DNA of 64,000 nt from Candidatus Latescibacterota bacterium (GTDB lineage Bacteria > Krumholzibacteriota > Krumholzibacteriia > WVZY01 > JAKEHA01), in assembly GCA_963707635.1 (NCBI GenBank), contig OY970173.1, positions 96,001-160,000 on the forward strand, in the 5' to 3' direction. Below are positions 1-64,000 of this stretch, in pieces. Both the position numbers and the translations under genes were made by a program. Each line of letters starts with the position of its first letter. The stretch's first letter is position 1. The notes below the pieces were generated by a model. The model was not told the DNA's origin. It did not search any database and worked only from the letters and a program-made list of their open reading frames with translations.

Positions 1-294
1 CCAGTACCCGATTTCAGTGCTCAAGCGGTTGATATCCTCTCCCGGCCGGAGCCCCACGGCCCCCACGGCGAAGCCGTCGATGTCGATCGCGAACACCAGG
101 TTGAGCCCCTCGGTGGACGCGAGCCGGACCCAGTCCAGCGCGTCGGAGCGGGTGTAGGGGTGCGGAAAGGTGTCCCGAACATTGAGCCAGATGTTGCGAT
201 TGTTGGCGTGCCGAACCAGGGACGGCTCGTCGCCGCGGCGCCACTCCCGCAAGAGACACTTCGACAACTGAAAGCGGATGGGTTCGATTCTCAT
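1..294 (-). CDS. RimJ/RimL-type GNAT N-acetyltransferase (3' end runs off the window)
   Basis: Not in the ORF track. Manual translation from ATG at 294: MRIEPIRFQLSKCLLREWRRGDEPSLVRHANNRNIWLNVRDTFPHPYT...FAIDIDGFAVGAVGL...EIGYW, typical of the Acetyltransf_3 family. Confidence 0.85.
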   Translation of the reverse strand, partial: MRIEPIRFQLSKCLLREWRRGDEPSLVRHANNRNIWLNVRDTFPHPYTRSDALDWVRLASTEGLNLVFAIDIDGFAVGAVGLRPGEDINRLSTEIGYW

Positions 295-410
295 GGGGAA
301 AACAACGGAACTGTCGCGGGCATGCCGTGTTAAATTCGCCGACGCCACCGGACCCAGTATACACGATGGGAGTCCCGGCCCGGCGTGCCGCTCGAATCAG
401 GGAGGGTCGG

Positions 411-1667
411 ATGAAAACGTGGATCGGTTGCGTGTGCGTTTGCGCGGTTCTGGCGGCCACGACGCCGGCGTCGGCCGGCACCTGGGCGGGGAAGGAAACC
501 ACGAAAGACGGCGTCATCCACGTCATGAACCCCGCGACGCCCGCCGATGGCGCGACCGCGCTCGCTCCGCCGGAGCTGTGGCGGGTCGGTGGCGACGACG
601 ACGAGGACATCATCTTCGGCGTGCTGCGCGACATCGCCATCGACCGCAGCGGCAACGTCTATCTCCTCGACGTCCAACTCAACCAGGTGATGGTCTTCGA
701 CCGCGAGGGCACCTTCCTGCGCACCATCGGCCGCGAGGGTGAGGGACCCGGCGAATTCCGGCGGCCGTCGTCGTTCTTCATCACACCCGAGGGGAAGATC
801 GCGGTGGTGCAGGCGATGCCCGGGAAGATCGTGCTGCTGAACGCGGACGGAACCCCGGCCGGCGACTTGAAGACGCCCGACGCGAGCGACGGCGGCATGC
901 GCATGTTCTGGGCGGCGGGCAGCGCCGGCAATTCCGTGGTGCTGGGCACGAACGAATTCTCGCAGCGCGACGGCGCGTTCTACTACGCGGCGCGGTTGCT
1001 CCTGCTCGACGCCTCCGGCAAATCACGGACCGTCCTGCACGAGAAGAGCGGCAAGCGCGACATGGCCAACATGGGCTTCGACGAGAAAGAGTCCTTCCGC
1101 GCGCAGTGGGCCTCGGGCGGCGACGGCCGCGTGTACATCGCGACCGACTTCGACGCGTACCGCATCAACTGCTACAGCCCGTCCGGAACGCTCGAGCGCG
1201 TGATCGAGCGCGAATACGCTCATCGTGACCGCTCAAAAGAAGAGATGGAAGAGAACAAGCCGCGCATCGTGCTTCGCAACGATCGCGGCACGCAACGCCC
1301 GAAGGTGATCGCGAGCCCCACCGACCCCGACGTCCTGCGCATGTTCGCGCGCGACGACGGGTCGCTGTGGGTGATCTCGAGCCACGGCGGCCTGGACGAG
1401 GCCGCGGGGACCGTCGCCACCGCGGATGTGTTCGATGCCAGCGGACGTTTCGTCCAGCAGATCGCGCTTAAGGCCGACGGGACCTTCCGCGACGACGGAC
1501 TCCTGGTCGTCGGCGATCATCTCTTCGTGCTCAAGGAACTGCGCGCGGCCCAACGCGCGATGTTCGGCGGCGACGACGAAGAGCAGAGCCAGGCGGAAGA
1601 GGAGGAGGCGGAGCCGATGTCGGTGGTGTGCTACCGGCTCTCGCCGACCGCCGCCGCGAAGCGATAA
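411..1667 (+). CDS. Secreted NHL-repeat/6-bladed beta-propeller protein
   Basis: Signal peptide MKTWIGCVCVCAVLAATTPASA; NHL-like repeats (DIAIDRSGNVYLLD, IGREGEGPGEFRRP); GGAGG upstream of ATG 411. Confidence 0.8.
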   Translation: MKTWIGCVCVCAVLAATTPASAGTWAGKETTKDGVIHVMNPATPADGATALAPPELWRVGGDDDEDIIFGVLRDIAIDRSGNVYLLDVQLNQVMVFDREGTFLRTIGREGEGPGEFRRPSSFFITPEGKIAVVQAMPGKIVLLNADGTPAGDLKTPDASDGGMRMFWAAGSAGNSVVLGTNEFSQRDGAFYYAARLLLLDASGKSRTVLHEKSGKRDMANMGFDEKESFRAQWASGGDGRVYIATDFDAYRINCYSPSGTLERVIEREYAHRDRSKEEMEENKPRIVLRNDRGTQRPKVIASPTDPDVLRMFARDDGSLWVISSHGGLDEAAGTVATADVFDASGRFVQQIALKADGTFRDDGLLVVGDHLFVLKELRAAQRAMFGGDDEEQSQAEEEEAEPMSVVCYRLSPTAAAKR

Positions 1668-1685
1668 TCCCGGGCGGTTGGGGCT

Positions 1686-2531
1686 CTAGGCGAGCTTGAT
1701 CAGCACCATCCCGGCGACCACCATCGCGATGCCGACCCAGCGCGCGCGGCTCATGCGTTCGTGCAGGAACCGCGCCCCCAGCAGCGCGGCAATCACGACC
1801 GAGAACTCGCGCACGGCGGTGACGTAGCTCACCGGCCCGCGCTCGAACGCAAACAGAATGATCAGGTACGTGATCGGTGATCCCACGCCGATGATCCACG
1901 CCGTCTTCCAGTACTTCCGGTACGCGACAGCGAGCCGGGCGCGCAACCGCCTCCAACCGAACAACGCGAGCAGGGCGGCGCCCACCCCGGTCTCCACCGC
2001 AAGATACACAGTCGGATCCAGCTTCTCCACGCCGCGATCGTCGATCAGCGAGTACCCCGTGATGGTGAGGCCGGCGAGGAGCGCCAGCGCGACCGCGTGA
2101 ATGCGCACGGGCGCGGCGTGGCGCTGGTATCCGAGCGCAAACACCCCCGCGCACACGGCCGCGATCCCAAGCCCGCCCGTCAGGGACAGCGGCTCGCGGA
2201 TGAATAGCATCGAGCCGATCGCCGTGCCGAGCACACCGCTCCCGCGCGCGATCGGATACGCCAACGAAATGTCGCCGTAGCGATACATGCGGGCAAGCGC
2301 CCACCAGTAGCCGCAGTGCACGACGCCGCTTGCGCACGCGATCGCGTATCCATCGCGCGGGAACGGCTTCCCCCACTGGTGCGCGATCGCGGTTGGCAGC
2401 GTGGCCAGGGTCGAGATGGCGGCGCCGAGCCACAGCACGGTGAGGCTCCCGCCGGATCGCTTGGCGAAGAAGTTCCAGGTGGCGTGGAGGACGGCGGCAA
2501 GGAGGATGAGGGCAAGCAGCGAACCGGACAT
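1686..2531 (-). CDS. EamA/DMT family transporter
   Basis: About 10 TM segments; LHATWN, GDISLAYPIARG and VREFSVV motifs. Confidence 0.9.
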   Translation of the reverse strand: MSGSLLALILLAAVLHATWNFFAKRSGGSLTVLWLGAAISTLATLPTAIAHQWGKPFPRDGYAIACASGVVHCGYWWALARMYRYGDISLAYPIARGSGVLGTAIGSMLFIREPLSLTGGLGIAAVCAGVFALGYQRHAAPVRIHAVALALLAGLTITGYSLIDDRGVEKLDPTVYLAVETGVGAALLALFGWRRLRARLAVAYRKYWKTAWIIGVGSPITYLIILFAFERGPVSYVTAVREFSVVIAALLGARFLHERMSRARWVGIAMVVAGMVLIKLA

Positions 2532-2565
2532 GGTGGGCGGGAGCCTACCACACCCGGCGGAGGAC

Positions 2566-5500
2566 TCACATGTTCCTTCGGTACTCCCCGCCCACGTCGA
2601 AGAGCGCGTGGGTGATCGATCCCAGCGAGCACACCTTCGCCGCCTCCATCAGCGCGTCGAAGACGTTCTGATTGTGGACGGCGGCGCTCTGGACGGCGCG
2701 CAGCGCGGTGGCCGCCGCCGCGCCGGAGCGCTCCTCGAGCGCGCGCACGGTCTGGATCTGTTGCTTTTTTTCCTCCTCGGTGGCGCGGATCACTTCGCGC
2801 GGCCGGGTGGTCGGCGAGCCCTCCGCCGACAGGAAGGTGTTTACGCCGATGATGGGCAGCTTGCCGGAGTGCTTGAGGGTTTCGTAGTAGAGCGACTCCT
2901 CTTGTATTTTGCCTCTCTGGTACATGGTTTCCATCGCGCCCAGCACGCCGCCGCGCTCGGTGATGCGGTCGAACTCGACCAGCACCGCCTCCTCGACCAG
3001 ATCCGTCAGCTCCTCGATCACGAACGCGCCCTGGAGCGGGTTTTCGTTCTTCGCCAGCCCCAGCTCACGGTTGATGATGAGCTGGATCGCCATCGCGCGA
3101 CGGACCGATTCCTCGGTCGGGGTCGTGATCGCCTCGTCGTAGGCATTGGTGTGGAGCGAGTTGCAGTTGTCGTAGATGGCGTAGAGCGCCTGCAGGGTGG
3201 TGCGGATGTCGTTGAACGCGATCTCCTGCGCGTGGAGCGAGCGGCCCGAGGTCTGGATGTGGTACTTGAGCATCTGCGAGCGCTCGTCGGCGCCGTACTT
3301 GAGCTTCATCGCCTTGGCCCAGATGCGGCGCGCGACCCGCCCGATCACGCTGTACTCGGGGTCGACGCCGTTGGAGAAGAAAAACGACAGGTTGGGCCCG
3401 AAGGCGTCGATGTCCATCCCGCGCGAGAGGTAGTACTCGACGTAGGTGAACCCGTTCGCGAGCGTGAAGGCGAGCTGGGAGATCGGGTTCGCGCCGGCTT
3501 CCGCTATGTGGTAGCCGGAAATCGACACCGAATAGAAATTGCGCACGTTCTTGCGATTGAAGTAGTCCTGCACGTCCCCCATCAATCGGAGCGCGAACTC
3601 GGTCGAGAAGATGCACGTGTTCTGTGCCTGATCCTCCTTGAGGATGTCCGCCTGTACCGTGCCGCGCACCACCTTGAGCGCGTCGGCCTGGATGCGGTCG
3701 TACACCTCCTCCGGGAGCACCTGGTCGCCGGTCACGCCGAGGAGCATGAGCCCGAGGCCGTCGTTGCCCTCGGGCAGGTCGCCGGCGTAGCGCGGGCGCA
3801 GCGCGTCGCGGCCCTTGTAGAGCGCAGCGATCTTCTTCTTCACGTCGGCTTCGAGACCGTTCTGCCGGATGTGGAGCTCGCACTGCTGGTCGATGGCCGC
3901 GTTGAGAAAATAGGCGAGCAGCATCGGCGCGGGGCCGTTGATGGTCATCGACACCGAGGTCTTCGGATCGCACAGGTCGAAACCGGAGTAGAGTTTTTTG
4001 GCGTCGTCGAGGCAGCAGATCGACACGCCAGAGTTTCCGATCTTGCCGTAGATGTCGGGGCGGACGTCGGGGTCGCGGCCGTAGAGCGTCACCGAATCGA
4101 ACGCGGTCGAGAGCCGCCGCGCCGGCATGTGATGGCTCACGTAGTGGAAGCGGCGGTTGGTGCGCTCGGGGGCGCCTTCGCCGGCGAACATGCGCGTCGG
4201 ATCCTCTTCGGTGCGCTTGAACGGGTAGATGCCCGCCGCGAACGGGAACTCGCCCGGGACGTTCTCGGAGAGGCTCCAGCGAAGCACGTCACCCCACGCC
4301 TGGTAGCGCGGGAGGGAGATCTTCGGCACCTGCGTGTGCGAGAGGCTCTCGGTGTGTGTCTCGATGGCGATGTCCCGCCCGCGCACCCGGTAGGTGAACA
4401 CCGGTTCGCGGTAGCGCGCCTTCTTCGCCTCCCAGCCGTTCACGATGTCGAGACACTCGGGAGTAAGACCGCGCGCGACGCCGGCGTACGTCTCCTCGAG
4501 GTCCTTCACGATCCTATCCCGGTCGGCGGCGCCGCTCGCGCGCACCGTATCGATGGACGTGCGCAGCGCGTAGAGTTTCTGCGCGACCTCCGCCTGCTCG
4601 CCCACCCAGGTGTCGTAGCGCCGGCACGTCTCCGCGATCTCGGACAGGTAGCGCACGCGCGGCGGGCGGGATGATGTAGATCTTCTCCGACATCTCGTCG
4701 GTGGGGTGGAAATTCGACTTCCATTCAGACAGTGGTAACTTGCACTTGGTTACCAGCACGTCCACCACTGCGCGGTAGAGGTTGTTGGTCCCGGGGTCGT
4801 TGAACTGCGACGCGATGGTGCCGAACACCGGAAGCGTCTCGTCGACGGCGTCGAACAGCTGGTGCGCGCGCTTGAATTGCTTGCGCACGTCGCGCAATGC
4901 GTCCAGCGCGCCGCGCTTGTCGAACTTGTTGAGCGCGATCAGGTCCGCGAAGTCGAGCATGTCGATTTTCTCGAGTTGCGACGCCGCGCCGTACTCGGGC
5001 GTCATCACGTAGAGGCTCACGTTGGAGTGATCGACGATTTCGGTGTCCGACTGCCCGATGCCGGAGGTCTCCAAGACGATGAGGTCGTAGCCCGTGGCCT
5101 TGAGCACGTCGAGCGCGTCCTTGACGTGCGCGGAGAGCGCCAGGTTCGACTGGCGGGTCGCGAGCGAACGCACGAAGACGCGGCCGTTGCGGATCGAGTT
5201 CATGCGGATGCGGTCGCCGAGGAGCGCCCCGCCGGTCTTGCGCTTCGACGGGTCGACACACACCACGCCGACGGTCTTGTCAGGAAAATCGATCAGGAAG
5301 CGCCGCACCAGCTCGTCGACCAGCGACGATTTCCCCGCCCCGCCCGTGCCGGTGATGCCGAGCACCGGCGTCTTCGACTCCTTCGCGCGCGCGCGGATCT
5401 TGCCGAGGTCCTTCGCCGCTTCCTCCGGATAGTTCTCCGCGGCGGAGATGACACGAGCGATCGCCACCGGGTCACGGCGCGAGAGCGAATCGACCGCGCC

Positions 5501-5956
5501 GTTCAGGCTCGCGCCGGTGGCGAAGTCGCTCTGCTTGACCACGTCGTTGATCATGCCCTGCAATCCCATCGACCGCCCGTCGTCGGGCGAGTAGATGCGC
5601 GCGATACCGTAGCGCTGCAGCTCCTCTATTTCATTCGGAAGGATCACTCCACCCCCGCCCGCGAAAATCTTGATGTGCCCGGCGCCACGCTGGTCGAGGA
5701 GGTCCTTCATGTACTTGAAGTACTCCATGTGCCCGCCCTGATAGGAGGTCATCGCGATCGCCTGGGCGTCTTCCTGGATGGCGGCGTTGACCACTTCGTC
5801 CACCGAACGATCGTGGCCGAGGTGAATCACCTCGCACCCGGTGGACTGGATGATGCGGCGCATGACGTTGATCGCCGCGTCGTGCCCGTCGAAGAGCGAC
5901 GCCGCGGTGACGATGCGCACCTTGTGGCGGGGTTTGTAGGGTTCTACTGCCTTCAT
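2566..5956 (-). CDS. icmF: Fused isobutyryl-CoA mutase/MeaB-like GTPase IcmF (one frameshift near 4660-4670)
   Basis: B12-binding domain (DGHD), P-loop GTGGAGKSS and NKFD in ORF 4514-6052; mutase domain ([33 protein letters not shown]) in ORF 2566-4656; removing one base gives [16 protein letters not shown]. Confidence 0.92.
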
Positions 5957-6084
5957 GGTACGGTGCGAACCGCGGCTCGACGCCGGGGCCGTCACTCGGA
6001 GTCTAACGAAAGCGCAGCGCCGGGGCAATGGCGGTCGCGGGACGCCTTCCACTCGCCCGTGGTATACTGGTGCCTCTCCTCATC

Positions 6085-7992
6085 ATGTGTGGAATTACCG
6101 GCTTCGTCACTCGCGACCCTCGCGTTACCACCCTTCCCGCCGACCTCGCCGTGGCGGTCGAATGTCTGCGCTACCGCGGTCCCGACGACCAGGGCATCTG
6201 GTTCGCCGACGGGATCGGCCTCGGCCACCGGCGGCTGTCGATCCTGGACCTCTCGGCCCTCGGCCACCAGCCGATGTTCTCGGCCGACGGGCGCCTCGTG
6301 ATGATCTTCAACGGCGAGATCTACAACTTCGGCGACATCCGCAAAGAACTAAGCGCGCGGGGTCACACGTTTCGCGGCACCGGCGACGCCGAAACGGTGC
6401 TGGCCGCGTTCACGGAATGGGGCGACGGCGCGGTGGACCGGTTCCTCGGCATGTTCGCGTTCGCGCTCTGGGACACCCGCGATCGCGTGCTGCACCTGTA
6501 CCGCGACCGTCTCGGCGTGAAACCGCTCTATTATGGATGGGACGGACGTTCGTTGTGGTTCGGATCCGAGCTCAAGGCCCTGCGCGCGTTCACGCACTGG
6601 ACCCCCAGGATCGACCACCAGGCCCTCGGTGAATACTTCCAGTACGGGTACATCTCCGGCCCGCGCAGCATCTACACCCAGGTGCGAAAACTCGAACCCG
6701 GCTGCCGTTTGAAACTGGCGCGCGACGGCGAGCCAGTCGTCGAGCGCTACTGGTCGGTGCTCGACCGCACGCGCGATCGTCTAACCGGGGACGACGACGC
6801 GCTGGAAGCCGAGCTCGAGGCGCTCATGAAAGATGCGTTCCGCCTGCGGCTGGTCTCCGACGTCCCGGTCGGAATGTACCTCTCCGGCGGGGTGGATTCG
6901 TCGCTGGTCACCGCGATCCTGTCGAAAACGGTATCGCAGCCGCTGCGCACCTTCACCATCGGCTTCCGCGAGGACAGTCACGACGAGTCGGCGTGGGCCC
7001 GGCGCGTGGCGGACCACCTGGGCACACGTCACACCGAATACATCCTCGAGGTGCGCGAGGCGCTCGCGATCGCGCGCGGCTGGGGCACGCTCTTCGACGA
7101 GCCCTTTGGCGACTCCTCGGGCATCCCCACCCTGCTGGTCTCGCGCCTGGCGCGCGAAGAGGTCAAGGTCGTGCTCTCCGCCGACGGCGGCGACGAGCTC
7201 TTCATGGGGTACAGCGTCTACGACGACGTGCTCCCGCGGCTGCGCCGTTTCTCGCAGATGCCCGCGGGTCTGAAACAGGCCATCGCCGGCGCGCTCGCGC
7301 GCACGCACGTCGACCTGCTCGATCGCCGGCTGGCGAAGGTGGGAACGCCGGCGTCGGTTCGCGGTCGCATCACCCGCGGCATCCGTCGCTCGCGCGCGAT
7401 CCTGCCGAACGCATCCGTGGGCCGCGTGTACGATGCGGCGGTCTCCTACTGGCTGCCGGAGGAAGTCGTCGAGCTGCTGGGCGCCTACCGGAACCCGCGC
7501 GACCTCGCCGACGTGTTCGAGGGAAACGAGCACGAGCAGATGGGCCTGTGGGACCTGCAGCACTATCTGCCCGGAGACGTGCTGACCAAGGTAGATCGAA
7601 GCACGATGGCCGTCAGTCTCGAAGGCCGCGAGCCGCTGCTCGACCATCGCCTGGTCGAGTTCGCGTTCCGGCTGCCAACGCACCTGCGCAACGGCGCCCT
7701 CGGGCGCAAACACCTGCTGAAGAAGATCCTGTACCGGCACGTGCCGCGTGCGCTGGTCGATCGCCCCAAACAGGGCTTCGCTATCCCGCTGGAGCAGTGG
7801 CTCCGCGACGACCTGCGCGAACTCACGCGCGACTATCTCGCCTCCGCGCGCATCCGAAAGGCCGGCATCCTGGACGACTCGGTGGTCCAGCATGTCGTCG
7901 ATGGGTTCTATCGCGGGGACCGCAAGCTCACCACGCAGCTCTGGTTTCTGCTGGCGTTCGAAATGTGGCGGGAGGAATGGGATCGGGGATGA
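6085..7992 (+). CDS. asnB: Asparagine synthase (glutamine-hydrolysing) family amidotransferase
   Basis: N-terminal MCGI, RGPD, GHRRLSILD, FNGEIYN, LSGGVDSS, DGGDELF, KVDRSTMAVSLEGREPLLD, KQGF. Confidence 0.95.
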   Translation: MCGITGFVTRDPRVTTLPADLAVAVECLRYRGPDDQGIWFADGIGLGHRRLSILDLSALGHQPMFSADGRLVMIFNGEIYNFGDIRKELSARGHTFRGTGDAETVLAAFTEWGDGAVDRFLGMFAFALWDTRDRVLHLYRDRLGVKPLYYGWDGRSLWFGSELKALRAFTHWTPRIDHQALGEYFQYGYISGPRSIYTQVRKLEPGCRLKLARDGEPVVERYWSVLDRTRDRLTGDDDALEAELEALMKDAFRLRLVSDVPVGMYLSGGVDSSLVTAILSKTVSQPLRTFTIGFREDSHDESAWARRVADHLGTRHTEYILEVREALAIARGWGTLFDEPFGDSSGIPTLLVSRLAREEVKVVLSADGGDELFMGYSVYDDVLPRLRRFSQMPAGLKQAIAGALARTHVDLLDRRLAKVGTPASVRGRITRGIRRSRAILPNASVGRVYDAAVSYWLPEEVVELLGAYRNPRDLADVFEGNEHEQMGLWDLQHYLPGDVLTKVDRSTMAVSLEGREPLLDHRLVEFAFRLPTHLRNGALGRKHLLKKILYRHVPRALVDRPKQGFAIPLEQWLRDDLRELTRDYLASARIRKAGILDDSVVQHVVDGFYRGDRKLTTQLWFLLAFEMWREEWDRG

Positions 7993-7996
7993 AAGT

Positions 7997-8104
7997 GCGC
8001 GGGTCCTGTCGCTGACCCACCCCAGAGTGTAGCGGCATCTTGTCGCCCACCCGCTCCGCGCCGCGGCATCCGCCGCGGGGACCCCGTGTCAGCGCCACCC
8101 GCGC
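7997..8104 (+). repeat. Dispersed structured repeat, copy A (with internal insertion)
   Basis: GCGCGGGTCCTGTCGC...CCGCGGCATCCGCCGCGGGGACCCCGTGTCAGCGCCACCCGCGC matches copies at 41877, 44188, 48505 and 50765. Confidence 0.75.
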
Positions 8105-8111
8105 CTGGCGC

Positions 8112-9077
8112 TCAGCGGCCGGCGAGGAGCCGGGCACGCACGCCCATCCGGCCCATCTGCTCGCGCACCCGCCGCGCCGTCGCCACCAACGAACCCGTGT
8201 GCGCGTACACCGTGTACTCGAACGGCACCGCGCCGAAGCTCTGCTTGAAGCGCACGCTGCCGAGACGATCGTTGGGACTCGCGCCCAGGTTCAGCTCGTG
8301 CGCCCCGCGCGCGGCTTCCGCGCGGATGGCGTGGTCGATGAGCGCGTTGGTCGCGCGCAGGTGGAGGAAGCGGTCGTCGTACACCCACATCCAGTCGTAC
8401 GCGCGCTGGCGGTAGCGAAGCACGAGGTTGGCCGCGACCACCGCACCGTTGTGCCGCGCGACGGCGAACGTGGCGAGGCCGGCGGGCACGAGTGACGCGA
8501 GCACGGCGTCGAAGAACGCGCGCGGCAGCGGGCGCGCGCCGTGGCGCGCCACCGTGCGCAGGTGCAGGCGATGAAACGCCTGCATGTCCGCCGGGCGGTC
8601 CGTGATTTCGACGCGAACGCCGCGTTCGACTCCCTGGCGCAATAGCCGCCGGTTGGCGTCGGAGTAGCCCGCCTGGGCCGCGTCGTATCCGCGCGAGACG
8701 TCGACAATGTGCGATGAGACCCGTCGCGCGGCGCCGTTGGCCGACACCATCCGCGCCGAGAAATCGACCACCCGCGCGGACGAGCGCCCGAGCACTTCGA
8801 CGGCGTTCTCGAATTCGACCGGGCCGTTCGGGTGCGGCGTCACTGGTCCGCCGTAGGTGTCGAACGGGAGCGAATACGCCCGCCGCCACGCGCCTTTTCC
8901 CTTGAGCACGAAGGGCAGCATCGTCTCGGAGTTGACTTCGACGAACGCCACCCCGGCGCCGAGGTGTTTCCACACGTCGAGCCACGCCGTGGTCTGATAG
9001 ACGGTGGCGTTGGGACTGTGCGCGACGAGATCGGCGTACCGATCACGAACGGATTGAACATCGGAGAGAAGACGCAA
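8112..9077 (-). CDS. GNAT family protein (FemAB-like/CelD-BcsL type)
   Basis: ATVYQTTAWL, SLPFDTYGG, ELNLGAS and RFKQSFGA pattern of Acetyltransf_6/FemAB-like proteins. Confidence 0.8.
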   Translation of the reverse strand: MRLLSDVQSVRDRYADLVAHSPNATVYQTTAWLDVWKHLGAGVAFVEVNSETMLPFVLKGKGAWRRAYSLPFDTYGGPVTPHPNGPVEFENAVEVLGRSSARVVDFSARMVSANGAARRVSSHIVDVSRGYDAAQAGYSDANRRLLRQGVERGVRVEITDRPADMQAFHRLHLRTVARHGARPLPRAFFDAVLASLVPAGLATFAVARHNGAVVAANLVLRYRQRAYDWMWVYDDRFLHLRATNALIDHAIRAEAARGAHELNLGASPNDRLGSVRFKQSFGAVPFEYTVYAHTGSLVATARRVREQMGRMGVRARLLAGR

Positions 9078-9220
9078 TATCCACCCCGCGTGTTGTCGAC
9101 TCTTCAGGGGGTTCCGGCGGCGGTCGCCGGCAGCGGTAGCAATTCGGGCTGGATGACTCCTCGGGATCGTTGTCCCAGCGGGGGGTTGCCGCTATAGTTC
9201 GGGGCGGCTGTAGCGAAATC

Positions 9221-9925
9221 ATGCGTCAACCGCGCCCCAAAGTCAATCCCCGAACTTCCCTCGCACACGCGCCCCTGCGGGCGTGGGGCTTCGTACGGCG
9301 CCAGATTCTGACTTTGGCCGCGCGGGTCGAGGACCTCCACTTCGATCCCGCGTTCGGCTCGGAGACGCGGCGCATCGTCGAGACCGCCTCCATGAATGAC
9401 GTGACCAGCGCCAACCGCACTCGCGGAATCCGCTACCAGCCCACCCGCGCACTGCCGCTGCGACGCGTGCTGCGGGCCGCGGAGATACCGACGGACGGGT
9501 GCTTCGTCGATCTGGGGTGCGGGAAGGGCCGTGCGCTCATGGTCGCGGTGTTGAGCGGCTTCACCCGGGTGAAGGGCATCGACTACTCGCCGGATCTGTG
9601 CGCCGCGGCGCAGCGCAACCTGGACGAATTGCGAACCCGCTCGCGCCGCGTTTTCGCGGCGGAGGTGCTGTGTCTCGACGCGGCGGACTACCCGTTCACG
9701 CCCGACGATTCGGTGGTGTTTCTCTTCAACCCGTTCGACGCGACCGTGCTCTCGGCCGTGCTCGCCCGGCTGCAGAAGTCGCTCGCGACGCACCCCCGCC
9801 GGGTCTGGATCGTCTACCACTATCCGGCGTGGCGGAGCGTGCTGGACGAAAGTTCGTGGCTGGAATTCGTCGGCGACTACTGGTTCGGGGGGTGCGCGTT
9901 CGCCGTCTATCGAACGCGGGCGTGA
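9221..9925 (+). CDS. Class I SAM-dependent methyltransferase
   Basis: FVDLGCGKGR motif I; FLFNPF. Confidence 0.85.
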   Translation: MRQPRPKVNPRTSLAHAPLRAWGFVRRQILTLAARVEDLHFDPAFGSETRRIVETASMNDVTSANRTRGIRYQPTRALPLRRVLRAAEIPTDGCFVDLGCGKGRALMVAVLSGFTRVKGIDYSPDLCAAAQRNLDELRTRSRRVFAAEVLCLDAADYPFTPDDSVVFLFNPFDATVLSAVLARLQKSLATHPRRVWIVYHYPAWRSVLDESSWLEFVGDYWFGGCAFAVYRTRA

Positions 9926-9932
9926 AGATGTC

Positions 9933-10517
9933 TCACTCGGACGAACGCGTCGCTCGCCCCTTCACGCGCACGTCCTGCACCTCGCCCAGCTTGAGGAAGA
10001 GGAATCTCGGGCGGCTGATCGCGTAGTCGGCCAGCGGCACCGGGAACGACGTCATGAACTCGAGGGTCTGCGGGTCGCGAAGCGTCACGTCGACCGCGAC
10101 GCGCAGCCGGCGGGTGACGCCGTGGAGCGTGAACTGCCCTTCCACCTCGAAGGCCGTCTTGGTTCCCACTGCGAGAGTGGCGCCCTTCGGGCCCAGCACC
10201 GCGGCGCCGTCGAAGATCGCGGTCGGGTACTTCTCCGTCTCGAGGTGATTCTCGCGCATGTGCTGGTTGCGCTTCCCGATGCCGGTGTCGAGGCTGGCCA
10301 TGGCCACCTCGAAATGCACCGTGACGCTGTCGCCGACGGCGGCGGGGTCGACGTCGATGCTCCCCGTGATCTGGTCGGTCTTTCCCTCGAAGGTTTCGGT
10401 CGCAGCCTTCGAGACGAATACGACCTGATTGGGGGCGCCGGCCTTGAGCGCAAAGCGCGCGGCGAACGACGGGGTCGCCACCAGCAGAGCCGCGGCCAGG
10501 CACAGTACGTGTCGCAT
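9933..10517 (-). CDS. YceI family periplasmic protein
   Basis: Signal peptide; LDTGIGKRNQHMRENHLETEKYP and GQFTLHGVTR. Confidence 0.9.
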   Translation of the reverse strand: MRHVLCLAAALLVATPSFAARFALKAGAPNQVVFVSKAATETFEGKTDQITGSIDVDPAAVGDSVTVHFEVAMASLDTGIGKRNQHMRENHLETEKYPTAIFDGAAVLGPKGATLAVGTKTAFEVEGQFTLHGVTRRLRVAVDVTLRDPQTLEFMTSFPVPLADYAISRPRFLFLKLGEVQDVRVKGRATRSSE

Positions 10518-10530
10518 GCGATTTCCCCCG

Positions 10531-11667
10531 TCAGTACAGCAGATGAAACTGGACCAGCGTCTCCCAGTAGTCGGTGCCAATGACGTCGACGCCGGTGTCG
10601 AAGGTGGTGGAACGAACCAGCGCTTCCAGCGTGAGGAACGGCCGCGGCATCACGAACACCCCGCCCCCCCAGCGCGTCTCGGTGCCGGTCTGCAGATTCC
10701 AATCCGGGTCGACGAAGTCGTAGGTGGCCAGCACTTCGAAACCGCGGCGCACCAGAAAGGACACTTCGTTCGAGGTGACGAGCCCGGTCGTGTGTCCCTC
10801 GCCCTGCGGATCATCCCGCGTCCAATCCACCTCGGCGAGCCATTCGAAACGCCGCCACGTCAGGTAGCCGAAGGTGCCGCCGGTGCCGTAGTTCGCCACC
10901 TCGCCGTCGTCCCAGTAACCCGACACGCCGGCCGCCCAGCCGAAGGGGCCGGTGTGACCGCGATAGGTCGCGTTCAGCACGGTCGCCAGCTTGCGATCGT
11001 CGTCCGACGTGCTCCCGCGATTGCCGTTCACCACCGCGAACTGGACGTCGAGGCGCTTGGGCGAAATTCCGAACTCGACGCCGACGTCGCTGTTGGTGGG
11101 CGGAAAGAATCCGAGCTCGCTGCGCACGAACATGGTGTGGTCGTCGAATTTCCACCCGTAGGAAGGCACGAAACGCCCCAGCTTCACGTAGCCGGTGAGC
11201 GGGAGCCCCTGCCACATCCCGAACAGCTCGTAACTCGACGAGATCCCCTGGTCGTAATAGAGCGACAACTGGTCGTCCATCTGAAAATTGATATAGATGT
11301 CGCCCTGCATCTGGAAGAAATCCTTCACCGTGGCGGGCGCGTCTTCGTTCGCGTAGGTGTAGATGGTGCGGAAGTCGGTCCCGATCAGGATGCGGTTCGC
11401 AATCTCCGGATCGATGCCGTCGAGAATGTCCTTCGCCGGCTTCGCCCACGCGATCTCTTCGGGAACCAGATACTGACTCGCGTAGAGCGTGCGCAACCCT
11501 CCACCCGACGGGTTCACGTGGCAGAGCGCGCACTTCTGCTCGTAGCGCGCGGAGTAGCGCGGCAACGCCTGCGCGACGCTCGCGAGTAACGCCAGCGCGG
11601 TCAACGCGCCCGCCGCGACGAGGGTCGTCCGATCCGCTCCAAAACGAGCTCTCAAAATGTGGACCAT
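10531..11667 (-). CDS. Outer-membrane beta-barrel with N-terminal single heme-c motif (Cyc2-like cytochrome-porin architecture)
   Basis: Signal peptide, then LPRYSARYEQKCALCH; alternating aromatic beta-strands; C-terminus LVQFHLLY. Confidence 0.75.
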   Translation of the reverse strand: MVHILRARFGADRTTLVAAGALTALALLASVAQALPRYSARYEQKCALCHVNPSGGGLRTLYASQYLVPEEIAWAKPAKDILDGIDPEIANRILIGTDFRTIYTYANEDAPATVKDFFQMQGDIYINFQMDDQLSLYYDQGISSSYELFGMWQGLPLTGYVKLGRFVPSYGWKFDDHTMFVRSELGFFPPTNSDVGVEFGISPKRLDVQFAVVNGNRGSTSDDDRKLATVLNATYRGHTGPFGWAAGVSGYWDDGEVANYGTGGTFGYLTWRRFEWLAEVDWTRDDPQGEGHTTGLVTSNEVSFLVRRGFEVLATYDFVDPDWNLQTGTETRWGGGVFVMPRPFLTLEALVRSTTFDTGVDVIGTDYWETLVQFHLLY

Positions 11668-12386
11668 CAGTTATTGAGGGCGCCCTCGAGAATCCAGGCC
11701 CGAATGGTCTCGATTCCCTCGGGGGTGACGGGCGGCGATCCCAGCCCGGGCGGCGGCATCACGCCGCCGTACGCGCCGGTGCCGGTGATTTTCTGGAACA
11801 GGACCGACCCGTCCAGGTCCGCGGGCTTCACGCGCACGGCGGGGGCGTACGAGCGCGTGACCTGGCCGACGGTTTCGCGGTAGGACAATCCGGTGCGCAG
11901 GTCGAGGTCCGCCTCCCCGAACTGGCGGTGACACCCGATGCAGTGGGCGTCGAAGATGGGCTGGACGTCCGCGGCGAACGAAACCGTCGACGCGTTCACA
12001 CCCAGGCCCCGGCACATGACCGCGGCACATTCCGAGATTCCGCTCAAGTTGCAGTCCAGCTCGCCCGGCACCTGTGGAGCGAACCGAACCGTGATGGTGT
12101 GGGACTCGCCCGGCGAGAGGGTCACGGAGCCGCCGCCCCCGATCACGTCGAAGCCGGTTCCGCACAGAGAGCTCACGTTGACGGTCAGGTCGGCGCTCCC
12201 TTCGTTGCGCACCTGCAGGGCTTGCTGGCGCGACGTGCCCACCACGACCGTGCCAAAATCCAGCGACGAGGGACTCGTCACGCACGGCGTGTCGATGGGT
12301 TCGCCGATGTCGGAGCACCCCCACCACGAGAGGACGAGAATTCCGCCGACCCGTACCAGGAGGGATCGTGCCCGTCCGCTAGTCAT
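11667..12386 (-). CDS. Lipoprotein with an Ig-like (ASH/choice-of-anchor D) domain and a planctomycete-type monoheme cytochrome c
   Basis: Lipobox-like WWGC; PSSLDFG...ITVRFAP Ig domain; VSFAADVQPIFDAHCIGCH...MPP...IRAWILEGA. Confidence 0.8.
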   Translation of the reverse strand: MTSGRARSLLVRVGGILVLSWWGCSDIGEPIDTPCVTSPSSLDFGTVVVGTSRQQALQVRNEGSADLTVNVSSLCGTGFDVIGGGGSVTLSPGESHTITVRFAPQVPGELDCNLSGISECAAVMCRGLGVNASTVSFAADVQPIFDAHCIGCHRQFGEADLDLRTGLSYRETVGQVTRSYAPAVRVKPADLDGSVLFQKITGTGAYGGVMPPPGLGSPPVTPEGIETIRAWILEGALNN

Positions 12387-13092
12387 TCCTCCGGCCGCCC
12401 AAGAGCCCCAGTCGCATCGCCCAGTAGAACAACGTCAACGCCGAGGTGACGAACGCGGCGACGTAGGTCAACGCGGCGGCGTCCAGCACCTTCTTCGCAC
12501 CCGCCAGCTCGTCGGGCGCGAGGTAGGCGCCGCGCTTGAGCGTGGCGAGCGCGCGGCGGCTGGCGTCGAACTCGACCGGCAGGGTCACCAGGGTGAACAG
12601 CGTGGTGGTGGCAAAGAGAAGCACGCCCACAATCGCTATCTTGCTCCCCATCACCGTCGCCGCGCCGCCCATCATGGCGGCCATGATCAGCACGAATATC
12701 GAAATCCCTCCGCCGAGGTTCGCCACCGGCACCCAGGCCGAGCGGAACTTCAACGGCGCATACCCTTGTGCGTGCTGGATGGCGTGCCCCACTTCGTGCG
12801 CCGCCACCCCGGCCGCCGACAGGCTGTCGACGCCGTAGACGGCCTCGCTCAAGCGCAGCGTCCGCGTGCGCGGGTCGTAGTGGTCGGTCAGCGTGCCCTT
12901 CACGGCCTCGACCGTCACGTTGTTGATGCTGCTATCGCGCAGGACCGCCCTGGCCACGTCCGCGCCCGTCATGCGCGAGCGGGTCGCCACCTGGTTGAAC
13001 TTGTGGAAGGTTCCCTTGGTCTTCATGCTGGCCCAGAGGCTCAGCACCATTCCGGCGCCGATCACGAGCCAGTACATGGGGTCAAAAAACAT
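12379..13092 (-). CDS. Membrane-bound neutral zinc metallopeptidase (YugP/Zn_peptidase_2 family)
   Basis: LTDHYDP, AAHEVGHAIQH, TLPVEFDASRRA, AALTYVA. Confidence 0.92.
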   Translation of the reverse strand: MFFDPMYWLVIGAGMVLSLWASMKTKGTFHKFNQVATRSRMTGADVARAVLRDSSINNVTVEAVKGTLTDHYDPRTRTLRLSEAVYGVDSLSAAGVAAHEVGHAIQHAQGYAPLKFRSAWVPVANLGGGISIFVLIMAAMMGGAATVMGSKIAIVGVLLFATTTLFTLVTLPVEFDASRRALATLKRGAYLAPDELAGAKKVLDAAALTYVAAFVTSALTLFYWAMRLGLLGGRRND

Positions 13093-13304
13093 CGATCATC
13101 CCTCCGTTGGGAAATTGCCGGTAGTGGGTCCGCCCCGTCGCCCGGCTGTCATTTCCGTCACATGTAAACGTGATCAAATGGTTTGCTCGATACCGGATCG
13201 GCCCGTATCATACCGCCGACGCGGCCCCGGCCCGTGGTCGGGCCGGCCGGCATCGCCCCCAATATAAGCGAAATCACCGTCCCAGTTCCAGTCGAGGAGG
13301 AACC

Positions 13305-13778
13305 ATGCTTCGTTCAATAGTATGCGCGATCATCGTCGCCGTCGTCGCGACCGCGGTTGCCTCTCCCGCCTCTGCCCAGGACGACAAGACGTTCGGCATA
13401 GGCTTCATCATAGGCGAGCCCACCGGCATCGATGCCAAGCTCTTTCTCAATAATGAGAGGGCGCTCGAGTTTGCGGCGGCGTGGTCGCTTTCCGGGGACA
13501 ACGATTTTCGCCTGCAGGGCGACTATCTGTTCCACCGCTACGGTCTCTTCGACCTCAAGAACCAGGACGAGATGCCACTCTACTTCGGCATCGGGGCGCG
13601 CGGGGTCCTGGCCGAGAACCAAGACGATGTGTTCGGAATTCGCTTCCCGGTCGGTCTCGCGTACATGTTCGCAAATTATCCGTTCGACATCTTCGTTGCA
13701 ATCGTGCCGATCCTGGACGTCGCGCCCGAAACGGACTTCGACCTCGAAGGAGCGATCGGCGCGCGGTTCTGGTTCTAG
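13305..13778 (+). CDS. Small outer-membrane beta-barrel protein (DUF3996-like)
   Basis: GAGGAGG RBS, signal peptide, FGIGFIIGEPTG, GIRFPVGL, C-terminal GARFWF. Confidence 0.75.
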   Translation: MLRSIVCAIIVAVVATAVASPASAQDDKTFGIGFIIGEPTGIDAKLFLNNERALEFAAAWSLSGDNDFRLQGDYLFHRYGLFDLKNQDEMPLYFGIGARGVLAENQDDVFGIRFPVGLAYMFANYPFDIFVAIVPILDVAPETDFDLEGAIGARFWF

Positions 13779-13816
13779 GACGCGGTGGGGCGGCATCGCG
13801 CTCGACGCGCGTGACG

Positions 13817-15404
13817 TCACGGGGCGGTGCGGCGCAGCAGGATCAGGGTGACGTCGTCCGAGGCCGGGCCGCCCGCCAGGAAGCCCTCGACCGCCTGGAC
13901 GATGCGCCCGCGGATCAGCGGCAGCGGTTCGGCACGGTCATCGACCAGCACCTTCTTCATGCTGTCCAACCCGAGGAATTTTTCTCCGTTCGTCGTCGCC
14001 TCCGGGATCCCGTCGGAAAACACGGCCACCAGGTCGCCCGGTTCGAGCACGACCTCGCGCTTGACCAGCGGGATCTCCTCCATCATGGCGAACGGAAGCG
14101 TGGTTGAATCGAGCGCGGTCAGGCTGCCGTCGCGATGCGAAATCAGCGCGGGCTCGTGCCCGGCGTTCACGTAGACCAGCAGGCCGGTGGCCGGTGTCCA
14201 GCTCGCCGATGAACAGGGTCACGAACTGCTCCTCGGCCAGGCTCTTGTAGAGTTGCCGGTGCAGACGCGCCGCGAGCGTGTCGAGGTCCCCTTCGATGTC
14301 GGCGAGCAGACCGACCAGCACCGCGGCGGCGCTCATGGCGAGCGCGGCGGGCATGCCTTTTCCGGTGACGTCTCCGAGCGCAATCAGCACGCGACCGTTG
14401 GGCCGCGGCCCCACGAAGTACAGGTCCCCACCCACCGCGCGGCACATCACCTGGTGGGCGTCGACTTCGTAGCCGGCCGGCACGCTGACGCCGTCAGGCA
14501 GCATCGCGCGCTGAATCCGCGCGGCGGTGTGGATCTCCTCCTCCAGGCTCAAGTTCCGGAGCTTGACCGCCACCGCGTTGGCGGCCGCGGTCAGCACCTC
14601 GAGATCCGCCTGGGAATAGCGCACGCTCGCGTCGGTGGTATCGACGTAGAGGATGCCTCGCACCCGCTGGTTGTCGAAGAGCGGCGCCGCCATCGCGGAG
14701 CGAAGCGACAGCGCCATGATGCTCTGTTGCATTCCGAAACGCGGGTCCTCCAGCGGATTCGCGACCAGCACGGACACGCGATCGCGCAGTACGCTGCCGA
14801 CGATGCTCGAGCTCAACTGCAGCGGTGCGTCCGGGGCGCCGCTCTTGGTCCAGCGCGCCCTGGCCTCGACGCCGGTGGCTTCGCCCGAGTCGGCGAGCAT
14901 GACCACGCGTTCCGCGGGGACGGATTCGGCGACGAAGCGGCACGCGGCGGTTTCGATCGCCACCGCGTCTTCGCTGGACGCCAGCAGCTCGAAGAGCTGC
15001 GAGCTTCGATCCATGAGCCGATGCTGCGCGGCCTGTGAGTAGCCCTGCCCGATGTTGTACCGGAGGCTGGTCGCGACCTGATGGTCGCCGAGCAGCCGGT
15101 GCGACGCGGTCGACGTCGGGCCCGCGCGGCGCGTGAGCGCGCCCGCAAAACTCACCAGCGCCCCCGGCGGCACCTCGGCCCACTCGTCCCCGATGGGCTT
15201 GCCGTTGACCTCCGTGCCGTTGCGGCTCCCGAGGTCGCGCACCCACAGGCGCTCGCCGTCGACGCGCAGCGCCGCGTGCTTCTTGCTCACTCGCGCCATC
15301 GCGACCTGGACCGCGTTTTCGCTGGAGCGGCCGACGGTGTGCTCGCCGTCCTCCAGCGAGAACTTGTGGCTTTCGCCCTCCCAGACTACTTCGAGATTGA
15401 GCAT
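13817..15404 (-). CDS. FHA-GAF-PP2C/SpoIIE protein phosphatase (frameshift near 14190)
   Basis: FHA (VGR, VSKKHA, DLGSRNGT), GAF (SAMAAPL, GILYVD), PP2C (VGGDLY, GDVTGKG, NAGH, FSDG, DDVT) split over two ORFs. Confidence 0.88.
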
Positions 15405-15505
15405 GGCGTGTGCAGCGAGTTATATCACTCCGAATGCGACTGGTCTCAATAGCGGTTCCTGATATACTGGCCCCGTTTCCGGCACGATTTCCCGTTGCTA
15501 TCCAC

Positions 15506-18173
15506 ATGATCGGACGCACCATCGCCCATTACCAGATCACCGACCGCCTCGGCGTCGGCGGGATGGGCGAGGTCTATCGCGCGCGCGACACGCGCCTGGG
15601 CCGCAGCGTCGCGCTCAAAGTGCTGCCGGATGCGTTCGCGGACGACCCCGAGCGCCTCCAGCGCTTCGAGCGCGAAGCGAAGCTGCTCGCGTCGCTCAAC
15701 CACCCCAACCTCGCGACCATCCACGGCATCGAGCACGACGAAGACCGTCGCGTGCTCGTCCTGGAGCTGATCGAGGGCGAGGACCTCGCGCGCCGCATCG
15801 CGCGCGGGGCGGTCCCGGTCGACGAGGCGCTCGCAATCGCGCGCCAGATTGCCGACGCGGTGGAAGCGGCTCACGAACAGGGTGTGATTCACCGCGACCT
15901 CAAGCCCGCCAACATCGTCGTGACACCCGACGGCGTCGTGAAGGTGCTCGACTTCGGGCTGGCCAAGGCGATCGAGGGCGACCCGTCGTCGTCGTCGAAG
16001 CTCTCGCAGTCGCCGACCCTGCTCGGCAGCTCGCCCACCGCGGCCGGGGTGATCCTCGGCACCGCCGCCTACATGAGCCCGGAGCAGGCGCGCGGCCGGC
16101 GCGTCGACCGTCGCGCGGACATCTTCGCGTTCGGCTGCGTGTTCTACGAAATACTCACCGGGCAGATGGCGTTCTCCGGCGAGACCGTGAGCGACACGCT
16201 TGCCGCCGTGCTGCGCTCGGAGCCGGACTGGTCGCTCCTGCCCGCGGGCACCCCGCGCTCCGTCGTGCGTCTGCTACACCGCTGCCTCGAGAAGGATCCA
16301 CGCCAGCGCCTGCGCGACATCGGCGAGGCGCGCATCGTGATCGACGCCGCGCAGCGGGGCGAGTCCGACCCCGAGGCGCCGGCCGCAGCGACCGCGCCGC
16401 GGCGCGCGGCGCGCGTGGCTGCCGTGGGCGATGGTCGGCGCCCTCGCCGTGGTGGCGATCGTGTCGATGGCGCGGCCGCGCGAGCGGTCCGGTCAAGGCA
16501 GGACGAGCTCATGCAGCTCTCGCTCCTCCTGCCCCAGGGCGACGCGCTCGCGCTGCGCGGCGAGCATCCCGCGCCCCCCGCGATTTCGCCCGATGGCAGG
16601 CACGTGGTCTTTGGTCTCAGCCGGCAGGGGGGCACCGTTCTCTGCGTCCGGTCGCTGGACAACGCCGACCCCGTGGTCCTGACCGGCACCGATGGGGCCG
16701 GCTACCCGTTCTGGTCGCCGGACAGCCGGCAGATCGGCTTCTTCGCCCAGGGAAAACTCAAGCGCGTCGACCGCGGCGGCGGCCCGGTCACGGTCGTGTG
16801 CGACGCGGCACTCGGCAAGGGCGGCTCGTGGGGGCCGGATGGGACCATCGTGTTCGCGCCCACGTACGCGTCCGCGATCCTCCGCGTCGCCGCGGAGGGA
16901 GGCTCGCCGCAGGCGGTCACGGTCGCGGACAGCACGCGCGGAGAAGTGTCGCACCGCTTTCCCCGCTTCCTCCCGGATGGGCGGCATTTCATCTACATGA
17001 CGCGCTCGGTGGCGACGCGCATGGCCCAGGTGGGCTCCGCCGGCGTCAAGCTCCGCGTCGCATCGTTGGACGGAGATCTCGATCGCGAGCTGATGGCCGC
17101 GGAGTCCAACGCGGTCTACGCCGACGGATACCTGCTCTTCGCCCGCAACGACTATCTCGTCGCGCAGCGCTTCGACCCGGCTACGCTGGAACTCTCTGGA
17201 GAGCCGGTGACCATCGCGAGCCACCTGCGCATGCTCCCCGGCGCGTCGCGGGCCATGTTCGACGCGTCGGAGACCGGCGTGATCGTCTATCAGGCGGGTG
17301 CGGAGGTCGATGGAAACCAGATGACCTGGGTGGATCTCGGGGGCAAGGTGATCGGCACGCTGGGCGAGCCCGCACAGCACGACGATCCCATCGCGCTATC
17401 CGCCGACGGAACCCAGGTGGCCGCGTCGATCTTCGACCCTCGCATCGGAACTCCCGACGTCTGGATCTACGACGTGAGACGCAACCTGCGCACGCGATTC
17501 ACGACCGACCCGGGGCCGGACAACAATGCCGTGTGGTCCCCCGACGGAAGCCGGATCGTGTTTTCGTCCGCGCGACGTGGACACTTCGATCTCTTTGTGA
17601 AAAGCCTCGAAGGCTCGAAGCCGGAGGCATTGCTCGCCACCGGCGCGGGCGACAACTTCGCCGCCGCGTGGTCGCCGGATGGTCGAATCGATCCTGTCGG
17701 TACAACTCGTGGCGGGCGGAGGCTGGCAACTGAATGCCAATCCGGTCGACGGCGGAAAGCCCGAGCCCGTCCTCGTGCTGCCCACGGCTTATGGCGTCGG
17801 TTTTTCTCCCGGCGGAGGCTGGATCGTCTATGACTCCAGCGAGGGTGGAAATCGTGATGCCTACGTGGTCGCGCTTTCGGGCGCGGGGCGCAAGTTGCAG
17901 ATATCGAAGGCGGGCGGTTTCAACCCCCGCTGGGTGGGGTCGCACATCTACTACTTCAACGAGCGCGGCGTCCTGCGCACGCAGGTCGGCGAACGCGACG
18001 GCAGCATCGTGATCGGTGACGAAGAGCTGCTCTTCGAGACCGTCAACCTCGTGGACTTCGAAGTGACTCGCGACGAGAAGCGCTTGCTCCTCCTCCAGAC
18101 GATCGACGAGGGCAACCGCGCGCCCCTCTCCCTGGTCCTCAACTGGCAGAAGAAGCTGCAGACGGGGCCATAG
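15506..18173 (+). CDS. Hanks-type Ser/Thr kinase with TM segment and TolB/PD40 beta-propeller (about 3 frameshifts)
   Basis: GVGGMGEVY, VALKVL, HRDLKPAN, DFGLAK, YMSPEQ; SPDG repeats; TM segment lies in another frame at about 16430-16500; C-terminus in ORF 17679-18173 ends LVLNWQ. Confidence 0.9.
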
Positions 18174-18190
18174 CTCGCGCCCCCGTCCGG

Positions 18191-18298
18191 CTACTTACCG
18201 TCGTGTCGCGTCGTCAGGACTTTCCAGAAGCACCAGATCGTCAGCCCCCACACGAACACGAGCGAAGTCAGCATGAAAAGCCATCCGCCGGGTGTCAT
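18191..18298 (-). CDS. 35-aa single-TM protein, probable NSS transporter small subunit (MetS-like)
   Basis: Manual translation MTPGGWLFMLTSLVFVWGLTIWCFWKVLTTRHDGK; AGGGAGG RBS; 20 nt downstream of the NSS transporter. Confidence 0.75.
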   Translation of the reverse strand: MTPGGWLFMLTSLVFVWGLTIWCFWKVLTTRHDGK

Positions 18299-18318
18299 CG
18301 TTTCCTCCCTTCCGTCCG

Positions 18319-19982
18319 TCAGTCGCGCGGCTCCTCGCGCCCGTCGATGTCGAGGCCGGCATCGCGCCAGCGACGTTCACCGATGGCGGTGCACAACACC
18401 AGGACGAAGATGGTCCCCACGATCAGAGCCATAGCCCCCTGGCGCAGGGGCTCGTCGGCTACCGACTGAATCCACGACCCCAGGTTCTGCCAGCAGAAGG
18501 CGGTGAACACCACCACCAGGTAGGTCGGCGTCACGTACTTCATGATGAACTTGTAGAAGACCGGGATCCGGATCTGCGCGCCCTCGTGCGCTTCCTTCCA
18601 TGCCCCGCTCGATGCCGAACACCCAGCTGAAGCAGATGATCTGCACCATCGCGAGCACGAAGATCAGGAACGTGCCGACCCAGTCGTCGATCGTCGACCA
18701 GAAGATGCCGTCCTTGCTGTAGTACATCACCAGGAACGAGCCGATGAGGCAGACGCCCACCATGAACGCCGTCGCCTTCTGCTTGCGTCCAGCCCAGCGA
18801 TTCCTTGAAGAACGCCAGCGCCGGGCTGATACATCGAGATCGAGCTGGTGATCGCTGCCAGGAACAGCATGAAGAACCAGATCGCGCCGATCGACGTTGC
18901 CGAACGCACCCATGTGCGCGAACACGACCGGCAGCGTGGTGAATCCGAGTCCGAAGGTGCCGCCCTGGACGGCGCCGATCATGTCGGCGGTGCCGAGGAA
19001 CACGAACGCGGCGGTGATGGTGATCAGCCCGCCGAAGCCGACCTCGAACAACTCGTTGGTGGCCGACGCGGTCAGCCCCGAGAGCACGACGTCGTCCTTC
19101 TTCTTGCAGGTAGGACGCGTAGTTGATGATCACGCCGAAGCCGACCGACAGGCTGAAGAAGATCTGACCGGCGGCCGCCAGCCAGGTCTGGGGATTGCCG
19201 AGCGCGTCGAAGCTGCGGGTTCCACATGTAGCGCGAGGCCGTTGATCACGTTCTGGTCCGGGTGCGCCGGGTCCGGCGTGCCCGAGGGTCAGCACACGCG
19301 CCCAGCACGATCAGCGCGCACACCGCCATCGCCGGCATCGCCCAGGACACGAACTTCTCGATGCCCTTCGACAGGCCGCGGTAGACGAGCCAGATGTTCA
19401 GGGCGAAGGTGATCGCCCAGAAGACGAAGGTTTCGATCGACCCGCCCGCGATGACCCCGTTCTCGGCTCGCGCCCGTGAAGTCGCTGTAGAACTGCGCCG
19501 GCGCGCGCCGTCTGGTCGGCGATCGGCGCGGTCGGCGTCGATGCCGATGCCGCCGGTGAGGTAGTGCCAGAAGTACCCGAGGCACCAGGCTTCGATGTAG
19601 GTGTAGTAGAAGGACACCGCCAGCGGAATCAGGACGCCGATGACGCCGAGGTAGCGCGCGATCGCGCCCGCCGCCGACGACGCCCAGGATCGAGGGCGCC
19701 GAGTGGAAGCCCTTGCGGCCGCCGTAGCGTCCCATCGTCCATTCGGCCCAGCCGATCGGGATGCCGAGAAGCAGGAGCGCGCAGAAGTACGGGATCATGA
19801 ACGCGCCGCCGCCGTTCTGCCGCCGCCTGGCCCGGGAAGCGCAGGAAGTTCCCGAGGCCGACGGCCGACCCGGCGACGGCGAGGATCACGCCGAGGCGCG
19901 TTCCCCATTCCTCGTGGCTGTGGGCCTGATGGTGCGCCTCGTGTGCGTCCGCCGCATGCTTGCTCGTGGTTTCTTTCGCCAT
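18319..19982 (-). CDS. Sodium-dependent transporter, NSS/SNF family (many frameshifts)
   Basis: [68 protein letters not shown] spread over successive frames. Confidence 0.88.
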
Positions 19983-20100
19983 TGTCGCCACCGTGGTTAA
20001 AAGAAACGATGGTCCCCGCGAGTCTTCGCGCGGATCCATTCATGCTGGGGGCAGATGGTATGGGCGGCCTCGCCTGCCGGTCAACCGCCAGTTTGCCGGC

Positions 20101-20956
20101 TCACCGGCCGCGCCGGCCCCGCGGCGGGCGACGCGTTCGCGCCCGGCGAGGCTTCGACACCGCAGCGACGGGAGCGCTCGCGCGCCCGCTGGTTTGCCAC
20201 GCGCCAGGGTCGACGCGGTAGTAGCGCGCCATCTCGTCGTAGAGGTCCGGGTACTCGCGGCGCAGCGCCAGCGGCCGCTCGAAGAAGCTCTCCGTCGCCA
20301 CCGCGAAGAACTCGGCGGGGTCACCCGCGCCGTACGCGTCGATCAGGGTGCGCCGGTTCGACGCCGCCGCGCGCTCGAAATGGTCGTAGGCAGCGTTGAA
20401 CACGCTCGCCCACGCGTCGCGGCGCTCGCGATCGGGCAGCTTCGGCATGCCGTCCATCTCGCCGTTCTCCATGTCGAGCTGGTGCGCGAACTCGTGCAGC
20501 ACGACGTTATAGCCGGCGCGGCCGGTCGACGCGTATTCCACCGCGTCCTCCCACGACAGGATCACCACCCCGAGCTCCCACGACTCGCCCGAGCGGTCTT
20601 CCAGGAACTCGCTCACCACGTGGCCGTCGTGCTCCTCGACGTCGGCGTAGAAGACGGTGGGATAGACGAGAATGGTGACGAGGTCGGGATAGTAGTTGGT
20701 GTCGCGATTGAGAATTAGCAGACACGCCTGTCCGGCGATGGTGACCCGCACCTCATCCGTGATCTCCTGCCCGTTGCACCCTTCGAACTTTTTCTCGGCG
20801 AGAAAGACGTGGATGTGACCGTGAAGCTGGGCGCGCAGATCGGCCGGGAGCCGCCGATAGGCGGGCACGTTCGCCTCCAGGATGGAAACCCAGGGCCCGG
20901 GGAACGCGCAGCGCGCGCAGCGCTGCCCATCGTCGCCGTTTGAGGAAGGAGAACAT
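20101..20956 (-). CDS. mtfA: M90 family zinc metallopeptidase, MtfA-like (frameshift near 20900)
   Basis: FLAEKKFEGC, IAGQACLL, GESW, NVVLHEFAHQLD, YGAGDPAEFFAVATESFFE; start MFSFLKRRR in an adjacent frame. Confidence 0.85.
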
Positions 20957-20958
20957 GG

Positions 20959-22221
20959 TCAGCGCGCGAGCAAAAGCGACACCGTCGCCCCTGCGATCAC
21001 CAGCGCGGCGGTCGGCACCACCCGCAGGCGCAGCGCGCGCCCTCCCAGCCACACCACCAGCGCGGTTTTCACCAGGGTGTTGACGAGCACGGCGATGCCG
21101 ATGGCCGTCACCGCCTGCTCCACGCCTCCGGTCAAGCGCGCGCGCTCCGCCATCGAAAGGGTCACCGCGTCGACGTCGGTGAGTCCGGCCGCCGCCACCA
21201 CGGCGTAGACGCCGCCCGCCGGCAACACGGCCTGCGCGCGGTCGACGAACACCGCGACACCGGCCAGGAGCAGCGCGAACCTCGCCGCAAAGGTGAGGCT
21301 GAACGGATTCTTGAGATGGACCGCGTCTGCCGCCGACGGTTCCAGGCTGTCGGCGCGCAGGTTCACGAGCGCTCCGGTGGCGGCGATCACGGCCATGGTG
21401 CCCATCGGCCACGCCAGATCGGCGGCGACCGGCCGGCTGACCACCGCCGCTTCGACCACCACGCGCACGAACATCACGGCCCACGCCAGCAGCACGCCGG
21501 CGGCGAGCGTTCGCGCGGCGCCGGGCTGTGACATGCCGCGGCTGCGTCGCGCGAGCGCGAGCGTCACGGCGGTCGAAGACACCAGTCCGCCGACGAGTCC
21601 GATCACCGAGGTGCCCCGTTGCGGTCCCATCCACCGCACGGCCACGTAACCCAGGAACGAGATGCCCGCGATCAGGATCACGAACCAGGTCAGCGTGTAG
21701 AGATTGAGCGCGCCCCAGGGATCCACCGGCTGGCGTGGGACGACCGGCAGCACGATGAATACCACGATCAGGAGCTTGATTACGGCGAAGATGTCGTCCC
21801 AGCCGATGCGCTCTACGATGCCGTGCAGCGTGCGCCGGAACGCGAGCACGGCCGAGGTCGCGATCGCGAGGGCCACGGCGATCTGTTCGTGCCCGTAGAC
21901 CGCGGCGCCGCCGAGCAGGTAGACCACCACGGTGGCGAATTCCGTGGTCAGACCGATCGACCCCGGCTGCGTGCGCACGTGCGCCACGTAGCCGGCCAGC
22001 ACGAACAGCGCGCACGCCAGCCCGGCGCCGGCGAAGACCCACGGCGACGCCGTCTCCATCGAGAGCCACGCGGCCACGCCGCCCGCCAGGGCGATGAGGA
22101 TGAAGGTGCGGAATCCGGCCGCGGCCTCTTCGTTCTGGGCGCGCTGCGACTTCTCGCGCTCCAGGCCGATGAGCGCCCCGATCAGGAGCGCGATCGCGAA
22201 TCTCACGAAGGGCGTGTCCAT
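20959..22221 (-). CDS. MgtC/SapB plus DUF4010 membrane protein
   Basis: [37 protein letters not shown]. Confidence 0.9.
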
Positions 22222-22328
22222 CCCTCCATACTATACACCGGCGCGGATTCGTTGCGGGGGCGTCGTCCACGTCGTATACTCCCCCGCCTGTCGATGTTCG
22301 CACACCCGTCACACCGGGAGTTCATGCC

Positions 22329-23629
22329 ATGCGTCCAACTGCGTGCTCGTCGTCTCGCTGCTCCTCGCCGCACCGCTCGCGAACGCGCGTACCGTCGTTC
22401 ACGCGGGCCGTCTCATCGACGGCCGCAGCGCCGCCGTGCGCACGCAGGTGTCCATCATCGTCGACGGGGGCAAGATCGCCGACGTCGTCGACGGGTTTGT
22501 GGCGGCGCAGCCCGGGGACTCGGTCATCCCGCTGGAAGACCACACCGTCATGCCGGGGCTGATGGACATGCACGTGCACCTGACCGGTCAGCTTTCGCGC
22601 ACGTCGTACTCCGAAGAGTTCTATCTGAACCCCACCGACCTCGCGTTGCACGCGGCGCACTACGCGCGGCTCACGCTGCTCGCGGGCTTCACCACCGTTC
22701 GCAACGTCGGCGACGACGGCATGACGACCGTGTCGCTGCGCAACGCCATCCGCGCGGGGTACGCGGAGGGCCCCCGCATCTTCACCGCCGGCAAATCGAT
22801 CGCGACCACGGGCGGCCACGCGGACCCCACCAGCGGCTGGTGCCAGGCGCTCGAGGGCGACCCGGGTCCGGCCGAGGGCGTCGTCAACGGCGCCGACGAC
22901 GCGCGCAAGGCGGTCCGCCAGCGCTACAAAGAAGGCGCCGACCTGATCAAGATCACGGCCACCGGCGGCGTGTTGAGCCTGGCAACGAGCGGCGACAACG
23001 CGCAGTTCACCGACGACGAGCTGCGCGCAATCGTCCAGACCGCGAAAGACTATGGCTTCACGGTGGCGGCGCACGCGCACGGAGCCGAAGGGATGAAGCG
23101 CGCCGTCAACGCCGGCGTCACGTCGATCGAGCACGGCACCTACATGACCGATGAAATCATCAAGCTGATGAAGAAGAACGGGACGTACTACGTCCCCACC
23201 ATCGTGGCCGGGGTCACGGTGATGGAAAAGGCGCAGGAGGAGGGTTACCTCCCGGCCATCGTCCGCCCCAAGGCGGCGCGCATCGGCCCGCAGATCGAGG
23301 GCACGTTCACGCGCGCGTACCGGGCGGGAGTCAAGATCGCGTTCGGCACCGACAGCGGCGTATCGCCGCACGGCCAGAACGCGCGCGAATTCGAACTGAT
23401 GGTGAAGTGCGGCATGCCGCCGATGACCGCGATCCAGTGCGCCACCATCCAGGCGGCGAAGCTCCTGCGCGTGGACGACCGGCTCGGGAGCGTCGAGAAG
23501 GGCAAGATCGCGGACCTGGTGGCCGTGGCCGGAGACCCGACCGAGAACATCGCGCTCATGCGCGACGTGAGATTCGTGATGAAGGAAGGCGTGGTCTACA
23601 AGCGCGACGGCCGGCCGGTCGCGCGCTAG
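22329..23629 (+). CDS. Secreted metal-dependent amidohydrolase (prolidase-like); probable 1-nt loss just after the ATG
   Basis: [50 protein letters not shown]; the signal peptide is restored by adding one base near 22343. Confidence 0.88.
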
Positions 23630-23630
23630 T

Positions 23631-25772
<2,142 letters not shown>

Positions 25773-25788
25773 GGGGCGCGGCGTGGAT

Positions 25789-26283
25789 TCAGGCGGGGCG
25801 TTGCCGGTGGCGGTGGGTCTCGTAGGCGTTCGCGAGCCAGTCCGCGACTTTCCTGACTTCGACCTCCGTGCGCGCGTCGAAGGCGTCGATCTCGTGGCTG
25901 TCGATATCGATCTGCGCGAAGATGGTGTCGCCCTTGCGAATCAGCACCACCAGTTCCGAGCGCGTGGCGCTCGAGCAGGCGAGGTAGTTCGGTTCTTTCG
26001 ACACGTCGGGGACGTTCTTGTCGCGCCCTTCGGCGACCGCACTCCCGCACACGCCCTGACCGATCGAGATGAATACGTGGTCGGTGGGCGCGCCGATGAA
26101 GGGACCGAGTCGCAGCACGCGGTCGGGAAACAGCTCGTAGATGCCGGTCCAGTGGAAGTCCGGGTGGGCGTGGTGCAGGTACTCGACCGCGCTGGAAAGC
26201 ACGGCGTCGAAATTCACGCCGGAGGCGGCGAGTTGGTCGAGACGCTGGCAGATTCCTGCGCCGTCCAGGGTCGGCCCGGTCAT
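25789..26283 (-). CDS. GAF-domain protein, free methionine-(R)-sulfoxide reductase (MsrC/YebR)-like
   Basis: WTGIY, LGPF, GQGVCG, YLACS, SELVV, IDIDS. Confidence 0.8.
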   Translation of the reverse strand: MTGPTLDGAGICQRLDQLAASGVNFDAVLSSAVEYLHHAHPDFHWTGIYELFPDRVLRLGPFIGAPTDHVFISIGQGVCGSAVAEGRDKNVPDVSKEPNYLACSSATRSELVVLIRKGDTIFAQIDIDSHEIDAFDARTEVEVRKVADWLANAYETHRHRQRPA

Positions 26284-26367
26284 GCGCACCCTCCTAAGTC
26301 GCTGGGCGGGATGTGGTTCGACCCGCGCGGTGACGCCGCGCCGGGGTGACGCGCGGTCAATCCGCAA

Positions 26368-27198
26368 CTAGCATGCCAGACGTTTACCGATCGCGTAGTA
26401 CACGTTGCGGGGGTAGCTGATGCGCTCACCGAAGCGCTGCCCGAACACCTCGCGCGCGCGGGCGCGGTACCGCTCCCACGACGGGCCGTCCAGGAGTGCC
26501 AGGAGCGCCCGGCCGCTCGCGCATACCTCGCGGGCTTCGAGGTACTGCTCGACGGTCATGGCGAAGGTGAACGTGCGGGTTCCGGTGTCCACGGGCTCGA
26601 AGCCGGCTGCCGCCAGCACCGATTCCAGCCCTCCGGGCTTCGAAAGCATCGCTTCGCCGGGGAGCACGCACGCGGCGGCGGACACCGCCACCTCCGCGGA
26701 AACGAACTCGTGGACGACGCCGGTCCACGCGCGAGCGAGGTCGTCATCGGACGCCGCCCACGCGCTCAAGCCGATCCGGCCCGCCGGCCGGAGCACCCGC
26801 CCCATCTCGCGCACCGACGCGACGGCGTCGTCGACGTGCGTGAGCACGAAGGCCGAAAGCACCAGGTCGAAGCTCCCCGCGACGAACGGCAGGTACGGGA
26901 GCATGCCGACCACGGTGAGGTCGATCCCGCCCCGCTGCGCGGCTTCCAGCATCGGCGCCGACGGATCGACGGCGACCACGCGGCCCCCGGCGCCCACCGA
27001 GCGGGCGGCCGCCCGGGCCACCGCGCCGGTGCCGGCTCCCACGTCGAGCACGTGATCGCCGCGCGCCGGCGCCGCGATCGCCAGAAGCTCGCGGGCCGGC
27101 CGATCGAACATGAGCGGCGCGTTGAGCCGCTCGTATACAGCGGCCGCGTCGTCGTAGGAGCGAGCCCGGCGGATCAGACGCTCGTCGAAGGAGTTCAT
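26368..27198 (-). CDS. Class I SAM-dependent methyltransferase (UbiE-like)
   Basis: VLDVGAGTG, LPF..GSFDLV, RVLRPAG. Confidence 0.88.
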   Translation of the reverse strand: MNSFDERLIRRARSYDDAAAVYERLNAPLMFDRPARELLAIAAPARGDHVLDVGAGTGAVARAAARSVGAGGRVVAVDPSAPMLEAAQRGGIDLTVVGMLPYLPFVAGSFDLVLSAFVLTHVDDAVASVREMGRVLRPAGRIGLSAWAASDDDLARAWTGVVHEFVSAEVAVSAAACVLPGEAMLSKPGGLESVLAAAGFEPVDTGTRTFTFAMTVEQYLEAREVCASGRALLALLDGPSWERYRARAREVFGQRFGERISYPRNVYYAIGKRLAC

Positions 27199-27211
27199 CG
27201 TATGGCCGCGG

Positions 27212-27859
27212 TCAGTTGGATCGATCCGGCGAGAGCGCGGTGATCTCTTGCTCGAGCTCGGCGAGAGGCAGCGGCCCCGTGTGGCGCGCCACCGCGGTCC
27301 CGTCGGGAGCGACCAGGTAGAGGGTCGGCAGCACCTTCACCCGCAGCCGTTCCCACGCCGCGCTCTCGTTCGCGTCGACGACGATCGGATAGCCGACCGG
27401 GTGCTTCGCAAGGAACTTGCGCACCTTCTTTTCCCGGTCGCTTCCCTGATCCACGGATACGCCGATCACCACGACGTCGCCGCCGTATCGCTTCTGCAGC
27501 GCGTCGAGATCGGGCATCGACTCGACACACGGCTTGCACCACGTTGCCCAGAAGTCGACGAGCACGATCTTGCCGTGGAGCCGGGAGGTGCTGATCGTGT
27601 CCCCGGCGAGCGAAACAAGCGTCATCTCGGGAAACGGCCCGGGCACGAAGACGTACGCGTACGGATCCTGGTCGAATTCCGCGGCGCACTTCGCGGAACA
27701 GAAGGAGAGCTCGCGGCCGTCCAGCTGTCGGGTGGCAACGGCCTCTTCTTCCCGGGTCTCGCCCCCCAGCGCGCAGACCGCGCACAACGCTTTCCCGGCC
27801 CGCGCGCCGTCCGCGACCGCCGAGACGACTACGAGGAAAAGTGCGATCCACGCCTTCAT
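27212..27859 (-). CDS. Exported YHS/TRASH-like metal-binding domain fused to a TlpA-family thiol-disulfide oxidoreductase
   Basis: Start MKAWIALFL (signal peptide); CAVC...DGRELSFCSAKCAAEF..DP..Y; GKIVLVDFWATWCKPC...LPTLYLV. Confidence 0.85.
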   Translation of the reverse strand: MKAWIALFLVVVSAVADGARAGKALCAVCALGGETREEEAVATRQLDGRELSFCSAKCAAEFDQDPYAYVFVPGPFPEMTLVSLAGDTISTSRLHGKIVLVDFWATWCKPCVESMPDLDALQKRYGGDVVVIGVSVDQGSDREKKVRKFLAKHPVGYPIVVDANESAAWERLRVKVLPTLYLVAPDGTAVARHTGPLPLAELEQEITALSPDRSN

Positions 27860-28494
27860 CAGAACCCTCCCGCGATTGAAATCCCGAACGTGTCCATCCA
27901 CACCGCCATCAGGCTGACGCCTATCCTCTCGCCGAACCAGCTGGCGAGAACGTGCGAGCGCTGGCCGTCGTACATGTAGCGCGTGGAGAAGCCGCGCCAC
28001 ACGAACCATTCCGCTCCGAACGGATAGTTGAACCCGTCGTCCCACTCCGAGTAGTTGAGACTCCCATACACCGAAACCGGAATCCGGGGCGCCAGCTTCG
28101 ACACGGTCAGATAGTACGACTGCGTTCCCTCCGGCGACCCGATCCGGTCCGAGCTGGTCCCGAGGAAGGCCGCCGGCCGGCGCCCGGTTTCGGTCAGGAG
28201 GAACACGCTCGCGAGCGGGACGACTTCGCTGACCACCGGATTGTACTCGACCCCGATCTGGGCGCGCGGGTGAACCCGATAGTTCGCCGTCAGCCTCCAG
28301 CGCGGACGCTCCTCGTCCGTGTCGACGTAGCGCGCCGAGAACGACCAGGTGGTTTGGATTCCGCCCCCCCGGAGCGGCGCGCCTTCGCCGGGTCAGCCGC
28401 TTCAGGTGGGGGTCTGTGACGTCGGCGGCCCGGCGCTCGCGGGAACGCACCACGCCACGAGGAGGATGAGAGATGTCAGTTGAAGCAGGTGCAT
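27859..28494 (-). CDS. Putative UxxU double-selenocysteine outer-membrane beta-barrel protein (in-frame TGA at 28402-28404 and 28393-28395)
   Basis: One continuous frame: MHLLQLTSLILLVAWCVPASA-GPPTSQTPT-U-S-G-U-PGEGAPLRGGGIQTTWSFSARY...QIGVEYNP...GTSSDRIG...FGISIAGGF; hairpins directly 3' of the TGAs; stop overlaps the next ATG (TGATG). Confidence 0.7.
28361..28390 (-). other. Candidate bacterial SECIS hairpin(s)
   Basis: CGGCG-AAGGCG-CGCCG (28390-28375) starts 11 nt after the first TGA; CCGCTCC-GGG-GGGGCGG (28377-28361) has a G-rich loop 22 nt after the second TGA. Confidence 0.45.
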
Positions 28495-28511
28495 GAAACG
28501 ATTCGCCTCGC

Positions 28512-30821
28512 CTAGAGACGCCATGATACCCCGAAGAGCCAGTTGCGTCCCGCCATCCGGTAGCGCGCGACCTCTTCGTAGACCGTGTCGAGCAGGTTGC
28601 CCACCCTGGCGCTGACCGTCACGCGGGGAGTGAGGCTGAACTGCGCGTTGGCGTTGAGCACCGAGAACGCGTCCGGCGCCTGTCGGGGATAGAGAAATAC
28701 TTCGTCGATCGCGCTTCGATAGCGCGCGTCGCCGTGGAGCAGCCAGCGCTTCCACAGCACGTCGAGTGAGAGATTCGCGGAGTGTTTGGGCCGGTACGGG
28801 AGATAGTCGTCGGTCCGGCCGGGTGACTGGTCCCGCGCGTCGAGATACGCGTAGTTCGCTGAGGCCGTGAGTATTCCCAGGCGCGACGTGACCGTCGCCT
28901 CGATTCCCTGCATGAGCGCGTCGTTCAGGTTGCGCACCTGATAGACGGTCACGCCCAATGACTCGGCAATCTGTTCGAAGTAGATGAGGTCTTCGTAATC
29001 GTAGCGGTACGCGGCCACATCGAGGTCGAACGCCGGCGCGGGATTCCAGCGCGCGCCCACCTCCGCCGAGGCGACGATGTGTTCGGCGCCGAGGTCCGGG
29101 TTGGGCACGAGGTCGATGCCGCCGCCGATCTCGCGCTCCTGGAAGAGCTCCGCGATCGTGGGCGCCCGGAACGCCTGTCCGAACAACGCGCGCAGCGCCA
29201 GCTCCGGCCGGACCGTCCACACCAGCCCCAGCTTCGGGCTCACCTGATCGAGCGTGCGGACCCCGACCAGATGATTCCAGTCGTAGCGGGCACCGATGGT
29301 GGCGGCGAGGCTGCGGACGATGGTGATGTCGTCCTGCACGAACAGCGCGTAGTTGTTGATCTGGTGGTCTCCGTAGAGCGTCGTGTCCGGCGACGACAGC
29401 ACGTAGTCGAGCTGAAAATCCCCCCCCGCGACCAGGTGGTGCCGCTCGCCCCAGCGGAGATCACCCTGGCTGATCGCCCCGATTTTGTCCCCCAGGATCT
29501 CGGTGGCGAAACCGAAGGGCTCGTTGCCGGGCAGCTCGCGATCGGGGTCGTTCGGGTTGAAGGTCGAACGCTGCTCGTGGTGGAAGTAATACGCGCGGGT
29601 GGAGTAGCGGGTCCGTTCGCTGAAGCCCGAATAGTGCAGGTCGGCGCTGCCGTAGTCCTTGTGCTGGCGGTCGTCGGTGAAGGAATCGCGCACCTGCAGG
29701 GGTTCCGCCGCGCTCAACCAGGCGTGCGGATAGTCGTTCTCCGCGCGGCCGCCGCCCAGCGTCAGCTCGAGCTTTCGATGCGAATCGACGTCGCAGACGA
29801 TCTTGCCGAACAGGTCGTAGAACGCGTAGGCGGTGTTCTCGCTGAAGCCGTCCGATCCCTTCCAGCTCGCGCTCACCAGATAGCGCAGGTCGGGCGCGAA
29901 CGCGATCGGACCGGAGACGTCCGCGGTGACCTCGCCCTGCAGCGGCGTTTCGTCGGTGTAGCTGACCGGACTCTTTTCGAAAAACCCCAGCTTGAAGTCG
30001 AGCCTGCCGACCAGCGAGTCGCTGGGCCGGCGGGTGATCACGTTGACGACGCCGCCCATCGCCGTCGAGCCGTAGAGGCTCGAGAACGCTCCTTTCACGA
30101 TCTCGACGCGATCGATGAACTGCGTCGGGACCAGGCTCCAGAAGGCGCCGCCGGTGTCCGAAGTCAGCGCCGGGCGTCCGTCGATGAGCAGCAGCACGCG
30201 ATTCCCGACGCCGCCGCCCGCAATGTCGGAACTGCCCCGAATCTGGATCGACTGCACGGAGATGCCGGTGGTCCGAAAGGCGTTGAGGCCGGAAACGGCT
30301 TCGATCGATTGATCGAACGTGATCGGCGCGCGGCGCGCAATGTCGTCCTGGTCGACCACCTCCACGCTGGCGGGCGCCATGCGCGCGGTCTGCTCGACGC
30401 GCGTGGCGGTCACGATCACCGGGTCGGTCGTGATCGCGGACGCCTCGAGCGCAATGTCGACGCGAGTGGTGTCGCCGGCGTCCACCCGCACGCCCGGCCG
30501 GGAGAACGCGGCGTAGCCGATGCGAGAGATGGTCAGACGGTACACCCCGGGGGGCAGCTCACGTATCACGTAGTGGCCGCGCGTGTCGGAGGTCGCGCCG
30601 CGTCTGGTCGAATCGATCCGGACGGTGGAGAAGCTCAACCCGGCCCCGGTCGCCGCGTCGGTGACGCGTCCCACGATCACTCCCAACGAAGCGGGCGACG
30701 GGCGGGTTGCGCCCGCCTGGGGGAACGCGCGCGGCGCGCCGAGGCCCAGGCCCGTGAGCACGCATGCAGCTCCGGCCACAGCCCGGACTCGGCCGCCGAT
30801 GCGATCGGTCGCGGCGCGCAT
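28512..30821 (-). CDS. TonB-dependent receptor with N-terminal carboxypeptidase-regulatory-like domain
   Basis: GRVTDAATG, VIVTATR, plug IDRVEIVKGAFSSLYGSTAMGGVVNVIT, FRAPTIAEL, NLLD..Y...GRNWLFGVSWRL. Confidence 0.92.
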   Translation of the reverse strand: MRAATDRIGGRVRAVAGAACVLTGLGLGAPRAFPQAGATRPSPASLGVIVGRVTDAATGAGLSFSTVRIDSTRRGATSDTRGHYVIRELPPGVYRLTISRIGYAAFSRPGVRVDAGDTTRVDIALEASAITTDPVIVTATRVEQTARMAPASVEVVDQDDIARRAPITFDQSIEAVSGLNAFRTTGISVQSIQIRGSSDIAGGGVGNRVLLLIDGRPALTSDTGGAFWSLVPTQFIDRVEIVKGAFSSLYGSTAMGGVVNVITRRPSDSLVGRLDFKLGFFEKSPVSYTDETPLQGEVTADVSGPIAFAPDLRYLVSASWKGSDGFSENTAYAFYDLFGKIVCDVDSHRKLELTLGGGRAENDYPHAWLSAAEPLQVRDSFTDDRQHKDYGSADLHYSGFSERTRYSTRAYYFHHEQRSTFNPNDPDRELPGNEPFGFATEILGDKIGAISQGDLRWGERHHLVAGGDFQLDYVLSSPDTTLYGDHQINNYALFVQDDITIVRSLAATIGARYDWNHLVGVRTLDQVSPKLGLVWTVRPELALRALFGQAFRAPTIAELFQEREIGGGIDLVPNPDLGAEHIVASAEVGARWNPAPAFDLDVAAYRYDYEDLIYFEQIAESLGVTVYQVRNLNDALMQGIEATVTSRLGILTASANYAYLDARDQSPGRTDDYLPYRPKHSANLSLDVLWKRWLLHGDARYRSAIDEVFLYPRQAPDAFSVLNANAQFSLTPRVTVSARVGNLLDTVYEEVARYRMAGRNWLFGVSWRL

Positions 30822-30828
30822 GCGAGGA

Positions 30829-31329
30829 CTACGGCGCCAGGGCGAGATCGGCGACGAAGTCCAACCCACTGCGGTGGATATTCGACCCCGCCAGATTCAG
30901 CGAGGTGGGGCCAGGGGCCTGCGGCGCGATCTTGCTGCCGTTCCAGGCGACTCCCACGCTGTCCACAAAGGTCCAGTACATCCCCAGCAGGGTGGCGCTG
31001 CCCGGAACGGACGGGTTGCGCCAGCTCACGTAAATCGCGGCGTAGCTGCCTTCCTCGAGGCCGGTCAGGCTGAAGGTGTACTCGCTCACGCCGGGCGCGA
31101 TGGGGTTGGTGTAACCATCCGGCGGACCATCGGGCACGAGGTCGGCCGGCAGGACGGAGTATATCGACACCTGGACATCGCCCGTCGCGGGCCAGGAACC
31201 CGTGTTGACGAACGTCACCTTGCCCTCGACGCTGGCGGGGCCGGCAGGTTGCGCGGGGTTGTCGTCGCCACACGAGCTGATCATCGTCGCCACGCCCATC
31301 ATCGCCAGGAACAAGAACATGCGTCTCAT
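30829..31329 (-). CDS. Lipoprotein of unknown function, first gene of the TonB receptor operon
   Basis: Lipobox ISSC; 7 nt upstream of the TonB receptor start. Confidence 0.75.
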   Translation of the reverse strand: MRRMFLFLAMMGVATMISSCGDDNPAQPAGPASVEGKVTFVNTGSWPATGDVQVSIYSVLPADLVPDGPPDGYTNPIAPGVSEYTFSLTGLEEGSYAAIYVSWRNPSVPGSATLLGMYWTFVDSVGVAWNGSKIAPQAPGPTSLNLAGSNIHRSGLDFVADLALAP

Positions 31330-31452
31330 GGAGTTTCCCCGTGTTAAGGTGGAAGTGTTCAATTGTCTGCGCGAACCGCCAGAAAAGACATTGAACTCTG
31401 GGTCACGATCGCATAGGTTTAGTCAGGTTTGCCAAATAAAGCAGAGAGCCCC

Positions 31453-32088
31453 ATGTTTCGTCAAGGTACCACTGCCGAAGAGACCCGCTGGCTGACCCTA
31501 ACGGAAGCGGCGGAGGCCCTCCGGGTGCATCCGACCACGCTCCGCCGCTGGTCCGATTCGGGTCAGATCCCCGTGTTCTTGACCCCCGGCGGCCACCGGC
31601 GGTTCGCCGCGTCGGACGTCAAGCACATGTCGGTGCGCCGGCATGCCGTGCGGCGGGTCGGCCCGGTCGAACGGATCTGGGCCGACCAGGCGCTTACACT
31701 GGCCCGAAAGCAGCTCGCCAATCAGGAGCAGGAGCGCTGGCTCAAGCGGCACGACGGTCCCGCGCGGGATCGCAACCGGCAGATGGGCCATCAGCTCATG
31801 GCCCTCATCCTCGAGTACGTGACCGGCGAGAACGACGACGAGCGCCCGGTGCGACAGGCGCGCTCCATCGGTGTCCAGTACGGCCACGCGTCGCGCGAGC
31901 TGGGCCTGCCGCTCACCGACGCCCTCCAGGCCGCGATGTTTTTCCGCGACACGCTCACGACCTCGGCGGTCGCGCTGCCCGGCAACGTGCGCATCCCGAT
32001 CGGATCGCAGGTCCAGCTGGTGACGCGCATCAGCCGCATCGTCAACGAAGTCCAATTGGGTGTGGCGGACGCGTACGCGCCGTCGTAG
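31453..32088 (+). CDS. Xis/MerR-like HTH (HTH_17) regulator with an all-helical C-terminal sensor-like domain
   Basis: WLTLTEAAEALRVHPTTLRRWSDSGQI...TPGGHRRF; divergent from the TonB receptor operon. Confidence 0.8.
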   Translation: MFRQGTTAEETRWLTLTEAAEALRVHPTTLRRWSDSGQIPVFLTPGGHRRFAASDVKHMSVRRHAVRRVGPVERIWADQALTLARKQLANQEQERWLKRHDGPARDRNRQMGHQLMALILEYVTGENDDERPVRQARSIGVQYGHASRELGLPLTDALQAAMFFRDTLTTSAVALPGNVRIPIGSQVQLVTRISRIVNEVQLGVADAYAPS

Positions 32089-32148
32089 TATTGCGCCCCT
32101 GCCGGACCCGCGGCCCTCGCGCCGTCCGGCCCATCGCCGAAAAAATCA

Positions 32149-33573
32149 ATGTGCGGAATTCTGGGATACTGCGCCCGGGAATGGGATCCGGGCCTGGAGA
32201 AGTTCTTCGGCCTGCAGGGATTCAACCTCCAGCACCGGGGCCAGGAGAACTTCGGCGCGACCTACAGCAATGGGAAGAAGTTCTCGCACTTCAAGGACCG
32301 CGGCCTGGTCTCGCAGGTGTTCACCAAGGAGCGCCGCGAGCACTTCTCCGAGACCCGGCCGCTGATCGCGATCGCGCAGACGCGCTACGCCACCGCCGGC
32401 GGCACCGACGCGATCTCGGCGCAACCGCACTGGATGACCCTGCTCGACGGCTTCTACTCCAACGCCACCAACGGCGACCTCCCGCTCCTGCAGCGCGAGA
32501 TACGGGACCTGGAGAACTCCGGCACCGTGATGCTCTCGGGCAACGACGGCGAGGTGATTCTCAAGAAGATCCTCCACGGCGCGCGCGAGAACGGCGGCAA
32601 TCTGGTGGCGGGCATCCGCCGGCTGATGGAGACCACGCCGGGCGCCTATTCCGGGTGCCTGATGACCCTCACCGAGCTCTACCTCTACCGCGACCCGCAC
32701 GGGTTCCGGCCGCTCTATTTCGGCCGCTGGCGCGACGCCGTCGTCTTCTCGTCGGAGTCGTGCGCGTTCCACGAGACCGACGCCCACATCGAGCGCGAGG
32801 TCTACCCGGGCGAGGTGATTCGTTTCGACATCGAGGGCAACCGGACCCACACCCAGGTGGTTCCCACCCATACGCCGCGGCAGCAGTGCATCTTCGAACC
32901 GATCTATTTCGCGCGCCCCGACAGCCGTGTCTTCGCGGACACCAAAGAGGTGGGACATTTCCGGTACCTGCTCGGGAGCCAGCTCGCCGACGAGCATCCC
33001 ATGCGCGACGCCGCCGTTGTGCCCGTCCCGGATTCCGGGCGCTACGCCGCCAACGGGTACGCGGGGCGCTCGGGTCTGCCGCTGCGCGAACTGCTCGTGC
33101 GCAATCCCTACATCCCGCGCACGTTCCAGATCGCCGGGCAGGCGAATCGCGAGGACCTCGTCCGGCTCAAGTTCACGGTCATGCACTCGCTGCTGCGCCA
33201 GTACCGGCGCTTCGTCATCGTGGACGACTCGCTGGTGCGCTCCACCACGCTGCGCATCCTCATCGCCATGATCCGCGACGCCGCCGGCGAAGCCGGGATC
33301 GACCCGCGCGCGGTGGAAGTGCACGTTCGCGTTGCGTCTCCGCCGATCATCGGGTGCTGCTACTACGGCATCGACACGCCGGAGCAGAAAGAGCTCGCCG
33401 CCGCGAACGTCACCATCGACGAGATCGCGACGTCGATCGACGCCGACTCGCTGGCCTACCTCTCGCTCGCGGGCCTCGACGCGGTGGCCGCCGAGTTCTC
33501 GTCCCCTGAACAGTTCTGCCACGCCTGCTTCACCGGGCGCTACCCGACCGAGTATCTCCCCCGGACCCGTTGA
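32149..33573 (+). CDS. purF: Amidophosphoribosyltransferase
   Basis: MCGI, LQHRGQE, RDPHGFRPL, CIFEPIYFARPDS, PVPDSG, VDDSLVRSTT, CYYGID, CHACFTGRYP. Confidence 0.9.
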   Translation: MCGILGYCAREWDPGLEKFFGLQGFNLQHRGQENFGATYSNGKKFSHFKDRGLVSQVFTKERREHFSETRPLIAIAQTRYATAGGTDAISAQPHWMTLLDGFYSNATNGDLPLLQREIRDLENSGTVMLSGNDGEVILKKILHGARENGGNLVAGIRRLMETTPGAYSGCLMTLTELYLYRDPHGFRPLYFGRWRDAVVFSSESCAFHETDAHIEREVYPGEVIRFDIEGNRTHTQVVPTHTPRQQCIFEPIYFARPDSRVFADTKEVGHFRYLLGSQLADEHPMRDAAVVPVPDSGRYAANGYAGRSGLPLRELLVRNPYIPRTFQIAGQANREDLVRLKFTVMHSLLRQYRRFVIVDDSLVRSTTLRILIAMIRDAAGEAGIDPRAVEVHVRVASPPIIGCCYYGIDTPEQKELAAANVTIDEIATSIDADSLAYLSLAGLDAVAAEFSSPEQFCHACFTGRYPTEYLPRTR

Positions 33574-33757
33574 CAGCCGGGCACCCGGCAAAATATCCCC
33601 GGCGCCCGCAAGCCGAATCGCTGTGGACGGGCGCCGTAGGAATGAGTTATGCTCGCGTGCAGTCTGTCCGATGGTGCGGTGAGATTCTCGTCGGAAGTGG
33701 TAGTCGGTTAGATTGGGAGCCTATCGCATCGCGGGAACCGTTAAAGGAGATTGTATC

Positions 33758-34132
33758 GTGTCTAAGAAACTGTTCGTAGGTAGTCTGAGCTGGAACACCA
33801 CCGACGAGGGGCTCCGGCGCGCGTTTGAGAAATTCGGCGAGGTCTTGGAAGCAAAGGTAATCAAGGATCGTGAAACCGACCGCTCCCGCGGGTTCGGTTT
33901 CGTGTCGTTCGCCAACCCCAAGGACGCCATGGACGCCATGCAGGCCATGGACGGCCAGGAACTGGACGGGCGCACCATCAAGGTGAACGAAGCCCAGGAG
34001 CGTGAGCGCACCGGCGGCGGCGGCGGTGGCGGTCCGCGCGGCGGATTCGGCGGCGGCGGCGGCGGACGCGGCGGTGAGCGTCGCGGCGGCGGCGGCGGCG
34101 AGCGTCGCGGCGGCGGCGGCGGACGCTGGTAG
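33758..34132 (+). CDS. RRM RNA-binding protein with Gly/Arg-rich tail
   Basis: AAAGGAGA RBS, GTG start; RNP2 KLFVGSL, RNP1 RGFGFVSF; GGC-rich tail. Confidence 0.95.
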   Translation: MSKKLFVGSLSWNTTDEGLRRAFEKFGEVLEAKVIKDRETDRSRGFGFVSFANPKDAMDAMQAMDGQELDGRTIKVNEAQERERTGGGGGGGPRGGFGGGGGGRGGERRGGGGGERRGGGGGRW

Positions 34133-34159
34133 GCCCGCTCGCTAGCAACCAGAAGACGG

Positions 34160-34194
34160 AAACGGCCCGGGCGAAGATGCCCGGGCCGTTTTTT
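34160..34194 (+). terminator. Intrinsic terminator of the RRM gene
   Basis: AAACGGCCCGGGC-GAAGAT-GCCCGGGCCGTTT followed by further T's. Confidence 0.9.
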
Positions 34195-34257
34195 GCTATA
34201 CTTGACGCACACGGTCGGAGATTCCTCCGGCCGATTCGCTTTTCTTGAGGCTCATCG

Positions 34258-35718
34258 TTGTCCCGTTCCCTAAGCCACGAAGTCGGAATCCTCACGCTCG
34301 GCCGCGTCGTCACGTACGCGGTCATGTTCATTGTGCCCCTGGTCAACGTGCGAACGTTGAGCATGGAAGAGTACGGCTACTACCGGCAATTCTGGCTCCT
34401 GTTCGAAACCCTCACGCCGATGGCCATCCTCGGCTTCTCGCGCAGCCTCCTCTACTACCTGCCGCGCGTGGAAACCCGCGAGGAGAAGTCCGCTTACATC
34501 ACGCAGACCGTGCTGTATCTCGCACTCGGATCGGTCGTGGCCATGGGCGTCTACGCGGTGATGGCGATCTGGTTCGGCGAGGGCCTGGGCGCCACGGCGC
34601 GCGCCTTCTTCTGGAGACTCTGCATCTTCACGTTGTTCATGGTGGTGACCGACTACCTCGAGGTGTTGTTCGTCGCGCAGCGCCGGCCCGTCGCCCAATC
34701 CGCGTACCACGTGGCCGCGTGGGGATTGCAGGCCATCGTCGTCATGGCCGTTTCCTACCTCACGCATGACGTGAGCGCGATCATCTGGGCGGTCACGATA
34801 TTCGGCCTGGCGCGGTTTGCCTTCGGCATCATCTACACGAATGCGAACTACGGACTCTCGCTGCGCGTGGTCTCGCGCGCTTCATTGCGGGAGCAAGCGT
34901 CGTTTGCGGTTCCCGTGGGCCTCGCCGGCATCGGCGTGATCCTGATCACCCAGACCGACAAGTTCCTCATCAACCGCTTCATGGGCCGCGAGGCCTTCGC
35001 CATCTACAGCGTGGGCGCCTTTCAGGTCCCGCTGGCCAATATCATCCAGAGTTCGATCAGTAATGTCACCTTCCCGATGATGGCGAAATACCAGAAGGCG
35101 GGACAGTATGCGGAGCTGATCGGGCTGTGGCAGCGGTCGCTCATGAAGGCGGTGGTCCTGTTCTTTCCCATCTTTGTGTTCCTGGAGGTCACCGCCCGCC
35201 CGTTCATCACGATTCTGTTCACCGAGCAATACGCCGACGCTACCCCGGTGTTCATGATCTACCTGCTTCTCTTCCTGCGCGGGTCGATCGAGGCGGGTGC
35301 GATTATCCAGGTGTTCAACCGAACCGTATTCTCGGTGGTTGCGTTCTTTGTCGGGTTCGTCGTGGACGTGATCCTCGGCATTCTGCTCTACCAGACCATG
35401 GGGCGCCTCGGGGTTCCGCTGGCGGCCCTGCTCACGCTGACCACGCTGAGCGTGGCGAGCCTGTGGTACTCGGCGAAGCTCCTGGGCACGTCGTTGCTCG
35501 AGCTGGTGCCGGCGCGGCCTCTCATGAAGCGCTTCCTGGTGGCAGTCGCGCCCGGCGTGATCCTGTGGCTGCTGTATCAGAGGTGGCCGGTGACGAACGT
35601 CTATCAGATGGGCGTGGCCGGACTCCTGTATTCCGGTTTGTACGCAGGGCTGTGCGCGTGGACGCGCCTGGTGACGGTGGATGACCTGAAAGCGCTGGTG
35701 GGCAGGACGTCGATCTGA
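34258..35718 (+). CDS. Wzx-type oligosaccharide flippase / polysaccharide biosynthesis protein
   Basis: About 14 TM segments; RTLSMEEYG, TDKFLI, FAIYSVG. Confidence 0.85.
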   Translation: MSRSLSHEVGILTLGRVVTYAVMFIVPLVNVRTLSMEEYGYYRQFWLLFETLTPMAILGFSRSLLYYLPRVETREEKSAYITQTVLYLALGSVVAMGVYAVMAIWFGEGLGATARAFFWRLCIFTLFMVVTDYLEVLFVAQRRPVAQSAYHVAAWGLQAIVVMAVSYLTHDVSAIIWAVTIFGLARFAFGIIYTNANYGLSLRVVSRASLREQASFAVPVGLAGIGVILITQTDKFLINRFMGREAFAIYSVGAFQVPLANIIQSSISNVTFPMMAKYQKAGQYAELIGLWQRSLMKAVVLFFPIFVFLEVTARPFITILFTEQYADATPVFMIYLLLFLRGSIEAGAIIQVFNRTVFSVVAFFVGFVVDVILGILLYQTMGRLGVPLAALLTLTTLSVASLWYSAKLLGTSLLELVPARPLMKRFLVAVAPGVILWLLYQRWPVTNVYQMGVAGLLYSGLYAGLCAWTRLVTVDDLKALVGRTSI

Positions 35719-35795
35719 AGCGGGATCGCGAGGCCGTTTTGCGCCATGCGGACGCGTACTTCACACTCCTCTGGCCGGATGATAGACTGGAGCAC

Positions 35796-36650
35796 ATGCC
35801 GAACGACAAGCCCACTGTCACCGAGAAGCAGGTCCAGGATTTCTGGACCGCGTTTCCCATGGTCTACGGTCCGAAGACCGCCAACCCCGAGCAGGTCTTC
35901 GACCGAATGGAAGAGGTGATGCGCACGGAGTACTGGTACGCCCACGGCGCCGGCGAACCGCTCTTCGCCCGCTACATCGACTACGCGGCGCTCAAAGGGC
36001 GAAAGGTGCTCGAGATCGGCTTCGGCACGGGATGGCTCTTGAAGGAGTTCGTGCGCGCGGGGGCGGAGGTGCACGGCATCGACTTGAGCAGCACGCACGA
36101 GGCGCTGTGCCGGCACCGCTTCCAGGGCCAGGGCGTCCAGCTCCAGATCGCCAGCGCCGAGACGATTCCGTACCCGGACGGCACCTTCGACCTGGTGGCG
36201 GCCTTCGGCGTTCTCCATCACGCCAGCGACGACGCCCGCTGCTATGCCGAGGTGCATCGCGTGCTCAAGCCCGGCGGCCACGCGTTTCTCGCCCTGTACC
36301 GTCACGGCAGCGTGAAGTACTACTACCAGAATGTCTTTCGAAAGGGCGTCTTGCGCGGCGGGTTGCTCCGGCATCGCTTCAACGTGAACGAGTTCATCCG
36401 GTCCGTGACCGACAAGTACGGAGATGACAGCCCGGGCGCTCCCATTTCGCGCCATTACACCGAGGCCGAGCTCCGGCGCCTGCTCGCGATGTTCTCGCGC
36501 GTCGACCTCCACATCGCCGGCTCGCGCGCGGAATTGTCCGAGATTCCCTTGAGCCACTTCCCGGTGTCGGACTGGGTGCTGAGCGACGCCCGGCGCGCCG
36601 CCCTCCTCCAGCGCCACGGCGGCTACTGGTTCGTGGACGCCGTCAAGTAG
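35796..36650 (+). CDS. Class I SAM-dependent methyltransferase
   Basis: VLEIGFGTG, FDLVAAFGVLHH, RVLKPGG. Confidence 0.88.
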   Translation: MPNDKPTVTEKQVQDFWTAFPMVYGPKTANPEQVFDRMEEVMRTEYWYAHGAGEPLFARYIDYAALKGRKVLEIGFGTGWLLKEFVRAGAEVHGIDLSSTHEALCRHRFQGQGVQLQIASAETIPYPDGTFDLVAAFGVLHHASDDARCYAEVHRVLKPGGHAFLALYRHGSVKYYYQNVFRKGVLRGGLLRHRFNVNEFIRSVTDKYGDDSPGAPISRHYTEAELRRLLAMFSRVDLHIAGSRAELSEIPLSHFPVSDWVLSDARRAALLQRHGGYWFVDAVK

Positions 36651-36660
36651 GCGACCGAAG

Positions 36661-38280
36661 CTACTTCAGCAGCACCATCCGCCGGGTGCGGTCGAAGTCG
36701 CCCGCGTGCAGCCGGTAGAAATACACGCCCGATGCCACCCCGCGACCTTGCTCATCCCGCCCGTCCCAGCGAACTTCGTACCCGCCCGGAGCGCGCCGCG
36801 CATCGACGAGCGTGCGAACCAGGTGTCCCGCGACGTCGTACACCCGCAGCGACACCGCGTCGCTTCCACCGACCTGGTAGCGGATGGTCGTGGACGGATT
36901 GAACGGGTTGGGCACGTTGGCGTCGAGCGCGTAGGCAAACCGGCCCGCGCCGACCGCCGTCGGCGCGCTCGGCTGCAGGTCGACGGTCACGATCTTGTCG
37001 TACGGGTTTCCGCAAATGTCTTCCCACGCGATGGCGAGGTTCACCTGGAACGGCCCGCCCGGCCAGCCGGTGAGATTCAAGGTGTAGCTGTCCACTCCGA
37101 ACGATGCCGCGCCGGCGCTCAAGCCGCCGTAGAGGCAGGTTGGATCCGGAATCGAGAGCCATCCGTCGATCGGCGCCATGACCGCCGTCACGTTGCTCGC
37201 GTCGAACACGCCCACGTTTCGAAGCTCGATTTTCACCTGCCAGGTCGTCGGCGTCTGGTTCACCGACAGCGTATCCGTGTCGTCGATGGTGGTCAGCTCC
37301 GGCGGGCACTTGGAATCCAATGTCCAGCCGATATCCTCCATTAGATTGAGCGCGAGACTCATGTTGTGATTCGGCCCCGCGTACACGGGTTCCATCGACT
37401 CGTCCGGCGTGACGGCCGACGACCAGTGAGATACCGACGAGCCCGGCTGCGCCGGGTTGGGCGCGTGTACGCGCACGAATCCACCGCTGAGCCCGGCCGT
37501 GACGGGAATGCTCGGGTGCTCCGCCGTCACGCTGGCGCCGGTCCAGCGCAAGTTGGGGTCCGAGATGCTGGCGTTGATGCGCTGCGCGTTGGACATCGCC
37601 GGGTAGGTCGGCGGCGAGACACCCGTACGATAGAGGTTCAACATGTAGGTGTCGTTGAATCCCAGTAGCTTCGTGCCGCTGGCCAGATCGACGAAGGTCT
37701 GGAAGCCGAGCCCGTGCCCGATTTCGTGCAATACCACGGTCACGAAGTCGATCTGATTGGGACCGATGTTGCCGTCGTATCCGTAGTACCACGAGTAGGA
37801 ACCCAGGCACGTCGGGCTGCCGTTGATGCTGCTGTTGAACTGCGCCACGATATCCGGGTTCATCGGATCCACGTCGACGGCCTCCAGCGCATTCGCGAGC
37901 GCCTGGGGGTACCAGGTACCGGCGACCGGGGCAGTCGCGAAATCCCGCACCACCGAGCCCGCACCCGCGGATCCGAGCACAGCGCCTGTCGGCGTGCACG
38001 TCAACGGATTCATCTGCGCCGAGATGAAGATCGGCACGGTGCTGTTGATGCACGCGCCCCATAGATCCGCGGCGTACTGGAAGGCGTTGAGCCGCGCCGC
38101 GCCGCGCGTCGTCGCCGGGTTTCCGCCCACCGGGGCGACCACGGTGGGGTCGTTGAACCCTTCGCCCGGCGCGTCGTTGTTCTGCACGACCAGAATCGCA
38201 GTGGCGTGCGCCGCGGCGGGAAGCACGGTTGCGACTATGCACAACCCGACCATGAGCATCCGACCGGTGTGGGTCCTCAT
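36661..38280 (-). CDS. Secreted zinc metallopeptidase with FlgD-Ig/T9SS-type C-terminal domain
   Basis: Signal peptide; HEIGHGLGF; GSSVSHW; NVPNPFNPSTTIRY...WDGRD..GRGVASGVYF...MVLLK. Confidence 0.85.
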   Translation of the reverse strand: MRTHTGRMLMVGLCIVATVLPAAAHATAILVVQNNDAPGEGFNDPTVVAPVGGNPATTRGAARLNAFQYAADLWGACINSTVPIFISAQMNPLTCTPTGAVLGSAGAGSVVRDFATAPVAGTWYPQALANALEAVDVDPMNPDIVAQFNSSINGSPTCLGSYSWYYGYDGNIGPNQIDFVTVVLHEIGHGLGFQTFVDLASGTKLLGFNDTYMLNLYRTGVSPPTYPAMSNAQRINASISDPNLRWTGASVTAEHPSIPVTAGLSGGFVRVHAPNPAQPGSSVSHWSSAVTPDESMEPVYAGPNHNMSLALNLMEDIGWTLDSKCPPELTTIDDTDTLSVNQTPTTWQVKIELRNVGVFDASNVTAVMAPIDGWLSIPDPTCLYGGLSAGAASFGVDSYTLNLTGWPGGPFQVNLAIAWEDICGNPYDKIVTVDLQPSAPTAVGAGRFAYALDANVPNPFNPSTTIRYQVGGSDAVSLRVYDVAGHLVRTLVDARRAPGGYEVRWDGRDEQGRGVASGVYFYRLHAGDFDRTRRMVLLK

Positions 38281-38281
38281 G

Positions 38282-38689
38282 TTACTTCACCGGCCCTTCG
38301 TTCGATGCGCCGGCGATGCACGGAGCCTGCAAGACGCCGTTCGCGCCGATCACCGCCGTGACCGCATTCTGGAATCGTCCCTGCAGATTCACCACGACGC
38401 CTCCACCCGCGACCGGACTGTTCTGAGCGACGAGCCCATCGTCGGACGTGCTCAAGGCGCTGCCCATCGCGTCCTGGAGCGCGCGTATCGACTGGGACGG
38501 GGTGTCGACGATCTTGCCCGTCACCGGGTCGACGTTGAGGATCTGGCCGGCCGCAGCAAACGTACCCGCGTCACGGGCGACTGGCGTACCCGCGTTTGAA
38601 TCGGTGGCGCCGGCAGGGCGCGGCTGCTGATCGCCGGCGATCAGGAGCATTGCGCTCACGGCGAAAAGAGAGAGATTGCGTCGCTTCAT
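38282..38689 (-). CDS. Small secreted protein (post-PEP-CTERM-1-like domain)
   Basis: Signal peptide; VDPVTGK...STSDDGL...GGGVVVNLQGRFQ...C; 1 nt upstream of the peptidase. Confidence 0.65.
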   Translation of the reverse strand: MKRRNLSLFAVSAMLLIAGDQQPRPAGATDSNAGTPVARDAGTFAAAGQILNVDPVTGKIVDTPSQSIRALQDAMGSALSTSDDGLVAQNSPVAGGGVVVNLQGRFQNAVTAVIGANGVLQAPCIAGASNEGPVK

Positions 38690-38795
38690 CGAAGGCCTCC
38701 CGCGTGGCAGCTGGGGATGCTAATTCCGTCGGCGGGCCGCTGATTGCGCGGGACTTCCCGCGGCTCCCTTGGCGGGAGCGCCCGCGCCTGGCAGG

Positions 38796-38811
38796 TGCAA
38801 CAACGATACCG
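38796..38811 (-). promoter_or_regulatory. Candidate sigma54 -24/-12 promoter
   Basis: CGGTATCGTTGTTGCA on the minus strand: GG-N10-GC with TTGCA at -12. Confidence 0.45.
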
Positions 38812-38841
38812 AAACGCGGCCATGCCGGCCGGGAAGCAGAA

Positions 38842-38871
38842 ACGGCCGGCGGGCCCGTGCCCGCCGGCCGT
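38842..38871 (-). terminator. Probable terminator after the DUF1326 gene
   Basis: 13-bp stem ACGGCCGGCGGGC/GCCCGCCGGCCGT with a weak T tail on the minus strand. Confidence 0.6.
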
Positions 38872-38904
38872 CCGAGTAGACGCGCGCTGCCGCGTTCTCT
38901 TCGT

Positions 38905-39642
38905 TTACATCTGCACGTCTTTAGACGCGATATCGAGCGTGATCATGAAGCCGTTGGTGCCCTTGAACTCGAAGGGCTTGTCACCGGCACGGTACGCCTC
39001 GACTTCGTTCTTCATCAGCACGAAGCCGTCGTTGCGCGGCACCCCCCAGTACTTGAGGTTCTTGATGACCACCGGATCGGTGCCCATCCCGTAGGTCCCG
39101 GTGGCGAGCACGACTTCCGCCGCCTTGCCGCCATCGAGGGTGGCGACGGCGCGCTCCTTGCCGCCGTTCCATTCCATCCTGGCGTCCGGCGCCATCGTGA
39201 ACGATTTCCATTTCACGGGGTAGACGTGGGCGAGAATCGCAGCGATTCCCTCCCGCTGCTCGGGAGTCACGCTGGGGTCGAAGGTCAGCACCGCCCAGTC
39301 CATCTCACCGTCGCTGAATTCGGCGCCGAGATCCCCGGCCACCCAGAACAGCGCGCCGTCGAGTTTGACCTTCCCGTACGTCCCCTTGTTCACGCGGAAC
39401 GCGTTGTTGAACTTGCAGAAATGGTCGGCCCCGCCGCCGTCTTCTGCGTGCGCGGCATGGCCGTGCGCGCCGGCGCCTGCCGGCTCGGCGTTGAAATAGC
39501 ACTGACAGAACATCGGACAGCTGCACGCCTCAATAATGGTCGCGTTGAACGACCAGTCCGCCGGCTGCCCCGCCGAAACCCACATGGGGGCGGCGACAAG
39601 GAACAGCGCCGACGCTGCTGCTGCGACCCATGACCGTTTCAT
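38905..39642 (-). CDS. DUF1326 family Cys-rich exported protein
   Basis: EACSCPMFCQC, G.YGKVKLDG, PEQREGI. Confidence 0.8.
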   Translation of the reverse strand: MKRSWVAAAASALFLVAAPMWVSAGQPADWSFNATIIEACSCPMFCQCYFNAEPAGAGAHGHAAHAEDGGGADHFCKFNNAFRVNKGTYGKVKLDGALFWVAGDLGAEFSDGEMDWAVLTFDPSVTPEQREGIAAILAHVYPVKWKSFTMAPDARMEWNGGKERAVATLDGGKAAEVVLATGTYGMGTDPVVIKNLKYWGVPRNDGFVLMKNEVEAYRAGDKPFEFKGTNGFMITLDIASKDVQM

Positions 39643-39765
39643 GACATCCTCCTTCGCGCCATTGCGCGGTGGTTCGATTCCATGCCCGCGGCCGGTACCG
39701 GGCGCCGGCCGTCGTCATAATGACAAATTCATACCCGGCGGTTCAACTGCCAGTTCCCCCGCCGA

Positions 39766-40448
39766 TTACTCCGGTTCTTCGGTGCGCGAGTGCGTGATGG
39801 AGTCGGGAAGCTCGTTGACGTCGTCCGGGCGCGGCGGGAAATGCCGGGCCAGGGCGTCGCCCGCCAGCTCGATGCCGTCGATCAGCCCGTCGGCGAATCG
39901 ACCCTGGGCGAAACGGGCCTCGACCCGCGCGATCACGCTCGACCAGAAGTCGGCCGGAACTTCCGCGTGAATACCACTATCCCCGATGACCGCCAGCCGC
40001 CGGTCGCGGATGGAGACGAAGAACAGGACTCCGTTGCGATCGCGGGTGCGGGCCATGCCGACGCGGTGGAACACGCGCGCGGCCGCCGCGGTGGGGGCGT
40101 CGCCGGTGCGCGCGGCGAGATGCACGCGAATCTCGCCGGAGGTACTCGACTCGAACTTGCGGATCGCCGCCGCCACCTGCTCGCGCTCGAGCGGGGTCAG
40201 GAACGACGCCACCGAATCGCGCCGCTCGCGGTGGACACGGCGCGAAAGAATCGCGCCCGCGATCCACAGCAGCGCCGCTGCGATGCTCAGCGCGACCAGC
40301 GCCCCGCCGGTCCACACCGACCACGTGTGCTTCGGAGGTGCGAGCCAATCGCGGAGCGAGAACACCGCCACGACGACCGCGAGCACCGCCCCGGCGGCCA
40401 CGAGAAACGTGGCCAGCGTGCGAAGCGACCGCGTGGTCCGTCTGGCAT
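39766..40448 (-). CDS. TPM domain membrane protein (start uncertain; the coupled ATG is out of frame by one base)
   Basis: ESSTSGEIRVH, TRDRNGVLFFV, IGDSGIH, DDVNELPD. Confidence 0.8.
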
Positions 40449-41263
40449 CACCACTTGCCGGATGCACCGCCACCTCCAAACGACCCGCCGCCGAACGATC
40501 CACCGCCGAAGCCGCCACCGCCACCACCGAACCCACCCCCACCGGACCACCACGGCCCGCCCCCGCGACGATGCGTTCCCCCGTAGGCGCCGCGCCCACC
40601 CCAGCCGGAGTCGAACCCGCCGCGGGAGATCCACCCGCGCCGGCCGGCCTGGGCCATGAAGATGATGAAGCCGAGCACCCCCAGCATGATCACGAGCGCC
40701 ACCCACGGCGGCAGCTCGGTCGTCTTCGGTTCCGGCACCGCCTCGCCGCGCGCCGCCCGCGCCAGGCTCGCCACGGCGGCGGCGATCCCGTCTCCGAAGC
40801 GGCCGGCGCGAAACGCCGGCGTCATGTCGTAGCGAATGATCCGCCCGGCGACCGCGTCGGGTATGACCGGCTCCAGGCCGTACCCGATTTCGATCCGCAT
40901 GGCGCGCTCTTCGATGGCCACCACAATGAGCGCGCCGTTGTCGCGCTCCGCGTTCCCCGGCCGCCATTTCTCCGCCAGCGCGAGCGCGACGTCCTCGATC
41001 GCATCGCCGTCGATGGTCTTGAAGACGGCGACGCCGATTTCGATGCCGCGGCGGTCGAGGGCCATGAGCGTATCTTCGAGCGCTCGTTGTTCGTTGCTCG
41101 AGAGCACGCCGGCGCCGTCGAAGACGAATCGGGCCGGCGCGTCCGGAAGACGGGTGTGGACCGAGGGAGCGGCGAGGGCCGCCGCCGCGCCGAGCACGAG
41201 CCCGGCGAAAGCCAGCGCCCACGCGCCGAGCCGGGCGGGCGGATGCAGACCAGGGACGCGCAC
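40448..41263 (-). CDS. TPM domain (YgcG-like) protein with Gly-rich tail
   Basis: DNGALIVVA..ER.MRIEIGYGLE; C-terminal FGGGSFGGGGASGKW. Confidence 0.9.
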   Translation of the reverse strand: MRVPGLHPPARLGAWALAFAGLVLGAAAALAAPSVHTRLPDAPARFVFDGAGVLSSNEQRALEDTLMALDRRGIEIGVAVFKTIDGDAIEDVALALAEKWRPGNAERDNGALIVVAIEERAMRIEIGYGLEPVIPDAVAGRIIRYDMTPAFRAGRFGDGIAAAVASLARAARGEAVPEPKTTELPPWVALVIMLGVLGFIIFMAQAGRRGWISRGGFDSGWGGRGAYGGTHRRGGGPWWSGGGGFGGGGGGFGGGSFGGGSFGGGGASGKW

Positions 41264-41264
41264 G

Positions 41265-41852
41265 CTAGAACTTGACCTTCGGCGCTTCCTCGGCGCCTTC
41301 ACGCGCCTCGAAATAGGCCTTCGGTCCGAAGCCGAACATCCCCGCAAGCATATTCATCGGGAATCGCTTCACGGCGACGTTGTATTCCTGCACCGTTTCG
41401 GTGAAGCGGCGGCGCTCCACGGCGATTCGGTTCTCGGTGCCGGCCAGCTCGTCCTGGAGGGCCAGGTAGTTGGCGTTCGCCTTCAGCTCCGGGTACTGCT
41501 CGACCGTGACCAGCAGGCGCGAGAGCGCGCCGGAGAGCTCGTCCTGCGCGGCCTGGAACTTCTGGAGCGCGGCCGGGTCGTTCAGCATCTCGGGCGTGAT
41601 CTTGATCTCGGCGGCGTGGGAACGGGCCTCGATGACTTTCGTGAGCGTTTCCTGCTCGAAGTTCGCCGCGCCCTTGACGGTCTCGACGAGATTCGGGATC
41701 AGATCGGAGCGGCGCTGATAGACGTTCTCGACCTGACTCCAGGATTGGTTCACGCTTTCGCCGAGTTTGACGATCCGGTTATAGCCGGACACGCCGGTGA
41801 TGCAGAGAAACACCAACAGAACGATGATCACAATTCCAACTATCTTTCCCAC
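41265..41852 (-). CDS. lemA: LemA family protein
   Basis: WSQVENVYQRRSDLIPNLVETVKG, YPELKAN, ELAGTENRIAVERRRF. Confidence 0.95.
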   Translation of the reverse strand: MGKIVGIVIIVLLVFLCITGVSGYNRIVKLGESVNQSWSQVENVYQRRSDLIPNLVETVKGAANFEQETLTKVIEARSHAAEIKITPEMLNDPAALQKFQAAQDELSGALSRLLVTVEQYPELKANANYLALQDELAGTENRIAVERRRFTETVQEYNVAVKRFPMNMLAGMFGFGPKAYFEAREGAEEAPKVKF

Positions 41853-41876
41853 TGATTACCTCCTCCTTTAGAGCTT

Positions 41877-42003
41877 CGCGGGTCCTGTCGCCGATACACC
41901 CCGCGGCGTCCGCCGCGGGGACCCCGTCTCGGCGCCACCCGCTCGTGCTTCTCTGACCACGCAACCCGTGTCGGCGCCACCCGCTGGTGCTTCTCTGACC
42001 ACG
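41877..42003 (+). repeat. Dispersed structured repeat, copy B, plus a 42-bp tandem duplication of its 3' end
   Basis: CGCGGGTCCTGTCGCC...CCCCGCGGCGTCCGCCGCGGGG...TCGGCGCCACCCGC; units starting at 41923 and 41965 differ at 2 of 39 positions. Confidence 0.8.
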
Positions 42004-42055
42004 GATTGCCTTGCGCCGCATTATACACGGCGGGTCGCGGCGTCATTCGACCCCA

Positions 42056-44068
42056 TTACAGACGGACTGGAACCAGCACCATGATGTGCCCCTGCGACTG
42101 GAGCCGCTGTTGAATGGCGATGCCGGTCTTGTTGTGCAGGATCTGGTGGTACCAGCGCTCCTTGCCAAACACGACGTTACCGGCGAAGAAGGTGGTGTAC
42201 GGGAATTCGCGCACGAGTTCGAGGCACAGGTCCGCTGATCCCTCCACCGCCTCGGTGGCGATCGAATACCGATAGGTCGCGGGGACACCCTGCCCCCGGG
42301 CGAACTCGACGTAGCGCTTCAGGTCGGTCTCCACGTGCTCCCGGAGCGCGTCCATCGTGCCTTCCCCCTTGAACTCCTTCGAATCGATGACGCCGACCGA
42401 GACGAACACCAGGCCTCCGAAGTACTTCGGGAATTTGGATATCGCGGTGAGGCAGGTGTGGAGTCCCACCCCGCCGTATTCGCCCACCAGGATCGCCGCC
42501 ACGGGGGACAACGCCGGCGGCTCGGCCCCCGACGTGATCGCCTCCGGCGCGCGCGGGAGCTCGATGAGCGGAGAGTACAGCCTGCGGACCTGCCGCTGAC
42601 TCCACTCGTAGTGGCGGCGGATGCCGAAGCTCAAGACGATCACTGCTCCCGTCACCATCAGCGTCACCCAACCGCCCTCCGCGAACTTCTCGATCGTGGT
42701 CACGATCAGAATGGTCGCGCACAGCATGAACCCGGCGGCGAAGAGGCCGACCGATTTTCTCGCGCGCGGAGACCTCCGGCGCCGGCGGTGGGCGTCGAGC
42801 CACATGGCGAGCATCGAGAGCGAGAAGGTGAGAAACACGTTGATGCTGTACATGACGACGATGTGTCGAACGTCGCCTCGCGTGTAGAGGAGCGCTACGA
42901 TCGACGCCGCTCCCATCAGCACGACCCCGTTCTCCGCCGTGAGCCGGTCCGAGAGCGCGGCCAGGCGCCGCGGCATCCAGGAGTCGATGGCCATGTTGGC
43001 CAGCACGCGCGGCCCGTCGACGAAACCGGCCTGGGCGGCGACCACCAGCAGGGCGCCCTCGGAGACGAGGGTCACGATCACGAACGCGTCGCTGAAAAAC
43101 CCGTCCCCGGCGAACGCCCGGGCCAGCACCGCATTCATCGTCCTGCCTTCCACGTGGCGGATGTCCCACAGCAGGTAGCAGAGAATGAGGCCGCCCGCCG
43201 TGAAAGCGAGCGAGATCGCCATGTACGTCATCGTGCGCTTGCCGGTCTGCACGCGCGGCTCGCGCATGATGGCGAGCCCGTTGGAGACGGCTTCGATCCC
43301 GGTGTAGGTGCCGCCTCCCAGCGAGTACGCGTGCACGAACAACAGCAGCATCCCGCCGGCGCCGAGCGTGCCGAGCCCGGTCGAAAAACCGCGCTGGACC
43401 TCGACGGCCGTCTCGGGGAGCTCGCCTACGTGCATGAACGTCGCCCCGACGATCAGCACCAGATGGGTGAGCACGAACACGAGGAAGATGGGTGTCAGGG
43501 TCAGCACCGATTCCCTCACGCCGCGCAGGTTCAGGACGAGCAGCGCCGCCAGCAGCACGATTTCGGCGGGGAGTTTCAACGCCTGCCATTCGATGGGCAG
43601 GAGGCTGAAGAGGGCGTCGCCGGCGGCGGCGATGGAGATCGTGATCGTCAGCACATAGTCGACCAGCAGCGCGCTCCCGCCGACGACGCCGGCCCGCTTG
43701 CCGAGCAGCTTGGTCGCCACCATGTAGCCGCCGCCCCCGTGCGGGAAGCGCTCGATGATGCGGCTGTAGCCGGCCGAGATGATGAGGACAGTGATCGCGG
43801 TCAGGAGGGCGAGACCAATCGCGAGATAGGTGTGCTCGCCGAGGGTTCGGAACGCCTCTTCCGGACCGTACGCAGACGACGAGAGCCCGTCCGCCCCCAG
43901 GCCCACCCAGGCGAGAAACGCCACCAGCGAGATGTGCCGGTAGATCGACCGGTCCCGCAAGTCGCGCGGCGGACCCACCAGGACCGAGCGCAGCCTGGTC
44001 CTGAAACCGATCGGCGGTTCGGGAGAACCGTCGGGTTTCGTTTCGGGGTCGGGGGGCCGGGTATCCAT
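42056..44068 (-). CDS. APC family permease, KimA/YdaO-like K+ transporter
   Basis: DGLSSSAYGPEE, GGGGY, DYVLTITISI, TGIEAVSNG; soluble C-terminal domain. Confidence 0.82.
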   Translation of the reverse strand: MDTRPPDPETKPDGSPEPPIGFRTRLRSVLVGPPRDLRDRSIYRHISLVAFLAWVGLGADGLSSSAYGPEEAFRTLGEHTYLAIGLALLTAITVLIISAGYSRIIERFPHGGGGYMVATKLLGKRAGVVGGSALLVDYVLTITISIAAAGDALFSLLPIEWQALKLPAEIVLLAALLVLNLRGVRESVLTLTPIFLVFVLTHLVLIVGATFMHVGELPETAVEVQRGFSTGLGTLGAGGMLLLFVHAYSLGGGTYTGIEAVSNGLAIMREPRVQTGKRTMTYMAISLAFTAGGLILCYLLWDIRHVEGRTMNAVLARAFAGDGFFSDAFVIVTLVSEGALLVVAAQAGFVDGPRVLANMAIDSWMPRRLAALSDRLTAENGVVLMGAASIVALLYTRGDVRHIVVMYSINVFLTFSLSMLAMWLDAHRRRRRSPRARKSVGLFAAGFMLCATILIVTTIEKFAEGGWVTLMVTGAVIVLSFGIRRHYEWSQRQVRRLYSPLIELPRAPEAITSGAEPPALSPVAAILVGEYGGVGLHTCLTAISKFPKYFGGLVFVSVGVIDSKEFKGEGTMDALREHVETDLKRYVEFARGQGVPATYRYSIATEAVEGSADLCLELVREFPYTTFFAGNVVFGKERWYHQILHNKTGIAIQQRLQSQGHIMVLVPVRL

Positions 44069-44089
44069 GAGACTCACCCTCGCGAGCAC

Positions 44090-44171
44090 AAAAAAGCCCG
44101 CGAATGAACGCGGGACAGCGGCTCGGCGTTGGATTGGCGGGGACGGTACACCGGCGGCGGGTGGGCGTCAA
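44090..44171 (-). promoter_or_regulatory. Sigma70-like promoter and leader terminator upstream of the KimA-like gene
   Basis: TTGACG-17nt-TACCGT with extended TG; CCCGCG-TTCATT-CGCGGG-CTTTTTT ends 21 nt before the ATG. Confidence 0.55.
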
Positions 44172-44187
44172 GGCCACCCGGGCAACA

Positions 44188-44256
44188 GCGGGTGGCGCCG
44201 AGACGGGCCCCCCGTCGGGCGAAGCCGACGGGGTGACGAAGCGACAGGACCCGCGC
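44188..44256 (-). repeat. Dispersed structured repeat, copy C (reverse orientation)
   Basis: Reverse complement GCGCGGGTCCTGTCGCTTCGTCACCCCGTCGGCTTCGCCCGACGGGGGGCCCGTCTCGGCGCCACCCGC. Confidence 0.8.
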
Positions 44257-44352
44257 GAGCCCGCAGGCGCCCTCGAGGGTGGCTCCGGACCGGGCGGGTA
44301 TGTTACCCTGCCTTGTTTCCCGCGATACCAATATCAAGGAGCGAGTACCCCC

Positions 44353-45186
44353 ATGCCCGAAAAGCTGGAAAGGTCCAGGAGCGCCAGCATCGCCGTCTTC
44401 TGCGACTTCGAAAACATCGCCATCGGCGTTCGCGAGTCGCGCTACGACGACTTCGACATCAGCCGCGTGCTCGAACGCCTGCTGCTCAAGGGCAGCATCG
44501 TCGTCAAGAAGGCCTATTGCGACTGGGATCGCTACAAGGACTTCAAGAAGACCATGCACGAGGCCGCCTTCGAGCTGATTGAAATCCCCCACGTTCGTCA
44601 GTCGGGCAAGAACTCGGCGGACATTCGCATGGTCGTGGATGCGCTCGACCTCTGCTACACCAAGCCGCACGTGACGGCGTTCGTCGTCATGAGCGGAGAC
44701 TCCGATTTCTCACCGCTGGTCACCAAGCTGCGCGAGAACAACAAAGAAGTGATCGGCGTGGGAGTGAAGAACTCCACGTCGGACCTCTTCACCGGCGCCT
44801 GCGACGAGTTCATCTTCTACGACGATCTGGTGCGCGAGCACGAAAAGCGACGCAAGAGCCGGCGCAAACCGGCCGCAAAGCCCAAGGCGTCGGTCCCGAA
44901 GGACCAGGTGGAAGCCGAGGAACACAAGCAGAAGGCGTTCGACCTGGTCCTCGACACCATCGACATGCTCTGGAACGAGCGCGGCGAGGAAGAAGACATC
45001 TGGGGTTCGATGGTCAAGCAGGCCATCAAGCGCCGCCAGCCCAGCTTCAACGAGTCCTACTACGGCTTCCGCAGCTTCAGCGAACTCCTGCGCAGCATGG
45101 AGGAAGACGGCCTGGTGACCCTCGAGCCGGACGAGCGCTCGGGCGGCTACATCATCCGCGACGTCCGCGTGGGCGAAAGCGGCTAG
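44353..45186 (+). CDS. NYN (LabA/DUF88) domain protein with C-terminal OST-HTH/LOTUS domain
   Basis: FCDFEN, KKAYCDW, GKNSADIRMVVDA, SGDSDF, SFNESYYGFRSFSELL. Confidence 0.9.
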   Translation: MPEKLERSRSASIAVFCDFENIAIGVRESRYDDFDISRVLERLLLKGSIVVKKAYCDWDRYKDFKKTMHEAAFELIEIPHVRQSGKNSADIRMVVDALDLCYTKPHVTAFVVMSGDSDFSPLVTKLRENNKEVIGVGVKNSTSDLFTGACDEFIFYDDLVREHEKRRKSRRKPAAKPKASVPKDQVEAEEHKQKAFDLVLDTIDMLWNERGEEEDIWGSMVKQAIKRRQPSFNESYYGFRSFSELLRSMEEDGLVTLEPDERSGGYIIRDVRVGESG

Positions 45187-45806
45187 CGCCCGAGTTTCTC
45201 CAGCGACAGCAGCACGGCCCTCGCGCGCGGCGACACGAACACGCCGCCGCCCGCGTTGGCGAAGTGCTTTTGCAGCCGCCGCCGGTACCACGCGGCGCTG
45301 CGCACGTGGATGCGCCGGTCGGTCCTGCGCAGGTCGAGCAGCTTCGCGTCGATGTCGTCGCGGGTGGGAACATCGACGTAGAGGGCGCCGCGGCATGCGC
45401 TCGCGATGGCCGCGATCCCGCGGTCGACCTCACGGGCGGACAGGTACTGCATCACGTCCTGGCACACGACGAGGTCGAACTTCCCCCGGGGCGGGAGATC
45501 GACGACCGACCCCCGTACCCAGCCGTAGCGGCGGCACAGGTACTCGCTCGGGTCGACCCCGGTGTACGCAATCGAGCGATCGAGCCTCCGCAGCGCCCGC
45601 TTCCACAGCCCGGTTCCGCAGCCCACGTCCAGCACCGAGCGCACCTCCACCTGCAGGTGCGCGAGATAGCTGGTGACGAAACGCGCGCGGCGGTAGACCT
45701 CCTGCGCCGAGGTCACCGCCGTCGCGGGGGTGTGGTAATACCGGTCGAAGAACTCGCGGTCGAAGGAGCGTCTCGAAGCGGCGGCCACGCGCGGAGCATA
45801 CCGCAT
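45183..45806 (-). CDS. Class I SAM-dependent methyltransferase
   Basis: VLDVGCGTG, FDLVVCQDVMQY; start uncertain. Confidence 0.82.
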   Translation of the reverse strand: MRYAPRVAAASRRSFDREFFDRYYHTPATAVTSAQEVYRRARFVTSYLAHLQVEVRSVLDVGCGTGLWKRALRRLDRSIAYTGVDPSEYLCRRYGWVRGSVVDLPPRGKFDLVVCQDVMQYLSAREVDRGIAAIASACRGALYVDVPTRDDIDAKLLDLRRTDRRIHVRSAAWYRRRLQKHFANAGGGVFVSPRARAVLLSLEKLGR

Positions 45807-45878
45807 TCCACCGAGCCCGCGCCCGTCATTCAACTTCGTCCTCGAAAAGTGCCCGGCAACGCGCTAGGCTGGTGCCCC

Positions 45879-46145
45879 GTGTCGAATGCATCGTTGCGCC
45901 AGGATCTCTTGCACACGCTGCGTCAGAACGTCCCCCTGCTTCCGGACCACGTGGACGACCAGACGTCGTTGATCCGATCGGGCATCCTCGATTCGGCGGG
46001 TCTCTTCCACCTGGCGCTGTGGGTCGAGCGGCACCTGGGCACGTCGTTCGACTTCACGGCCTACGACCTTGCCGCGGAGTGGGACACGATCAACGATGTG
46101 CTGCGCTTCGTGGAGGAGCATCGCGAGCGGCACCGGCCGCGCTGA
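45879..46145 (+). CDS. Acyl/peptidyl carrier protein
   Basis: 88-aa C-terminal part of ORF 45264-46145 from GTG 45879; SLIRSGILDS phosphopantetheine motif; W.TINDV. Confidence 0.75.
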   Translation: MSNASLRQDLLHTLRQNVPLLPDHVDDQTSLIRSGILDSAGLFHLALWVERHLGTSFDFTAYDLAAEWDTINDVLRFVEEHRERHRPR

Positions 46146-46151
46146 AAGACG

Positions 46152-47261
46152 ATGGGCATCGAATTCGTCCCCTACCGTCCCGGGCACGCGAGCGCGATCG
46201 CGCGGCTCCAGACCCACCTGTGGAGCGGCGACGCGGCGCGCAACGCCGCCTACTTTCGGTGGAAGTACCTGGAAAACCCGTTCCTGCCGGATCCGGTGGT
46301 GATGCTCGCCATGAGCGACGAAGGGGCGGTGGCGATGCGCGGCGCATTCGGTTCCGCCTGGGAAGCCAACCGCTTACCGGAGCCGTTCATCATCCCCTGC
46401 GTCGACGACATGGTGGTCGATCCCTCGCACCGCAACCATGGCCTGATGCGCCCGCTCATGGATGCGCTGTTCGAGGCCCTCGCCGCGCGGGGGTTCCAGT
46501 ACCTGTTCAGTCTGAGCGCCGCGCCGGTCACGCTGGTGGTATCCCTCGCCACCGGATGGCGCGCGGTGGGGTCGACCGACCCGCTCGGCCGCCTCTCGCG
46601 CCCGGTCACGATCGCGCGGCGGCTGCGGGCGCGCGCAGAGCGCGTCCCGGTGGCGCGGCGGCTCGCGCCGCGGCTGGTGCTCCGTTCGGAGCTCGACGCG
46701 TATCACCACCTCGATCGTTCGCGCCGCCGCCAGCGGCGCATCACGATGACGCGGGAGCCGCGGTCGGAGGAAATGGCCGCGCTGGTCAAGCGGATCGGGA
46801 GCGACGGGCGAATTCGCCACGTCCGTGATGCCCGCTATCTCGACTGGAAGTTTCGCAATCCGCTGGCCGACTACCGGTTCTTCTATTTCGACGAGCAGGC
46901 GCTCGGCGGATACCTGGTGCTGCACCGCACCGCGTCCGACCGGGGTGACCGCACGCGCGTGAGCATCGTGGAATGGGAGGCAACGAGCACGAAGATCCAG
47001 CTCGCGCTTCTGGACGAGGCGCTCCACCGGGGCGCGTTCGCCTACCTCGAGACCTGGGGAGCCACGCTGCCACGGCCGCTGCGCGCGGAGCTGGAAACGC
47101 GCGGCTTTCGTGCGGCGCACCCGGGGACGCTGCAGCGGCCAGGACACCGGATCCTGGTGCGGGGTCTGGATCCGTCGCTCGCCGATTGGACGCTGAATGG
47201 ACGCTCCCTGCTCGACATGAGCCAGTGGGACCTGCGTCAGCTGCACTCGATGGCCGGGTGA
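46152..47261 (+). CDS. GNAT family N-acyltransferase
   Basis: YFRWKYLENP, DMVVDPSHRNHGL, RDARYLDWKF; 6 nt after the carrier protein. Confidence 0.8.
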   Translation: MGIEFVPYRPGHASAIARLQTHLWSGDAARNAAYFRWKYLENPFLPDPVVMLAMSDEGAVAMRGAFGSAWEANRLPEPFIIPCVDDMVVDPSHRNHGLMRPLMDALFEALAARGFQYLFSLSAAPVTLVVSLATGWRAVGSTDPLGRLSRPVTIARRLRARAERVPVARRLAPRLVLRSELDAYHHLDRSRRRQRRITMTREPRSEEMAALVKRIGSDGRIRHVRDARYLDWKFRNPLADYRFFYFDEQALGGYLVLHRTASDRGDRTRVSIVEWEATSTKIQLALLDEALHRGAFAYLETWGATLPRPLRAELETRGFRAAHPGTLQRPGHRILVRGLDPSLADWTLNGRSLLDMSQWDLRQLHSMAG

Positions 47262-47280
47262 CGCGGAGCCTCCTCCCCGG

Positions 47281-47313
47281 AAAAACCCGAGGCCCCGCTG
47301 ACGCGGGGCCTCG
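47281..47313 (-). terminator. Minus-strand intrinsic terminator
   Basis: CGAGGCCCCGC-GTCA-GCGGGGCCTCG-GGTTTTT on the minus strand. Confidence 0.75.
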
Positions 47314-47392
47314 AGAGGGATCAGTATTGGTGGCGTTGGGTTTCCCCTCGAACGGGGTGACCGACAGAGCCACGATTTCGTGGAGCCATCCC

Positions 47393-47437
47393 TTAAGGGG
47401 ACGCCACCTCCACCAAGCCGCATCTGTCTGTACTCAC
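47393..47437 (-). CDS. Candidate 14-aa small ORF (MSTDRCGLVEVASP) with an extended Shine-Dalgarno
   Basis: AAGGAGGTGATCCA directly before GTG (AGGAGG to start = 7 nt); terminator downstream on the same strand. Confidence 0.45.
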   Translation of the reverse strand: MSTDRCGLVEVASP

Positions 47438-47601
47438 TGGATCACCTCCTTCGGGGCGTGCCCAATGAACGGCGAGACCCAACTCGCCCGGCTCCTTCGA
47501 CCGCCCAGGTCGTCGGCGCCGTCGCGACTCACGTCGCGAAACCATGTGGGGGGACGCTACAAAACTCCCCAATGGGGCACAAGAAAAATTTCGCCCGCCG
47601 C

Positions 47602-47797
47602 TTGACTCGCGGATTCGGCCTCGGCGATAATGACGGCGGCGGCGATCCGCGCCCAACCCCTTCGGCCCTCCCCCAGCGAGGGCCTTTCGTGGGGCAAAGG
47701 GGGGCATACCCCCGGATCAGGCATATCGATCACTCGATTGCCGGGCGAGTCGCGTCGCTGGGGGGCGGGGTTCGCGCGGCTATCGGAGGAGATCGAC
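47602..47797 (+). promoter_or_regulatory. Sigma70 promoter and a structured 5' leader of about 160 nt
   Basis: TTGACT-18nt-GATAAT; several long-range complementary segments before the GGAGGA RBS. Confidence 0.55.
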
Positions 47798-48463
47798 ATG
47801 CCGAAGCAGAAAGACCTGAAGCGCCTCGTGCGCACCCGCATGAAGAAGACGGGCGAATCCTACACCGCCGCCCGTGCCCAACTCACCCGCTCGAAGACCC
47901 GCCCTGCTCCGTCCCCGGATTTCGCGAAACTCGCCCGCACGAGCGACGACTCGATCCGTGCGAAAACCGGCAAGAGCTGGGCGCAATGGGTTCGCGTGCT
48001 CGACGCCATCGACGCCGCCCGGATGCCGCATCGTGAGATCGCGTCGCATGTGCGCACGACCTACGCGATCGACGGGTGGTGGGCGCAGGCGGTGACGGTC
48101 GGCTACGAACGCATCCGCGGCCTGCGCGAGGTCGGTCAGCGTCGCGATGGCGCCTACGAATTCAGCAAGAGCCGCACGTTCCCCGTTCCCGTGGCCGTGC
48201 TCTACCGCGCGTTCACGAGCCCGAAGGTCCGTGCCCGCTGGCTGGGGGGCGTGGAATTCACGGTCCGCAAGGCGACCCCGAACAAGTCGATTCGCATCAC
48301 CTGGCCCGACCAGACGAGCGTGCAAGTCTCGCTCATTCCGAAAGGCGACAGGAGCCAGGCGACCATCACGCACGCGAAGCTCGCGTCACAGGACGCCGCC
48401 ACGAAGCTCAAGGCGTGGTGGCACGCGCGGCTGGATGCACTGGCTACGGTGTTGACGACGTAA
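47798..48463 (+). CDS. Protein with a basic N-terminal helix (KTGESYTAAR), a DUF4287-like middle and an SRPBCC/AHSA1-like C-terminus
   Basis: MPKQKDLKRLVRTRMKKTGESYTAAR; KTGKSWAQW; WWAQAVTVGYE; SRTFPVPV..LYRAF. Confidence 0.75.
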   Translation: MPKQKDLKRLVRTRMKKTGESYTAARAQLTRSKTRPAPSPDFAKLARTSDDSIRAKTGKSWAQWVRVLDAIDAARMPHREIASHVRTTYAIDGWWAQAVTVGYERIRGLREVGQRRDGAYEFSKSRTFPVPVAVLYRAFTSPKVRARWLGGVEFTVRKATPNKSIRITWPDQTSVQVSLIPKGDRSQATITHAKLASQDAATKLKAWWHARLDALATVLTT

Positions 48464-48504
48464 CGCACTCGCCGGGCCTTTCGGGGCCCCACGCTGACGG
48501 CACC

Positions 48505-48574
48505 GCGCGGGTCCTTTGCCTCGTCACCCCGCCGGCTGCGCGCGGCGGGGGCCCCGTCTCGGCGCCACCCGCGC
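48505..48574 (+). repeat. Dispersed structured repeat, copy D
   Basis: GCGCGGGTCCTTTGCCTCGTCACCCCGCCGGCTGCGCGCGGCGGGGGCCCCGTCTCGGCGCCACCCGCGC. Confidence 0.8.
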
Positions 48575-48722
48575 GTGCTTCAATGCGAGCGCCCGGGGTT
48601 GCTTGCACACTTGACGTGTGATAGTCTGCGCTCTCCTCAGCTGAATTCTCATTTCCTCCCGAAAACTAGGTCCGGCGCGGCGTGGCTTCTTCGCCAGGAT
48701 TCGACGCGCCCCGGGAGGAACC

Positions 48723-50738
48723 ATGCTCCACTCACTGCTGCTTCTCCTGTTCGTGCCCGTTCCCGTATTTACGCCGCGCGTGACACCCATGGATATTCAG
48801 GGGCGCGCCCATCGCTCTCCGCTCGCGGGCGAGCGCGTCCTGGTCGAAGGCATCGTGACGTCCATCACCCCCGGCGGGTTCTACCTGCAGGACCCGCGCG
48901 GCGACGGCGACCCGTCCACCTCCGACGCCGTCTTCGTGGCAACCGGCGATCCGCTGGTGCGCGCCGGCGATCTCGTCGACGTGACCGGGCTCGTGGTGGA
49001 GCGTTCGATGGGAAGCGAGCCATACCACCTGACCCGGACCGAAATCGACGCCGCGCCGGCCCTCATACTCGCGCGCGAGCGGACGCTTCCCGCGCAGGTC
49101 GTCGTCGGGGCGGGAAAACGCGTCCCGCCGACGGCGATCATCGACGACGACGCCATGCAGGAATACCAACCGGCCATCGACGGCATCGACTTCTACGAAA
49201 GCCTCGAGGGGATGCGCGTGACGATCGAGCGCGCGCGGGTGACCGGACCGCCGGACCCGTTCGGAAACGCGTGGGTCGTGCCGGCCGGGCTGGCGTCGGG
49301 ACTCAACGCGCGCGGCGGCCTCACGGCGCGCCCGCTGGACGCCAACCCCGAACGGATTCGTGTCCGCGACGCGGGACCCGCGGCCGGCGCGACCATTCCG
49401 ATGGGAGCCGATCTCGGAGACGTGAACGGGATCGTGGACGACGAGTCGGGCAGCTTCGAACTCATCCCCGATCGCATCGCAGCAACGGGTGAGCCGCCCG
49501 CGCCGGAGGTCGGGGCGCTCGCCGGCGACGATACCCATCTGCTCGTCGCCGCGTTCAACGTGAGGAATTTCGCTCCGGGTGACGCCAGCCGGACTCGCCG
49601 TCTGGCGCAGGCCGTTGTGTCGAGTCTCGGCGCGCCGGACATTCTCGCGCTCGAAGAGATCCAGGACAACAGCGGACCGCTCGACGACGGCACCGTCGCC
49701 GCCGACGCCTCCTACCGATGGTTGATCGACGCGGTGACCGCCGCCGGCGGGCCGCGCTACGAGGCGCGCGAGGTCGCTCCCGCCGACGGACAGGATGGAG
49801 GCGAACCGGGCGGAAACATCCGGGTGGGGTTTCTGTTCCGGCCCGACCGCGTGGCGTTCGTCGATCGCCCCGACGAGGCGGCGGACGGCGCGCCCTTCGA
49901 GACTCACTTCGTGGACGACCCCGACGGCGTGCATCTGACCCGCAGTCCCGGACGGGTCGACCCGGGCCACCCGGCGTGGAAGGATTCGCGCAAGCCGCTC
50001 GCCGGCGAATTCGTCTTCGGCGACCGTCGCCTGTTTGTGGTCGCGGTTCATTTCCGCTCGAAGACCGGGTCCTCGTCGGATTTCGGCGCGGTCCAGCCAC
50101 CCGTGAGCGCCGGCGCCGCGGAGCGCGCCGCGCAGGCGCGTGTCGTGCGGGCGTTCGTGGACGAGCTCCGTCGCCTCGACCCGGGCGCGCCCCTAATCGT
50201 ACTCGGCGACTTCAACGACGACTGGTTTTCGCAAACGCTCGCGATCCTCGAGGAGGACCGCGTCCTCGTCAATCTCGCGCGATCGCTGCCGGAGACCGCG
50301 CGGTATTCGTACGTGTATGAAGGCAACGCCCGCGCGTACGACCACATTCTCGTCAACCGGGCCGGGTCGAACGGTGCGGCCTTCGACGTCGTCCACGTGA
50401 ACGCCGAGTATTCCGACAATGCGAGCGACCACGATCCGGTGGTGGCGCGATTGTCGTTCTCCGCGCCTCCGGTCACGACCGCTCGAGACGCCGTCGTCTT
50501 CGCGCGCCCGAATCCCTCGTCCGGGGACGTCGTCATCGGACCCGCCGGCGCCGCCGCGGAGGTCGTGATCTACGACGTTCGCGGAGCGCCGGTGCGGCGG
50601 TTCGCACTGACGGAGGGGGCCGGCGCCGTCTGGGACGGGAGCGACGGCCGCGGGGAGCGGGTGGCGTCGGGTGTGTACTTTCTAAGAGCGCACGGCTCGT
50701 TCGGCGAGATAGTGCAGACGCTCGTGCGCGTGCGCTGA
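48723..50738 (+). CDS. Extracellular endonuclease/exonuclease/phosphatase with OB-fold and FlgD-Ig-type C-terminal domain
   Basis: IQG..HRSPL, GFYLQD, FNVRN, EEIQD, SRKPL, GDFND, YDHIL, SDHDP; WDG.D..G.RVASGVYF. Confidence 0.88.
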   Translation: MLHSLLLLLFVPVPVFTPRVTPMDIQGRAHRSPLAGERVLVEGIVTSITPGGFYLQDPRGDGDPSTSDAVFVATGDPLVRAGDLVDVTGLVVERSMGSEPYHLTRTEIDAAPALILARERTLPAQVVVGAGKRVPPTAIIDDDAMQEYQPAIDGIDFYESLEGMRVTIERARVTGPPDPFGNAWVVPAGLASGLNARGGLTARPLDANPERIRVRDAGPAAGATIPMGADLGDVNGIVDDESGSFELIPDRIAATGEPPAPEVGALAGDDTHLLVAAFNVRNFAPGDASRTRRLAQAVVSSLGAPDILALEEIQDNSGPLDDGTVAADASYRWLIDAVTAAGGPRYEAREVAPADGQDGGEPGGNIRVGFLFRPDRVAFVDRPDEAADGAPFETHFVDDPDGVHLTRSPGRVDPGHPAWKDSRKPLAGEFVFGDRRLFVVAVHFRSKTGSSSDFGAVQPPVSAGAAERAAQARVVRAFVDELRRLDPGAPLIVLGDFNDDWFSQTLAILEEDRVLVNLARSLPETARYSYVYEGNARAYDHILVNRAGSNGAAFDVVHVNAEYSDNASDHDPVVARLSFSAPPVTTARDAVVFARPNPSSGDVVIGPAGAAAEVVIYDVRGAPVRRFALTEGAGAVWDGSDGRGERVASGVYFLRAHGSFGEIVQTLVRVR

Positions 50739-50764
50739 CCGGATCATGGGGATGGTGGATTCTC

Positions 50765-50832
50765 CGCGGGTCCTGGCATCTCGCCACCCCGCGGGCTTTG
50801 CCTCGCGGGGGCCCCGCCTCGATGCCACCCGC
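50765..50832 (+). repeat. Dispersed structured repeat, copy E
   Basis: CGCGGGTCCTGGCATCTCGCCACCCCGCGGGCTTTGCCTCGCGGGGGCCCCGCCTCGATGCCACCCGC. Confidence 0.78.
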
Positions 50833-50847
50833 TCGAGCTGGCCAAAA

Positions 50848-52100
50848 TCATTCCAGCAGGACCGCGCGCGCGACGCGCGCACCGAGCGGCGTCGTGATCC
50901 GGACCAGGTAGACACCCGAGGCCACCGGCAAGCCCGCCGTGTTGCGGCCGTCCCAGCGCACCTCATTGTCGCCGGCGGCATACACTCGGCCGCGAGCCAG
51001 CGTCGCCACGCGCTCACCGAGCACCGACCACACCTCGGCCGTGACCGCCATTTCACCGGGAATCCGGAATCGAATCGTGGCGGCCGGGTTGAAGGGATTC
51101 GGCACCACGCCGAGCACCGCAAACCCGGCGCCGGGCGGCCCGCCGACCGCGGTGACTCCGTCGATCGAAACGGGGAACGTGGTCGGTTGGTTGGAAGCAT
51201 TGCTTGAGACCGTCAGGGTGCAGTTCGCGGGACTCTCGGAGGTCGGCGTCGCGCACACCTTGATCATGGTCTGCCCGCCGGGCGCCACCGAATGCGCCGT
51301 CATGGTGGTGTCGATGCTGAAGGGGGCGGCGCCGCAGCCGGAAATGCCGTCGATCAGGAGCGTGTCGCAGCCGGTGTTGGCGACAAAGACCGTGTCGCAG
51401 GTGGTCTGGTTGACGGGGATGTTCGAGAACACCACCTGGGCCGGACTCCTCTGCGCGGTCACCTTCAACGAGCGATACTTCACATAGAACAACCAGTCGC
51501 CGGAGAACGCCCAGCGCGCACGCGCTCGACCACCCGCCGGGGATGGCGAATACGACGTTCTTTCCGCGCCTGGCACCCGTTGCCGTCGTACACGACGGTG
51601 CCGGCGCAACAGATCTACCCGAATTGGATTGAGGAACTCGAGCGTCACGGTGAACGGGCCGGACTCGATGCGAATCTCGCCCGGCAGCGAGGCCGAGGTT
51701 GTACTCGTTGATGACGCCGTCGGTGAGTTGCGGACCCATCAGCGAGAAGATCGGGCTGCCCGGATTCGGAAGCCCGCCCGCGTAGATGTGAATGGCCTCC
51801 TCGAGCGCCTGCCCGCTCCCGCCAAACTGCGATCCCCACCCGATACCGACCTTGAGGATCTCGATGGGATAGTCGGACGCCGGGCACGGTGAACACCGCC
51901 CCGGCCTCCTCGCCGGCGACGAAGCAGGGGCACAAACCACTGCCCGCCGCGCCGGTGTAGTTCTGGAATGGTCCCACTCGGAACACTGCGCGCGGGCCTG
52001 CGCCGCGCACAGGGTCGCGCCCGCAACCAGCGCGGGCACGAGCGCGAGGCGCAACGAGCGGCGAAACGCATCGACACAAACGGTGGCAAGAGTGTCTCAT
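50848..52100 (-). CDS. Secreted Cys-rich protein with Ig-like and FlgD-Ig C-terminal domains (multiple frameshifts)
   Basis: Coding pieces alternate between three frames; C-terminal PNPFNP..TIRF...WDGRN..G.PVASGVY. Confidence 0.7.
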
Positions 52101-52168
52101 GATTCCCTCCACGTTTCGGACCGACTTTCCCGGAACCCGACGCTGCATTCCACATGCCACGGCGACAT

Positions 52169-53339
52169 TCACGGCGGATTCTCCGCGGTCAGCGTCCGCG
52201 CCAGCCAGGCGGCGGTGATTGCGTTGCCGCGCGCGTTCGGATGACTGTCGCGCTCGAAGTAGAGCGGGCCCGCGCCCGCGGTGGCCGACAAACACTTCGC
52301 GCGGATAGTAGAACTCGATGCCGTGGTCCGCGCAGAAGGAAGCCAGCCGACGGTACGGTAGCTCGAAGTCGAGGCTCGCGGCGTCGACACCGGTGCGGCG
52401 GATCATCTCGGCGCGCCAGGCCGCGTCCATTTCGAGCTTGAGCGGCATCGCGAACACCAGGAACCTCGCCGAGTCGGCGCGGCAGTCGGATGCGAAGCGG
52501 AGCAGGATCCGCTCCGTCACCGTCCACGCCGAGGCGACCGCGTCGCTCCCGCGGGTGTCGTAGACCGACCAGTGGGACAGGTGCCGAAAGGATTCGTAGC
52601 CGTGCGGGGCATAGACCACGTCCTCGCGGACCCGCTGCGCGACCGTGCGCTGGGCAAGCCGGTGCTTCACAAAGAGGAGGAGCCGGCTCTTGCGCAACCA
52701 CCGCTTGCCACGCGCCCTGAGGCCGAGTGGCGGTGCAGCCGCCGGCGGTATCATTCGCAGCGAATCCCCATCCACCACGAAGCGCGGCTTGGTCCCGCCC
52801 TCGAAGAGCGCGTCGTCGAGCGCGTTGTTGACGATGTCGTTGTTGGTGGTAAGAGTCAGGACGACTACGTCGGGCGCGAGAGAACGGAGCGTGCGTTCGT
52901 AAAACAGCATCTCCTGGTCGTTCCCCCACCCCGGGATCCCGGCGTTGATCACCTCGACCTTGTCCGCGAGCGCCCGCCCCAGCACGTCCGAAAAGCGATC
53001 CTCAACCTCGAGACCGCTTCCGAACACCACCGAATCGCCGATCACGAGCACGCGGCGGACGCCGGGGCGCTTCTTCGGCGCGACCTCGCGCTCGCGGAGC
53101 CCGAGGGAATTGGTCTGGATGTGGCTGTGAAATCCGCGGTCGGGGTCGTTGCTCACCAGGCGGGCGTTGGGTTTGAGGCTCCAGCCGAGCAACGGGTCGT
53201 AGCGAATGACACTGTCGACGTACTGCGGGTGGTAGACGGCGCGCAGCACGGCTTCCGCGCCGACCAAAAGGACCACGGTCGTGGTCACGAGCACGGCCAC
53301 GTTGGCGCGTCCAGAGTGGGACCTGGTTGTCGTGGGCAT
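52169..53339 (-). CDS. SGNH/GDSL hydrolase family protein (frameshift near 52290)
   Basis: N-terminal TM anchor; NSLGLR, IGDSVVFG, INAGIPGW, NND; DSHPNARG (DxH) in an adjacent frame. Confidence 0.85.
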
Positions 53340-53497
53340 GAATCACCGTCGAACCCGCGTGATCCGCGCGTGCCGCCGCCAAGCCCCGTGCCCGCCGGGA
53401 TTCTAGCACACTCGCCCACGCGGTGCACGTGGACGCAGGGCGCGCCCGTCATTATAATGCACGCGACGTCTCAACCCACGTTCGAGAGTCCACACCC

Positions 53498-54415
53498 ATG
53501 CGCCGTCTCATTCTTCCCATTCTCGTCATCGCGGGGGTCTTCGTGTGGCTGGTGGTGCGCGGCGCGCGCGACGACGTCACCTATTACACCGGCACCATCG
53601 AGGCACGCGACGTGCAGCTGGGTTCGCTGGTGGGCGGTCGCATCGCCGAGGTTCGCGTCGACGAAGGCGATTCCGTGCGCGCGGGCGACGCGATCGTGCG
53701 CTTCGAGTCGAACCTCCTTGATCCCCAGGTGCGCGAGCAGGAAGCCCGGGTCGCTCAGGCCAGAGCCGCGCGCGACCGCACCGTCACCGGGCCGCGGCGC
53801 GAATCCATCGAACGCGCCCGCATCGAGTGGGACCGCGCGGAGCGGGAGCGCGTCCGCCAGGACTCGCTGCGCGACCAGCACCTCACCTCCGACGAAGCCT
53901 ACGAGGCCGCCGCCGCGGTGGCCGAATCGGCGCGCCAGACCTACGAGGAACTCAAGGCGGGCAGCCGCAGCGAAGACGAGCGCGAGGCGGTCGCCGTGCT
54001 GGCGGCCGCGGAGGAGCACCTCTCCTACCTCCAGCACCAGCACGACGAGCTGGTGGTTCGCGCACCCGCCGACGGCGTCGTCCAGACCCTCGACCTCCGC
54101 CCAGGCGACATCGTCCCCGCGAATCAGCCGGTAGCGACGCTCCTGTGCCGGGGCGACCTGTGGGTGCACGTGTACGTGCCCGAGACGCGTCTCGGCTCCT
54201 TCCGTGTCGGCCAGCACGCGAAGCTTTCGATCGACACCTATCCCGAGCGCCTGTTCGACGCGCGCGTCATCTCGATACGCGACCGCGCCGAGTACACGCC
54301 GCGCAACGTGCAGACCGCCGAGCAGCGCGAGGACCACGTGTTCGCGGTCAAGCTGGCGGTGGCACCGACGCCGGAACTCAAGCCCGGCATGACGGCGACG
54401 GTACGCTTCGAATGA
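53498..54415 (+). CDS. HlyD/YbhG-type membrane fusion protein
   Basis: GTIEA, GGRI.EV.VDEGD.V, RAPADG, AEYTPRNVQT, LKPGM. Confidence 0.92.
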   Translation: MRRLILPILVIAGVFVWLVVRGARDDVTYYTGTIEARDVQLGSLVGGRIAEVRVDEGDSVRAGDAIVRFESNLLDPQVREQEARVAQARAARDRTVTGPRRESIERARIEWDRAERERVRQDSLRDQHLTSDEAYEAAAAVAESARQTYEELKAGSRSEDEREAVAVLAAAEEHLSYLQHQHDELVVRAPADGVVQTLDLRPGDIVPANQPVATLLCRGDLWVHVYVPETRLGSFRVGQHAKLSIDTYPERLFDARVISIRDRAEYTPRNVQTAEQREDHVFAVKLAVAPTPELKPGMTATVRFE

Positions 54416-55407
54416 TCGCGCCCAGCGACACGGGTGAATACGGCATCGAGGTTCGTGGAATCTCGCACGATTACGGCCCCGTGCACGCGCTGCGCGACGT
54501 CAGCCTCGCCATCCCGCGCGGCATGATCTTCGGCCTGCTGGGACCGAATGGTTCCGGCAAGTCGACGCTGATCCGGATCCTGTGCGGGCTCCTGCGGCCC
54601 ACCAGCGGGACCGCGCTCGTCGACGGCGTCGACGTGCGCGCCGATGCGAACCGCGTGCGCCGGCGCATCGGCTACGTGCCCCAGCGCTTCTCCCTCTACG
54701 AGGATCTCACCGTCATCGAGAACCTCAACTTCTTCGCGTCGGTGTACGGACTCTCGGGCGCGCGCGTCGAGGAACGGCGCGAGTGGGTGATCGGGCTGGT
54801 CGGCATCGACCCGTATCGCGACCGCCTCGCCGCCGCCCTCTCGGGCGGGTGGAAGCAGCGGCTTTCGCTCGCGGCCGCGCTCATGCACGAGCCGCGCGTC
54901 GTCTTCCTCGACGAGCCGACGGCGGGTATCGACCCGGTCGCGCGCCGCGAGCTCTGGAACCTGCTCTTCGACCTGTCCGCCGCCGGGGTGACGCTGCTCG
55001 TCTCGACGCACTACATGGACGAAGCCGAGCGCTGCAGCCGCGTCGGCTACCTGTACGCGTCGCGCCTCCTGGTCGAAGGCGAGCCGGAGGATCTGCTGCG
55101 CCTGCCCGAGATCACGCCGCCGGGCACGCGCCGCGTCGAAGCCGCGTGCGAAGGAACCGCCACGCGCGTGCTGCGCCACGCGCGCGCGCTCCCGTACGTC
55201 GAAGACGTGACGATCTTCGGCAACAGCCTGCACCTGCTGGTCCCGGAAACGGTCTCCGATGAATCCATCCGGCGTGATCTTTCCGAGCAGGGCGGCGCGG
55301 GACTCACCATCCGCGGCATCCCCCCGTCGCTCGAGGACGTGTTCGTCCGCCTGACCGCGCTCCAGGCCGAGGACGTCGCCGCCACGCAGAAGGGCCGGGG
55401 CGCATGA
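54412..55407 (+). CDS. ABC transporter ATP-binding protein (YbhF-like)
   Basis: GPNGSGKST, LSGGWKQR, FLDEPT, STHYMDE; ATGA overlap with the preceding gene. Confidence 0.93.
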   Translation: MIAPSDTGEYGIEVRGISHDYGPVHALRDVSLAIPRGMIFGLLGPNGSGKSTLIRILCGLLRPTSGTALVDGVDVRADANRVRRRIGYVPQRFSLYEDLTVIENLNFFASVYGLSGARVEERREWVIGLVGIDPYRDRLAAALSGGWKQRLSLAAALMHEPRVVFLDEPTAGIDPVARRELWNLLFDLSAAGVTLLVSTHYMDEAERCSRVGYLYASRLLVEGEPEDLLRLPEITPPGTRRVEAACEGTATRVLRHARALPYVEDVTIFGNSLHLLVPETVSDESIRRDLSEQGGAGLTIRGIPPSLEDVFVRLTALQAEDVAATQKGRGA

Positions 55408-56510
55408 GAGGGTTTCTCGCCGTGCTGCGCAAGGAAGCGATCCACATGCGCCGCGACAAGGGCACGCTGCGCCTGGCGCTCATGATTCCGGTGTTTCAGC
55501 TGGTCCTGTTCGGCTCCATCGACACGAACGTGCGCGACGTCCCCACCGCCGTCTTCGACCAGTGCCGCTGCCCCGACAGCCGTCAGCTGCTCGACGAGAT
55601 GACCGCGACCCGCACCTTCCGGATCACCCGCCACGTGGGGTCGCGCGAGGCGCTGCGCGCGGCCATCGTCGAGGGGAGTGTGAAGGTCGGCATCGAGATC
55701 CCGCCGGATTTCGCCCGCCACCGGCTCGAAGGGAGCGAGGCGACGTTTCTGGCGCTGATCGACGGCTCCGACAATTCGATCGCGTCGCAGGCGCTGGGGG
55801 CGATCGACGGCCTCGCGCTCACGCGCTCGCTGGAGGAAATGTCGCGGCGGACCGGCATCGCGGCGCTCCCGGTCGCGCCGCGGCCGCAGATCCTGTTCAA
55901 CCCCGACACGCGCAGCGCCAATCTTCTGATCCCGGGGTTGATTGCGATCCTGCTGACTTTCTCGGGCACGCTGCTCACCGCGTACGCGATCGTGCGCGAG
56001 CGCGAGCGCGGCACGCTCGAGCAGCTCATGGTGACGCCGGTGTCGTCGATCGAGATGATCCTGGGAAAGCTGGTCCCCTACCTGGTGCTGGCGTTCGTGC
56101 AACTGGTGCTGGTGCTCCTCTTCATGAACACGCTCTTTCACGTCCCCATTCACGGGAGCGTACTATTGCTGTCCGCTCTCTCACTGATCTATCTCACGTC
56201 GCTCCTGTCGCTCGGGCTCATGATCTCGGCGCGCGCCGCCACCCAGATCGAAGCCACCCAGGCGGCGCAGGGTATCCTGCTGCCGTCGATCATGCTCTCG
56301 GGGTACATCTTCCCCCTGTCCTCGCTGCCGCTGCCGCTGCGGTTGATCTCACAGGCGTTGCCGGCGACGCATTTCGTGGCGATCTCGCGCGGGATCATCA
56401 TCCGCGGCGCCAACCTCCACGACCTGCTGCACGAAGTGGTGGCGCTCGTTATCATTTCGACGGTGCTGCTCACCGCGAGCATCACGATCTTCCGCCGGCG
56501 CCGCCTCTAA
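55404..56510 (+). CDS. ABC-2 type permease (YbhS/R-like)
   Basis: IVRERERGTLEQLMVTP, GKLVPY, MLSGYIFP. Confidence 0.92.
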   Translation: MRGFLAVLRKEAIHMRRDKGTLRLALMIPVFQLVLFGSIDTNVRDVPTAVFDQCRCPDSRQLLDEMTATRTFRITRHVGSREALRAAIVEGSVKVGIEIPPDFARHRLEGSEATFLALIDGSDNSIASQALGAIDGLALTRSLEEMSRRTGIAALPVAPRPQILFNPDTRSANLLIPGLIAILLTFSGTLLTAYAIVRERERGTLEQLMVTPVSSIEMILGKLVPYLVLAFVQLVLVLLFMNTLFHVPIHGSVLLLSALSLIYLTSLLSLGLMISARAATQIEATQAAQGILLPSIMLSGYIFPLSSLPLPLRLISQALPATHFVAISRGIIIRGANLHDLLHEVVALVIISTVLLTASITIFRRRRL

Positions 56511-58225
56511 CGCCCGCTGGCACCCTCATGCACCGTCAGGTACTCGAGGATGGCATCGAGCGCCGGGTCGCGGTTGTTCCGATAGTCGTCCGAGGTCATC
56601 TGCGCGATCAGATCCGGGGCGATCCAGACTCGCGCGTCTTCGGACACGCTGTCCTGCCAGAGCCGGGACGACGCGTTCGCGACCAGGCCGCTGTACGGCA
56701 GGACGATGTTGTTTCCTTCTCCCACGAAATTCGGCCGCGATCCCGTCGGCTCCCCGACGAAGATCACTTCCGTGCGCCGGTCCAGCCAGTTGCAGAAGTT
56801 CTGACACGCACTGAACGTCTCGCGCCCGATGACGACGAACAGCCTGCCTCGCTGGTTCACGCGCTCGGAGGTCTCGATGCGCTGGGCAAGCGGACGGGCC
56901 AGAAAGTTGTTGCCGCCGTGGTTCTCGCGCACGTCGATGACCAGCGCTTCCACTCGGTGGCTGTCGACGAAATCGAACAGCCTGTCGGTGAAGTCCGCCA
57001 GCGTCTCGGTGCTGTCGTCGAGAACCTCGCGGAGGCACGCATAGACGATCCGCGGCGCTTCCAGATACTCGAGTGTGTAGAGACGATCGGGCTCATGGCG
57101 CCACAACGGCAACGGTGTGGCGGCGTTGGCCGACATGTCGACGTACCCCGGCGGTATCCCGCGCTCGTGTTGCGCCCGCAGCGGAGCCGGAGTCACCTTC
57201 GTGGTCGATTCCTTCCCATTCGCCCCGACCACAGTCACGCCGACCGCGGTGAGTCCGTCGCAAATGCGGAGCGCGTCGAGCACCTCGACGCGCGAGAGAT
57301 AGCGCGGCGCCAGCCACCGGATCTGCTGCGTGTTGTCACGCTGGACAGTGGTTGCGACCCGCTCGAGTGCTTCCTTCGTGGGAAGATTGCCGACTCGCAC
57401 CACGCGCTTGCCCACCAGCGACGCGTACTCACGGCTGGCGGCGCGCACGAACAGTCCGTCTTTGAACTCGTAGAACTGGAGCGGGAGGGCGTGAAAGGCG
57501 AGTCGTCCTTCCGTGGGCGCACCAACCACGGTGTGCCCATCGTTGATGCGCACCACCAGCTGCATCAGTGCGACCACGACTTCGTGGTCTCTCATTGTGG
57601 AGAGCGAATTCGTGATCCGCGCGATCTCGCCGTCCCACTCCGCGCGTGAGATGTACCGGAAGGGGTCGTAGTGCGTCTCGGCCACGCGGCGCGTGAGGTA
57701 CTCGAGATCGATCCGCCACCCGTCCGCGCGCGCGATAGACGGCGCCACCGCAGGCAGTATACGACTGCGAAACGCCGGTGTGTCCCGGATGCTGTTCAGG
57801 TCCGAGTCCGTCCGCAGCAGATTCTCCCGGTCTCGCAGCCCGGCTTTGATCGCCAGCTCGATGGCGTCAATTGCTGCGTCCGCTTCCCCGAGGAGCGCGA
57901 GGCAGCAGCCGCGGTTGTAATGGCTCGTGCCGACGTTGTACCCCACGGCCGCGGACCGTTGGTACGGTGCGATCGCCTCGCGGTATCGCTTGCGGTTGTA
58001 CTCGGCCGTGCCCAGCCGGTACCAGAACCGGCCCTGGAACGGATTCTCGGCGGCCAGCTCGGCAAAGAGCACGGACGCCTTATCCCATTCCTTGGCCTCG
58101 AATGCCGCTTCGGCGGCGTCCAGCTTTCGCGATGCCACGCTCGGCGAATCGGCCGCCGGTGCCACCGTGGCGGCGAGAGACAGCACGCCCCCCATGATCG
58201 CCTGAACCCAGAGAACGTGTTTCAT
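56507..58225 (-). CDS. Secreted TPR-repeat protein with S41-like peptidase domain
   Basis: Signal peptide, TPRs (HYNRGCCLAL), DGHT, IDVRENHGGN, GRETFSA, VGEPTG, IAPD. Confidence 0.8.
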   Translation of the reverse strand: MKHVLWVQAIMGGVLSLAATVAPAADSPSVASRKLDAAEAAFEAKEWDKASVLFAELAAENPFQGRFWYRLGTAEYNRKRYREAIAPYQRSAAVGYNVGTSHYNRGCCLALLGEADAAIDAIELAIKAGLRDRENLLRTDSDLNSIRDTPAFRSRILPAVAPSIARADGWRIDLEYLTRRVAETHYDPFRYISRAEWDGEIARITNSLSTMRDHEVVVALMQLVVRINDGHTVVGAPTEGRLAFHALPLQFYEFKDGLFVRAASREYASLVGKRVVRVGNLPTKEALERVATTVQRDNTQQIRWLAPRYLSRVEVLDALRICDGLTAVGVTVVGANGKESTTKVTPAPLRAQHERGIPPGYVDMSANAATPLPLWRHEPDRLYTLEYLEAPRIVYACLREVLDDSTETLADFTDRLFDFVDSHRVEALVIDVRENHGGNNFLARPLAQRIETSERVNQRGRLFVVIGRETFSACQNFCNWLDRRTEVIFVGEPTGSRPNFVGEGNNIVLPYSGLVANASSRLWQDSVSEDARVWIAPDLIAQMTSDDYRNNRDPALDAILEYLTVHEGASGR

Positions 58226-58388
58226 GACAGATCCTCTTCTTGTGTGGTGCCCGAGACGGGCGATGTGAGCCGGGACGCTCCCTGTCTACGTGTTCGCGGG
58301 GCACCGGGTTGCCGGCGATGATTTGTAATTGGGAGGGAGTTCGAGTACGCTCGGACTCTACACGGTCGTAACTCCGGGAGGCGTTGTG

Positions 58389-59279
58389 ATGATTGCGATC
58401 ATGGGGGCGAGCGGCCACACCGGCCGAACCGTCGCCGAAATCCTGCTCAAGGACGGCCAGAAGGTGCGCGTGATCGGTCGCGCGCGCGACCGGTTGCAGC
58501 CGTTGATCGATCGGGGCGCAGACGCCGCGGTTGGAGACGCCGCCGATGCCGCGTTTCTGACCGGGGCATTTCGCGGGACTGACAGCGTCTACACGCTGAT
58601 GCCGCCGGACCCCACGCATCCGGACTACCGCGCCTACCAGACCAAGGTCGGCGAAACCATGGCGAAAGCCGTGCGGGACAGCGGGGTCAAACACCTCGTC
58701 TTCTTGAGCAGCGTCGGCGCCGACCAGCCGTCGGGAACCGGCCCCATCGCCGGCCTGCACGAGCATGAACAGCGCCTCAAGACCATCCGGGGCCTGAACG
58801 CGCTGTTTCTTCGCGCCGGATACTTCTTCGAGAATCACCTTCTGTCCCTGGGGCTCGTCAAGCACCAGGGCATCAACGGTTCGGCCCTGCGGGGCGATCT
58901 GCCCATCGCGATGACGGCGAGCGCCGACATCAGCCGCGAGGCCGCGCGGGCGCTGCGCTCCCGGGACTTCGCGGGCGCCACCGTGCAGGAACTGCTGGGA
59001 CCGCGCGATTTCACTCTCAAGGAGACAACGAGCATCCTGGGCAAAGCGATCGGCCGCCCCGACCTCGCCTACGTGCAGTTTCCGTACGAGGCGGCCTTCG
59101 ACGGCATGGTGTCGGTGGGTCTGTCGAAGAGCATGGCGTCGCTCTACGTCGAGATGTCACGCGGGTTCAACGAGGGGAAGATCAAGAGCGTCGAGGGGCG
59201 TAACCTGCGCAACACGACCCCGACCCGCTTCGAGGATTTCGCCGCAGACGTTCTGGCACCCGCGTATCGGACGATGTGA
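58389..59279 (+). CDS. NmrA-like atypical SDR (NAD(P)H-binding)
   Basis: IAIMGASGHTG, VFLSSVGA, LRAGYFFEN. Confidence 0.9.
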   Translation: MIAIMGASGHTGRTVAEILLKDGQKVRVIGRARDRLQPLIDRGADAAVGDAADAAFLTGAFRGTDSVYTLMPPDPTHPDYRAYQTKVGETMAKAVRDSGVKHLVFLSSVGADQPSGTGPIAGLHEHEQRLKTIRGLNALFLRAGYFFENHLLSLGLVKHQGINGSALRGDLPIAMTASADISREAARALRSRDFAGATVQELLGPRDFTLKETTSILGKAIGRPDLAYVQFPYEAAFDGMVSVGLSKSMASLYVEMSRGFNEGKIKSVEGRNLRNTTPTRFEDFAADVLAPAYRTM

Positions 59280-59289
59280 GGAGGCCGAA

Positions 59290-59502
59290 ATGAGAAGAGC
59301 GTTCTTGTATGCAGCCGTGTCCGCGCTTCTGCTGGCAGCGTGTTCATCGAAGCAGGAAAACAAGCCGGCGATGACCGAGCGCCAGCGCGACAGCACCATC
59401 GCCGCGTCGAAGCTCCCCGGCGCGGGCGTGGTGGGCAAGGCGCTGGAGCAGTCGGACTCGGCGAAGGCACGCGCCGAAGAGTCGGAAGACGAGACACCCT
59501 GA
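59290..59502 (+). CDS. Small lipoprotein
   Basis: GAGGAGG RBS; lipobox LLAAC. Confidence 0.75.
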   Translation: MRRAFLYAAVSALLLAACSSKQENKPAMTERQRDSTIAASKLPGAGVVGKALEQSDSAKARAEESEDETP

Positions 59503-59520
59503 TTCAGCTCGCGCGCCCAT

Positions 59521-59556
59521 GCGGACGCTCCGCCCGTTGCCGGGCGGAGCATCCGC
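59521..59556. terminator. Long hairpin between convergent genes
   Basis: GCGGACGCTCCGCCCG-TTGC-CGGGCGGAGCATCCGC (one mismatch); no U tract. Confidence 0.45.
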
Positions 59557-59581
59557 TGCCCTCGGTATGACGCCGCGTGGC

Positions 59582-60520
59582 CTAGTCGGACGCGACGCTC
59601 CAGCCTTCAATCTCCGTTTCGAAACTCCGGGCCAGGGCCGAAAGATCCGCCGGCGGGACCGATGGATCCTCGCGCACCGCGGCAATCCGCACCCCGTTGG
59701 CAATGGCTTTCTCGTTCGTCGGGTTCGCATTCACGGCGGATGCGTAGGCGCTCTCCGCCGCGCGCGCGTGGCCGGTGCGTTCGAGCGCCATGCCGAGGTT
59801 ATTCCAGAACACCGCGACGTCGGGGCGCAACTCGACGGCGCGCGCCAGCGCGGGCAATGACGCTTCGAATCGTCCCTCCACGATGGCCAGGTAGGCCAGA
59901 TTGTTCATCGCCCAGGCGTCCTGTGGGTCAAGCCGGATCGCGCGCTGATACGCAGTCGCCGCCTCGTCCGCGCGTCCGAGCGCGTGGCATGCGCGGCCCT
60001 TGAGCCGGTACGCCTCCCCGGATGAGGGGTCGAGAACCAGCGCGCTGTCGATGGTCGCCAGCGCTTCGCTTGGCCGGCTGGCGTCGAGCAGCACACGCGT
60101 GAGATTGAGCCGGCTCTTCGCGTGCGCGGGGTCGAGGGCCAGGGACCGCTCGAACGCCGTCTCCGCGATATCGAAACTCCCGTCCTTCCACGCGGAGAGC
60201 CCCAGCATGTAGTGCCCCCACGGGTTATCGGGTATGCGCTCCGTGTAATGAGTGAACGCGACCACCGCCTCGCCGTAGCGTCCCGCAAGGAAGTCCGCCT
60301 CGGCTGCTTCGTACGTCACTTCCTTCGGCGGCTCCGGTGTCGGGACCACCGTCTCCGGCGGCGCGGTCGCGGTCGTTTCCACCACGGGCGTGGTCGTTGG
60401 ATCCGGTGCCTTCTTTGCGATGATTTCGTCCTCGTCCGTTCCGCACCCCGCGGCGACCAGCATCCCTGCGAGCAGGGCGATCACCGATGGGTGGGAGCTG
60501 CGTCTCAATTCGTTCAACAT
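59582..60520 (-). CDS. TPR-repeat lipoprotein
   Basis: Lipobox AAGC; multiple TPRs (AMNNLAY, FWNNLGMAL). Confidence 0.85.
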   Translation of the reverse strand: MLNELRRSSHPSVIALLAGMLVAAGCGTDEDEIIAKKAPDPTTTPVVETTATAPPETVVPTPEPPKEVTYEAAEADFLAGRYGEAVVAFTHYTERIPDNPWGHYMLGLSAWKDGSFDIAETAFERSLALDPAHAKSRLNLTRVLLDASRPSEALATIDSALVLDPSSGEAYRLKGRACHALGRADEAATAYQRAIRLDPQDAWAMNNLAYLAIVEGRFEASLPALARAVELRPDVAVFWNNLGMALERTGHARAAESAYASAVNANPTNEKAIANGVRIAAVREDPSVPPADLSALARSFETEIEGWSVASD

Positions 60521-60561
60521 GGCAAACCTCCTGGGCCGTTACGGCTCCAGGCACTGCCATG

Positions 60562-60578
60562 CGCAAGCGCTTGACCAA
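60562..60578 (-). promoter_or_regulatory. Sigma54 -24/-12 promoter of the TPR lipoprotein gene
   Basis: TTGGTCAAGCGCTTGCG: GG-N10-GC, about 40 nt upstream of the ATG. Confidence 0.65.
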
Positions 60579-60675
60579 TGGTGACCCACGGCGGAGATTT
60601 CAAGTACAACATTAATAAATACAATTTGTTACTGGCTCGGATCGAATCGGGAAAATCCTGTCGGAGGGAGCCGCA

Positions 60676-60727
60676 TGTGTCCGTGCGGACACACTGGAAG
60701 GATGCCTCCTGTGTCCGAATGGACACG
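60676..60727. promoter_or_regulatory. Two palindromic enhancer (UAS) boxes
   Basis: TGTGTCCG-TG-CGGACACA (60676-60693) and TGTGTCC-GAAT-GGACAC (60710-60726). Confidence 0.6.
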
Positions 60728-60732
60728 CCGAT

Positions 60733-62088
60733 CTAGCGTCGTTTGAGGCCGAGTCGACGCATGATCTTTCGCAAGCTCGCGTGGTCGGAAAGCCCGAGCT
60801 GTTCCGCCGCGCGCGTGGTGTTCCACTCCTGGTTCTCCAGGGCCGCGACCACGATCTGACGCTCCGCCTCGCTCTTGAGCTCGCGAAACGTGCGCGCGCG
60901 CGCGCGTCGCTTCGGCGTGGATGCGCCCCGGATCTCGACCGGGACCTGCTCGATCCCGACCGTATCACCGTCGGTTGCGATCACCATGCGCTCGATGACG
61001 TTGCGCAACTCGCGCACGTTGTTGCGGCGCCAGTCGTGGCCGACGAGAGCCTCGAGCGCGGCGCGATCGAGACGCTTGCGTCGCACTCCGAATCGTGCGC
61101 ACGTGGCCTTCATGAAATGGCCGGCGAGCTCCGCGACGTCGGAAGCGCGCTCGCGAAGCGGCGGCACCCGGATGACGTGGACGTTGATGCGATAGAACAG
61201 GTCCTGGCGAAACCGGCTGGCCTCCACTTCGGCATCCAGCTCGCGATGCGTCGCGGCGACGACTCGTGCGTTCACCTTGAGGCTGCGCTCGCCCCCCAGC
61301 CGTGTCACCTCTCCCTGCTCGAGGACACGGAGCAGCTTCGCCTGCGCGGCGGGAGGGAGCTCGCCGATTTCGTCCAGGAACAACGTGCCGCCCGACGCGC
61401 GCTCGAAAGCGCCCCGGTGGGTCTGGCTGGCTCCCGTGAACGCACCCCGCTCGTGGCCGAACAACTCGCTTTCGATGAGGTTGTCGGGAAGCGCCGCGCT
61501 GTTGACCGCCACGAAGGGCGCGTTCTCCCGCGTGCCGAGGCGATGGAGTTCGCGGGCCACGATCTCCTTGCCGCTTCCGCTCTCCCCGACGATCAGGACC
61601 GGGCTCGAGATCGCCGCCACGCGCGCGATGGCGCTCCCGAGCTCGCGCATCGCCGCGCTGGAGCCGATCAGCGCACTGTCCTGGCCGAGGTCGCGCCGCA
61701 GCATCTCGACTTCCCGTTCCAGTTGGGCGCGCGTGAGCGCGTTCTCGACTTCGCGGACGACGCGCTCCATCGGTTCCGACTTGTCGATGAAACTGAACGC
61801 GCCCAGCTTGACCGCCTGGACGCAACGGTCGTAGTTGCCGGTGCCGGTGTAGACGATGACCGGAACCCGGTAGTCCTCTTGCTTGAGGCTGCGCAGCACG
61901 TCGAAACCGTCGACGCCGGGCATTTCCAGGTCGAGGATCATGCAGTCGACCGACTCGAATGCCACGCGCTCGAGCGCCTCCTTGCCCGAGGTCGCCGCGC
62001 GCACGTCCCAGCCGCCGAGCCGGGAGAGGTCGTACGCGTACTGCTCTGCCAGCGTACGGACGTCGTCGACCACGAGCACGTACGCCAT
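60733..62088 (-). CDS. Sigma54-dependent response regulator (NtrC/NtrX family)
   Basis: REC (VVDD, LDLEMP), GESGSGKE, ESELFGHERGAFTGA, FLDEIGE, FRQDLFYR, C-terminal HTH. Confidence 0.95.
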   Translation of the reverse strand: MAYVLVVDDVRTLAEQYAYDLSRLGGWDVRAATSGKEALERVAFESVDCMILDLEMPGVDGFDVLRSLKQEDYRVPVIVYTGTGNYDRCVQAVKLGAFSFIDKSEPMERVVREVENALTRAQLEREVEMLRRDLGQDSALIGSSAAMRELGSAIARVAAISSPVLIVGESGSGKEIVARELHRLGTRENAPFVAVNSAALPDNLIESELFGHERGAFTGASQTHRGAFERASGGTLFLDEIGELPPAAQAKLLRVLEQGEVTRLGGERSLKVNARVVAATHRELDAEVEASRFRQDLFYRINVHVIRVPPLRERASDVAELAGHFMKATCARFGVRRKRLDRAALEALVGHDWRRNNVRELRNVIERMVIATDGDTVGIEQVPVEIRGASTPKRRARARTFRELKSEAERQIVVAALENQEWNTTRAAEQLGLSDHASLRKIMRRLGLKRR

Positions 62089-63788
62089 CAGGCTGCCTCC
62101 TCGCCGGCCGCGGGGAATTCGACGGTGAAGCGGCTGCCGCGGCCCTCCTCGCTCGCGACCTGAATGGTCCCGTCGAGGTCCATGACCAGCCGGCGTACGA
62201 TCGACAACCCGAGCCCGCTCCCAGCGGGCTTGGTCGTAAAGAAATCGTCGAAGAGGTGTGCGCGCGTAACGTCGCTCATTCCGACGCCCGTATCCGACAC
62301 GGATAAACGAACGCGCGTCTCACCGGCGTCGGCACCGACCCGCTCGGTCGAAACCGTCACCTGCCCACCGCGTCCGACCAGGCTGTCGATCGCGTTGTCC
62401 TGCAAATTCTCCACGATGCGGCGGAGTGAAATCGGGTCCGCGGTCACGACGGCATCCTTGCACAGCTCCGTCCGGAGGTCCACACCCGCGGTTCCCTGCA
62501 CTCCCGCCGCCACGCGTCGCACCACCTCGTTCAGGTCGCAACGCACCCTCTCGCCGCGCGGGGCCAGCCGGGCATAGTGGCCGGCCAGTTCGTCGAGATA
62601 TGAAATGCTGGACTGGAACGTGCCCTGGCGCTCGCGAAAGACGTCCGGGAGGCGCGCCGGGTCGTCCTGTGCCTGCTGTGTCAGATGGCGGAGCGCGTTG
62701 CGAATCGGCGTGAGGCCGTTGCGGAGGTCGTGATTCACCTGGCGCGCGAGGTCGCCGATGGCTGCCCGGCGTTCCGCATCCTTGAGACGCGCCGTGCTCT
62801 CGCGCAAGCGCGAGGTCATCGCCGCGAGTCCGCTGGACAACACCCCGATCTCGTCGTGACGTCCGGTGGAAAAGTCGACGTCGAGCCGATCGAGGTCGAT
62901 GCGCGCTGCTTTCTCCGCCAGCTCTACCACCGGACGACTGACGCGCGACGATACCCTGCCGGCGACGAGTGCGGCGAGTGCCGCCGTCGCCGCCACCGCG
63001 ACGACGAACCAGCGGTCGATGCTGCGGCGCAACGCCTGCAGCTCAACGAGATCGTGCGACACCCGCACCACCGCGGTTTCGGGTCCGGGCTGGTCGGGGT
63101 CGACGAACGCAACCCGCAGCTCGCGCACGACCGCTTCCGCAAGTGGCGGCGAACTCCCGTCGCCGTCCGCCAGGGAATCTCCCGGCAGGACCAGCGACAT
63201 GCGCAGTGCCTCGTCGCGCGAGAGTTCTTCCATCAGGCGGTCTTTCGCCTCGATTCCACCGACGAGCCGGAACCGGCGGCTGCCGATGGAGACCGAGTCG
63301 ATACCCGCCAGTGCGAGCAGCGGCGCCGTGGGCGTGCGCGCCCGCACGAGCGCGATCCCACCGGGGCTCGACGCAAGTCGCCGTGGGAGCACCGGGTCGA
63401 CCCGATCGTAGTCGTTGCGGAAATGTCCCGAGCTCACGATGCGCCCGGCTTCGTCCTGGATCTGCAGCAGGTCGAGTCCGGCGAGGCGCATGGCATTGCC
63501 CGCGTAGTCCAGCAGATAACGCCGTTCGGCCTCGACACCGTCCACCGCGGCACGCCGGAAGCGATTGTCGGACGACAGTGCAGCCCGAACCTGGCCGAGT
63601 GCGGCACCGACGGCGTCGCTTTCCCGCGCCAGGCGGGTCGCGATCCCGGCGACGATGGCGTCCACACGCCGTTCGTATTGCGCGGTGAGTCGCGCCGTCA
63701 TCTCGTGACGAACCAGGAGGGCCAGCGCCGTCATCGGGACCAACGCGCCGACGAGCAGAGCGGCCGTCACGCGCGTGCGGAAGCTCAT
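62088..63788 (-). CDS. HAMP-domain sensor histidine kinase (NtrY-like)
   Basis: Two TM segments, HAMP (DEIGVL), H-box VNHDLRNGLTP, DTGVG, FFTTK, GSGLGL. Confidence 0.9.
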   Translation of the reverse strand: MSFRTRVTAALLVGALVPMTALALLVRHEMTARLTAQYERRVDAIVAGIATRLARESDAVGAALGQVRAALSSDNRFRRAAVDGVEAERRYLLDYAGNAMRLAGLDLLQIQDEAGRIVSSGHFRNDYDRVDPVLPRRLASSPGGIALVRARTPTAPLLALAGIDSVSIGSRRFRLVGGIEAKDRLMEELSRDEALRMSLVLPGDSLADGDGSSPPLAEAVVRELRVAFVDPDQPGPETAVVRVSHDLVELQALRRSIDRWFVVAVAATAALAALVAGRVSSRVSRPVVELAEKAARIDLDRLDVDFSTGRHDEIGVLSSGLAAMTSRLRESTARLKDAERRAAIGDLARQVNHDLRNGLTPIRNALRHLTQQAQDDPARLPDVFRERQGTFQSSISYLDELAGHYARLAPRGERVRCDLNEVVRRVAAGVQGTAGVDLRTELCKDAVVTADPISLRRIVENLQDNAIDSLVGRGGQVTVSTERVGADAGETRVRLSVSDTGVGMSDVTRAHLFDDFFTTKPAGSGLGLSIVRRLVMDLDGTIQVASEEGRGSRFTVEFPAAGEEAA

Positions 63789-64000
63789 GGCGAGGTCTCC
63801 ACCTGGCTTGCTCCCGTCTTGATGGTTACGCCACCGAAGCCGTTCAGAACCAGACCTACGCGGCCGCGCGCAACGATGGCGTGCGGACGCGTGTCGACCA
63901 GGGGAATCAACACGTCAGCCAGCGCAAGCTCCTGCGGAGCGAGCCAGGGTACAGCCCGCGTCAGATTGCGCGCCGCGGTACACGCGTCGGGCTCGACGTG
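63785..64000 (-). CDS. C-terminal part of an upstream gene (5' end outside the window), function unassigned
   Basis: Open frame ...LIPLVDTRPHAIVARGRVGL...VETSP; its TGA overlaps the kinase ATG (ATGA). Confidence 0.6.
   Translation of the reverse strand, partial: HVEPDACTAARNLTRAVPWLAPQELALADVLIPLVDTRPHAIVARGRVGLVLNGFGGVTIKTGASQVETSP

Follow-up and report, generated by a model that had tools for sequence, protein, structure and literature searches.

A barrel gene with two in-frame UGA codons and its YHS-TlpA partner in a Candidatus Latescibacterota genome

Which of the genes in a tightly packed array belong together, and what do they do? The question was raised by a locus of Candidatus Latescibacterota bacterium (GCA_963707635.1 OY970173.1:96001-160000, a stretch of 64,000 nt called the window below; focus 25,789-31,329), where all seven genes called from a lipoprotein to a hybrid kinase lie on the minus strand. 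The original prediction took the first six of them (lipoprotein, TonB receptor, barrel, YHS-TlpA, methyltransferase and GAF) for one trans-envelope system handling a soft metal or metalloid. We reproduced its gene order and spacing exactly; in gene order the gaps are 7 and 17 nt, an overlap of one nucleotide (TGATG), then 13, 84 and 16 nt. The domain labels hold as well, with the qualification that the YHS profile reached 19 bits in the window copy against a Pfam cut-off of 30.3; PF04945 is precomputed on 63 of 81 homologues, and the four cysteines are conserved. The features are collected in Table 1.

Table 1. Features of the locus, in window coordinates
Feature	Position	Strand	Remarks
Lipoprotein-like protein, no family	30829-31329	-	166 aa; Cys20 after hydrophobic leader; genus-level neighbour of the TonB receptor
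TonB-dependent receptor	28512-30821	-	769 aa; Pfam plug and barrel; genus-level neighbour, outside the module
Barrel, core gene 1	27859-28494	-	211 aa; signal peptide, U-S-G-U motif, linker, predicted 12-stranded beta-barrel ending in Phe
First in-frame TGA (Sec31)	28402-28404	-	invariant in 50/50 aligned copies; Cys in P0167 at the aligned site
Second in-frame TGA (Sec34)	28393-28395	-	invariant in 50/50 aligned copies; Cys in P0167 at the aligned site
SECIS-type hairpin	28361-28377	-	7-bp stem, GGG loop; 22 nt past the second UGA, 31 past the first
His181 codon	27952-27954	-	His in 96/96 rows of barrel alignment A3
YHS-TlpA, core gene 2	27212-27859	-	215 aa; signal peptide, YHS/TRASH-like and TlpA-like thioredoxin domains; start overlaps barrel stop
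Class I SAM methyltransferase	26368-27198	-	276 aa; variable neighbour, not ArsM-type
Sigma-54-type promoter motif TGGCA-N6-TTGC	26364-26378	-	80 nt before GAF start; overlaps methyltransferase stop
fRMsr-like GAF, two-Cys T. acidophilum type	25789-26283	-	164 aa; first gene of a unit of its own, followed by the hybrid kinase
PAS hybrid histidine kinase	23631-25772	-	16 nt behind GAF; conserved with GAF irrespective of the barrel

Two UGA codons in the barrel gene

The barrel gene carries TGA at codons 31 and 34, which creates a U-x-x-U motif. A signal peptide is encoded upstream of both codons, coding sequence continues on either side and both remain constant across several phyla. The pattern TGA-N6-TGA-CCN-GGN-GA was present at 48 of 49 non-redundant barrel loci, the sole miss being a locus cut by a contig end. 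A database search returned 747 homologues. In the CxxC homologues APT-CAGC-AGE matched the barrel motif residue for residue, with CAGC at the Sec positions of P0167, P0169, P0181, P0200, P0221 and of fusions; P0167 was 29% identical to the window barrel (E 1e-28). The window genome had selA, selB and selD over cut-off in addition to a tRNA-Sec. selA was also found in 22/22 other barrel-carrying genomes tested, while its co-occurrence among the relatives is weak because selA is near-universal there (56/61).

The bacterial SECIS model as given in PMC13188914 has a loop of 3-9 nt starting with G, a stem of 4-16 bp, a distance of 16-37 nt from the UGA and an MFE of at most -7.5 kcal/mol. The barrel hairpin agrees with this model (3-nt GGG loop, 7 bp, -13.5 kcal/mol for a 41-nt segment). 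Its covariation comprised 98.6% paired cells and compensatory change in 5 of 7 pairs, with 0/500 shuffles as high; much of it goes back to a single change inherited by a subfamily of 15. The window hairpin did not exceed shuffles in stability (z 0.9-1.3), and it came out as the minimum-energy fold for one of four segments. We infer that a single hairpin would decode both UGA codons.

The TGA codons could also be true stops, leaving a pseudogene or a short peptide plus a headless barrel, or they could be read as Trp. In line with this, homologues in the database are mostly cut after the motif (121-173 aa for most of 120 listed) and two carry W at both sites. Yet the invariance of both codons across phyla, the signal peptide in front of them and the Cys at both sites in homologues speak against such a reading, as do the termination of 4 of the 7 genes at the locus in TGA and the tRNA-Sec of the genome. 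We consider it scarcely credible. Conserved in-frame UGA, Cys homologues, a SECIS-type hairpin and the Sec machinery, i.e. sequence hallmarks of a selenoprotein, were all found, and both internal UGA are almost certainly selenocysteine codons. The barrel had no match in NCBIfam 20.0 at E up to 10; the family was absent from Pfam, NCBIfam and PDB searches and from the 119 selenoprotein families in Table 1 of PMC13188914. Apparently it is an uncatalogued double-selenocysteine family.

A two-gene unit in a variable slot

The partner protein has cysteines C26, C29, C54 and C58 in the YHS domain and the thioredoxin motif WC108KPC111. All were present in 79/79 YHS-TlpA homologues with the exception of C58 (70/79), and CKPC was seen in 72/79. 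AhpC-TSA and Redoxin scored over cut-off, placing the protein among exported TlpA/ResA-like thioredoxin folds with WCxxC, whereas the model for TlpA proper (NF047696) gave 67 bits versus a cut-off of 230.

At 43 of 49 loci a TlpA domain was encoded on the barrel strand no more than 1.5 kb away; either gene may come first, and in one case the two are fused. Eleven of 61 relatives had a full-length YHS-TlpA, all among the 12 barrel carriers; in the twelfth the contig ends inside the barrel. Likewise, a class sample of 251 genomes contained the barrel in 20 and YHS-TlpA in 19, all 19 among those 20, and in the twentieth TlpA was fused in frame to a UPVU-barrel as a single ORF. YHS was fused to the barrel in 5 of 11 CxxC/CxxW proteins scanned. 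The Cys-form locus L055 has a YHS-less TlpA directly after the barrel, and the L075 fusion contains a different four-Cys domain in place of YHS. The YHS-TlpA partner is not obligatory because three genomes (G064, G080 and G082) have the barrel with generic TlpAs only. Taken together, adjacency, matching genome distributions, YHS swaps and the single-ORF fusion strongly support the coupling of barrel and TlpA, which was the core of the original prediction. A recurring third gene beside the pair was not seen outside the genus among the 49 barrel loci. Single loci had metal-related neighbours, namely efflux outer-membrane and adaptor genes (L015) and a Fur family gene (L019).

A pathway of all six genes would fit the tight gaps and the gene order, which was kept in 5/5 barrel genomes of the genus whose contigs are long enough. 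Moreover, no convincing terminator divides the array (7 found versus 4.2 ± 2.0 expected), and at the window locus the genes from lipoprotein to methyltransferase could well share a transcript. Yet the unrelated purF and HTH genes are conserved alike around the locus, so that the conserved gene order is plain synteny. TonB receptor, lipoprotein, methyltransferase, GAF and kinase accompanied the barrel at 7, 6, 7, 5 and 5 of the 49 loci, in this genus only, and the outer genes at 0/23 loci outside it (L007-L025 and L043-L046, several of them short). The neighbourhood conservation named as a check held for TlpA and failed for the TonB receptor; the original prediction itself had allowed that the outer genes may be incidental. 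In five genomes of the genus, a single contig carries TonB and GAF with neither barrel nor TlpA between them. TonB is joined straight to the methyltransferase in L049 (2 nt) and to GAF in L050; unrelated genes fill the TonB-GAF interval in L047, L048 and L051. The TonB receptor occurred in 15/16 genus genomes versus 7/16 for the barrel, and 10 of 18 carriers of a TonB orthologue were without barrel, as was the methyltransferase in L048 and L049. Relatives keep TonB receptor, lipoprotein, methyltransferase and GAF-kinase while being without the pair.

A split by an internal promoter or terminator had been named as evidence against a single unit, and a candidate promoter was found. The sigma-54-type motif was present in 13/13 GAF upstream regions (one locus was dropped as too short) and is the only exact match in the 64-kb window; rpoN was over cut-off. 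GAF-kinase is therefore predicted to have its own promoter of the sigma-54 type. With neither co-inheritance nor an array free of internal promoters, the six-gene pathway is largely refuted and retains a very slim probability. The six-gene operon is not one system but ordinary local synteny. The real unit is two genes, barrel and YHS-TlpA. The pair occupies a slot of variable content, flanked on one side by the lipoprotein-TonB unit, which is genus-wide, and on the other by GAF-kinase, a unit for which a sigma-54 promoter of its own is predicted.

The flanking genes were characterized individually. Cys20 of the lipoprotein was kept in 5/6 orthologues, the sixth having Cys one position earlier. 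For the TonB receptor none of the best 25 of 34 NCBIfam matches exceeded its cut-off, and no Cys was conserved in its orthologues. An assignment as cobalamin receptor BtuB was rejected (181 versus 599.7 bits); a cobalamin riboswitch is commonly associated with BtuB, and there was no Rfam match in 23000-33000. The methyltransferase had been suggested to act downstream, but it has no conserved set of Cys (none is shared by all 7 orthologues) and lies far under the arsenite-methyltransferase cut-offs (ArsM 55.5 versus 263 bits). GAF had Ta0848 as best PDB match (E 1.6e-21), with C79/C103 aligned to C60/C84, and its three Cys were kept in 13/13 relatives. The GAF fold and both Cys equivalents point to an fRMsr of the T. 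acidophilum type, for which the roles of Cys60 and Cys84 are treated in PMC6211008. The protein may act as a sensor for the hybrid kinase.

Predicted fold and possible function of the pair

AlphaFold2, with U modelled as C, predicted a barrel of 12 strands (pLDDT 92.3, pTM 0.86). The pLDDT of the N-terminal arm rose from 34-39 to 74-87 when full-length homologues were aligned, suggesting an ordered arm. Outer-membrane barrels were the top Foldseek matches of the model: FapF (E 4e-5), NanC, KdgM (TM 0.62/0.68, 4.0 Å) and COG4313 channels. The leader is hydrophobic and, judged by eye, ends in ASA; the terminal Phe was found in 91% of rows. Signal peptide, predicted closed even-stranded barrel and terminal aromatic residue are those of an outer-membrane beta-barrel. 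YjbH (PF06082) labels stood on language-model look-alike clusters (0.96; 83% and 14% of members), and 0/96 members matched by hmmscan at E 0.5. The conserved basic barrel residues R55, R65, R67, R117 and K133 could equally suit an anionic substrate. The invariant His181 is a candidate third metal ligand.

We tentatively favor the view, at slightly less than even odds, that YHS-TlpA keeps the selenol pair of the barrel reduced and that a soft metal, probably copper, is bound at the pore on its passage. The N-terminal arm would approach the pore from the periplasm and fold into or onto it, and the Sec pair, perhaps together with His181, would bind the metal as substrate. Electrons would pass from DsbD, which is present in the genome, to TlpA and by direct reduction of the diselenide to the Sec pair, while the four-Cys YHS domain would receive or deliver the ion. 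Capture and hand-on of scarce copper would be the favored direction rather than export. The YHS domain of one enzyme is described as conferring a Cu-specific response (PMC4626032), and TlpA is reported to reduce the Cys pairs of ScoI and CoxB ahead of copper binding (PMC6669012). Furthermore, the L055 operon is preceded by a Cys-rich leader peptide ending in RAPP/RGPP. It is reminiscent of the CruR leaders, described as copper-regulated with CxxC 45 residues before a C-terminal RAPP (PMC9426467). An assignment of this leader to CruR/DUF2946 was rejected: RAPP and RGPP are present, CxxC is absent and neither PF11162 nor another Pfam family matched. L055 was the one full-length Cys-form locus analyzed; 0/32 Sec-form sites had a RAPP-type leader, the lone pattern match there looking like a shadow frame.

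Alternatively, the pair may carry electrons across the outer membrane without heme, as a conduit or reductase, from DsbD via TlpA and the Sec pair in the pore to an outside substrate (disulfides, polysulfide, selenite, tellurite or arsenic oxyanions, or oxidants), with YHS as a metal site of structural or regulatory role. According to PMC13188914, U/CxxU/C is a classic redox motif; a dedicated and even fused TlpA suits catalytic turnover, the barrel has conserved basic residues, and the anion porins KdgM and NanC are among the closest folds. ExtI, a predicted 12-segment porin, is reported to affect selenite and tellurite reduction (PMC5877670). On the other hand, most arrangements keep YHS on either partner (the L075 fusion with its other four-Cys domain excepted), although a pure redox relay would have no use for it; the invariant His hints at a metal site, and neither a cytochrome nor a rhodanese recurs as a partner next to the pair. 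We rate the conduit as rather unlikely. Still less probable is a small redox- or metal-gated porin for a different solute, where the Sec pair would only open and close a plug that TlpA resets. FapF and COG4313 channels, which have N-terminal plugs, are among the fold matches, and the model shows a predicted ordered arm on a compact 12-strand barrel. But two Sec plus a covarying SECIS appear costly for a gate, and no transporter or catabolic gene recurs that would name a solute.

Known systems and meaning of the finding

The copper-binding reading resembles TlpA-ScoI/CoxB of Bradyrhizobium diazoefficiens as described in PMC6669012, where a thioredoxin-like reductase of the periplasm maintains a Cys pair in reduced form for copper binding and ScoI combines two Cys with a distant His. 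The presumed target here is instead an outer-membrane barrel with two Sec, and the window TlpA has a predicted cleavable signal peptide, a YHS domain and CKPC, not CVPC. Sec in an outer-membrane barrel missed by gene callers is shared with the GSU2204/MtrB-PioB type (NF041027) and the TonB-dependent selenoproteins FCYXU, CU, PUIUD and PCPU (NF049944-7); the models of the latter span about 685-700 positions versus a mature 12-strand UxxU barrel of 190 aa. The small 12-stranded channels KdgM, NanC, FapF and COG4313/Pput2725 share the predicted fold at 6-15% identity, with no PDB sequence match, and to our knowledge none has a Sec motif or a TlpA partner. Table 1 of PMC13188914 lists UxxU selenoproteins with two Sec three residues apart and CxxC homologues: a Prx-like thiol:disulfide oxidoreductase (PF00578), the NF041115 metal-binding protein and an FmdB-family regulator. 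None is listed there as a beta-barrel and none matched the window barrel in sequence. ExtI of Geobacter sulfurreducens is likewise a predicted 12-segment outer-membrane barrel tied to chalcogen redox, but by its description in PMC5877670 it is set apart as restricted to Geobacteraceae and clustered with cytochromes and rhodanese. The homologous CxxC-barrel and YHS-CxxC-barrel proteins of Armatimonadota (P0167, P0204, P0273, P0297) have the motif at the same position and, in L055, TlpA downstream. They differ by Cys for Sec and by YHS on the barrel instead of TlpA, and are labelled 'YHS domain-containing' or 'hypothetical'. Beyond these Cys forms, the family was found in genomes labelled Krumholzibacteriia, Thermoanaerobaculia/Acidobacteria, Eisenbacteria, Calditrichaceae and Poribacteria.

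Gene callers routinely cut this double-selenocysteine family, and the barrel gene offers a compact model for two UGA codons read via one hairpin. It is possible, if on the improbable side, that the pair is the prototype of a selenol-based outer-membrane relay: a minimal porin whose catalytic arm cycles between diselenide and diselenol and is recharged by a periplasmic reductase of its own, and which would reductively capture copper or reduce an outside acceptor independent of cytochromes and TonB energy, with one SECIS for both UGA. The pair is directly testable thanks to its natural Cys forms and the single-chain fusion. With its dedicated reductase, a redox-active Sec pair placed on a small outer-membrane pore might offer a new route of copper entry or, alternatively, of thiol-type electron transfer across the outer membrane.

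Predicted selenocysteine in the barrel protein

When the two in-frame TGA codons of the barrel gene were read as selenocysteine (Sec), the frame gave a protein of 211 aa with a signal peptide, the segment PT-U-SG-U-PGEGAPLRG and then the barrel. The genome contains selA, selB, selD and tRNA-Sec, and selA was present in all 22 barrel-carrying genomes checked. At the DNA level the double TGA was found at 48 of 49 non-redundant barrel loci. The barrel had 747 database homologues, most of which, among those listed, end after the motif. A profile search turned up homologues with CAGC at the U-x-x-U position; those with a named source were from Armatimonadota.

A hairpin with a 7-bp stem and a 3-nt loop starting with G lies 22 and 31 nt past the two UGA codons, in agreement with the published bacterial SECIS model (PMC13188914). 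It was paired in 98.6% of 350 cells, a level matched by 0 of 500 shuffles, and slid controls gave 28-66%. Compensatory changes occurred at 5 of 7 pairs. Three points weigh against the hairpin: it sits in coding sequence, most of the changes come from one subfamily, and the stability of the window's own copy was not above that of shuffles. Judged from sequence, the barrel protein almost certainly carries two selenocysteines, and non-Sec readings of the TGA codons are hardly credible.

The database protein P0141 has C-V-G-W at the motif site; its W may stand for a UGA that was translated as Trp, in which case the protein would be a CxxU intermediate. The selD gene of locus L003 carries an in-frame TGA and is therefore probably a selenoprotein gene itself.

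AlphaFold2 predicted a barrel of 12 strands. When the alignment included full-length homologues of both the Sec and the Cys form, the pLDDT rose to 92 for the mature protein and the motif-bearing arm became ordered (74-87). Foldseek matched the model, at 6-15% identity, to FapF, NanC and KdgM-type channels. Invariant positions of the barrel are His181, Asp176 and three Gly; several Arg and acidic positions are almost invariant. We infer that the arm is located in the pore.

Barrel and TlpA as the unit of inheritance

What is inherited together is a pair of genes, those for the barrel and the TlpA protein. A TlpA domain was encoded on the same strand at most 1.5 kb from the barrel at 43 of 49 loci. 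Of the other six, two lay at contig ends, one had its YHS-TlpA on a different contig, and three were in genomes that lack YHS-TlpA. Among 61 relatives 12 had the barrel and 11 a full-length YHS-TlpA, all within those 12; among 251 genomes of another class the numbers were 20 and 19, again all barrel carriers, both counts being from related genomes that are not independent. In the twentieth carrier TlpA was joined in frame to a UPVU barrel. The arrangement of the parts varies: TlpA may lie downstream or upstream of the barrel, and YHS may be carried by TlpA, by the barrel or by both proteins. In a second subfamily (loci L062-L074 and L076), U-P-G-U is preceded by a degenerate YHS-like domain and the gene for YHS-TlpA lies upstream. 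Such differing orders and fusions across phyla are not easily put down to inheritance alone. Adjacency, matched distributions, swapped parts and the in-frame fusion strongly supported the barrel-TlpA coupling of the original prediction. The wider six-gene operon proved to be ordinary synteny, so that the prediction as a whole is supported in part.

Locus L016 has a tandem pair of intact UxxU barrel genes, and between the two is encoded a secreted, Cys-rich peptide of 107 aa that ends HGPP...LRI.

Coordinates of the features discussed (window positions, or loci L in other genomes)
Feature	Location	Strand	Description
Barrel gene	27859-28494	-	TGA codons 31 and 34
YHS-TlpA gene	27212-27859	-	YHS and TlpA-like domains
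Sigma-54-type motif	26364-26378	-	TGGCA-N6-TTGC upstream of GAF
fRMsr-like GAF gene	25789-26283	-	
PAS hybrid kinase gene	23631-25772	-	
Intergenic blocks	31330-31461		AAAACTA, CGTGA, CCTTAAC
Divergent gene	31462-32088	+	HTH_17/MerR-type N-terminus, helical C-terminus without family
Amidotransferase-type gene	32149-33573	+	directly behind HTH gene
Transporter-like gene	~18400-20040	-	seemingly broken by several frameshifts
TlpA-barrel fusion	L075:1501-2988	-	single 496-aa ORF: signal peptide, unassigned CxxC...CxxxC domain, TlpA, UPVU, barrel
Tandem barrel genes	L016:4792-6549		
Membrane protein	L005:1113-1853; L041; L048:7553-8300		MDRTAIHYLP..., ~250 aa, family-less
Secreted proteins	L047:5791-8874; L051:3025-6180	opposite	~1030-1050 aa
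selD	L003 (G000:C1:1039917-1040846)		in-frame TGA

Genes surrounding the pair

All six genes and the hybrid kinase lie on the minus strand with successive gaps of 7, 17, -1, 13, 84 and 16 nt, in the order, orientation and spacing originally described. Pfam supported the TonB-dependent receptor, thioredoxin-like, methyltransferase, GAF and kinase domains; the YHS domain of the window copy scored under the cut-off, and lipoprotein and barrel had no family match in Pfam and NCBIfam profile searches.

The outer genes are ordinary synteny, mere neighbours of the pair. The barrel was flanked by the TonB receptor or the methyltransferase at 7 of 49 loci each, by the lipoprotein at 6 and by GAF or kinase at 5 each, all from the window's genus, within which the unrelated purF and HTH genes were just as syntenic. 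Among 16 genomes of the genus 15 had the receptor orthologue and 7 the barrel; among 61 genomes, many incomplete, 8 had both, 10 only the receptor and 4 only the barrel. More weight attaches to five genomes in which a single contig has both TonB and GAF but neither barrel nor TlpA between them; there the slot is either empty or occupied by other genes. Together with the sigma-54-type motif before GAF, this confinement to the genus and the five barrel-less contigs speak against the six genes forming one system, a proposal we now regard as very improbable.

An ArsM-like methyltransferase was rejected by profile scores and comparison of orthologue Cys, and the TonB receptor orthologues compared had no conserved Cys. 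The slot behind the receptor held the MDRTAIHYLP... protein both with and without the barrel pair, and in two barrel-less genomes the large secreted proteins.

The motif TGGCA-N6-TTGC, which we take to be the sigma-54 consensus, occurred in 13 of 13 regions upstream of GAF, 60-95 nt before the start (~0.001 expected per region), and rpoN is present in the genome. Behind it GAF was tightly joined to the kinase in all genus members examined. The GAF protein retained both Cys essential in T. acidophilum fRMsr (PMC6211008). GAF and kinase could form their own methionine-sulfoxide or redox-sensing signalling unit.

The intergenic blocks are kept with small variations in seven aligned genomes and may serve the lipoprotein-TonB unit as its operator or promoter. 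The divergent gene beyond them is 70-80% identical across the genus. The next product, presumably a PurF-like amidotransferase, has a second genome copy at 38% identity. The broken gene, by its motif presumably a sodium-dependent transporter, appears to be a pseudogene or to reflect assembly indels.

Possible function and novelty

We tentatively favor the view that the pair handles a soft metal, probably copper. TlpA would reduce the Sec pair with electrons from DsbD, which is present in the genome, and ready the barrel for copper binding at a site of two Sec and the invariant His. TlpA-type proteins reduce Cys pairs ahead of copper binding (PMC6669012), and a YHS domain confers a copper-specific response in one enzyme (PMC4626032). 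The main rival, a selenol electron conduit reducing an acceptor outside the cell, seems rather unlikely, and a redox-gated porin is less probable still. Upstream of one Cys-form operon (L055) there is a Cys-rich leader ending RAPP, which the CruR membership test did not place among CruR-type leaders; none was seen at the Sec-form loci examined.

The barrel family had no match in NCBIfam 20.0, Pfam and PDB searches, was not among the entries of the 119-family table in the part of a 2026 review consulted (PMC13188914) and was not described in the literature searched. Selenoproteins of the outer membrane are already known, and so are UxxU motifs. Their combination in a minimal barrel that has its own dedicated YHS-TlpA appears to be new, and the interest of the locus rests on this two-gene module, not on the surrounding genes.

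Follow-up and report, generated by a model that had tools for sequence, protein, structure and literature searches.

Two in-frame UGA codons, very likely read as selenocysteine, in the plug of a predicted outer-membrane beta-barrel with a YHS/TRASH-TlpA partner gene

The DNA analysed here (the window) is a stretch of 64,000 nucleotides from a Candidatus Latescibacterota bacterium (contig OY970173.1, positions 96,001 to 160,000). Its source genome, G000, is a single contig of 3.2 Mb that is 96% complete, and its nearest named relatives, judged by the protein described below, are Krumholzibacteriia. On the minus strand lie two overlapping genes, the first of which is interrupted by two apparent stops that very likely code for selenocysteine (Sec), as judged by comparison of related sequences. 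This gene is present in single copy, with one match in a six-frame search of G000. The features of the locus are as follows:

27859..28494, minus strand: whole barrel gene, 211 aa with both UGAs taken as Sec
28432..28494, minus strand: signal peptide, residues 1-21, recognised from its sequence and a hydrophobic stretch conserved across loci
28348..28431, minus strand: N-terminal arm, residues 22-49, with the motif P-T-U-S-G-U-P-G-E-G, predicted to plug the barrel lumen as an ordered segment
28402..28404, minus strand: UGA 1, putative Sec31; invariant TGA (54 of 54 aligned loci), replaced by Cys in CxxC and CxxU relatives
28393..28395, minus strand: UGA 2, putative Sec34; TGA in 54 of 54 aligned loci, Cys in CxxC relatives
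28361..28377, minus strand: predicted bacterial SECIS, a 7-bp stem with a 3-nt, G-first loop, from covariation, RNAalifold and its loss in Cys loci
27862..28347, minus strand: predicted 12-stranded outer-membrane beta-barrel, residues 50-211, from models, fold searches and conservation
27212..27859, minus strand: partner gene, 215 aa, with a signal peptide and YHS/TRASH-like and TlpA-like domains, from domain matches and invariant Cys
28512..30869, minus strand: TonB-dependent receptor gene, 17 nt upstream of the barrel gene, a neighbour only in close relatives

A sequence-only reading of this DNA had described one frame that starts at ATG 28494, passes through ACC TGA AGC GGC TGA CCC and continues for about 177 codons to a C-terminal Phe, and every part of this description was found. 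From its start, the frame specifies a 21-residue signal peptide, probably cleaved after A-S-A to judge from its residues, a Pro/Thr linker, a TGA at codon 31 (28404-28402), Ser-Gly, a second TGA at codon 34 (28395-28393), and then the barrel codons. Exactly 177 sense codons follow the second TGA, the last being Phe211, before the terminal TGA at 27861-27859. A promoter scan found no promoter.

An alternative interpretation would be that the two UGAs are stops, Trp codons or sequence errors, and that the barrel starts downstream of them. This is how the databases treat the family: of 885 matches in protein databases almost all are truncated forms, and nearly all members are annotated from internal starts, just as had been predicted for standard gene callers. 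Some called proteins have W at the positions (P0063, P0237, P0126), and in one locus (L102:4016) a TAA replaces the first TGA with the remainder intact, which could be a sequencing error or a recent pseudogene. The genomic data point the other way. In a scan of genome contigs, TGA-x-x-TGA occurred in frame with the barrel in 54 of 57 loci, all 54 continuing with Pro-Gly-Glu-Gly, and in 79 of 80 metagenome loci (the best 80 of 196 relatives), L102 being the exception. The three genome loci without an intact motif comprise one with a frameshift after the motif (L052), one cut by the contig start (L057) and one decayed, arm-less copy (L062). Among 61 genomes around G000 there were 12 matches, G000 included, and all 12 carried two in-frame TGAs; in the phylum of G044 (Armatimonadota according to the title of L051), 41 of 251 genomes matched, mostly with two TGAs. 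Across the 54 aligned loci the flanking codons differ synonymously and both TGAs are invariant. A 264-nt contig from a public run spans 28320-28583 and has, among the differences listed, none at the TGAs, a weak check at a depth of about 2 and with 3 other letters. Since the same two TGAs recur across genome loci, metagenome loci and the neighbours of G000, they are not an assembly error, and since more of the long stop-free stretches in G000 end in TGA than in any other stop (1347 of 2546), the genome does not use a Trp code.

A further line of evidence comes from the signal peptide. In 119 of 124 loci a hydrophobic stretch of this type precedes the first TGA in the same frame; the other two frames have one in 14 of 248 cases, and the first 40 residues past the second TGA in none of the 124 (10 loci with less than 200 nt upstream were excluded). 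The earlier claims that the frame is kept across both TGAs, rather than being an assembly artefact, and that the barrel part has no signal peptide of its own were both borne out. Assembly error, a real stop and TGA as Trp are rejected on the basis of the conserved TGAs, the upstream signal stretch and the stop usage; with the Cys residues aligned to both positions, and the hairpin that disappears where Cys takes the place of TGA (see below), a barrel starting downstream of stops, Trp codons or errors retains next to no probability.

Past the two UGAs lies a hairpin of 7 bp (28377-28361) with the loop GGG, which starts 22 nt past UGA 2 and 31 nt past UGA 1. The bacterial SECIS model, as outlined in the accessible text of PMC13188914, has a loop of 3-9 nt with G in the two leading positions, a stem of 4-16 bp, a distance of 16-37 nt from the UGA and an energy of at most -7.5 kcal/mol. 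In stem, loop, both distances and energy (-10.6 kcal/mol) the hairpin of the window lies within these bounds. In 55 sequences, the related ones among them not being independent, 99.5% of cells are paired and five of the seven pairs show compensatory changes, versus 30-69% pairing in slid controls, and RNAalifold recovers the same helix unprompted. When divergent loci were included there were 37 distinct 17-mers at the hairpin offset, with G first in the loop in 36. The distinct in-frame hairpins numbered 36, of which 31 fold at -5 kcal/mol or better and 21 reach -7.5 as bare 17-mers, while 23 are equalled by no more than 5% of synonymous recodings. Three weak cases (the L152 and L171-L173 types) have the hairpin in a shifted register. 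In Cys-form loci the hairpin is lost in 6 of 6, the sequence folding at 0 to -2.6 kcal/mol. Folding of single sequences is uninformative, the SECIS region of the window scoring no better than shuffles (z +0.4 to +1.4), and the evidence for a SECIS is comparative; a covarying hairpin was found where one had been expected, although the window's own minimum-energy folds do not show it. An Rfam search of 25500-31700 gave no match. RNAalifold also suggested a second small hairpin for UGA 1, which was rejected as it has no compensatory pair and the base correlation is unclear. A correlation links the third bases of the Pro35 and Glu37 codons at 28384-28390 (minus strand) and in homologs, with A accompanying non-C in 34 of 36 cases and G accompanying C in 62 of 87, and half of the non-C cases are unpaired.

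Genes for Sec insertion are present in G000, which encodes tRNA-Sec, selA, selB and selD, the last itself with an in-frame TGA. Among host genomes of homologs, many of them draft assemblies, selB scored above cut-off in 45 of the 50 submitted (from 57 loci). A profile search of 1.84 billion representatives recovered full-length relatives with C-A-G-C at the motif position, and homologs have TGA or Cys at both sites. Relatives with CxxC include P0141, P0149, P0167, P0140 and L183-L188, and those with CxxU are L190-L193, found among genome loci together with further UxxU forms. Across 192 locus records (duplicates included) there are 175 UxxU, 4 CxxU and 6 CxxC forms, one seventh CxxC row being left out as a partner gene. 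In a tree built from 49 of the 102 aligned rows, the CxxC barrels account for one side of a branch with good support. The relation of the Cys form to the Sec machinery is mixed, with no selA or selB match in G335 and G351 and both in G200 (the genomes may be incomplete), and three genomes (G135, G230, G302) have Sec and Cys copies of the barrel side by side. Conservation, the covarying hairpin, Sec/Cys exchange and the machinery all support the read-through proposed at the outset, and it is close to certain, from this comparative evidence, that Sec is inserted at both UGAs by means of one hairpin lying downstream.

The family also shows duplication and decay. A distant paralog clade (L191-L194, from G044, G275, G327 and G158) has arms reading C-P-L-U or U-P-L-U, and some genomes have two or three paralogs. 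An Eisenbacteria contig carries tandem duplicate barrel genes (L045:3777 and 4965), and the L047 contig has a second, decayed copy (L062). Eight distant relatives (P0138, P0170, P0217, P0223, P0238, P0251, P0268 and P0269) have no Cys pair in the called protein; these could have hidden UGAs or be true arm-less forms.

The sequence-only reading had taken the protein for a beta-barrel, and modelling with U replaced by Cys gave a high-confidence, 12-stranded prediction. AlphaFold with 54 alignment rows produced a 12-stranded barrel with an uncertain arm; with 102 rows the pLDDT was 92.3 and the arm, at 81-92, formed beta-bridges. Nine residues of the barrel are invariant (R55, R67, G81, D116, R117, G160, D176, G177 and H181), R63 is nearly so, and the acids E37, E83, D116 and D176 are invariant or near-invariant. 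A signal peptide, an even number of amphipathic strands and a C-terminal aromatic residue are features of outer-membrane barrels; the protein has the first, 12 strands in the model and a C-terminal Phe, and F211 is conserved in 88% of the 102 rows. We have high confidence in the prediction that it is exported and takes up a plugged-barrel fold, in which the model shows the arm as ordered and filling the lumen rather than hanging free as a tail. Isolated beta-bridges at model positions 5-6, 19-20, 11 and 95 suggest that the tip of an arm hairpin, bearing the Sec pair, touches the invariant D116-R117, in a loop that the usual barrel topology puts on the outer side.

Fold searches gave three virtually tied matches: the COG4313 channel Pput2725 (4rl8; Z 16.3, rmsd 2.6, 165 residues aligned), FapF (5o65; Z 16.1, rmsd 2.5, 168 aligned) and KdgM (Z 16.0, rmsd 2.4, 151 aligned). 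The first two also have 12 strands and an N-terminal segment in the lumen, but their identity to the Sec barrel is 8-18%, there is no match at the sequence level, and the Sec barrel is about 80 residues shorter; a likeness in fold shows no function. The N-terminus of 4rl8 occludes its lumen, according to the available text of PMC4493636, and the modelled arm of the Sec barrel aligns onto it. The closest folds, plugged barrels that take hydrophobic or peptide cargo, and the existence of CxxC forms could be used to argue that the Se-Se bond has a structural role, or acts as a redox gate, and locks the plug of a pore for some unrelated solute, with TlpA only opening or repairing it. That the costly double Sec has been kept in 175 records against 6 with CxxC (duplicates included) speaks against this, and the linkage to YHS domains would be left unaccounted for, making it a quite improbable explanation. 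The lumen suggests another possibility, that of an oxyanion or metalloid channel (for selenite, arsenite or thiosulfate), where the invariant R55, R67 and R117 and the near-invariant R63 would select the anion and the Sec pair would capture or reduce it. The closeness of the fold to KdgM and to NanC (Z 13.5), both acidic-sugar porins, fits such a channel, as do the ArsR-family neighbours described below. Against it, the four acids named above can pair with the Arg residues and so pin the plug, and an untargeted look at the recurrent neighbours showed no selenium, arsenic or sulfur gene family; we consider an anion channel unlikely.

The partner gene follows the barrel gene immediately, its ATG overlapping the barrel stop (TGATG). 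Its protein has four YHS/TRASH-like Cys (C26, C29, C54 and C58) and a TlpA-like C108-x-x-C111. The AhpC-TSA/Redoxin match is above the Pfam cut-off; the YHS match in the window is below it (19 versus 30.3 bits) and above it in L170, L182 and L197. All six Cys are invariant in 76 aligned rows, which were picked for having the four YHS Cys. At loci with 400 nt of room, TlpA lies directly downstream in 93 of 119 (32 of 52 genome and 61 of 67 metagenome loci), and both domains do so in 26 of 52 and 59 of 67, respectively. All 10 loci of G000 and its relatives have a TlpA close by, as do 15 of the 30 from Armatimonadota. An adjacent partner is absent from 20 of 52 genome loci, including all 10 of Poribacteria. 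In seven loci (L055, L056, L170, L172, L174, L178 and L181), falling in three places of the tree, YHS is fused to the Sec barrel itself. Cys barrels can be fused to three tandem YHS copies, and TlpA still follows in 4 of 4 of these. Seven longer proteins included no full YHS-TlpA-barrel fusion, in a search to which a TGA-split fusion is invisible. Taken together, the barrel and YHS/TRASH-TlpA genes very probably form a two-gene unit whose products are partners. In one locus (L057:487-1194) the TlpA site of the partner reads W-U-A-P-U, giving a second double-Sec protein beside the barrel.

The partner also opens the way to a trans-outer-membrane redox relay, in which electrons would pass from TlpA to the Sec pair and on to a substrate outside or within the pore (disulfides, polysulfide or peroxide), the YHS domain being a structural zinc site. 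The WCxxC of TlpA is invariant, and once U-x-x-U; the four YHS Cys could hold one structural Zn; and most known bacterial selenoproteins are oxidoreductases, at least in the accessible text of PMC13188914. A structural site fits poorly with YHS domains that shift between barrel and TlpA and occur in up to three copies, which resembles cargo handling, and a relay leaves the ArsR, P1B ATPase and metallothionein-like neighbours unaccounted for. It is a credible alternative of rather low probability.

Those neighbours form a small minority of loci, nearly all of them Armatimonadota, and in the window there is no metal-related neighbour except YHS. A Pfam scan of 66 hand-picked neighbours placed ArsR-type regulators in 6 locus records (L175 and L195 being near copies), and among 192 records 5 had P1B ATPases and 9 had Cys-rich, metallothionein-like peptides. 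One run of genes (L193) combines three YHS domains, a CxxU barrel and an ATPase with HMA, CPC, YN and MxxSS motifs, which we take to be a copper(I) signature. The metallothionein-like ORFs, of 35-67 aa, lie near the barrel in L158, L161, L164, L166, L167, L169, L187, L188 and L196, and those checked against Pfam had no match. The TonB-dependent receptor was rejected as a fixed part of the unit: of the 108 loci with at least 800 nt upstream, 10 have one in the 3 kb on that side, in close relatives only, and it probably stands outside the conserved unit. Among close relatives (8-11 loci), neighbours corresponding to 25789-27198 and 30829-32088 of the window keep their places around the unit; one is a methyltransferase, and the others are presumably a GAF-like protein, a lipoprotein-like ORF and a helix-turn-helix regulator. 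Elsewhere in the window (18319-20039, minus strand) a membrane transporter gene, which we presume to be of the sodium-dependent NSS type, is broken over several frames, a pattern that fits assembly indel errors.

The YHS fusions, the ArsR, P1B and metallothionein-like context and the literature on copper lead us to favour a soft-metal pore over the other explanations. TRASH/YHS domains are found in copper systems, including archaeal ones (PMC5328820), TlpA reduces Cys pairs ahead of copper loading, and the outer-membrane protein OprC binds Cu(I) through CxxxM-HxM (both PMC7558416), as far as the available text of these papers goes. In the proposed mechanism, the gene would specify an exported selenoprotein, a pore of 12 strands in the outer membrane whose plug is an arm bearing Sec-x-x-Sec, both UGAs being decoded as Sec by means of one downstream hairpin. 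The arm would run up the lumen and bring the Sec pair near the invariant D116-R117 loop. The TlpA domain of the partner may turn the Se-Se bond into two selenolates by reduction, in transit across the periplasm or upon movement of the plug, and the four-Cys YHS/TRASH domain may take or give the metal. With the help of YHS-TlpA, the pore would then bind and pass a soft metal ion, most likely copper, in uptake or in export. Against this mechanism stand the sparse metal context, almost confined to one phylum, the many loci that have no adjacent partner and the sub-threshold YHS match of the window. The Arg-rich lumen, with three invariant Arg and a near-invariant fourth, suits anions too; a Sec pair near the outer mouth, if it sits there, would be out of reach of a periplasmic TlpA unless the plug moves; and the called proteins of several distant representatives lack a Cys pair. 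On balance, a redox-primed soft-metal (probably copper) pore has about an even prospect, and the same holds for the cargo being a soft metal; the chemistry assigned to the partner is conjectural. More tentative, and clearly short of even, is the fuller picture of a stand-alone, TonB-independent outer-membrane metal pore in which the plug would be a diselenide switch, reduced by a periplasmic YHS-TlpA protein that also collects the metal, taken jointly with a single SECIS hairpin that would direct two UGAs spaced by 9 nt, its loop lying 31 nt from one and 22 nt from the other.

The barrel was compared with known families and, as the sequence-only reading had supposed, appears to belong to none described so far. 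NCBIfam returned 0 families at E 0.1 for the barrel of the window, and among 30 diverse members only fused YHS domains matched, weakly (NF041384). Pfam gave none at cut-off, with OMP_b-brl sub-threshold at E 0.08, and a PDB sequence search found nothing better than E 0.47. The ESM Atlas has unnamed clusters, one with YjbH on 14% of its members, which is a lead only. SelL is a bacterial UxxU selenoprotein. The barrel family is absent from Table 1 of a 2026 catalogue of 119 selenoprotein families (PMC13188914), and a search of the open literature, including the accessible parts of the deep-Sep (PMC12013277) and GOS (PMC2398784) studies, and with subscription journals and supplements outside its scope, did not find it described. 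The outer-membrane entries of the catalogue table are also Sec-predicted barrels: TonB-dependent receptors (NF049944 PUIUD, NF049945 FCYXU, NF049946 CU and NF049947 PCPU), which are large (profiles of about 685 positions) compared to this 190-residue, 12-stranded barrel with its dedicated YHS-TlpA partner, and the GSU2204 or MtrB-PioB type (NF041027), which, unlike the barrel here, is cytochrome-associated. Sec residues three apart also occur there, in a Prx-like oxidoreductase (PF00578), a metal-binding protein (NF041115) and an FmdB-family regulator (TIGR02605), but these UxxU entries are soluble, thioredoxin-fold or small metal-binding proteins, and none listed is a membrane barrel. A double-Sec outer-membrane barrel family with a reductase partner is thus apparently undescribed.

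Among copper systems, the outer-membrane proteins OprC/NosA and PcoB/CopB are candidates for working in a similar way, the Cys/Met/His motif of OprC being its Cu(I) site (PMC7558416). OprC is, however, a TonB-dependent receptor, and in that paper's accessible text neither OprC nor PcoB is described with Sec or a YHS-TlpA partner. The fold of PcoB is more distant (Z 9.1, rmsd 4.4, 151 aligned, 6% identity), and the Sec barrel has no Pfam CopB match. The partner has a counterpart in the TlpA of Bradyrhizobium, a thioredoxin-like protein outside the cytoplasm that acts with ScoI and CoxB and reduces a Cys pair before copper loading (PMC7558416). That TlpA is membrane-bound and serves cytochrome oxidase assembly, whereas the partner here carries a YHS/TRASH domain behind a signal peptide that looks cleavable, and its score is far under the TlpA cut-off (67 versus 230 bits).

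The named hosts of the family span Krumholzibacteriota, Latescibacterota, Eisenbacteria, Poribacteria, Acidobacteriota, KSB1, Calditrichota, Armatimonadota and a few Proteobacteria, so this work adds a widespread selenoprotein family that the databases hold almost only in truncated form. Sec-x-x-Sec, so far listed in soluble proteins, would now be placed in a small barrel of the outer membrane, as part of its plug, and alongside a reductase partner dedicated to that barrel. The natural series of UxxU, CxxU and CxxC forms may help to show what selenium adds over sulfur in an oxidising envelope, and the pairing of two neighbouring UGAs with a single covarying hairpin offers a clean way to test the reach of a bacterial SECIS. 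If the diselenide-switch pore is true, it would give selenium a direct role at the cell surface.
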